64,000 nt of DNA from Haliotis rufescens. Lineage: Eukaryota. The translations under genes and the position numbers were made by a program. The stretch lies in NCBI RefSeq assembly GCF_023055435.1, contig NW_025963791.1, positions 21,638,001 to 21,702,000 of the forward strand, read 5' to 3'. Positions 1 through 64,000 of this stretch are shown in pieces; within the stretch, counting starts at the first letter, position 1, and the number at the start of each line of letters is the position of its first letter. A model generated the notes under the pieces. The model was not told the DNA's origin. It searched no databases and was given only the letters and a program-made list of their open reading frames with translations.

Positions 1-47
1 CTCATACTTATCGCGAACGTGCTGCGAGGCCGACACCTATGGCATTA

Positions 48-237
48 TGAGGCGACTAACGGGATCGGGTGGTCAGGCTCGCTCACTTGTTTGATGCATG
101 TCATCGTATCCCAGTTACGTGGATCGATGCTCATTGTGTCCATCACTGGATCGTCTGGTCCACAGTCGATTATTTACGGACAGCCGTCATATATCTGGAA
201 TATTGTTGAGTGCGACGTTAAACAACAAAAAACAAAA
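48..237 (+). mobile_element. short retroposon family D, partial copy
   Basis: gaggcgactaacgggatcgggtggtcaggctcgct...ggaatattgttgagtgcgacgttaaacaacaa; matches about 20 other copies in the window. Confidence 0.8.
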
Positions 238-1017
238 AAACATTGGCATTACCAGATGCAGGTTGACATGCCTGTATCGTTTCAAATGGATCAAGGACCA
301 CTAAATTATTGGCTTACGATAAGTTCTAGGAGTTAAGATTCCTTTCAGGAACAGGACCCTGATGTTAGCGTAGTCACAAGAATACGTAGCTGTACACGCC
401 AAAAAATATCATGGGTCAATAAAAAATAGTTGTGAGTATGCAGCTGGAATCTACGTATTCCTGTTGCGTCGTACATAAAACGCACAAGGAAATCGAACCT
501 TCTTTTAAACAGATGTATCTTACAAGATTGTAAACCCAGCGATCAATTTGGATATTTCCGGTACATTTTGACATTGACCATAAACCAAATGCAGGACATA
601 AATTCACCGACATCACTTGTGAAAGTAGCAACAGGCCCTTCTATGTTACTGCGCATCCTTGACGAGCCAATTTCTAAGCAGACGACATCCGTTCCATCGG
701 GCTCCCTTCCTCAATCGAAGCCAACAGCAGTGTAAAGAGTTTAGCTGTAACATTACCACGCGAGCATGATCCCGGAATCAATCGGCGTATACTGAATGCG
801 TATCAATCACCGGGGACAAAGTGCTGTAATCACTAGCGTTAAACAGCTAAGCGGATCCAATGGCAAAATCTATAGAAATGATTGGGCAGCGTATGAAGGC
901 GAGGATCGAGTCGTGTATTAGGTGTCAGAAGTCGACAGGCAACGGACGCACGGTCATCACGTTCGTAATTATAACACATCAAAGCGATGTTAATGGATGA
1001 GTTGAGATACACTTAGG

Positions 1018-1366
1018 TGAGGTGAGGTGAAATGGGGTTTAACGTCGCGTCCAAGATTATTGCACTTATATAGCGACGTGCATGTACGTGTGTGTGTTTT
1101 TGTGGCTGCTTGTACTAGTCCGGACTGATGCCGATTTATAGTGCTAGCTCACTGAGATACCATGTCGCAGTTTAACATGAATACCCCACTCAGACACAGT
1201 ATACTGACTCCGAGCCGACCAGTCCTTGTTTTAGCCCCTTAATGCCGAGCGCCAGACCAACAAGTACCATCTTTTAACGTCTTTTGGTATGACGCGGCCG
1301 GGGATCGAACCCCGGACCTTCCGCTCTCCGGGCGGACGCTCCACCATTAGACCACGGAGGCCGTCA
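1018..1366 (-). mobile_element. tRNA-derived SINE family B (Nin/Meta-domain-like body), full length
   Basis: B box (rc of gggatcgaacc), (CACCT)n tail, 14-bp TSD gagatacacttagg at 1004-1017 and 1367-1380. Confidence 0.9.
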
Positions 1367-2196
1367 GAGATACACTTAGGCTTGACTAGGTTACACAAGC
1401 GTGTGACTGTTTATGCTGACAAGTGCAGATCCGGAGCTACGGAAATAAACTCCACAAGTGGTTCACTTCCTGTTTTTCGTGTATGCTCTGTACGGATCTG
1501 TATGAAGCAATTAAATGGAGTATTAGCATTGAAACGTTTATTGTCGTTTGAAAGATAGTTTGAATATACTTAAAAACATATTCCCAATAACATATGATTC
1601 GGATCAGGAGAAATCATGGATTTTCAGAAACGAATAATATGATGGTAAACGTTTACTACCGACTAGTTCAAATATTTTGGGGGCGTGGATATGTCGTTGG
1701 GGTAGTTATATGGTAGGTAAATATATGTGGTTTTAAATTATGTTGGGCTTTGTTTTTGTTTGTTTACGCCGCAAATCAGCAATATTCAAGCTATAAATAT
1801 AATTATATTCTCAAGAAAAGTACTTCAATGATGTATAGTGTAAGGTCTTCTGGCCCATATAACATACAACACAGAGGTACGAACACAAGACGTTTACTTG
1901 ACAAAGACAATAACGAGACTCGTTACAATCGAAATCGGATCACGCGTCATAGTCCATGATTCCACGTGCAGCCACCGTTGGGGACCGTTGCGTTCGGGCG
2001 AAGCTGTCCAGTACCGGGCACAACCTCACAATAGCTAATTAGGGATAACAGTGAACAGTTGCTCTCCATGGGTGTTTATATCAATTTTTATTAACAAGAC
2101 TTGCAACGGTGCCGAAAGAAACCCCACAATATCGGATGCCCAACTTGGTTTGAAAAATGGTTATTTAACTATAGATGCAATCTTTGTTTGACATTG

Positions 2197-2338
2197 AGCG
2201 AGTGAGTATGGTTTTACGTCGGCAATATCGGGACGGGGAACACCAGAAATCGATTACAGACATTGTACCCACGTGAGGAATCGAACCCGGCCCTTCGGCA
2301 TAGCGAAAACGATTTTTGTACCCGGCTACCCCAGCCCC
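2197..2338 (-). mobile_element. SINE family A, diverged copy
   Basis: gagtgagtatggttttacg...cacattgtaccca...gaatcgaacccgg. Confidence 0.7.
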
Positions 2339-3819
2339 CTCCCCTTCCCTTTCCTTTACACGCGTTACTAAACAAATATATGTTATTAAAACGTCGGTAT
2401 TGTACATTTGTAGACTTGTGAAAAGCCTTTGATAGTATTGATAAAAATGGTATTCAAAATGTCTTTACAAATCGTGCAAGCTAAAAATGTTGAAAATCAT
2501 ATTATGTATATTTTTGCGATGGGAAATCTTGAGTAAATGTATGAAATGCATCACCGATACTTTTTTCCTTATTTATTGGGGACTTAAAACTTAAACTGCG
2601 GGAAAACATTTACAGTGGATTGCTGATAGATAATATAGATATATTTATTGTGTTATTTGCTGATGGGCATGATACTTCTATCGCCCTCATCCTGGGGGCT
2701 ACAGGGATTGTTAGACAGTTTTACATGACTGTTGTGTTGAAAGGGGTCTTCAAATTAATGCTAATAAATCTAAAGCGATGGTGTTCCGAAAAAGCAGAAT
2801 AAATATTGGATGTACAGTGACAAACATTTGGATAAAGTGGACAAATTTAATTACTTAAACAATAATTACATGTGATAACAATTTTAAGCTAGATCAAAAC
2901 TATTTGCGGGTAAAGTCATATAACTATTAACAATCATTTGCATGAAATCCAGACATGTGATTTTACGCCTAGGTTATGTTGCCAATTATTTTATTAATTT
3001 GTTACATCTGCCATACATCATAGCCGTGAAATATGGAGTGTTGTGAATTTGTAAGAAATCGAACGTACACGAGTACATCTAAAATTCTAAATATGTTCTC
3101 AATGTACATAAAAAGCATGTAATTATGCAAGTTCTCGAAAGATGGGCAGATACCATTTGTAGGAATATCTAGTTATGTTAGAGTAACACGTGACTTGTTC
3201 GAGCTGCTACAAAGATCAAACTCTTTACTTAAATTAGAATAATATTGTTTCCTTACATTATTGTGTCATTGTTGTCCAGACTCGATTTTTTTAGACCGCC
3301 GCCATATAGCTGGAATATTGCTGAGTGCAGCGTAAAATAACAAACCAAACTATTTACATCTTATATACTATAAAGATAAGACTTGTATTAGTAAAAACAT
3401 CCGTGATCAGAATAAATAACTCATAGAAACAGGTCTCAATCACACTCAGAGCAGAGAACTAATAATAATATTTCTGAAGTTAAAGATGAGTTCCGCTGTG
3501 CATGTGTGCCTGTGGTATAAAGTTAACAGTGTTAAATGTGTTGATCCACAGGTTTGGGCAACGCCAAGTATATAACATATTCTCTTACCAACAAGCACTT
3601 GTAAATAACCAATGAATATTTCGAAATAGATAAAATATTCTACTACTTTTGTATAATGAATTCTATCCTCGAGTTGGTCTCGGTCAGCACTGATTAATAT
3701 TGTATGGTACTGAGATGAAGGACCTAGCGTCCAAGCCTTCGTCAATAAAATATGTCTGTCTGACACAAGCCAATGTGAAATTTGAGGTGTTACGCCATGC
3801 ACAAGGGCCCTTGTATCAT

Positions 3820-4060
3820 TTTGTTAAACGCCACATTCGGCAATATTCCAGCTATATGACAGCGGTCTGTAATTTGGCCAGACAATCCAGTGATTGACAT
3901 CATGAGCATCGATCTCACAATTGGGATACGATGACATGCATCAACCAAGTCAGCGAGCCTGACCACCCGATCTCGTTAGCCGTCTATTACGGCAAGCATT
4001 GTCGCCTTTTACGACAACCATAGGTTGCTGAAGACCTATTCTACCCCGGATCTCCACGGG
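3820..4060 (-). mobile_element. retroposon family D, near full length
   Basis: Rc of the family D consensus, from the tail to ctaccccggatctccacgggt. Confidence 0.85.
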
Positions 4061-4334
4061 TATCATTGGTACATGTACTAAGACTAATCCACAATTGTGT
4101 AAAAAGAAAAGTACCAAAGAGAACCATCCACCAGTCACCATCCACTGGTACAAAGATGTTTACGGCGTCTAACATGTCGACACTCGTGGAATGTGGAAAG
4201 AATTTCGAAACCGGAATCTGCACAAAAATTACATTCAAAGATGGTATATACAATTATGAGAAAAGTTAATCTCTATAAAGTGTAGCAGGGCGTTAAGTCA
4301 TCCACACCTTGTCAGCATGCTGACGGGGTTAACA

Positions 4335-4405
4335 TCTTTGGTCACGTGGACAAGGCGTCCGACCTCGTGATCAGAAGGTCCGTGGTTCGAATCCCATTAC
4401 GGGAC
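4335..4405 (+). pseudogene. tRNA-like sequence (Arg-like arms), probably a SINE head or tRNA pseudogene
   Basis: tggtcacgtggacaaggcgtccgacctcgtgatcagaaggtccgtggttcgaatccc has A and B boxes, but the acceptor and anticodon stems are imperfect. Confidence 0.5.
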
Positions 4406-4596
4406 TCGGAAATTTTATGTCCGCTTCATTGTCACTCAACCTGGGGATGAATACGTCCATATTAAATCTGAGCAAATAAGCCTCAGTACCCCATTATGCG
4501 GCCCGGGACGTGCCTTCTGTTGACGGGAGAGTATGTAGCAGGGAGTGGAGTCATACCACTGACTCGGAAATTTTATGGCCGTTACGAAAGCAAAAA

Positions 4597-4764
4597 GTGA
4601 AGTGAAGTGAGTATGGTTTTACGCCGCTTTTAGCAATATTCCAGCAATATCACGGCGGGGGACACCAGAAATGGGATTCACACATTGTACCCATGTCGGG
4701 AATCGAACCCGGGTCTTCGGCGTGACGAGCTAACGCTTTAACCACTAGGCTACCCGACCGCCCC
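4597..4764 (-). mobile_element. tRNA-derived SINE family A (~165 bp), full length
   Basis: A/B boxes on the minus strand; 13-bp TSD acgaaagcaaaaa at 4584-4596 and 4765-4777. Confidence 0.9.
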
Positions 4765-5561
4765 ACGAAAGCAAAAAAGGAAAGGTTTAAAACATTCGCG
4801 GCCGTTCGCAACGTCACTTTAAAATCTAGTTCTTTTTTAAAGACTTCCCGCATCGTATATTCAGTGTATCTGTCACCTGCCAAGTAGACAATTTGTGTTT
4901 TAGTCAAAAAGTTGAAAAAAATATTTAAGAAATTACCTGTCTGGTTCGATTTCAGTTGTTAAATTATCAGTCCTCCTCCATAACTCATCATTTAAAAATA
5001 AATAAATTATTTATTCATATGTCGACCAAGCTATGTCTCCATATGTGTTTTTATATTGTTATAGATCGTTTGTTAGGTTTATCAATATACAAAAAGAAAT
5101 GTCGATGGATTGGGGGTAAGATTTGAACCTGGGGATAATGTATCTACTACATTGATCGCCTTTATAGGGCACGTTGAGGTTGGCTCATTAGAGTTACCTC
5201 CCCTGCAAAGCACGTTCTCGTTGATAATTCTGGTTGGTAGTGAAAGGCGTAATCAGAGACGGGATTGTGATATTCAGACACCCAAACCGATTGTCCATGG
5301 GTGCATCTGATAATATCATGAATAAAACCATATTGTAACATTTATCAGTGTGTATTTGTGAAATAAGGAGTGAAATTCCGTGTTTTAATATAGAAGGGTT
5401 GTCTCCAATCTAAAGAAAAGACATTCAAATTCATGATATTGTCAATGGTCAATATAGATCTAGTGATACAGTTCACATTAGGAAAACACGGATTGAAAAT
5501 TACTTTTTGGTTTCAAAATTTATTATTTCGAAGTTACGAAGTACACACCTCTAAAATTCAG

Positions 5562-5956
5562 ATGGAAACTTATTGCAGCTCAGATTTGGAAGATGGTGAT
5601 ATTCAGCCAATCACAGAATGGCCTGTTACAGCCAGTGACAATCAGAATGAAACACAGCCAATCAGTGGATGGCCTGTTCAAGTCAACGAAGCACCATATC
5701 TTTCCACTTCCATTAAAAAACAACGAACATGCAAAGAAAATGACAGCAGTGTCACGCAATGTGATTCAACGAGAAGGCATTGTGAAACTTCTGAGAATCT
5801 GAAGAGGAAAAGGGCGAACCCAGGAAACAGAAGCTGTGTGATGTTGGCAAGAGCTGCCCTAGCAAGATGGTGGAGACAAACAGGAAAATATTCAATCCCA
5901 GTGTCAGATCTACCACAGACTCACAATCCAAACACCCTCCTACACTACATCTCAAG
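5562..5956 (+). CDS. JmjC gene coding exon 1 (low-complexity N-terminus, LKRKR basic motif)
   Basis: Lies within ORF 5433-5960; donor AG|GTAGGT at 5957 joins in phase to 7195. Confidence 0.65.
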
Positions 5957-8900
5957 GTAGGTAAAACATGGTGATCGGAACAAGTGAAGTTAATGGTATG
6001 GACCATGATAATATCTTGTCTAATGAAAGATCAGTGCAGAGCTCCATATTTCTGCATTTCTGATGTGTATTTTACGCAGATACGCAGCTTATCTGGAGCT
6101 CAGATCAGTGTTCACCTGTAATCCACCAGTGGGGATTCTGGGTAAGAATATAGAAACCTATGCTTGCCGTGAGAGTCGACTTAAGGGATAGGGTGGTCAG
6201 GCTTGGTGATTGCATGTCGTATCCTTTTTGTGTAGATTAATGCTCATGATGTCAATCAATGGATTGTCTGGTCCAGACAATTATTTACAGACTGCAGTCA
6301 TATAGCTGGAATATTATATTGCGGAGTGTGGCATCAAACACCAAACTGACCAGATGCTTAGATAATTGCTTTCTTCATTGGAGAAAACACTCGGCTAACA
6401 TGTTCCCATACTACAACAACTGCCTCACCCCTCATGTTGATATTGCAGGAATTTTACTGACTGCAGTGTAAAACATCACTCACTCACTCACTGACACTTA
6501 TTACTTAACATCAGTAAAACTGTTTATTGCCAGTTGAGATCCAATTCAATTAAAGGGATGTGTCCAATTTTATCATCCTCATATGTGCCGTATATTATTA
6601 TGATTATATTTAAGATTAATACATTGAAGTTGCAGTACATGTTTGGAATGACCTCTACCATCCACCCCAGATATGACACGAGTGGACACACACACAAGTG
6701 TCAAGTGAAAAATACTTGCCCTTAACGTTAAGTATCTGTGAATTGCGTACTAAGTGTCATGTGAGTTTATGGGTAAACATCTTTTTTTTTATTACCCTAA
6801 ACATTTTAAATGCTAAAGTAGGTTAAATGTTTTTGAATAAATATGAATATTCTTAAAGCCTTTGCACTTTTACCGTGTATAATTTGTCTTGATGAAATAG
6901 CAGCCTAAAATGTTTCCTATCCATTTCTAACATTACTTTCATACGAGTGAGTGAGTATGTTTTTTTGCCCCTTTTAGCAATAGTCCAGCACTCTCACGGC
7001 TTGGGACACCAGCAATGGGCTTTAAACATTGTACCCATGTGGGGAATCGAACCTCGGCCGTCGGCGTGACAAGTGAACACTTTAACCACTAGGCTACCCC
7101 AGCGCCCCTATGTTTATATGAAGCACTGAACTAAAATGAGTTTTCTTTAAATTTTATTTACTGGTGGTGAAGCATTTCGTGAACATTTTTTCAGATGCCG
7201 ACCAGGTGTGGAGTTTTTGAAAAGCCAGAGAAACAAGTTGGAGATACTATTAGACCTTGGAGAAAGGGACGGGGAAGTCTATGCTGCCTTGGGAACTGTG
7301 GAAGAAAGCCTGGGCAATCTCACAAAGGCAGAACAGCATCTGAAACAAGCTCTCACAGAAGACCCTGATAGTATGCTATTGTTTTCTTTGTATTTGTTTG
7401 TTTGTGTGACGGTGGTCTGTAAATAACCAAGTCTGGTCCAGAGCATCCAGTGATTGACATCATGAGCACTGAACCACACAATTGGCATACGATGACATGC
7501 ATCAACCAAGTCAGCGAGCCTGACCACTCGCACTGTTAGCCGCCTCCTACTGCATCTTCCCAAGACAAGGGAGTAAACTGACTGTAAAAGTCTAGTTTCA
7601 CCCTTGCCGAACTAGGCTGGAATTTTGGTGTTATGTTTTGGCTGGACTAACGAATTTGTGCATAATCCAATCAAAATCGCTGGTGTGTAGACTGACATGC
7701 AGATTTCTGTCGATTGCAGGATTTGCAAAGCATGTGTATATGGTGTACCGACAACTTACCGTCAACAGATTTTCCAAATCTTGTGATCACGTGATTTAAT
7801 GCATGATCAGATCGTCTTCACTGGGTTACACCATTTTATTTGAAGCAAATGCAGGTGATATGAGAGGTGGAATCTGATTGGTCAATAGGCGGGACCTAGA
7901 AGGGACAAAACCTGTAAGAGCCACTGGTGGCGTTAAGATCGAGCCTGGTACAGTCAGTTAACTCCCCTGTCTCAGGAAGATGGCTTCCAGTGGCTATTGA
8001 GGGCCAGAATAGGTGGATGCAGTGGATTTCAGCACTAATTCCCTGACTGTTTCAGACAAGGAATACCGATGGCACCTGCACAAGGTGGAGAGGCAAGTGC
8101 AGGTAAAGCAGCAGCAGGACAAGATGCTGACAGAACTTGCTGGGCACAAATTGGAACTCAGACCTATCAAACAGGTGAGAGTATTGGATGTAATAGACAT
8201 TTTGAATATCACATTTTTTCTGATCAGCTTTGAATCTGAAAAGGAAAATCTCTAAATTTTGTGGAGTATCATTCCTTATATGTTTTCAGGAAAGGTTTGA
8301 AATTAATATTTAATTTAAAAAGAAATTCTCTTTAAATTGTCCCTAACAAATTTCTTTATAAGTTCACTCATAAAAAGAAAATTGATGATATTTGAAAGCC
8401 GAAACAACAACTCAATTCCCTTTCAGGTGAAGCGAGTTTCAGCAAGAGGTCTGTCCATGCAAGAGTTTTTCTATGCCTTCGCTGCAACCAGTACACCGGT
8501 GGTCATCACGGACTTAGTGGACAAGATGACCTCTGTCCCCTGGACATTGCAGCACATCAGAGATGTGGCAGGTAACATTCATTTCCTTGCTATCAATCTC
8601 ACTAAACTATATCTATACATGGTGAAACCCTGTTGAAAGTCATTGTCAGCAAGGCACATGAATTGTCCCGTAAAGGTAGTGACCAGCTGATAAGTTGCTA
8701 GGAGCTAACGACAAGTTTTTATGTTGCAATTTCCTTCATAGGAAACAAATATATTTTGATGTTGATTTTTCTGTTTATGTTGGTTGGTTTGTTTGTTGTT
8801 TAACGCCGCACTAAGCAATATTCCAGCTATATGACGGCGGTCTGTATAATCGAGTCTGTACCAGACAATCCAGTGATTAATATCATGAGCATTGATCTAC

Positions 8901-11900
8901 GCATTCGGGATACAATGACATGCATCAACCAAGTCAGCGAGCTTGACCACCCGATCCCTTTAGTTGCCTCTTACGACAAGGATAGTCGCCTTTTACGGCA
9001 AGCATGGGTTGCTGAAGACCTATTCTACCCCGGATCTTCAGGTTATGTAAGCTGGTTTCATATGATGATAAAAAGAGAAGGACAAAGTCTGTTGTTGTTA
9101 ATGTATCTCTCTTCTTTAGGTGAAGGGGCGGTCGGCTAGCCTAGTGGTTAAAGCATTCACTTGTCACGCCGAAGACCCGGGTTTGATTCCCGACATGGGT
9201 ATAATGTGTGAAGCCCATTTCTGGCGTCCCCCACGGTGATATTGCTGGAATATTGCTAAAAGAGACATAAAACCATACTCACTCACTCTTTAGGTGAAGT
9301 CGGAGTCACCCTGAAGAAACCGGTGGATGGGTCTGTTGAATGGGCAGGGCTTGAGGAGGGGGACACTGTGACCGTGGGAGAATACATAGACCAGACCCTG
9401 ACCCCCAGGGGCACAGAGAGGCAGGGTGAGGGGAGTGTTCCCTCCGTGCAGTACCTGTTTGATTGGAGCCTCCCCCTACACTGCCCCAGGCTGGTGGAGG
9501 AACTCTCTGTACCCAGGTATTTTGCAGGTAGGATTTCATAATTGAGAATTGTTTAAATGACATCTGAACACCGCCTAGAGCAAATCATTTAAAAGTTAAA
9601 GATGCTCTTGGATTACCAGTATGTTTAGTCAAATTCTACCAACTTTGACTTTTTATTTCAGCGGGTGGCGATTCTTGGTAGAGTAGGTGCTAGGTATCTC
9701 ATGCTTGTTTTGCCACACTCTGCAGTATTCCAGCTATGTGATGGCTGTCTGTAAATAACAAATCCGGACCAGAAAATCCAGTGATTGACATCATGAACAT
9801 CAATCCACACAATTGGGATACGATGACATGCATCAACCAAGTCAGCGAGCCTGACCAAACGATCCCATTAGTCGCCTATTACGACAATCATAGTCGCCTT
9901 TTACGGCAAGCATGGGTTGCTGAAGACCTATTCTACCCCAGATCTTCACGGGTGAACAGGATAAGGTGGTTACAATGTGTGACCTGGCTCATTGTGTGTG
10001 TGTCAATCATGCCCGCATGGTGTGAATCACTGCTTGTGAGTCGACACCTGGTTTCCTTGAGTCAGACTTGAGTATTCAGACCAATGTGATAAAGCTAGAA
10101 TACAGATAACAACGGCATAAAACAACATTCACTCATGCCGGTGGATGTGCAGTATCCATAAGGCTGCATCCAATGAATGATTATTTTCCTCGACCACCCT
10201 CTGTGACAGTGTGTGTGTGCTGCAGGTGACCTGCTCCAGAGGACCAGTGGAGGCAGCCTGTACCAGGACAGTTGGCCCAGTCTGTTCCTGGCCCCCGCAG
10301 GGCTCTGCAGCCAGCTACACATCGATGCCTTTGCATCCAACTTCTGGATGGCTCTCTTCCAGGGCAGGAAACGGTACGTGGAAATTGGAATCACGTTTCT
10401 AGATTGATCATCTCATCCCAGCATCCATTCACTTGCCTCCCTCTGTTCACCATCTTGGACCTTGACCTCATAGTCGTAGTCCTCAGGTCGCTTTTGTGAA
10501 AAATAATAAAAAAGGTGTCAACTTTCAAAGGATATGACAAGGCTTCATCTCAAAAGACGTTTGAAATGTTTTTATCAAAGTTGGTATATATTTACTTTTG
10601 AAGAGAATCCTTATTGTGGAAAGTTTTGTAATTGTAATAAGTCAGACATATGTCCAGCAGTGTAGAATTGCCTAAGTTGTCTCAAGAGAGTCACACTTGG
10701 TGTGATTTCATTGCAGCAGAAGTCCCCAGTACCCCATGATTCTTTTAAGAGCATAAATAGGCATTGGTCGGTGATAATGGCTGCCGAGTATAAACAGAGG
10801 CGTGTTCAGGAGGGCGGGCGGGCGCTCGCGATATTACGCGAGCGCGCGCTGCTGAACACGGCTTACCGCGCGAGCGCACACGTGTACTCGCAATCGAGCC
10901 CAAGAGGTAGTTCACCTCGTAATCCAAGATGGCGTCGCACATTGAACAAATGTTTGCCTTTGGCGAGAATGAAACCGATGTCAATAGAATAATCTTTTAG
11001 ACAAGATCTACCATCAAAAAGTTATTTTTGCATTTTCAATATATTGACCCGTGATGATCAGGGAAGACAATAGGTCTTCCGCAACCCATATGTTTGCCGT
11101 AAGGATCGAGTGATAAGACTCGCTGACTTGGGTGATGCATGTCATCGTATCCCCATTGCACAGACCGATGCTCATGTCGATTGCTGGATTGTCTGGTCCA
11201 GCACAGGGACATGTAACTAATAATAAAAATAAACACTTTGTTATCATGAACATCAAAGTATGAACCCATCAAACTTGTGATGAAATTAAATGTGTGAATC
11301 TATGACACTTGTGGACAGGGCTGTTTTGATTCCCGGTGACGCCATTTTGGATGCTGTGCCGCGAGAGCGAGTACGCGCCTCCTGTTCAGAAAGGCGTGAT
11401 ATTGCCTCACTGTACTCTCGCACGGTCGCTCGCCCTCCTGAACACGCCTCAGGTCATGTATGGGTGACTATAACGATACAATATGGTGTGTTGTAGATGG
11501 ACCTTCTTCAGTAGAGGTGACGTGGCCTCTCTGTACCCACGGTACTTTCACTCCATGGACCCGACATTTGATGTCGACTTGACCTCGCCTAACCTCGAGA
11601 CCCATCCTCTGATGTCCTTGGCCCAGCCTCTGCAGTGTGATCTCAAACAAGGTATCATCAAAATGTTCCCATTACACAGATTGTTGTTACAGTCGTCCTG
11701 AAGACTGGAACGTTATGTTCAATAAGGAGGATTCTGGGTAGGCCTCCATCTTGTGGAAAGAATAACTGTAGTACTAATGAGTACATAAAGTTCCCAACAA
11801 GCATGGCTGAGCGTAATTATCGATCGTGTTTAGAATGTGACACTTTATAGGTAAATTTTTCACAAACATAATTTATGAAGCATGGATTATCAATTTTAAT

Positions 11901-13258
11901 GAGGTTTGTATTTAATATTAGTGTATAAACATTTCAGGTATTCTGTGACAGATTTCTATCGGTATTTGCTGTACACGGGTGTCACTGCATACCACTTTCA
12001 AAGAATGTTGGTATGAGGGTTGGCCAACCACCTTTTCTCATCTTCCCTAGTCAAGGGAGTTAACTGACAATCAGAATCCACCCATGCCTAAACGAAGCTA
12101 GAATTGTTGAGTTCTGTTTTGGCTAGACTAACGAGTCTATGCATCCTCCAATTAAAATCATGTAACGAAATTGACATGCGGTTCATTCACATGGATTTAA
12201 AACTGCAGATTTAGGTCGACTGTAGGATTTGCAAAGGATGCGTATTGGCAACTGGGCATCAGCAGATATTTTCCAAATCTTTTCATGTTTTTGCTCATGT
12301 GATTGATCGCATCTTCGATCATCTTGAATGGGCGCCACCTTTCCGTTTCAAGCAAATGCAAGTGATATGAGAGGTGGAATCTGATTGGTCAGTAGGAGGG
12401 GATTAAAGGGACATAACTCTTAAAAGCCACTCGGGGCGCTACGATCGAGCCCAAAAAGTCCAGCCTTGTTCAGGCAAAGGTGGAAACTGGACTTTTCAAG
12501 TCAGTTAACACCCTTGCCTCGGGAAGATGACCTTTTCTATCTCTTGGATTTGGATCTTGAAACCGCAGCCTAATATAATTGTCTTAATGGCAACTAGCTG
12601 AATCTGTGAATACACAACGCCATTTAGAAAGTGGTCAAATGTAACAAATGTTAAATTATGGATGAACCTTTCTCAGTATAGTACAAATTCTAGTACTTTT
12701 TCCTAAATGGCATTGTGTGTTCATTGTTGTGTTCCAATTTACTTTAGAATTTGTTCTTAACTAAGAAACTGTTATCCCAAATATAACATTTTTTATAACT
12801 GAGTCAGGTGGTCAAGCTTCATGAATTGGTTGATTGTGAGTCTTTGTACTCTGTCAGCATGGGTCCCTGTATGCTCATGATATCAATCTCTGATTTGCCT
12901 GGGCCAGAATCCAATATAAACCAAGACTGTTAATCAAACTTTTTCTCCTACAGGTGAAGTTCTGTTCGTCCCAAGTGGATGTCCGCACTATGTAGAGAAT
13001 CTTGAGGCATCTGTAGCCATCTCCGCAAACTTTGTAGACCTTTCTAATCTCTCGGCTGTGAAAAACGAGCTGAAGGTCAATGCCCTTGTAGACCCCCGAG
13101 CAGATGACCTCTTGAAGCAGCTTGAAGACCCCAAGTTTCCACAAAGTATGGACAGTACTATCAAGGAGTTGCCATGGCAACAGTTCAAGTTTTGGAACCT
13201 TGATAACTATCACATGTTTGATATCACTGCTGAAAGTGTTGCAGGAAATAAAACCTGA
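5562..13258 (+). CDS. TPR-like + JmjC-domain 2OG/Fe(II) oxygenase (JMJD6/JMJD4-like), spliced: join(5562-5956,7195-7370,8056-8174,8427-8571,9294-9527,10226-10373,11497-11651,12954-13258), 558 aa
   Basis: Manual splicing gives GT-AG introns with matching phases (2,1,0,1,1,2,1) and a 1677-nt open frame ending at TGA 13256-13258. Motifs: LSMQEFF..F....TPVVITD (JmjC-proximal), YLFDWSLP, SQLHID (HxD, 10318-10326), WMALFQGRKRW, GEVLFVPSGCPHYVENL..SVAISANFVD (third His 12986-12988). The 5' end is less certain: ATG 5562 directly follows a TTCAG acceptor-like site, so an upstream exon may exist. Confidence 0.9.
6135..6345 (+). mobile_element. retroposon family D, diverged (intron 1)
   Basis: ggggtagaata...tgcttgccgtgagagtcgact...tatagctggaatatt. 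Confidence 0.7.
6945..7107 (-). mobile_element. SINE family A (intron 1)
   Basis: gagtgagtgagtatg...ggaatcgaacc...accactaggctacccc. Confidence 0.85.
7195..7370 (+). CDS. JmjC gene exon 2 (TPR-like: VYAALGTVEESLGNLTKAEQHLKQALTEDP)
   Basis: ttttttcag acceptor and gtatgc donor; fits the TPR pattern LG..Y/E..LG....A...L..AL...P. Confidence 0.88.
7410..7550 (-). mobile_element. retroposon family D fragment (intron 2)
   Basis: Matches the family D body; truncated where the TIR element begins. Confidence 0.75.
7553..7982. mobile_element. non-autonomous TIR DNA element (MULE-like family), copy 1
   Basis: Imperfect 32-bp TIR catcttcccaagacaagggagtaaactgactg / cagtcagttaactcccctgtctcaggaagatg; body homologous to 12039-12529; no TSD visible here. 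Confidence 0.75.
8056..8174 (+). CDS. JmjC gene exon 3
   Basis: tgtttcag acceptor, CAG|gtgaga donor, in frame (NKEYRWHLHKVERQ...PIKQ). Confidence 0.88.
8427..8571 (+). CDS. JmjC gene exon 4
   Basis: ccctttcag acceptor, G|gtaaca donor; VKRVSARGLSMQEFF...TPVVITD is typical of the region preceding JmjC domains. Confidence 0.92.
8785..9041 (-). mobile_element. retroposon family D, near full length (intron 4)
   Basis: Close match to the other family D copies, (AAAC)n-type tail. Confidence 0.88.
9125..9286 (+). mobile_element. SINE family A inserted at the exon 5 splice acceptor
   Basis: ggggcggtcggctagcctagtgg...ccatactcactcac; 12-bp TSD tctttaggtgaa at 9113-9124 and 9287-9298. Confidence 0.93.
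9294..9527 (+). CDS. JmjC gene exon 5
   Basis: ctctttag acceptor (the SINE's right TSD copy), G|gtagga donor; YLFDWSLP...VPRYFAG. Confidence 0.92.
9700..9953 (-). mobile_element. retroposon family D (intron 5)
   Basis: Rc of the family D consensus, ending gatcttcacgggt. Confidence 0.85.
10226..10373 (+). CDS. JmjC gene exon 6 (HxD metal ligands)
   Basis: tgcag acceptor, CG|gtacgt donor; WPSLFLAPAGLCSQLHIDAFASNFWMALFQGRKR. Confidence 0.95.
10798..11449. mobile_element. PIF/Harbinger-like non-autonomous element containing a nested family D fragment (~11047-11200)
   Basis: Perfect 19-bp TIR aggcgtgttcaggagggcg / cgccctcctgaacacgcct; 3-bp TSD CAG at 10795-10797 and 11450-11452. Confidence 0.8.
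11497..11651 (+). CDS. JmjC gene exon 7
   Basis: ttgtag acceptor, G|gtatca donor; WTFFSR...LQCDLKQG. Confidence 0.92.
12039..12529. mobile_element. non-autonomous TIR DNA element (MULE-like, 9-bp TSD), copy 2
   Basis: TIR catcttccctagtcaagggagttaactgac / gtcagttaacacccttgcctcgggaagatg; perfect 9-bp TSD accttttct at 12030-12038 and 12530-12538. Confidence 0.82.
12607..12723. repeat. small inverted-repeat element (MITE remnant)
   Basis: tgaatacacaacgccatttagaaa / ttcctaaatggcattgtgtgttca, 21/24 complementary. Confidence 0.5.
12954..13258 (+). CDS. JmjC gene terminal coding exon (distal His ligand)
   Basis: ttttctcctacag acceptor; GEVLFVPSGCPHYVENL...GNKT*. Confidence 0.93.
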
Positions 13259-13500
13259 TGAATCTATTGCATTACTGGTCCTCTTGTATGTGCTTGTATA
13301 TTTGTTTTCAGAGTTGCAGAGGTTATTGAGTACTGATACCCACAAAATTTCAAAATCACTCAGATGAGGTGAACTTTCACAGTCGTCCTGACACTCTTGA
13401 ATGATATAATGAGGTCATGGGATTCTGTGATAACTGAACCCAAATGGTTGTAAGAATATGTTGTAAGAACAAAACACAACAGAATTTGATCAATCATAAT

Positions 13501-13506
13501 AATAAA
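13501..13506 (+). promoter_or_regulatory. candidate polyadenylation signal of the JmjC gene
   Basis: AATAAA about 240 nt after the stop codon. Confidence 0.4.
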
Positions 13507-13601
13507 TTCATGTGGTATCCATTTTGACAAGCTGAATGGCACAGGGTTTTGTCAAATTTTAGAGAGTGAAAAATCCTATCAAGGAAGTACATGTGTATTC
13601 A

Positions 13602-13869
13602 AGACGTTAAAATATGGTACTTGTTGCTACCCTGTCTGGCGCCCGGCAAGGGGCTAAAACAAGGACTGGTCGGCTCGGAGTCAGTATACTGTGTCTGAGT
13701 AGGGTATTCATGTTCAACTTCGGCATGGTTTCTCAGTGAGCTAGCACTATACATCGGCACCAGTCTGGACTAGTACAAGCAGCCACACAAACACACACAC
13801 ATGCATGCACGTCGCTATATAAGTGCAATAATCTTGGACGCGACGTTAAACCCAATTTCACCTCACCTC
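13602..13869 (+). mobile_element. SINE family B, 5'-truncated
   Basis: 13-bp TSD acatgtgtattca at 13589-13601 and 13870-13882; (CACCT)n tail. Confidence 0.9.
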
Positions 13870-14273
13870 ACATGTGTATTCATACTCCGTTAAAAATCCA
13901 CATGATTTTTAGGATCCCATCAATTGACATTCTGAATCGCAGCCTGGTACCGGTACCCGCGAGCTCCCTATGTATTGAGACATATAAGAAAATGGTTGTT
14001 TATTACTTACCAGGGCAAACATATCACGGTTCATGAAAATCATATGTGCACTAGGGTCATATCACGTCACGAGACAACAGTGTATTGTTTCCGTCATCCG
14101 GACGGATGTCATTCAAATTTTATAGTGAATATAGCTGACGTTTGTTGACGCCATTCCACAAATTGTTGTCCCGTGGCTGTTGAGACTTGCTGTTCTTATA
14201 GGTAATCACTCAAATTCTTTTCTGTATATAGACATCTTCGGTAATAAATAGAACATTGTCTCGGTGTTCATGC

Positions 14274-14682
14274 TAGGGCAAGAACGGGTAACTCGGTACT
14301 CGGGTTGGGTGGGTACTGATAAGGACCCGGGTACCTACAGTACTACCCGGACCCGTGATTAGTCACGTGATATATTGTTTAATGACAAACAGTATCTCAA
14401 ACTCTGTTTAAACTACAAGTCACTAATGTTCTCAGTTCTTCCTGTCTACTACACCCATTCCTGGTGACTTTTGTATGTTTGAATAAAAATATAACTTCAG
14501 TCAAGTTCTGTGTATACACCAGATTGTTTCATACATGTATTTAAACACATTTTACCAGAGCTACGCTCAAAAGGTTTCCCAATCGTACAGTTTATACCTA
14601 CCTCTTGAAACCTACAGCGGGTAGGGTCGGGTAATAGTGGGGTGGGTACCCGTGTAGTAAATGTGGACTCGTCCCAGTCCTA
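14274..14682. mobile_element. hAT-like MITE
   Basis: TAGG...CCTA termini, repeated subterminal CGGGT/ACCCG motifs, imperfect 8-bp TSD gttcatgc / gtttatgt. Confidence 0.6.
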
Positions 14683-15317
14683 GTTTATGTCATACTATGT
14701 TTAGGACACTCTTGCCTAAATTCCGGTATTTAGACACTCCTGTCGTGAACGAGTATGACATGGACACGAATATAGTATCCTCTATGTATGATTTTGCAGC
14801 TGTTAAGGTTGATTCTATGAGTATACAGACGGGAGGAGAAGCCCTACAAGCTACAAGACCGGCTGTATTTGAGATGGTCATAATCGTCACAAAATATGCA
14901 CAGATCCTTCTTTTTCAAAAAGCTGCATCCTCTTGTATTCGTGTTTAGGATGGGCCAGGTTTTAACAAGAAGGTAGAGGGGATATATTTGGATAATTGAT
15001 AAAGTATATATATGTGCTGTGTACAAGTCACCTTTAGTGATACAGAATCATGTCTGTTCGCATAGCTATCAATTTTCTCATTCATTCGGGTGAGCCACAC
15101 AGTGAAAAACGTGTCGAATGTTTTTTCTGAAAAAATAATCTTTTTTTTCTCATCATCATAATCTCAAAATGGCCCACTTTTTAAATATAATTAAGCAAGG
15201 GGATCCTATTGTGACATTTCTAGAAGGAATACCACACATCCAATTGTTATGTAAATTCTCTTCAAATTTGGGCTTACCGACATTGTCACCCATTAAGGAA
15301 TATCACACATCTAACTG

Positions 15318-15498
15318 TAAAAGGCGAGATTGGGTAGTCAGGCTCACTGACTTGGTTGATGCATGTTATCGATCGTATCCCAATTGCGTGGACCGATGCT
15401 CATGATATCAACCACTGGATTGTCTGGTCCAAACGCGATTCATAGACCGCCGTCATATAGCTGGAATATTGCTGAGTACAGCGTTCAACAACAAAAAT
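15318..15498 (+). mobile_element. retroposon family D, 5'-truncated
   Basis: Family D body and tail, flanked by duplicated atctaactg. Confidence 0.8.
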
Positions 15499-17763
15499 AT
15501 CTAACTGCCATGTAAATTCATTTCAAAATTAGGCTTCCCGACATTGTCCCCTATCTTCACACCATTAAACACCAGTGAATATTTTGAGTCACGAAAAATA
15601 TTCGCAATGTGATAAATAGAAATATCAAATTTAACCAATCGACCCAAAAGCCACGGAAGAATAAGTCGTGAAGATGTATATAAACTTTGTCAAGTGTGAT
15701 TCTGAATTAGTGTTGGCATGCATAAAAGTTCTCTTTTACCATCACATTGATATGTTTATGGTATTCCACTTGCGCGAAACGTTAAATCACTAACACCACC
15801 CTCACCAATGTATATACATTTTGTACTTCTAATAGGACATGTTACAGTGCCGAAGAAATGGATGTTTTCAACGCTAGAGTGACGACGGTGCTGAACGTAA
15901 TTCACCCATCGTGTTTATTTACAGTTAATCTACATCCAGTTTAATATTTTCTTCCATCTTTCACTTTTTCTTCTTGATCGAAGGATTGGTAATTACGTGG
16001 TACACAAAATGTATTAAATTTCCTGAAAGTGGACCTCATAACTTTTGTCTTTTGAGTCATGTAGTGCGTAATGCCTGGCCATAGTTAAAGAGCGCCTTAC
16101 CTAGAGGAGTTACCTCCCTTTGACCGTGTTCTTATTTTGGCGAGCGACATGAATTGTCTTGTATTTTTTCTTTCAAATTGACTGTATATAGGGCCAGGGT
16201 ATAAATAATCCCCCTCAATGTTAAACAAACACATGCCAAGTTAATAGAATGAGTCATAACTGTCTTTCCAAGACGAAAAAAAACAAACCCGGGATATAAG
16301 TCGCGTCTTCCAAACTAAAGCGTCTGTAAAATACGACATTTTGGGCGAGGATTTGAATCGGATTACGCTTGAGTAAATATTATTGAAGCCGATACCGCCA
16401 TCTCGCGGATATTCATAGCAGCTGAATTTCGACATGTATTTGTGTATTTAATAACTTTTACTTGCTGGTGCAGTGAGTTAAGAATCAGATTCTGCTTCAA
16501 CCAGTCAAACCTGTTTACAGCCATTATTTTAGAGCAAATGAATACAGTTTTACGCTGTCAGCAGTATTCAATCTTTGTCACGGCGGCCTGTAAATAATCG
16601 AGTCTGGGCCTGGCCAACCAGAGGCTGATAGCACGAACACCGACCCACGACGGTGTGTCACGCTGACCTCATCAGGCAACCCTTCCGACCAGTACGGGGA
16701 ACCTCAGTCCTGGAATACCGACCACGAATTTATTTGAAAAAAATGATTCAACCGATTTGAATACGTTTAAGTGAATAACAAAGCAGACAGCGCCATCGAT
16801 AATATTTTCCAAATTCCCGAAATATGCCGAGGCGAAGCTATTCAGGGTAACACGTCTTTCCGCCCTAACCTGTTTGACTAATACCGGAGTAAGCAAATCG
16901 GTCAAAAAAAAGTTTATTTGAATTAGAATTTAAACACGACACGTTTTGTCAACAAAATTAGCCTAAAATGAACAGTTTTTGTTAGAATAGGCTGTCTGTG
17001 TTTCAAAGCTCTTCTATACAGCTTATCTTAAGACGGCTAGTGATCGGTATCATAAGATCTGCACGTGATACTGTTATGTTGGTGTTTGAAGAAATCAGTC
17101 AGTAGCAACAACGTCTTTTTTCTGTATCCGACCGGTATCCCCGCTAGTGACACGGGTGATTGTGAAAGTCGATCCTGGAGACAGAGCGTTTTACGACCTA
17201 ATTTGGTTTATTCGAGTGTTGCCTTGGAGATTATTTTCTTCTTTCTGTACTTTCCAGGTTAATGCTAATATAATCGCAGTTAATAACCATTGTTATCGTT
17301 AATTATTAGATCACTACTTTTCTTAATAATTTAACGTGCCAAAAAGTTTGAGTTATAGAAATGGATATGCTGGTTTATTTTTTGTGAAATCGTGTTCAGC
17401 CATGTTGAATTAAAAAAAAGTCCACTAAATTTTGACCTGGCTACGCTTGTAATCTATTCCCTCTCCGCCCTACGGTTTAGAACCATGTTAGGTAACATTC
17501 CCGACTTCCGTTGACTTGTAAATCGCAACGAGCGGTAGCTAAAGCACGCTTTGAGTGCGTTTGTTTAAAAGTTCATGTTGTTGATTGTACGAGTGCTTCC
17601 AGTGGATTATATTTCTGCACCATGTTCCTTTCTCTTAATATGTGAATGTCTTTACCTTGGCTGCATATTTTCTAAACAAATCCCCAACCACTGACAGAAA
17701 ATTAAACATAATTTTAATCATTTCACAGGATAATCGCACTTTTCTTAGTTTCGATTTCAATGT

Positions 17764-18617
17764 TGTATCCCCCCGGCATATACTGCGGGGGATGTAGTCG
17801 ACGCCTCGTCTCTTTGTCCGTCCGTCTGTGCATAATCATTTCGTTTCCGGAGAACAACTAAAAAAAACGTTCAATATTTTTCAACAAAACTAAGGTGATA
17901 TGTTAAAGAGAACCTGAAGTGGTGCCTTTTGCTATTTACGGATTTTTTGCTTTTTAATTTTTCTCGAATTCCATGGAAACAATGTGTTCTTAGTCTCATA
18001 AGGGGGTGCATTTAGTTTCCGGAGCACAACTCAAAAACCGTTCTATATTTTTCAACAAAACTTGACAGATATATCGAAGAGATCCAGAAGTGGTGCCTTT
18101 TGCTATTTACGGATGTTTTACATATTTATTTTTCTCGAATTCTATGGAAACAATTTGGACTTAGTCTCAAAAGGGTGGGGCTAGGTGTCGTTTCCGGAGC
18201 ACAACTTGAAAACTTTGACATGCGTTTCCTCCAAACCTGGTAAATGTATTAATCAAGGGCTTTATTGGGGCCTTTTGCTATTTAGGAATTTTTAAAAGTT
18301 CGATTTTCCCCTGTTTCCATGAAAACAAGTTACACTTTGCGGAGGTAGGTGTCGTTTCCGTATAAACTTTCCTGTTTCGATGGCAACAAGTTTGACTTTG
18401 ACTCTTTTCATAGTGGTGTGTACGTAACAGAAATACAAAGTTCCAAATTCCAATTCCATGGTTTTGTTTTGATAGCTCAATAACTACTCTACTATACGGA
18501 CAGACAGATTAGATAGAAATTCTCTCATCAAGTTGGACTTGGAGTAGCAGTCAGATGATTTGTTCTTTCGAATTTGTGACTGGCAGGGGGATTTGTCATC
18601 TTCTGATGACTCTTGTT
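17764..18617 (+). mobile_element. Helentron-associated interspersed element (HINE/DINE-1-like) with internal ~170-bp tandem repeats
   Basis: 5' atccccccggca..tgcgggggat hairpin, (GTCC/GTCT)n, 3-4 repeats starting gtttccggag (about 17843, 18015, 18190, 18354), 3' subTIR ggcagggggat, palindrome gtcatc-ttct-gatgac, end cttgtt. Confidence 0.75.
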
Positions 18618-18794
18618 TAGATTTAGGGGGCAATTTCACTGTCAAGCAATCACTCGTGTTGAATCCTATGATTATTTTATGTCATGTCCTCTAGCGGTCT
18701 TATTTCATAACTTGTCATCGGTCCTAATCATACAAGCTTAGATGATAGTCAACCAAGCCCTTCTCCGCAGATAGAGCGTCTGCCCGGAGCGCGA

Positions 18795-19060
18795 GTTGGG
18801 TTTAACGCCGCTGTTAACAGTATTCCAGTTATATCACAGCGTGTCAGCTTAATGTGGGAGGAAATCCCGAAGTGATGCAGGTCTCAGACGTTTACCACTT
18901 CGGTGAAATCCTAGAGCACGGGTATGGTGCTGACAAACCTAGAAACATAATCGGGGCGAACCGGGATTCGAACCCACAACCATAGGTTTCTGGCGTGCCC
19001 AAAGGACGCAACTCTGCACAGCGAATCGCGGCGCCTTAGACAACTGGGCACCCGTGCCCC
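18795..19060 (-). mobile_element. SINE family C (tRNA-Leu-like expanded head)
   Basis: Rc of the 49112-49392 copy. Confidence 0.88.
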
Positions 19061-19689
19061 CTTGCCGAAGAGCGGAAGGTTGGTGGTTCGATCCCAAGTC
19101 CGCGTCAAAAAACATCAAAAGATTATACTCCTTGTTACACTGTCAATGGTATCACAGCGGGCTAGAACTATAAAACCGGTATTACTCTGGGCAAGTACAA
19201 GTGTCACAGTCATCGATCCCATTTGCTTGGATCGATGCCCGTCATGTCAATCACTAGATATTCTGGTCCAGACTCGATTATTTACAGACCGCTGTCATAG
19301 AGCCGTCAGAGTGCGGCGTTAAACAACAACAAAAACAAATCACGCACGAACACAAACACGTGCATGCGCGTAGCTATATGAGTGCAATTATCTTGAACGC
19401 GACCCCATTTCACCTCACATGTCAAGCAACATCACGTGCAATGTTAAGTTGATGGTGTCTCACCCGAACTTAACAATGATAGAAAGTAATACCCCACTGT
19501 GTTATTAGGAGTCACTCTTGCCTTGTGCCGAAGTCATATAGGCTTCACACACACAGATAAATACTTAGTGCATTTAAGGTCTTTTTAATTTAAGTGACTG
19601 AAACGAATACATTTTGACCCTGCATTATACATAGACCATTTGCTTGAGCGAATGGAATAATAGAAAGAGTCAGAAATATTTAAGCTATT

Positions 19690-19927
19690 GTGTTTGGTCG
19701 TTTATTAGCGCCGCAGTATTCCTGCTTTATGAAGGAGGTCTGTAAATAATCGAGCCTGGAGCAGACAATCCAGTGATTGATATCATGAACATCGGTCCGT
19801 GCAATTGGGATACGATGACATGCATCAAGTCAGCGAGCCTGACCTCCCGATTCCGTTAGTCGACTCTTACGATAAGCATTGAGTGCGGCGTTAAACAACA
19901 ACCAAACAAACAAACAAACAAACAAAC
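19690..19927 (-). mobile_element. retroposon family D, rearranged copy
   Basis: Minus-strand D body joined at about 19880 to a plus-strand tail gagtgcggcgttaaacaac(aaac)n. Confidence 0.65.
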
Positions 19928-19964
19928 ATCCTCGGCCACAAATGACCCGCAAGTCGATAAAGCA

Positions 19965-20480
19965 GTTGTGGTAGTATTAGTAGGAGTAGTGGTAGTAGAC
20001 GTGCAAATGGTAGTGGTAGTAGTAGTAGTTGTAGTAGTAGTAGAAGAAGCAGTAGTGGTAGCAGTAGTAGTAGTGGTAGTAGAATCACAAATAATAGTGG
20101 TAGTAGCAGTAGGAGTACCGCCGACAGTTTTATTAGCNNNNNNNNNNNNNNNNNNNNNNNNNNNNNNNNNNNNNNNNNNNNNNNNNNNNNNNNNNNNNNN
20201 NNNNNNNNNNNNNNNNNNNNNNNNNNNNNNNNNNNNNNNNNNNNNNNNNNNNNNNNNNNNNNNNNNNNNNNNNNNNNNNNNNNNNNNNNNNNNNNNNNNN
20301 NNNNNNNNNNTAGTAATAGGAGTAGTAGTTGAAGCAGCAGTAGCAGTAGCAGTGACAGTAGTATCAGTAGTAGCAGCAGCAGTAGTATCAGTAGTACTAT
20401 CAGTAGTAGTAGTATCAGAAGTATAGTAGTAGTTGTAAAAGTAGCATTGAAAGTTGTGGTAGTTGTACTTGTGGTAGAAC
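19965..20480. repeat. degenerate (GTA/GCA)n microsatellite spanning a gap
   Basis: Direct inspection. Confidence 0.9.
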
Positions 20481-21209
20481 TATAACAGCATCGGCAGTAG
20501 TAGTGGTCGTTGTTAAGTAAGTGGTGTTGCAGTGTGAAGACCGTGTAGTCTGTGGCGGTGTAGCCGAAGCAGTAATAAAGCTGCAGCAGTCGTAGTGAAG
20601 TGGTGGGGGTACTTGTAGTCGTGTGTGGTATGTGGCAGTTCACCTACATTCATCTATACACTAAGGTATCTAGGCCAAGGAGCAGCTCTGTACTCTATGT
20701 CTGTGGACACGACCTCTTTCACCAGGAATGTTGATTCATGGCTACCCAGTCCTGGTCCGGTGTCATCCTATGCGTCGAGCGGTGAATGTAGGCTGTCGGT
20801 ATAGTACAGTCAATGATATCATTAGATTAACGCGGCGACGTGCTCAGCATGATCAAACATGGGACATGCAAACCTTATGCGGAGTATGAGAATCGTTATG
20901 CGATGTTTTTTAACCAGATTTACCCCATGTCACACTTGAAAATGACATCCATACTGGGCCGCCATTGTGGCAAACCGATCCCCGTTTGGTCCTAATGAAT
21001 TTCCCGACGTTTGTACTCGAGAAACGTCGGTCGCGGAGAATAGTTGGATAGGTGGCCGCTTTCGGCAGCTATACTCCTGAGAGTTTCATGGGCTTCTGTC
21101 CTGCCCAACACTGACGCACATGTCACACATGTGGTGTCTCTTAAGGCAAGTGGCTTTGTTCGAAACGTGTCTCTGTTTACTCAGCAGTGAAGGGATACCC
21201 GGTAGGATG

Positions 21210-21353
21210 GGATGGTTTGTTTGTTGTTTAACGCTGCACTCAGCAATATTCAAGCTATTTGACGGCGGTCTGTAAATAATAAAGTCTGGACATGACAATC
21301 CAGTGATTGACATCATGAGCATCGATCCACGCAGTTGGGATACGATGACATGA
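21210..21353 (-). mobile_element. retroposon family D, 3' fragment
   Basis: Tail and body match. Confidence 0.75.
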
Positions 21354-21354
21354 T

Positions 21355-21535
21355 GAGATGGTAATTTGGCAGTTAATCTTCTAGCGACTCACGGGTAGCT
21401 TGGGTTATATACTCCCAAGGGAGTTTAGAATGATAAACACGTGCACACTGATCGGTTGACCAGGGTAGCAATGCCAGCGCTTTGAGCATGCATCTTGTAT
21501 GTAGGCTAGCGCAATATAAGCATATTTGTATTATA
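21355..21535 (+). mobile_element. 3' fragment of a further SINE family E (Deu-like body, L2-like tail)
   Basis: ttctagcgactcacgggtagc...tactcccaagggagtt...agcgctttgagcat...gcgcaatataag; homologous to the rc of 26963-27030. Confidence 0.45.
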
Positions 21536-21789
21536 AAGATTCAAATCAATACTTTGTCAGACTACGGTGATCCCAAGGACCCAATATTTGTTATAATAGC
21601 CGACTAAAATGAAGATCGGGTGGCCAAAATGTCTACTATGCAAGACAAGCACTGGTCCGCGTTTCCACCTGGGACTTGGCTTAGTGTGTGAAATTTGCAT
21701 CAAGAAATGTTGATTTCAGTTACAAATATAATTATTCTTCTGAATCAAATTGTTCACCTGAATCAAATTGTTATATTGTTTAAACCCTG

Positions 21790-22025
21790 ATGGAGGTATT
21801 CAGGTTAGACTCGGTCTTCAGCAACCCATGCTTGTCGTTAGAGGCGACTGATGGAATCGGGTGGTTGGGCTCGCTGACTTGGTTGACGCATGTCACCGTA
21901 TACCAATTACGTAGATAGATGCTCACGATATTAATCACTGGATTGTATGGCACACACTCGATTATTTACATACCGCCGTCATATAGCTGGAATAATGAGT
22001 TCGGCCTTAAACAACAAACAAACAA
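21790..22025 (+). mobile_element. retroposon family D
   Basis: ggtcttcagcaacccatgcttgtcgttagaggcgact...aaacaacaaacaaac. Confidence 0.8.
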
Positions 22026-23545
22026 TATATTGCTTAACATCACATGTGTTTGATCTGTGGTTAATTCAGATATCGAAGACATTTTCTGTAACTAACGATT
22101 ACAGTAAAACCCCGTTAATCTGGAACTCTCGCATTAAGGGCGATCTTTTTAAGCATGCGTTTTCATATACAGAAAGACATTTCAGTACCGGTCGGACAAA
22201 CGGGGTTTCGATGTTTATCAAATCACTGTTTACAAGCGCCGATATTTATTTCCCATCGATCTGCAGATACCATTTCATCTATGAATACTAGAAACATATC
22301 ATTTACATATAATAAACTTCAAAAATCACCGCCTTGTCTATTTAATAACACGACTTCGATAAGACACAAACAAATGTTTTGTTTCTCATTTCCGCCGGCG
22401 TCCGGTTTCATCCCCGGCAGGCTGTTGGTTTTTTTACACCGAATTTTAGTAGACGGCCCCGCCACCGAGACAGGTGGTCGTATTGTTTTGCGATATAAGT
22501 GTCAGTACCCCGTGTACATGCACCCTTTAAGGCAACGGCATGTATATTTTATCTAGGTTAAATGACGTCCCATCTTTCTTTCTCTATCTTACTATAAAAA
22601 AACACTAGTTTTTTAAAAAGGTCACACTATCGCATCGAGTTAGCTCATCTAAACACAAGAAACACGGGATACGTTTGCTTTGGCCTAAGTCGACACGAAT
22701 AGTTTTTCTTTAAGGCGACAAATACACGTCTGAGTTTTATTCGCAGGCTTGAGGTCTGTCCTTTGATTAATGATATCATTGTAAGCAAATACAATGCATA
22801 AAGGCCAGGTCTTATATGACGCAGGTTCATGAGTTGTGGTTATAAATATCTGCATCTGGCCACCTCGCGCGTCATATCGGTGCAGCTTTAGAAGTTATTG
22901 TTGTTGCAATTGAAAGTAAATAACGCACGGAGCCATTCACTATTTCGCTCCTTTTAAAGACTGTAGGTTCTTATCAAACCATATAAGGCTTTTTTGTCTG
23001 CATGGTTAACTTATCGTATTGGGCCGATTGAATTTGAAACTATTGTTTACAATCATAAACACGAGCCAAGTGTGGTACATGCAGGTTTTGATGAAATACG
23101 GGTTTGCACAGTCAGCGCTTTTTACGCTGGGACTACAATACACTCTGGTGGCTCGTTGTCTGATATCCGACTAAAGGCGTACTGAGCTTGAACGAAATAT
23201 ATTTCTTCATTATTTGATTTAATGGAGGATGGTTGGGTAATGTAAACAATTTATCAATGTATTATGACCGATTTTTGTTCTCATTGCAGTTGATACATGA
23301 TCTGAAGCATGGGTGGACCACACTGGCTTTCCCTTGATAGGGTTTTTGTTTTTGTCAATCATCTGACTGATGCTGTTGTATCATTGTATCACCGTCTCTT
23401 TCATTCTTTGTCTGTCTCTTCTACCGTCAGAAAACGTTGTTGCATTTACCTGTGATAATCATGTGTGAAGATGTGAGACTTTAGACGAAAGGGTAATCTC
23501 AACACGGTTGTAGGCTAAAATTAGATTGATATTAGAATCATTGGG

Positions 23546-23896
23546 TGTGGTGAAGTAAAATGGGGTTCAGCGTCGCGTCCAAGATTATTGCACTTATATA
23601 GCGACGTGCATGCACGTGTATGTGTGTGGCTGCTTGTACTAGTCCGGACTGATGCCGATTTATAGTGCTAGCACACTGAGATACCATGCCGTAGTTTAAC
23701 ATGAATACCCCACTCAGACACAGTATACTGACTCCGAGCCGACCAGTCCTTGTTTTAGCCCCTTAATGCCGAGCGCCAGACAGGGTAACAACAACTACAA
23801 TCTTTTAACGTCTTTTGGTACGACGCGGCTGGGGATCGAATCCCGGACCTTCCGCTCTCCGGGCGGACGCTCTACCACTAGACCACGGAGGCGGTC
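23546..23896 (-). mobile_element. SINE family B, full length
   Basis: Near-identical to 1018-1366; flanks agaat(t)cattggg duplicated. Confidence 0.9.
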
Positions 23897-25412
23897 AGAA
23901 TTCATTGGGAAAGGATTCCATCTTTAAACACATCTAAGAGCACAGTTTCAATGCAGCGCGTAACGAGGAGTAATAAGTCGCTGTGTAGAGTTTTGGTTAC
24001 AAAACAATGACGTTACGAGTCTCCACCAGAATTTGCAAAATAAACAATAGTCTATAACAATATTAGCTTTACTCCAAACCATATTAAATGGTATCCATGC
24101 ACATATTGCTATAAATACACATATGTATGTGCCAATTATCGTTATCAATTTTGTAAATTTAAAAGAAAATAATTACGACTTCTTCGGGAGGGAGGATTTT
24201 ATTCTTTTATTTATTTTTTTAGTTTGTTACAAGCATATAAATGTAAACTTAATCTTGATTCTAATTTAATTTAACAAGCCTTACGTACTTATCCGCTTTT
24301 CACAACTTTCGCCCCTTTACGTGAACCGCGAATTTACCCGGAATGACACGAATGGTCTCGAGTGAGTCTACATCATGAGAAGTATACTTCCGGTGCATCA
24401 GCAATTATTTCGCTGGTTCTGGTAGGAAGTAAGGGCGACTTCTCCACTGGCAGACCAGGCATCGTCAGATGGGAGCTGCATGTGTCCAATTAAGGCCTAT
24501 TGCCGTGTTTCTTTTGAAGTAATTGACTATCAAATGTTGAAGGGAAATATACAAACCCGAGTCGCTCGTCCCCCCCGTTTAATCGTGCTAGTAGTTTCCG
24601 CTTTTCCACCTCCCGGCACATGGACGCTCGTAAACACATCGGGATCTTACATGCCCTAGGGCGGAGCGAGACAATCACGCATATTAGCATACAAAACAAA
24701 ACAAAGATTCGAACCAGGTGTTGCATTCCAGACATAGCTTGCATTTCCGCCGCCACTGGAGTGCCATCAGAGCGTCCCTGGAGTGTCGTCAGATTCAGGT
24801 CATGCTTGTTGGGATGATGAAACCAGGTTGGCATCCTTTCAGCATCTTCCATTATCCAGTGTAGTGTGTCTCCATTACGTTAGTCTCAATTAGTATAAAC
24901 AGAACGGAGATAATAATTATTATAATGCCCTGGGTAACAACCGTTAGTACTGTTTTAGTACTAGGTCTGTTAATTGCAACCAGTGGGTACACGTCAGAAG
25001 ACCAGGGGATGTTTCACAAGACCTTATATTATTCTAGTTGGTTTACGAGACCGACAGACAAAAATGCCTGAAATTAGAAAAAGAAATTAAACTTTGGATA
25101 AAACATTTTTGGCCGCCTCTTGTTTTACAATTAGGAGAAATTGAAAAATGAAATTTTATCACCGCATTTCGTTTCAAATGTTGAATATTACGTATAAAAA
25201 TCAACAAAAATAAACAACAAAAATAAATATATTTTAGTATTATTTCGCAATCGGAGTGATAGTGTAACCTGCAAGTTTTTATTAGTAGCAGTACTAACTT
25301 GGAAGTTGAACAATATTTTAATATATTTTTTCGACCAACGACCAACGAATTTTAGGCCAATCGTTTTGTAAACCAAGTGATAAAAAATAAAAGTCCTTGT
25401 GTAAATAACAGG

Positions 25413-25645
25413 GGTGGGTGAGGTAGTCTATATATTAGTGGTTACAACGTTCGCTCGGTATGCTGAAGGTCCGTGTTAGATTACTCCACTGCTGGAGCGG
25501 CGGGGTGGTTTAGTGGTTACATGTTCGGACGTCACAACGAAGTCCCGGGGTTCGAATCCCCATGGGTACAATACGAGAAACCAATCCCAGAGTCCCCCGT
25601 TGGGATACTGCTGGAATGTTGCTAAAAGCGGCGTATAACCCATCC
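25413..25645 (+). mobile_element. SINE family A, two diverged adjacent pieces
   Basis: Two tRNA-like heads (about 25413 and 25495); tail gctggaatgttgctaaaagcggcgtataacc. Confidence 0.6.
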
Positions 25646-26678
25646 CGATATATAATCCCAAAGTTGTTTTATGTAAGCCATATTTGTTTAGATCTTCAAT
25701 AGACAGTTAACACATCTATGACAGACATTGTTTACCGTTGAACACAAAGAAACACAAAGCGAGTATGTTTTAAGATCACATAACATAGAAAAACTAACCA
25801 TTTTCGTCTTGTTTAACATCTACTCGTCGAACCAAATATGAATCAATTTAGCTCGGGATGACAATGTCTGCGAATGTCTCGCATGCTGTAACCATTACCG
25901 GAGACAATATATTGTTATATAGTTTCTGATATGACGGGACACGTCTGAGTAAAGCATTACTGGCGATGCATGCCGGGACAGGGCGAGTGGAAACGGGTCT
26001 TATAAAAACAGGATTTGTGGACGAACCGACTCCCCGCCCCGTCTAAGGTGTACACACGGCTCCCCATCGCCCCTAGAGACTTGAGACGTATACAGGGAGG
26101 GCTAGGGCAGGTCGGGTTATCATCTAACACCAGTAGACAACTGTTGGGACCATGTTGTGTTATTGTTCCATGTTGTTCGTCCCAGCTGCCTACTGAGGTT
26201 CCAGTCGAAGGGTAGACTTGCACAAGTTTCTAAGGCAATAATTATTAGTTTAAATCATAAGTTCCAGATTATGTACATACTAAGAACAAGTCCTAAGAAC
26301 AAGACTGGAGTCCTTACTGTCAACACATCTAGACTTGCCTATCAGGAGGACAGAATTACTACACATCCATGGACTTTTCTTTCAGTACAACCATGGAGCA
26401 AGGCTATACGAAGGGCTGAGGCGTGTTCACTTCTCACCTACAGATGACTGGAGGCGTTAATACACGCCTACAATCGTCACACGTTTTAGTTGGTTGTTTC
26501 CCATCGCGATCGATCGTAGCTGAAACCATCGTTCCAAAATATAAATAGAGACAATTCTACTTAATATTTAATAAGATACGACTCTAACATTCATTAAAAA
26601 TGTTAAACGCAATAATATTTGCTCAAAGGCAATAATATTAATAATGTGCATACTTATACTGGCTCTGTGTGCATTTTC

Positions 26679-26948
26679 GGGGGCACGGTAGGCCAAGTCG
26701 TCTAAGGCGCCGCGATTCGCTGTGCAGAGTTGCGTCCCTTGGGCACGCCAGAAACCTATGATTATGGGTTCGAATCCCGGTTCGCCCCGATTAAGTTTCT
26801 AGGTTTGTCAGCACAATACCCGTGCTCGTGGGTTTCACCGAAGTGGTAAACGTCTGAGACCTGCATCACTTCGGGCTTTCCTCCCACATTAAGCTGACAC
26901 GCCGTGATATAACTGGAATAAGGTTAAAAGCGGCGTTAACCCAACTCA
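26679..26948 (+). mobile_element. SINE family C, inserted into a family E copy
   Basis: 14-bp TSD ctgtgtgc(a/g)ttttc at 26665-26678 and 26949-26962. Confidence 0.9.
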
Positions 26949-26962
26949 CTGTGTGCGTTTTC

Positions 26963-27110
26963 AGCTTCCTGGGAGTACACAACCAATGCGGCCTGTGAGG
27001 CGCTAGAAGGTTAACAGTCTCATCACCACCTCATCCTACCGGGTACCCATTCACTGCTGGGTGTACAGAGGCGAAAACAGTCACTTGCCTAAGGAGGCAC
27101 CACATGTGCT
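26963..27110 (-). mobile_element. SINE family E fragment
   Basis: ccgggtacccattcactgctgggtg and cttcctgggagtac motifs; homologous to 21355-21430. Confidence 0.45.
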
Positions 27111-27478
27111 ACATGTGTTTTAGTGTGAGCCAGGACCGAAGCTTCAGAAACTCTCAAGAGTCAAGCTGACGAACGCGGTCACCATTCTACTTCGCTCCTC
27201 GACCAACATTGCTAAACTTCACCTGCGTGCTGTACACAGGACCATGTGCCGCCACATATTAACATTAAGTAATTGCCTGATTGGGTTCATGGTTCTGATG
27301 AGGAAACTGTAAGGTGGCTGGCTGTACGTGTGTCGTGGTTTCCATCTGTACACATTCATAAGAAGGCCGGTGGGTTTCTTCTGGAGGACCAGTGTTGTAC
27401 TGCACGTTCTTGGCAGGTGCAAACTTTCACACAACTTACGTCGTGGCAAATTGTGTGGAAGGATTTTATTTGGCTTTT

Positions 27479-30400
27479 GACACACGGGTACAGCATGGAC
27501 ATATATCAGTCCACTGGTTGAAAGACACACGGGTAGAGCAGTGACATATATCAGTCCACTGGTTGAGAGACACACGGGTAGAGCAGTGACATATATCAGT
27601 CCACTGGTTGAGAGACACACGGGTAGAGCAGTGACATATTACAGTCCACTGGTTGAGAGACACACGGGTAGAGCAGTGACATATATCAGTCCACTGGTTG
27701 AGAGACACACGGGTAGAGCAGTGACATATTACAGTCCACTGGTTGAGAGACACACGGGTAGAGCAGTGACATATTACAGTCCACTGGTTGAGAGACACAC
27801 GGGTAGAGCAGGGACATATTACAGTCCACTGTTTGAGAGACACACGGGTAGAGCAGTGACATGTTGCAGTCCACTGGTTGAAAGACACACGGGTAGAGCA
27901 GTGACATATTACAGTCCACTGGTTGAGAGACACACGGGTAGAGCAGGGACATATTACAGTCCACTGGTTGAAAGACACACGGGTAGAGCAGTGACATATC
28001 ACAGTCCACTGGTTGAGAGACACACGGGTAGAGCAGGGACATATTACAGTCCACTGGTTGAGAGACACACGGGTAGAGCAGTGACATATTACAGTCCACT
28101 GGTTGAGAGACACACGGGTAGAGCAGGGACATATTACAGTCCACTGGTTGAAAGACACACGGGTAGAGCAGTGACATATTACAGTCCACTGGTTGAGAGA
28201 CACACGGGTAGAGCAGTGACATATTACAGTCCACTGGTTGAAAGACACACGGGTAGAGCAGTGACATATTACAGTTTACTGGTTGAGAGACACACGGGTA
28301 GAACAGGGACATATTACAGTTTACTGGTTGAAAGACACACGGGTAGAGCAGGGACATATTACAGTCCACTGGTTGAAAGACACACGGGTAGAGCAGGGAC
28401 ATATTACAGTCCACTGGTTGAAAGACACACGGGTAGAGCAGTGACATATTACAGTCCACTGGTTGAGAGACACACGGGTAGAGCAGTGACATATTACAGT
28501 CCACTGGTTGAAAGACACACGGGTAGAGCAGTGACATATTACAGTTTACTGGTTGAGAGACACACGGGTAGAGCAGTGACATATTACAGTCCAATGGTTG
28601 AAAGACACACGGGTAGAGCAGTGACATATTACAGTTTACTGGTTGAGAGACACACGGGTAGAACAGGGACATATTACAGTCCACTGGTTGAAAGACACAC
28701 GGGTAGAGCAGGGACATATTACAGTCCACTGGTTGAAAGACACACGGGTAGAGCAGTGACATATTACAGTCCACTGGTTGAGAGACACACGGGTAGAGCA
28801 GTGACATATTACAGTCCACTGGTTGAAAGACACACGGGTAGAGCAGTGACATATTACAGTTTACTGGTTGAGAGACACACGGGTAGAGCAGTGACATATT
28901 ACAGTCCACTGGTTGAAAGACACACGGGTAGAGCAGTGACATATTACAGTTTACTGGTTGAGAGACACACGGGTACAGCAGGGACATATTACAGTCCACT
29001 GGTTGAGAGACACACGGGTAGAGCAGTGACATATACAGTCCACTGGTTGAAAGACACACGGGTAGAGCAGTGACATATCACAGTCCACTGGTTGAGAGAC
29101 ACACGGGTGGAACAGTGACATATCACAGTCCACTGGTTGAAAGACACACGGGTAGAGCAGTGACATATTACAGTCCACTGGTTGAAAGACACACGGGTAG
29201 AGCAGTGACATATTACAGTCCACTGGTTGAAAGACACACGGGTAGAGCAGTGACATATTACAGTCCACTGGTTGAGAGACACACGGGTGGAGCAGTGACA
29301 TATTACAGTCCACTGGTTGAGAGACACACGGGTAGAGCAGTGACATATTACAGTTTACTGGTTGAGAGACCCACGGGTAGAGCAGTGACATATTACAGTT
29401 TACTGGTTGAGAGACACACGGGTAGAGCAGGGACATATATCAGTCCACTGGTTGAGAGACACACGGGTAGAGCAGTGACATATATCAGTCCACTGGTTGA
29501 GAGACACACGGGTAGAGCAGTGACATATTACAGTTTACTGGTTGAGAGACACACGGGTAGAGCAGTGACATATTACAGTTTACTGGTTGAGAGACACACG
29601 GGTAGAGCAGTGACATATTACAGTCCACTGGTTGAGAGACACACGGGTAGAGCAGTGACATATCACAGTCCACTGGTTGAAAGACACACGGGTACAGCAG
29701 TGACATATTACAGTTTACTGGTTGAAAGACACACGGGTAGAGCAGTGACATATTACAGTCCACTGGTTGAGAGACACACGGGTAGAACAGTGACATATCA
29801 CAGTCCACTGGTTGAGAGACACACGGGTAGAACAGTGACATATATCAGTCCACTGGTTGAGAGACACACGGGTAGAGCAGTGACATATTACAGTCCACTG
29901 GTTGGGAGACACACGGGTAGAGCAGTGACATATCACAGTCCACTGGTTGAGAGACACACGGGTAGAGCAGTGACATATCACAGTCCACTGGTTGAGAGAC
30001 ACACGGGTACAGCAGTGACATATTACAGTCCACTGGTTGAAAGACACATGGGTAGAGCAGTGACATATTACAGTCCACTGGTTGAAAGACACACGGGTAG
30101 AGCAGTGACATATTACAGTCCACTGGTTGAGAGACACACGGGTAGAACAGTGACATATCACAGTCCACTGGTTGAGAGACACACGGGTAGAGCAGTGACA
30201 TATTACAGTCCACTGGTTGAAAGACACACGGGTACAGCAGTGACATATTACAGTCCACTGGTTGAAAGACACACGGGTAGAGCAGTGACATATTACAGTC
30301 CACTGGTTGAGAGACACACGGGTAGAACAGTGACATATCACAGTCCACTGGTTGAGAGACACACGGGTAGAGCAGTGACATATTACAGTCCACTGGTTGA

Positions 30401-33400
30401 AAGACACACGGGTACAGCAGTGACATATTACAGTCCACTGGTTGAGAGACACACGGGTAGAGCAGGGACATATATCAGTCCACTGGTTGAAAGACACACG
30501 GGTAGAACAGTGACATATTACAGTCCACTGGTTGAGAGACACACGGGTAGAGCAGGGACATATTACAGTCCACTGGTTGAAAGACACACGGGTAGAGCAG
30601 GGACATATTACAGTCCACTGGTTGAGAGACACACGGGTAGAGCAGGGACATATTACAGTCCACTGGTTGAAAGACACACGGGTAGAGCAGGGACATATTA
30701 CAGTCCACTGGTTGAGAGACACACGGGTAGAGCAGGGACATATTACAGTCCACTGGTTGAAAGACACACGGGTAGAACAGTGACATATTACAGTCCACTG
30801 CTTGAGAGACACACGGGTAGAGCAGGGACATATTACAGTCCACTGGTTGAAAGACACACGGGTAGAGCAGGGACATATTACAGTCCACTGGTTGAGAGAC
30901 ACACGGGTAGAGCAGGGACATATTACAGTCCACTGGTTGAAAGACACACGGGTAGAGCAGTGACATATTACAGTCCACTGGTTGAGAGACACACGGGTAG
31001 AGCAGTGACATATATCAGTCCACTGGTTGAGAGACACACGGGTAGAGCAGGGACATATTACAGTCCACTGGTTGAAAGACACACGGGTAGAACAGTGACA
31101 TATTACAGTCCACTGGTTGAGAGACACACGGGTAGAGCAGGGACATATTACAGTCCACTGGTTGAAAGACACACGGGTAGAGCAGGGACATATTACAGTC
31201 CACTGGTTGAGAGACACACGGGTAGAGCAGGGACATATTACAGTCCACTGGTTGAGAGACACACGGGTAGAGCAGGGACATATTACAGTCCACTGGTTGA
31301 GAGACACACGGGTAGAGCAGGGACATATTACAGTCCACTGGTTGAGAGACACACGGGTAGAGCAGGGACATATTACAGTCCACTGGTTGAAAGACACACG
31401 GGTAGAGCAGTGACATATTACAGTCCACTGGTTGAGAGACACACGGGTAGAGCAGGGACATATTACAGTCCACTGGTTGAAAGACACACGGGTAGAGCAG
31501 TGACATATTACAGTCCACTGGTTGAGAGACACACGGGTACAGCAGTGACATATTACAGTCCACTGGTTGAGAGACACACGGGTAGAGCAGTGACATATAT
31601 CAGTCCACTGGTTGAAAGACACACGGGTAGAGCAGTGACATATATCAGTCCACTGGTTGAGAGACACACGGGTAGAGCAGGGACATATATCAGTCCACTG
31701 GTTGAGAGACACACGGGTAGAGCAGTGACATATATCAGTCCACTGGTTGAGAGACACACGGGTAGAGCAGTGACATATTACAGTCCACTGGTTGAGAGAC
31801 ACACGGGTAGAGCAGTGACATATTACAGTTTACTGGTTGAGAGACACACGGGTAGAGCAGTGACATATTACAGTCCACTGGTTGAGAGACACACGGGTAG
31901 AGCAGTGACATATTACAGTCCACTGGTTGAGAGACACACGGGTAGAGCAGTGACATATTACAGTCCACTGGTTGAGAGACACACGGGTAGAGCAGTGACA
32001 TATTACAGTCCACTGGTTGAGAGACACACGGGTAGAGCAGTGACATATTACAGTCCACTGGTTGAGAGACACACGGGTAGAGCAGGGACATATTACAGTC
32101 CACTGGTTGAGAGACAGGCGGGTAGATCAGTGACATATTACAGTTTACTGGTTGAGAGACACACGGGTAGAGCAGTGACATATTACAGTTTACTGGTTGA
32201 GAGACAGGCGGGTAGATCAGTGACATATTTCAGTCCACTGGTTGAGAGACACACGGGTAGAGCAGTGACATATTACAGTCCACTGGTTGAGAGACACACG
32301 GGTAGAGCAGTGACATATTACAGTCCACTGGTTGAGAGACACACGGGTAGAGCAGTGACATATTACAGTCCACTGGTTGAGAGACACACGGGTAGAGCAG
32401 TGACATATTACAGTCCACTGGTTGAGAGACACACGGGTAGAGCAGTGACATATTACAGTCCACTGGTTGAGAGACACACGGGTAGAGCAGTGACATATTA
32501 CAGTCCACTGGTTGAGAGACACACGGGTGGGACATTGACATATTACAGTCCACTGGTTGAGACACACACGACTAGAACAGTGACTTATCACAGTCCACTG
32601 GTTGAGAGACACACGGGTAGAACAGTGACATATTACAGTCCACTGGTTGACAGACACACGGGTGGGACATTGACATATTACAGTCCACTGGTTGAGACAC
32701 ACACGACTAGAACAGTGACTTATCACAGTCCACTGGTTGAAAGACACACGGGTAGAACAGTGACATATCACAGTCCACTGGTTGAGAGACACAAGGGTAG
32801 AACAGTGACTTATCACAGTCCACTGGTTGAGAGACACACGGGTAGAACAGTGACATATTACAGTCCACTGGTTGAGAGACACAAGGGTAGAACAGTGACT
32901 TATCACAGTCCACTGGTTGAGAGACACACGGGTAGAACAGTGACATATTACAGTCCACTGGTTGACAGACACACGGGTAAAACAGTGACATATCACAGTC
33001 CACTGTTTGAGACACACGGGTAGAACAGTGACTTATCACAGTCCACTGTTTGAGAGACACACGGGTAGAACAGTGACATATCACAGTCCACTGGTTGAGA
33101 GACACCCGGGTAGAACAGTGACATATCACAGTCCACTGTTTGAGAGACACACACGGGTAGAACAGTGACTTATCACAGTCCACTGGTTGAGACACACACG
33201 ACTAGAACAGTGACTTATCACAGTCCACTGTTTGAGAGACACACGGGTAGAACAGTGACATATCACAGTCCACTGTTTGAGAGACACACGGGTAGAACAG
33301 TGACATATCACAGTCCACTGTTTGAGAGACACACGGGTAGAACAGTGACATATCACAGTCCACTGGTTGAGAGACACACGGGTAGAACAGTGACATATCA

Positions 33401-35591
33401 TAGTCCACTGGTTGAGACACACACGGGTAGAACAGTGACATATCACAGTCCACTGTTTGAGAGACACACGGGTAGGACAGTGACATATGACAGTCCACTG
33501 TTTGAGAGACACACGGGTAGAACAGTGACATATCACAGTCCACTGTTTGAGAGACACACGGGTAGAACAGTGACATATTACAGTCCACTGGTTGACAGAC
33601 ACACGGGTAAAACAGTGACATATCACAGTCCACTGGTTGAGAGACACACGGGTAGAACAGTGACATATCACAGTCCACTGTTTGAGAGACACACGGGTAG
33701 AACAGTGACATATTACAGTCCACTGGTTGACAGACACACGGGTAAAACAGTGACATATCACAGTCCACTGTTTGAGAGACACACGGGTAGAACAGTGACA
33801 TATCACAGTCCACTGGTTGAGAGACACACGGGTAGAACAGTGACATATCAAAGTCCACTGTTTGAGAGACACACGGGTAGAACAGTGACATATCACAGTC
33901 CACTGTTTGAGAGACACACGGGTAGAACAGTGACATATCACAGTCCACTGTTTGAGAGACACACGGGTAGAAAAGTGACATATCACAGTCCATTGGTCGA
34001 GAGACACACGGGTAGAACAGTGACATATTACAGTCCACTGGTTGAGACACACACGACTAGAACAGTGACATATCACAGTCCACTGGTTGAGTGACACACG
34101 TGTAAAACAGTGACATATCACAGTCCACTGGTTGACAGACACACGGGTAAAACAGTGACATATCACAGTCCACTGGTTGAGAGACACACGGGTAGAACAG
34201 TGACATATCACAGTCCACTGGTTGAAAGACGCAGGTAGAACAGTGACATATCACAGTCCACTGGTTGAGAGACACACGGGTAAAACAGTGACATATCACA
34301 GTCCACTGGTTGAAAGACGCAGGTAGAACAGTGACATATCACAGTCCACTGTTTGAGAGACACACGGGTAGAACAGTGACATATCACAGTCCACTGGTTG
34401 AGAGACACGCGGGTAGAACAGTGACATATCACAGTCCACTGGTTGACAGACACACGGGTAAAACAGTGACATATTACAGTCCACTGGTTGAGACACACAC
34501 GACTAGAACAGTGGCATATCACAGTCCACTGGTTGAGAGACACACGGGTAAAACAGTGGCATATCACAGTCCACTGTTTGAGAGACACACGGGTAGAACA
34601 GTGACATATCACAGTCCACTGGTTGAAAGACGCAGGTAGAGCAGTGACATATTACAGTCCACTGGTTGAGAGACACACGGGTCAAACAGTGGCATATCAC
34701 AGTCCACTGGTTGAGAGACACACGGGTAGAACAGTGGCATATCACAGTCCACTGGTTGAGAGACACACGGGTAAAACAGTGGCATATATCAGTCCACTGG
34801 TTGAGAGACACACGGGTAGAACAGTGACTTATCACTGTCCACTGGTTGAGAGACACACGGGTAGAACAGTGGCATATCACAGTCCACTGTTTGAGAGACA
34901 CACGGGTAGAGCAGTGACATATCACAGTCCACTGGTTGACAGACACACGGGTAAAACAGTGACATATCACAGTCCACTGGTTGAAAGACGCAGGTAGAAC
35001 AGTGACATATCAAAGTCCACTGGTTGACAGACACACGGGTAAAACAGTGTCATATCACAGTCCACTGGTTGAAAGACGCAGGTAGAACAGTGACATATCA
35101 CAGTCCACTGTTTGAGAGACACACGGGTAGAACAGTGACATATCACAGTCCACTGGTTGAGAGACACACGGGTAGAACAGTGACATATCACAGTCCACTG
35201 GTTGAGAGACACGCGGGTAGAACAGTGACATATCACAGTCCACTGGTTGACAGACACACGGGTAAAACAGTGACTTATCACAGTCCACTGGTTGAAAGAC
35301 GCAGGTAGAACAGGGACATATCACAGTCCACTGTTTGAGAGACACACGGGTAGAACAGTGACATATCACAGTCCACTGGTTGAGAGACACACGGGTAGAA
35401 CAGTGACATATCACAGTCCACTGGTTGACAGACACACGGGTAAAACAGTGACATATTACAGTCCACTGGTTGAGACACACACGACTAGAACAGTGACATA
35501 TCACAGTCCACTGGTTGAGTGACACACGGGTAAAACAGTGACATATCACAGTCCACTGGTTGAGAGACACACGGGTAGAACAGTGACATAT
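27479..35591. repeat. 45-bp minisatellite array, about 180 units
   Basis: Unit gagacacacgggtagagcagtgacatattacagtccactggttga with recurrent variants. Confidence 0.98.
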
Positions 35592-35600
35592 TAGTCAACC

Positions 35601-35709
35601 GGGTGCCGTTGTACAGAGCGATCTTAGCGCTAAGATGGTCGTCACTCCGATACCTGAACATAGACTTACGACAGTCGTAGGGCTAAGGTTGTTTTGTATA
35701 ACGGCACCC
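35601..35709. mobile_element. short palindromic MITE (Harbinger-like)
   Basis: TIR gggtgccgttgtaca / tgtataacggcaccc with extended internal symmetry. Confidence 0.7.
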
Positions 35710-36239
35710 TGATCTCTTTGCCTCCCCAGACAAGTCAAATAGGATGAGAGCGGGTTGGCGTATGCCACGGTCACTATTTAAACAATAAACGCACTCGCGT
35801 CACACATGTAGAGAGGCAACAAGCGTGACAGCTGTTTTTGCACAAACATCACTCTTCATATAGGCACTTTGTCAACGAAATAGTTTCTTTTCATGGTTGA
35901 CCTGTTACATCCAACGTGCATGTCATTATCTGGTTTGTATCATACCATACTAATATTGTGTTGTCCCAGTTTGTTTCCCTGGTTGACTACGCTTTAAGTA
36001 TGCTGAAACAATTGAAAACGCAGATTCGATTTTTTTGTAATATTTGGCAGAAATAGCCGCAAAAATCAAATTAAATCGTTCTGTGTATTCAGTTATGAAA
36101 TTATCAAACTCAACAATGTCGTCGTTCGGGTTCGAATGTCAGTCAATGTGTTTCGAGATGGGCTTGAGCACAAGACATATCTTGTCTGATGCGTGAAAGT
36201 TGATTATGTGTTTTCGTTGTGTGTCAGAATACTACTTTT

Positions 36240-36605
36240 TATGTTCAGCAATATTCCAGCTATATGACGGCGGTCTATAAACGATCAAATCTGGACCAGA
36301 TAATCCAGTGATTGATATCATGAGCATCGATCCAGGCAATCGGGATACGATGACGAGCATTAACCAAGTCAGCGAACCTAACCACCCGATCCCGTTAGTC
36401 TCTTACGAAAAGCATAGTCGCCTTTTGCGGCAAGCATGGGTTGCTGAAGACCTATTCTACCCCGTATCTTCATAGGTCTTCTTTGGTGTTTTGATTGTTT
36501 GTTTGGTTGGTTGTTTAACGCCGCACCCAGCAATATTCCAGCTTTATGACGGCGGTCTGTCAATAATCGAGTCTGGACCAGACAATCCAGTGATTGACAT
36601 CATGG
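36240..36605 (-). mobile_element. two tandem family D copies (about 36240-36475 and 36495-36605)
   Basis: Match to family D. Confidence 0.8.
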
Positions 36606-36769
36606 ACGTAACAGGGTTAATAGGTTAAGGCACTTCAGAACCTTGTACATCGCATTTAATATTTTTTTCAATAATCGCTTTATATTTACAAAAAATGTCA
36701 TTTGCGGACGTTATTCAAACCCCAAAATGATACATAGCAGAAATGATACATTGAAAGTCTTACATTAGA

Positions 36770-36931
36770 GTGAGTGAGTATGGTTTTACGCCGCTTTTAG
36801 CAATATTCCAGCAATATCACGGCGGGGGACACCAGAAATGGGCTTCACACATTGTACCAATGTTGGGAATCGAACCCGGGTCTTCGGCGTGACGAGCGAA
36901 CGCTTTAACCACTAAGCTACCCGACCGCCCC
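36770..36931 (-). mobile_element. SINE family A, full length and young
   Basis: 12-bp TSD tcttacattaga at 36758-36769 and 36932-36943. Confidence 0.92.
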
Positions 36932-39834
36932 TCTTACATTAGAACCAGACTGTAGCTCACCCTCCGAAAGAGAGAGACCATCATATTCAACATAATTATC
37001 TCGTAACATGACAATATCATATTCATAAACACAAAGTATACCATCCCCATTTGTACACCTTAATAGAGGAAGAGACCCGTAATAGAATTTGAACATACAC
37101 GACATTGTGTGAGCTCAGCTAAACAGTGAAACATATTTGTGCTTTCGTAATTGTACCAAATATGGGCTTTTCAACACAGCTGTATTTGCTAGGAAACCTT
37201 GCCACATGGTCGTACTCAATGGAGTATTGAAACATTCCGTAGAACTGCAGGAGTACCCTGAGTGAACTGCTGAGCGACAATACGACGAACACACTACCAA
37301 TGTAAATTATAGTGTTTGGTGACCTTTCTACAATAACTACATTCCTATGGACGTTTACCCCAGCCTGTATTCAATAAAATTATTATGCATTTATGACAAT
37401 AACGTTTTTTTTCATATTGGAAGGATGATATAGTCACGAGTACATGTGAAGCCGTTTATATTTGTACGAGCTTGAAATTGACATTATTGAGATTATTGTT
37501 AGCGTATTAAAAGACGGGAACACCTGAGCTAAATTTGATTAGAACATTGGTACACACACCTACATTAAACACATCATTTAAGAAGTTGTATTAAAGACTG
37601 GAAAAACGTGATGGCAATACAGCGATGGGTAAGCCTATGCATTCTCCAATCGGATTGGTGTTCGGCAAGGAAGTTCTTTCTATCCGTGTTTTTTATTAAT
37701 AAACTTGTACAAATTTCATGACTATTTCATTTTTCGGATTGAAGTAATTGTGAAAAGTCATCACAATTTGAAGAAGGACTTCCTGTTTAATCCACTTCAT
37801 CAAAAGGCTCTTGCCAACACGCGTTATACTGTAATAGTTTATTTGAATGTTGTCAAGTCAAAGGTCTATAATGGTTGTTTTGTATATTGTGTAATAATTT
37901 CATTTCCGCTTCAAATATTGTAGTTAATCTTGGGCGTTTAATGTGAATTATGTGTACATTAAGAAATAACATATCCTTCGAATATTATTTCATCTAATAA
38001 AAAATACTATGATTATAACCTATTCGCAAAGTTTAATATCAGTAGGGGTCTTCATTTGAGCCATCAAAGAGTTTGTAGTACATTTAACTTACCGTCCACA
38101 AAAACATATCGAGCTGCCTTCTTTCGCTTGATGTGTTTGACAAAATACTAGTCCTTTGTCCTTCGTTTGAAAAATATGAATGTGTTAGCAGGATATGGGT
38201 TATTAAAACATGCTACAACGTATTGAGTCATCAAGTATGACACCCTTGAGATGTTAACCGATTAAACATGTGGATTTCCAGTTACACTTGCTCCAAGAGA
38301 AGGGGCTTAATAGGTGCCCTTTGACATGGACTACTGTTCGGTTTAATTTTATTATCAGTGATAATTGCGCCTCTATATGTAAATATAAGTAATCTTGTAG
38401 GCGTCCATCTATTCTGTACAAGTTGTCATCCGCTTTCTACGAACTCTGAAACATAATCAGATCTGTAAATCAAACGACCTCTGTGTTGGCTGTAACCTCA
38501 CGCTGGGCAATACTATATAATCACTCTTTAAACAGTTCAGAAAGTTCGGTTTTCTCCTGAATGAATTGATGAATATCGTGATAAAAACTTGGTTATAGGA
38601 AACTGCAAGAAACAACAATGGCCTTTTTTGTTCGTACTCCATATTCTAACAAAACATCTTATTATATATTATGTATGTTAGTACTATTAAAGCAGGTTCT
38701 CAATCCACCCCCCTCTCTCTCTCTGTAACCTGAATAATAGTTAAATCTTTGTTTTTGTCGGCTGCAAGTTAAATTTAACTTTAAAAAAAAGTTAATATGC
38801 TTCATGTATTTTGCTAAGCTGTGGCGTGACGAGTGACGATAATACATAAAGGTGTAGGCCATCGACAAACGTATTTTACCATGATATCTTCATCTTAAGT
38901 TCACTGGCACCAAGGGTAAATAAACCCTTCTCTCCGGTTAAAATTGATCCCCAGTAACCTATGCCGATAGTTGCTTATAGGATCGGGTGGTCACACTCGG
39001 TTACTTGGCTGATTGCGGGACATCGGAGCTCGACGACGTGTAGATCGTTGCTTACAATATCAGTCACTGGGTCGATTATTTTCAGGCAGCAGTCATATAG
39101 CTGGAGTATTGCCGTGNNNNNNNNNNNNNNNNNNNNNNNNNNNNNNNNNNNNNNNNNNNNNNNNNNNNNNNNNNNNNNNNNNNNNNNNNNNNNNNNNNNN
39201 NNNNNNNNNNNNNNNNNNNNNNNNNNNNNNNNNNNNNNNNNNNNNNNNNNNNNNNNNNNNNNNNNNNNNNNNNNNNNNNNNNNNNNNNNNNNNNNNNNNN
39301 NNNNNNNNNNNNNNNNNNNNNNNNNNNNNNNNNNNNNNNNNNNNNNNNNNNNNNNNNNNNNNNNNNNNNNNNNNNNNNNNNNNNNNNNNNNNNNNNNNNN
39401 NNNNNNNNNNNNNNNNNNNNNNNNNNNNNNNNNNNNNNNNNNNNNNNNNNNNNNNNNNNNNNNNNNNNNNNNNNNNNNNNNNNNNNNNNNNNNNNNNNNN
39501 NNNNNNNNNNNNNNNNNNNNNNNNNNNNNNNNNNNNNNNNNNNNNNNNNNNNNNNNNNNNNNNNNNNNNNNNNNNNNNNNNNNNNNNNNNNNNNNNNNNN
39601 NNNNNNNNNNNNNNNNNNNNNNNNNNNNNNNNNNNNNNNNNNNNNNNNNNNNNNNNNNNNNNNNNNNNNNNNNNNNNNNNNNNNNNNNNNNNNNNNNNNN
39701 NNNNNNNNNNNNNNNNNNNNNNNNNNNNNNNNNNNNNNNNNNNNNNNNNNNNNNNNNNNNNNNNNNNNNNNCACACACCCTACCCAACACCAAAACAAAC
39801 TCAAAAGCAAGGGATAGGAGCTAAGAATGGAGAG

Positions 39835-40340
39835 ACGACGGGTTGAGGGGGTGGGGGGTGGGTGGGGGGTGAGTAGGGCTGGAAGGTGAGGGGTGGGGTG
39901 GAGGATCGAGGGGTTGAGGGTTGGAGGTGGGGAGTGGAGGGGTGGAGGGCGACGGGTAGGGCTGAAAGGTGAGGGTTGGGGTGGAGGATCGAGGGGTTGA
40001 GGGTTGGAGGTAGTCTGTCATAATCTGTCTCTTTATTATATTTGTTTTCATTCTGTAAGCTATGTTCAATCCATAGACTAGATGTTAGTCTAGGTTGGAT
40101 TTGAGGGAGGGGTCGGAGGATCGAGGGTTGAGGGTTGGAGGTGGGGATTTAGGGGTGGAGACCTGCAGGTAGTGCTTGAAGGGCGAGGGGTGGGGTGGAG
40201 GATCGAGGGTTGAGGGTTGGAGGTGGGGATTTAGGGGTGGAGGCCTGCGGGTAGTGCTTGAAGGGCGAGGGGTGGGGTGGGGGATCGAGAGATGGAGGGT
40301 TGGAGGCGGGGATTTAGGGGTCTAGGCCCACGGGTCGGGC
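39835..40340. repeat. G-rich tandem repeat, ~82-bp units
   Basis: gatcg anchors at about 39904, 39987, 40119, 40201 and 40283; GAGGGTTG/GGGGTG tracts. Confidence 0.8.
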
Positions 40341-41913
40341 CTGAATCGCGAGGGGAGGAAGGGGTATGCGCATTAAGCATAAGGTAAGAACTGTGGAGAA
40401 CAATTTACGGGCGGGGAGAATAGTTGAAGGTTGAACATGGCGTGAAAGAAATAACGTGCAGAAACGATGCATGAAAATATGACTAGGAGCGTAGGAGTTA
40501 TTGTATACATATGTAGTGACAATAGACGGAGTTATTCTCTGCTGATGGTTGATAGTTAGGCGTTGATACCACACGCTTCGTGTTACATTTATTGCAGACA
40601 GTTTCACCTATTAAGCATTCGTAAACAAAAACATTTCATCTGACGAGCTGAGCTGAGTGAGGGCGTGCAGCCTGGTGTTAAATATAGCCATTTAGTTGGG
40701 AGACCACACATAAGTAGTAGACATAGAACGATGTATGGAGGGACGAATCAAACATTGCATCCTGACGGAGGTCGGGATTGGCAATATCCGTCCCCAACTA
40801 TCCATGTCTTATCAGCTGTGAGAGCCGACCGGGTATCAGGACCCGACCCTCCCTCAGTCACCACCCCCATACTGATCCCCCGATATCCCCGCTCTGTCGC
40901 CGCCACACTGCTTTCTCTCGATCCTTGGGTCGGGCAATCACTCTAATCTGCCATCACGGGCCCTAGGGTTAGGGGCAGTGTGACGTCACATCACGTGGAA
41001 CATGCGTCCGGCGCCGCTTGGGGTGGGGTCCCTCCGACATCGCGGAATCGGTTACTTACTTGCATGCAAAAAATTAAATTGGAGGAAAAGTTTTAAAACA
41101 TACGAGCTAATTTCCACTTTCAGGATAAACAACTCTGACACTAAGCTATTGAAAAGAATCCGATTTTATCGTTGCCATATTTCTTAACATTTCATGAAAT
41201 TACTACAAAGCTCTTGGCTGGTGGCGCATGATAACAACAGCGACGTAGAGCTTAACTCGCTCAGACCATTATGCCAAGGCGCAGTCAATGCACGGGAATT
41301 TATTTTTGTTTTAATGATCTTATTTCGGTGAGAAAGCGATACATTTTGCTCTTATTCAGTGACCGGTATCACTCACGTTGACGCCAAACTTCAGAACTTC
41401 ATCTCAACACCGTGTCTCGCACAGCGGGAATCTCCCAGTGCGGGCGTCGGAACCGAGGGAAGTTAAACTGTGGAATGCCGCAAATATAAAATATTCACGC
41501 TCTCCACCACGGTACCAGCTAAATACACGAGGGGCGGTTATTCCACTCGCCCATTCCGTACTGAATGCATCTTGTCTTCACTAGCTGAAATAATCATTTT
41601 GCGTTGAAATGTTATTTACTGATTTTATTAAATATTCAAGTATGTAATTATATATTTAATTTTGTGAGAGGGTGAATGAGTTAGTTTTATGTTAACTATG
41701 ATTATATGTGCACGGCTTTGAACAAATATGTGTTAATCCGAGCGATTTCACTTAGAAGGGTTCAGCCCGGATTATCAGGGTTTTGCTGAAGACAAATTTG
41801 CTGTCACCAGTTCTAATCCGCCCTAAGTGCCACTTGAAATTATGTTTCGCCTGAATATTTGCTATCTCTCGTAGGCACCTGTTTTATTCTTACCACACCA
41901 TGGCGGGAACACC

Positions 41914-42085
41914 AGAGTGAGTGAGTGAGTTTGGTATTTTACGCTGCTTTTAGCAATATTTTTGCAACATCTCGACGGGGAACACAGGAAATGGGCTTCA
42001 CACATTGTACCCATGTTGGGAATCGAACCCAGGTCTTTGGCCTGTTGAGCTATCGCTTTAACCACTGTAGGCTATCCCACCCCTC
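41914..42085 (-). mobile_element. SINE family A
   Basis: (GAGT)n tail, ggaatcgaaccc B box. Confidence 0.82.
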
Positions 42086-42163
42086 CGTATTGAGTTGAAC
42101 ATTCTGTCAACCGTTTGTATGTCGTTACTGTGTAGTAGTAAGAGAGTGATTGTTAGCAGTAAG

Positions 42164-42478
42164 GTGAGGTGAGGTGAAATTGGATTTAACGTCGCGTCCA
42201 AGATTATTGCACTTATAAAGCGACGTGCATGCTGTGTGGCTGCTTGTACTAGTCCGGATTGATGCCGATTTATAGTGCTAGTTCACTGAGATACCATGCT
42301 GCAGATTAACATGAATACCCAACTCAGACACAGTACACTGACTCCGAGCCGACCAGTCCTTGTTTTAGCCCCTTAATGCCGAGCCCCAGACAGGGTAACA
42401 ACAAGTACCATCTTTTGGTATGACGCGGCCGGGGATCGAACCCCGGACCTTCCGCTCCCCGGGGGGACGCCCTACCAG
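42164..42478 (-). mobile_element. SINE family B
   Basis: 12-bp TSD gttagcagtaag at 42152-42163 and 42479-42490. Confidence 0.9.
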
Positions 42479-42906
42479 GTTAGCAGTAAGAGTATATCAG
42501 TTAATAACTAATATAAATTTACTATTATAAAATGAACCTTTTTTCTTCTCCTTCACGATCGTTCCTTCTCACACATTGAGATGTCAAGTCCAAACCATCC
42601 CCTTTATAGGCCTTCGACCTTTGCGAATAGGCATGACATGTTTCGTCGTTGACAAGCAGAGAGGAATACAAATGAAGGATATAGCCCGAGGTTTAAACTG
42701 CAATTTTTTATTTGGCATGTGAGTGAAATATTTCAGAACTACTACTTCGATAAATTAAACTAACACGTGCAATGTGTCATTCGGCCCATAGGCGTCATCA
42801 AAGCTCAGCTGAAAACTCTTTAAGTGTGTACAAGAGATATTTCAATAACACGCGTACCGTTATGTGTTTGTACGCGTGTGACAGTACCATTATATATGTG
42901 TTCTTT

Positions 42907-45270
42907 ACGTACCATGTACTATCATACGTATGTGTTGTATACGTACCATGTATCATCATATGTATGTGTTGTACACGTACCATGTATCATCATATGTATG
43001 TGTTGTACACGTACCATGTATCATCATATGTATGTGTTGTACACGTACCATGTATCATCATATGTATGTGTTGTACACGTATCATCAAATGTATGTGTTG
43101 TACACGTTCCATGTATCATCATATGTGTGTGTTGTACACGTACCATGTATCATCATATGTATGTGTTGTACACGTACCATGTATCATCATATGTATGTGT
43201 TGTACACGTACCATGTATCATCATATGTATGTGTTGTACACGTACCATGTATCATCATATGTATGTGTTGTACACGTATCATCAAATGTATGTGTTGTAC
43301 ACGTTCCATGTATCATCATATGTGTGTGTTGTACACGTATCATCAAATGTATGTGTTGTACACGTACTATGTATCATCATATGTATGTGTTGTACACGTA
43401 TCATCAAATGTATGTGTTGTACACGTACTATGTATCATCATATGTATGTGTTGTACACGTACCATGTATCATCATATGTATGTGTTGTACACGTACCATG
43501 TATCATCATATGTATGTTTTGTACACGTATCATCAAATGTATGTGTTGTACACGTTCCATGTATCATCATATGTATGTGTTGTACACGTACCATGTATCA
43601 TCATATGTATGTGTTGTAAACGTACCATGTATCATCATATGTATGTTGTACACGTACCATGTATCATCATATGTATGTGCTGTACACGTACCATGTATCA
43701 TCATATGTATGTGTTGTACACGTTCCATGTATCATCATATGTATGTTGTACACGCACCATGTATCATCATATGTATGTGTTGTACACGTACCATGTATCA
43801 TCATATGTATGTGCTGTACACGTATCATGTGTCATCATATGTATGTGTTGTACACGTATCATCAAATGTATGTGTTGTACACGTACCATGTATCATCATA
43901 TGTATGTGTTGTACACGTTCCATGTATCATCATATGTATGTTGTACACGCACCATGTATCATCATATGTATATGTTGTACACGTACCATGTATCATCATA
44001 TGTATGTGTTGTACACGTACCATGTATCATCATATGTATGTGTTGTACACGTACCATGTATCATCATATGTATGCGTTGTACACGTTCCATGTATCATCA
44101 TATGCATCTGTTGTATACGTACCATGTATCATCATATGTATGTGTTGTACACGTTCCATGTATCATCATATGTATGTGTTGTACACGTACCATGTATCAT
44201 CATATGTATGTTTTGTACACGTACCATGTATCATCATATGTATATGTTGTACACGTACCATGTATCATCATATGTATGTGTTGTACACGTTCCATGTATC
44301 ATCATATGTATGTGTTGTACACGTACCATGTATCATCATATGTATGTGTTGTGAACGTACCATGTATCATCATATGTATGTGTTGTACACGTACCATGTA
44401 TCATCATATGTATGTGTTGTACACGTACCATGTATCATCATATGTATGTGTTGTAAACGTACCATGTATCATCATATGTATGTGTTGTACACGTTCCATG
44501 TATCATCATATGTATGTTGTACACGCACCATGTATCATCATATGTATATGTTGTACACGTACCATGTATCATCATATGTATGTGTTGTACACGTACCATG
44601 TATCATCATATGTATGTGTTGTACACGTACCATGTATCATCATATGTATGTGTTGTACACGTTCCATGTATCATCATATGCATCTGTTGTATACGTACCA
44701 TGTATCATCATATGTATGTGTTGTACACGTTCCATGTATCATCATATGTATGTGTTGTACACGTACCATGTATCATCATATGTATGTGTTGTACACGTAC
44801 CATGTATCATCATATGTATATGTTGTACACGTACCATGTATCATCATATGTATGTGTTGTACACGTTCCATGTATCATCATATGTATGTGTTGTACACGT
44901 ACCATGTATCATCATATGTATGTGTTGTAAACGTACCATGTATCATCATATGTATGTGTTGTACACGTTCCATGTATCATCATATGTATGTGTTGTACAC
45001 GTACCATGTTTCATCATATGTATGTGTTGTACACGTACCATGTATCATCATATGTATGTGTTGTACACGTACCATTCATCATCATATCTATGTGTTGTAC
45101 ACGTTCCATGTATCATCATATGTATGTGTTGTACACGTACCATTCATCATCATATGTATGTGTTGTACACGTACCATGTATCATCATATGTATGTGTTGT
45201 ACATGTACCATGCATCATCATATGTATGTGTTGTACACCCACTATGCATCATCATATGTATGTATTGTAC
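42907..45270. repeat. 34-bp minisatellite array, about 70 units (26- and 32-bp deletion variants)
   Basis: Unit tgtacacgtaccatgtatcatcatatgtatgtgt. Confidence 0.97.
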
Positions 45271-48260
45271 ACATCACGGTGTGTTTCTCAACATACATCA
45301 CGGTGTGTGTCTCTACATACATCACAGTGTGTTTCTCAACATACATCACAGTGTGTGTCTCAACATACATCACGGTGTGTTTCTCTACATACATCACGGT
45401 GTGTGTCTCTGCATACATCACGGTGTGTTTCTCTACATACATCACGGTGTGTGTCTCAACATACATCACGGTGTGTGTCTCTACATACATCACGGTGTGT
45501 GTCTCTACATACATCAAGGTGTGTGTTTCTACATACATCACGGTGTGTGTCTCTACATACATCACAGTGTGTATCTCTACATACATCACAGTGTGTGTCT
45601 ATATACATCTCAGTGTGTGTCTCAGCATACATCATGGTGTGTGTTTCTCAACATACATCACGGTGTGTGTCTCTACATACATCACAGTGTGTATCTCTAC
45701 ATACATCACAGTGTGTGTCTATATACATCTCAGTGTGTGTCTCAGCATACATCATGGTGTGTGTTTCTCTACATACATCATGGTGTGTGTCTCTACATAC
45801 ATCACGGTGTGTGTTTCTACATACATCACGGTGTGTGTCTCTACATACATCACAGTGTGTATCTCTACATACATCACAGTGTGTGTCTCTACATACATCA
45901 CAGTGTGTATCTCTACATACATCACGGTGTGTGTCTCTACATACATCACAGTGTGTATCTCTACATACATCACAGTGTGTGTCTCTACATACATCACGGT
46001 GTGTGTCCCTACATACATCACAGTGTGTATCTCTACATACATCACAGTGTGTGTCTCTACATACATCATGGTGTGTGTCTCTACATACATCATGGTGTGT
46101 GTTTCTCAACATACATCACGGTGTGTGTCTCTACATACATCATGGTGTGTGTCTCTACATACATCACGGTGTGTGTTTCTACATACATCACGGTGTGTGT
46201 CTCTACATACATCACAGTGTGTATCTCTGCATACATCACAGTGTGTGTCTCTACATACATCAGGTGTGTGTCTCTACATACATCACAGTGTGTGTCTCTA
46301 CATATATCACAGTGTGTGTCTCTACATATATCACAGTGTGTTTCTCTACATACATCACAATGTGTGTCTCAATATACATCACAGTGTGTTTCTCTACATA
46401 CATCACAATGTGTGTCTCAATATACATCACAGTGTGTGTCTCTACATACATCAGGTGTGTGTCTCTACATACATCACAGTGTGTGTCTCTACATACATCT
46501 CAGTGTGTGTCTCTACATACATCACAGTGTGTTTCTCTACATACATCACAGTGTGTGTCTCTACATACATCACCCTGTGTGTCTCTACATACATCACAGT
46601 GTGTTTCTCTACATACATCACGGTGTGTGTCTCAATATACATCACGGTGTGTGTCTCTACATACATCACAGTGTGTTTCTCTACATACATCACAGTGTAT
46701 GTCTCTACATACATCGCAGTGTGTATCTCTACATACATCACAGTGTGTATCTCTACATACACCACAGTGTGTATCTCTACATACATCACGGTGTGTTTCT
46801 CTACATACATCACAGTGTGTGTCTCTACATACATCACAGTGTGTTTCTCTACATACATCACAGTGTGTGTCTCTACATACATCACCCTGTGTGTCTCTAC
46901 ATACATCACAGTGTGTTTCTCTACATACATCACGGTGTGTGTCTCAATATACATCACGGTGTGTGTCTCTACATACATCACAGTGTGTTTCTCTACATAC
47001 ATCACAGTGTGTGTCTCTACATACATCACCCTGTGTGTCTCTACATACATCACAGTGTGTTTCTCTACATACATCACGGTGTGTGTCTCAATATACATCA
47101 CGGTGTGTGTCTCAATACACATCACGGTGTGTGTCTCTACATACATCACAGTGTATGTCTCTACATACATCGCAGTGTGTATCTCTACATACATCACAGT
47201 GTGTATCTCTACATACATCACAGTGTGTTTCTCTACATACATCACAGTGTGTATCTCTACATACATCATGGTGTGTATCTCTACATACATCACAGTGTGT
47301 GTCTCTACATACATCACAGTGTGTTTCTCTACATACATCACAGTGTGTGTCTCTACATACATCACAGTGTATGTCTCTACATACATCGCAGTGTGTATCT
47401 CTACATACATCACAGTGTGTATCTCTACATACATCACAGTGTGTTTCTCTACATACATCACAGTGTGTGTCTCTACATACATCACAGTGTGTTTCTCTAC
47501 ATACATCACAGTGTGTTTCTCTACATACATCACAGTGTGTATCTCTACATACATCACAGTGTGTTTCTCTACATACATCACAGTGTGTTTCTCTACATAC
47601 ATCACAGTGTGTGTCTCTACATACATCACAGTGTGTGTCTCTACATACATCACAGTGTATGTCTCTACATACATCGCAGTGTGTTTCTCTACATACATCA
47701 CAGTGTGTATCTCTACATACATCACAGTGTGTATCTCTACATACATCACAGTGTGTATCTCTACATACATCACAGTGTGTTTCTCTACATACATCACAGT
47801 GTGTGTCTCTACATACATCACAGTGTGTGTCTCTACATACATCACGGTGTGTATCTCTACATACATCACAGTATGTGTCTATATACATCTCAGTGTGTGT
47901 CTCAGCATACATCATGGTGTGTGTTTCTCTACATACATCAAAGTGTGTGTCTCTACATACATCATGGTGTGTGCCTCTACATACATCACAGTGTGTGTCT
48001 CAACATACATCACAGTGTGTGTCTCTACATACATCACAGTGTGTATCTCTACATACATCACAGTGTGTATCTCTAGATACATCACAGTTTGTGTCTCCAC
48101 ATACATCACGGTGTGTGTCTCAACATACATCAGAGTGTGTGTCTACATACATCACTGTTTATGTCTCAACATATATCACAGAGTGAGTCTCCACATACAT
48201 CACAGTGTGTGCCTCTTAATACATCACGGTGTGTATCTCTATATACATCACAGTGTGTTT
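45269..48260. repeat. 24-bp minisatellite array, about 125 units
   Basis: Unit ctctacatacatcacagtgtgtgt. Confidence 0.97.
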
Positions 48261-48278
48261 CTAAATGTTTTTCAACAA

Positions 48279-48385
48279 AGTGGTAAGACCTGCATCACTC
48301 CGGGTTTTCCTCCCACATTAAGTTAACACGATATAACTGAAATACTTTGCAAGGCGAAGTTAAACCCAACTGATCACTCACTCAG
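48279..48385 (+). mobile_element. SINE family C, 3' fragment
   Basis: agacctgcatcactccgggttttcctcccacattaag...aaacccaact. Confidence 0.7.
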
Positions 48386-49111
48386 CCACGCATCCACTGG
48401 TTCACCCACTCACTAACTAACTCTTCACTATGACAAATTGACTGTAAAACTTAAACACATAAACCTCCACTCACGAAATGTCGGATGCCTTCAGTATTAT
48501 TTATAAAATTTTAAATTTGATGAATAATATGAAACATTTGTTGTGATTTATTCGAAAAAAACTCTACAGCAGAGTGATAAATTTGAAAACTGGAATTTCT
48601 AAACATACAGAAAGATGGATTTATTGTTGAATTTAAAGTCTGCTTATGAAATATATATGGAAGCAAGCGTGCATCATATTTGCATCACAAATAATGAAGA
48701 TTTCAGGAACGTCAAAACTGATGTAGTTTCTTGTATGTTACATGGGTACAGCACAAGGAGAAAATTGCATCTTCCACACGACGTGTGAAAGTTATAACTT
48801 TTATAACCCTTCAGATACAAATAAAGTTCAAGAAAGTAACTTAGAGAAATGAATATGAAAAGAAACAGTTAACACGTTTATGAATATAAATAAATATTAA
48901 AAAGGGTTTTATTGCAGACACTCAAATGCATTTTCAACCGTCCCGTCAGGCAGAATGAACATGTGTCTATTAAATTACTCTGAACAAAATAACTAAAGAC
49001 ACGCACTTGAAATAATGTGCAGCTCATTTGTAGAGCAACCCCACGAACGCGGGTATAGTTCTGACAACCAAGAAACATAATAGGGGCAAATGGGGAATTC
49101 GAACTCAATTC

Positions 49112-49392
49112 GGGGGCACGGGTGGCCCAGTCGTCTAAAGCGCCGCGATTCGCTGTGCATAGTTGCATCCCTTGGACACGCCAGAAACCTATGATTGTGG
49201 GTTCGAATCCCGGTTCGCCCCGATTATGTTTCTAGGTTTATCAGCACCATACCCGTGCTCGTGGGTTTCACCGAAGTGGTAAACTTCTGAGACCTGCATC
49301 ACTTCGGGCTTTCCTCCCACATTAAGCTGACCCGCCGTGATATAACTGGAATACTGTTAAAAGCGGCGTTAAACCCAACTCACTCACTCACA
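49112..49392 (+). mobile_element. SINE family C, full length
   Basis: 12-bp TSD cgaactcaattc at 49100-49111 and 49393-49404; A box tggcccagtcgtctaa, B box ggttcgaatccc; (ACTC)n tail. Confidence 0.92.
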
Positions 49393-49986
49393 CGAACTCA
49401 ATTCCGTTTTCTTGCAAACCTAAGAGAAGTAACTCTCCACTGCGAATTGCGGCGACTGGTACACCCATGTTCCATATATAGCCCATGCGAGTTTATAATG
49501 TTTTGCAAGTCTAGATCACTGCAGTATCGGGAAATGAAGAAAGTCTCTGGGCTCCTTTTTATTATATTTTATAACTATAACAACTGTTTTATCTGTAAAA
49601 TATGTTCATTTAAGAGACTAGATGTTAGTCTATCTCACAGCCTAAACACTACGTAAACACAACATCCCTATAATCTAAGCATGTTTAGAATTAAAACACG
49701 TTTAAACATTTTTAGAATGTGTATACATGTTTAAATAAAGTGCATATCACTAGGCAAAAAGTCAAATATGGATAAGATGTATATAAAATATATATTGAAA
49801 TTAGATGTGCTTTTGCGAAACACATATACCACGGACAATTGACACCTGTGACGACAACAGTCCCCGTAGCACAGGTGGTAGCGTGAAGAACTACAAAGCA
49901 AGAGATTGCAGGTTCGGGGTGGGTGTGGGGGGTGTATACGGGTGTTTCCCACATTTAGACCCTAAACACGTTTAGCTTTTAAGTTA

Positions 49987-50011
49987 ACACACACAACACA
50001 CACAACACGCA

Positions 50012-50043
<32 letters not shown>

Positions 50044-50115
50044 ACTCACACACACACACACACGTCGCTACATAAGTGCAGTATTCTTAAACGTTACGGT
50101 AAACCTCACCTCGCC
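49987..50115 (+). repeat. (CA)n/(GCAC)n microsatellite plus SINE B tail remnant
   Basis: cacgtcgctacataagtgcagtattctt matches the family B 3' end. Confidence 0.7.
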
Positions 50116-50539
50116 TGTTTGTTCTTCATCCAACAATCCAATGTCAAAACTCTCTCCGGGGATTAATGGGATTAAAAATGCAATATTTATCACAATAGTG
50201 TACGTAATATCTTCAAGTTAAAGGAAGTTATAGTTTTATCCTAATACCGTGGAGGGCAAAGCTATGAAAGTTACTGTAGATAGATCGTTTGTTTCCAATT
50301 AATATTCAAATTAGTATTCATTTGTTTAAACATATCCATTGTCCATAGAACAAAAGAGCCTTGATGAAAAGGACACCGTCTTCAAGTGACAGATTCTGTT
50401 CAGTAACCTCGGTAGTATTCTCGCAAAACTTTGTTAGAGCAAACAACGAATTCTTACCTGCTTATTCTTCTTAAGACTATATATATAATTAATTCTGTCT
50501 CTGATTTTTGCGATATCTACAGTCCCTTAACAAGTCACT

Positions 50540-50762
50540 AGAGATCCGGGGTAGAATAGGTCTTCAGCAACCCATGCTTGCCGTAAAAGGCGACTATGCT
50601 TGTCTTAAGAGGCGACTAACGGGATCGGGTGGTCAGGCTCGCTGACTTGGTTGATGCATGCTCATGATGTCAATCACTGGATTGTGTTGTCCAGACGCGG
50701 TTATTTACAGACCGCCGTCATATAGTTGTAACATTGCTGAGTGCGGCGTTAAACAACAAACA
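50540..50762 (+). mobile_element. retroposon family D, near full length with an internal deletion
   Basis: agatccggggtagaataggtcttcagcaacccatgcttgccgtaaaaggcgactatgcttgtcttaagaggcgactaac... Confidence 0.88.
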
Positions 50763-50894
50763 GACATATAACAAGACACCGGGTGCCTTAAATTGATGTT
50801 TGTAATATAGTACTTTCCCCTAATAGCTGGCTGACCTGTGTCCATATCAACAAGACACGGAACGTGTTCTGAATAAAACTTTATCCTTAAAATA

Positions 50895-51126
50895 CACTGC
50901 CGGGCAAAATGAAGTATACATCCATATTTGTAGTGGCTAAAAATGAAACAAACAAGATAATGTTTTTCGATGGTGATGTATTTGATACGGGTGTAATAGT
51001 TGTGCTTTGGACCTAAATTCTTCAGTATATCGGCGACTGTTTTCAGCTTAGTAACGTTTTGATAACATCTATAATTTTCGGGTCAAATTCAATCTTCAAG
51101 TGTATACGGTTTTCTGGCCGGCAGTT
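50895..51126. mobile_element. Tc1/mariner-like MITE, copy 1
   Basis: TA|cactgccgggcaaaatgaagtatac ... gtatacggttttctggccggcagtt; inverted homolog of 52249-52482. Confidence 0.7.
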
Positions 51127-51239
51127 TGTTATTGACAAGCCGTCCGTTATTGCACTAGTAGCTTTTTGCGTGGTATTGGTTGTCATGGGAACAGGCGGCC
51201 TATGACGTGTTCTTGGGTTTGGAAAGCGGTTAGGGACCA

Positions 51240-63710: not shown

Positions 63711-64000
63711 AATTTAGTTTGACCTTAGAGATCTTACTGGAACTGTGATCTTGCCAATGCGCGGTATACACTCACTCCCTACAACGTACAACAGGCCCTG
63801 TCAAAGATAGGTTACCCTCAAATCTCTTATTAAGTCGTAATTATAAAAAGAAATGGCATTATGATGTCGACTGACAGTGTTCATATGACAATGTGTCTAA
63901 TCTACAAAGAAACTTCGTTAAGGTGTAAGGCTCGGTCACCTGCTTCTCCGTGTTCTGGAGGGTTTTCTGCTAATGGGACATGACAATTACATTGTTTTCT

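Follow-up and report, generated by a model that had tools for sequence, protein, structure and literature searches.

A SINE sits on a splice acceptor of an abalone JmjC gene and has probably been absorbed silently through the duplicated acceptor

The window, meaning the whole 64,000-nt stretch of Haliotis rufescens DNA analyzed here, carries an 8-exon gene for a protein with TPR-like and Cupin_8/JmjC parts (Table 1). Pfam places Cupin_8 (5.6e-20) and JmjC (3e-7) above cut-off and TPR weakly, below cut-off, and the nearest solved structures are JMJD5 and then JMJD6, with H431, D433, and H512 (numbering of RefSeq protein P0007, Haliotis rufescens) aligned with the HxD...H of JMJD5. Judged by its Cupin_8/JmjC domain and HxD...H motif, the gene product is a JmjC 2-oxoglutarate oxygenase by predicted activity. 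Exon 5 is single-copy in the genome (G000), intron 4 is 722 nt long, and alignment stays colinear over the exon 4/exon 5 junction in the orthologues of a snail and of three other abalones. TPR-like plus JmjC family members are named only "uncharacterized," and the N-termini of the automatic models P0001, P0003, and P0007 differ upstream of a common METY-like start. The likeness of an unnamed protein, P0004, seems confined to the limits of exon 5, hinting that both intron positions of this exon may be old. GTGAAG lies 3′ of three of the seven acceptors (8427, 9294, and 12954) and two more junctions read AG/GT, so that most junctions of the mRNA rebuild a donor-like 9-mer. Introns 4 and 5 also hold a second, very abundant repeat family (window about 8780–9040 and 9710–9955) that is strongly represented in RNA-type runs, and repeats with CACCT units at their ends, a feature reported for Haliotis MESC SINEs, lie at about 1015–1365 and 13620–13875.

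Table 1. Features of the JmjC gene and of the SINE at its exon 5 acceptor (window positions)
Feature	Position	Strand	Remark
Gene	5562..13259	+	8 exons
Exon 1	5562..5956	+	
Exon 2	7195..7370	+	
Exon 3	8056..8174	+	
Exon 4	8427..8571	+	ends at donor GT 8572–8573 (phase 1)
Original acceptor region	9098..9119	+	TTAAT (A 9101, -19), pyrimidine tract, AG 9118–9119
First TSD copy	9113..9125	+	carries old AG/GT
GT..AG unit	9120..9293	+	174 nt: TSD end, SINE, TSD start
SINE	9126..9286	+ (sense)	tRNA-derived, 161 nt
SINE tail	9277..9288	+	three ACTC units; last shares TC with TSD start
Second TSD copy	9287..9299	+	carries acceptor in use, AG 9292–9293
Exon 5	9294..9527	+	234 nt, or 408 nt with 9120 as its start
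Exon 6	10226..10373	+	holds HxD metal ligands
Exon 7	11497..11651	+	
Exon 8 (last)	12954..13259	+	holds distal His and stop

The exon 5 acceptor is present twice, once on either side of a SINE. The repeat tctttaggtgaa given in the preliminary description was found at 9113–9124 and 9287–9298 and at no other site in the window on either strand, and the exact target-site duplication (TSD) is 13 nt, with its last G ambiguous with the leading G run of the SINE. The insertion point lies 5–6 nt into exon 5, and excision of 9120–9293 gives back the pre-insertion junction exactly. When 30 family copies were taken in genome order, 12 had an exact TSD of 8–15 nt, as against 9 of 870 mismatched flank/tail pairs, and so the 13-nt repeat is a normal TSD of the family. 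Both AGs and the TAG at 9137–9139 in the exon 4 frame are where the preliminary description had put them, and its reading of the two frames holds as well. Use of 9120 gives a 284-residue product that stops before H431, D433, and H512, upstream of the HxD...H, while the acceptor copy at 9292–9293 restores the JmjC frame: the 8-exon model through 9294 translates to P0007 at 558 of 558 residues from the METY start. Under the NMD rule, a stop is recognized when it lies more than 50–55 nt before a downstream junction; the stop at 9137 precedes the next junction by 388 nt and the last by 691 nt, so the 9120 isoform falls within the rule for both.

The old acceptor had been credited with the stronger pyrimidine tract, which is true of its T count (10 as against 7 of 18) and untrue of its pyrimidines, which number 14 of 18 in both. 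The gene's six other acceptors have 9–14 of 18, and the new acceptor is therefore an ordinary one for this gene. The SINE tail had been named as the source of both the new tract and its branch-like CTCAC motifs. It does supply the 5′ part of the tract (9277–9286), but branching probably does not take place at the CTCAC motifs, because their As, at 9281 (-13) and 9285 (-9), lie within the tract and too close to the AG; a merle review gives 20–50 nt as the distance (PMC7349775). Other candidate branch As lie near -35 and -24 of the new acceptor, and a branch-like motif is absent altogether from two of the gene's introns. The old TTAAT was considered as a distant branch point for the new AG and rejected, since the old AG and seven SINE AGs intervene. 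A weak Rfam match to a snoRNA at 9055–9126 (E 0.74) was taken as chance.

The SINE belongs to a very large family, whose exact 20-nt head pattern occurs at at least 28,455 genome sites. Its tRNA-like head (9137–9193) matches Rfam RF00005 with E 0.019 and 22.4 bits, below the gathering score of 29, and ARAGORN found no tRNA gene in the SINE. The in-frame TAG is part of the family head and no new mutation. Compared with the majority sequence of 78 family copies, the copy in exon 5 deviates at 12 of 160 positions (7.5%); the median divergence of those 78 is 3.2%, but they were chosen for a perfect head. A copy so far from the majority points to an old insertion. An ACTC tail of 1–20 units is found in 63 of 108 matched family copies, and it differs from the (CACCT)n tail reported for the Haliotis MESC/Meta SINEs (Hdi, HalSINE1; PMC4758252). 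An acceptor-like motif lies 5′ of 78 of the 28,455 copies and its reverse complement 5′ of 26 (P 3e-7), and with such a preference among so many copies, a hit on a real acceptor is unsurprising. TSDs start with TC, CT, or AC in 8 of 12 cases, which would fit priming on tail microhomology. Three further family copies with 12–13-nt TSDs lie in the window at 27071–27231 and 59238–59398 (both counted on the minus strand) and at 60671–60831. At 9263, 9265, and 9267 the window haplotype and X1, one of the DNA runs considered below, depart from the majority sequence of the family, which adds one AG, out of frame, at 9263–9264; the contigs of two other runs, X5 and X11, cease matching at 9263–9267, and these changes look private to the window haplotype and X1.

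A second insertion of this kind was sought at 78 acceptor-like SINE sites, 45 of which have an AG in the TSD. Exon-like sequence was seen at 1 of these 45 sites, as against 5 of 82 in the background. Pfam gave no match on 33 open frames of at least 25 aa, but neither did it match two true exons used as controls, and so this test was blind. The one exon-like candidate, the single-copy locus L076:590–1010 (G000:C334), has a TSD that copies an acceptor-like motif before a 211-nt open frame with a donor-like GT end, and the one frame tried gave no homologue. With tests as weak as these, no second verified acceptor-copying insertion was found among the 78 candidates. Two pairs of loci on different contigs, L063/L099 and L050/L086, have a common flank and TSD, suggesting insertions into repeats or duplicated segments.

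To ask how the insertion is distributed, DNA runs were compared over 9262–9700, that is, over the 3′ junction of the SINE, in 4 of the 14 runs listed: X1, X5, and X11, which come from three studies of organism A, and X8, from organism B, a second species label. All four, from four studies, have a contig in which the SINE tail, the TSD, and exon 5 follow one another without a break, and these contigs differ from the window at 0 (X1), 8 (X5), 2 (X11), and 7 (X8) positions. Three of the four contigs have 26–28 letters on the SINE side of 9287, below a 31-letter rule, and each of them has, within 31 nt, letters specific to the SINE as well as letters specific to the exon. An empty allele, or a loose end with the old intron, was seen in none of the four runs, though contigs may drop rarer alleles. 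X11 has two exon 5 haplotypes behind a single SINE-linked contig, and the X5 contig has a depth of 41.9, close to that of other single-locus contigs (41–50). The X1 contig has a depth of 10.1, as against 15.5–23.1 in other contigs, so that a second haplotype may be unseen; X1 may be the window's own source. No gap falls over the tail in any of the four contigs, a small sample in which tail length is thus constant. Each of the four runs also has another locus with the tail of this SINE, a near match to the 13-nt TSD, and then unrelated sequence; this locus, which departs behind 9299, is a separate insertion at a similar target.

Variation in the exons tilts toward synonymous changes. Exon 5 variants in DNA are synonymous in 6 of 10 cases (P 0.02–0.04 against an expected share of 0.25–0.30), and those pooled over exons 3–6 in 10 of 16 (P 0.002–0.006 with the same expected share, which is exon 5's site share). 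Of the four exon 5 replacements, three fall where the protein varies from species to species as well, and the last, at 9302, goes back to the Arg of P0001; at this codon, three codons into exon 5, the window has Gly and X5, X11, X8, and P0001 have Arg. Among the exon 5 variants listed for X16, an RNA-type run, three of four (9415G, 9427G, and 9472T) recur in DNA runs.

Acceptor use was followed over 8050–10400 in 4 of the 10 RNA-type runs listed (X15–X18), where "RNA" is a guess, as none of the listed sources is recorded as RNA. These data are assembled contigs of depth 3.5–13 with NMD unblocked; three raw-read runs were left out as size-selected small-RNA libraries, and uncovered intron bins were not counted as evidence. 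Among the matches listed, exon 4 is joined to 9294 in three of the four runs and the fourth ends too early: X17 stops 11 letters after exon 4 and is uninformative. The clearest case is record 8 of X16 (1085 nt, depth 6.8), which runs unbroken through exons 3, 4, 5, and 6 with a join 8569->9292, equivalent to 8571->9294. Record 1 of X15 has 30 letters beyond 8569 that were placed on 9292–9321 by bin depth, as bin 9314–9392 has a depth of 6.27, which is 6.26 with those letters and 5.77 without them. Record 23 of X18, another species label, has the same join, its first 47 letters probably falling on exon 4. Since the spliced contigs continue from exon 4 at the downstream acceptor copy, the SINE is likely removed together with intron 4.

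X15 is of particular use because its record 4 (84 nt, 9238–9321) links the SINE tail to exon 5, which makes X15 a carrier of the SINE, and as it also has the 9294 join, a carrier makes the normal splice. X15 has intron cover at 8682–8760 and 9630–9708 as well, so record 4 may be taken as unspliced RNA or DNA. X15 could be heterozygous, and X16, X17, and X18 may be of any genotype. The poison and rescue paths diverge 6 nt past exon 4, and among the joints listed, no contig in the three informative runs (depth 3.5–7) branches there to 9120; such a search has little power, as a minor, NMD-degraded form would be dropped from contigs. At the end of exon 4, one contig per run explains all of the depth in four of four runs.

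From these observations, we consider it probable that the SINE is an old insertion, silently absorbed into intron 4, with the original acceptor left behind as a cryptic site. Silent absorption was one of the options in the preliminary description, which had proposed looking for spliced RNA at 9294 and for presence or absence of the SINE; the 9294 join in three of four RNA-type runs and the SINE in four of four DNA runs with two species labels both speak for it. The SINE would have inserted by target priming, helped by a TC microhomology that its tail shares with the target, and this would have duplicated the 13-nt TSD, including the acceptor, downstream of the SINE. Exon definition would then choose 9294, which gives an exon of 234 rather than 408 nt with exon 5's own enhancers presumably still beside the new AG, and a nearby branch point on the 5′ side of the tail, perhaps one of the candidates near -35 or -24, would serve it. 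The old acceptor is likely now no more than a minor cryptic site, any leak at 9120 being cleared by NMD with no regulatory role. Exonic Alu insertions in human NF1 are reported to make exon definition weaker, and splicing can then move to a 3′ site downstream of the insertion (PMC3219598). Local folding was rejected as a cause of the choice because the old AG is predicted to be the more open of the two (unpaired 0.79 vs 0.02 for the new one; 0.02–0.30 for the gene's real acceptors). Exon definition is the likeliest cause for the loss of an intact old acceptor with a canonical branch motif. An intact upstream acceptor here loses, with RNA support and in an apparently fixed state, to a TSD-made copy 174 nt downstream, a natural case in which, in a mollusc, exon definition can be weighed against scanning for the first AG, and one that illustrates a way for an intron to grow, with its 3′ end rebuilt from a SINE tail and the protein unchanged.

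Two other readings give the old acceptor an active part. The preliminary description had raised an acceptor switch coupled to NMD. In this reading 9120 would be used appreciably, whether regulated or simply at a substantial level, so that the stop at 9137 and NMD tune gene dose. An intact acceptor with TTAAT at -19 and 14 of 18 pyrimidines, a stop 388 nt ahead of the next junction, and the graded use of two acceptors reported for merle (PMC6091007) all make this conceivable, and NMD would hide the isoform. The X15 contig from SINE to exon 5 could be counted on its side but is explicable as unspliced RNA or DNA, whereas the missing branch 6 nt past exon 4 in the three informative runs (among joints listed), the single contig that accounts for exon 4 end depth in all four runs, and the constant tail, in which no merle-like rheostat is seen, count against it. 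That the two TSD copies are identical gives no hint of selection (chance 0.36–0.47, not significant) and does not help it either, and we hold this switch to be unlikely. Somewhat less likely still is a recursive route, in which the old acceptor would be used first and the rebuilt CAG/GTGAAG donor would then excise the 174-nt SINE unit as a second intron, a failed second step feeding NMD and the ACTC tail both targeting pyrimidine-rich sites and rebuilding the tract. The route has some appeal, since 9120–9293 runs from GT to AG and its exact removal gives the normal mRNA, the harmlessness of an intact upstream acceptor would be accounted for, and the rebuilt donor matches CAG/GTAAGT at 6 of 9 positions (the gene's real donors at 4–7); cryptic recursive exons of Drosophila tend to activate the rebuilt donor (PMC8605326). 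The same CAG/GTGAAG, however, also arises in the normal mRNA where exon 3 meets exon 4 and exon 4 meets exon 5, and that mRNA stays whole in X16; rebuilt donors are reported to be suppressed by the exon junction complex (PMC8605326, PMC6224609, PMC8184009), no intermediate is seen in the contigs, and the new acceptor is needed in either route. If the recursive route were true, this would be a SINE family able to excuse itself at acceptors, and a retroposon would have given rise to a ratchet point at a datable time.

Two more readings dispute the carrier allele itself. The insertion might be a segregating null or weak allele, with the spliced RNA derived from empty alleles, and a count of the 8571->9294 junction does need a genotype because that junction is identical whether the allele is empty or rescued; the individuals behind the RNA may be of any genotype, and contigs can lose a rarer allele. 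We regard this as very improbable, and the null option of the preliminary description is contradicted by the spliced contigs at 9294, the failure to see an empty allele in four of four DNA runs under two species labels, the single-locus depth of the X5 contig, the age implied by a copy 7.5% off the majority, and variants that lean synonymous. That the duplication is an assembly artefact, which the preliminary description had also allowed for, deserves next to no credence: only the repeat nature of the SINE speaks for it, while the 3′ junction is found in DNA runs from four independent studies and in one RNA-type run, and the TSD length is typical for the family.

Within the limited literature covered, no published match to the exact layout closer than merle was found, and none on abalone. 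The Alu insertions in NF1 are likewise target-primed insertions with a TSD at an acceptor, one of them sense, but they are de novo and pathogenic and all affect splicing, whereas the abalone SINE appears tolerated and old (PMC3219598). Introners also take a splice signal from the TSD and leave the mRNA cleanly, but most of them are DNA transposons and create new introns within exons, whereas in abalone an existing intron has gained 174 nt (PMC11282704). With recursive ratchet points the abalone locus has in common an AG/GT in an intron with a downstream acceptor, but known ratchet points lie mostly in long introns and rebuild strong donors, unlike the 722-nt intron and middling donor here (PMC8605326).

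The closest system is dog merle, in which a SINEC_Cf lies at the PMEL intron 10/exon 11 boundary (PMC7349775, PMC6091007). In both, a SINE sits at an intron/exon boundary with a TSD that includes the acceptor (15 bp in merle, 13 in abalone), normal mRNA is made from the downstream copy, and a competing upstream AG would exonize the SINE. The merle SINE is antisense, its competitor AG lies inside the SINE behind the oligo(dT), and the product is in frame, whereas the abalone SINE is sense, the site competing with its downstream copy is the original acceptor, which has a branch motif and a tract of its own, and the outcome would be an early stop. Tail length varies in merle and sets the ratio, while the abalone tail is short and constant in four of four contigs, and the abalone insertion, unlike that of merle, is common to two species labels. 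The abalone SINE works like the tolerated form of merle but shows no variation in tail length, and its layout is a variation on that of the coat-color allele of merle dogs.
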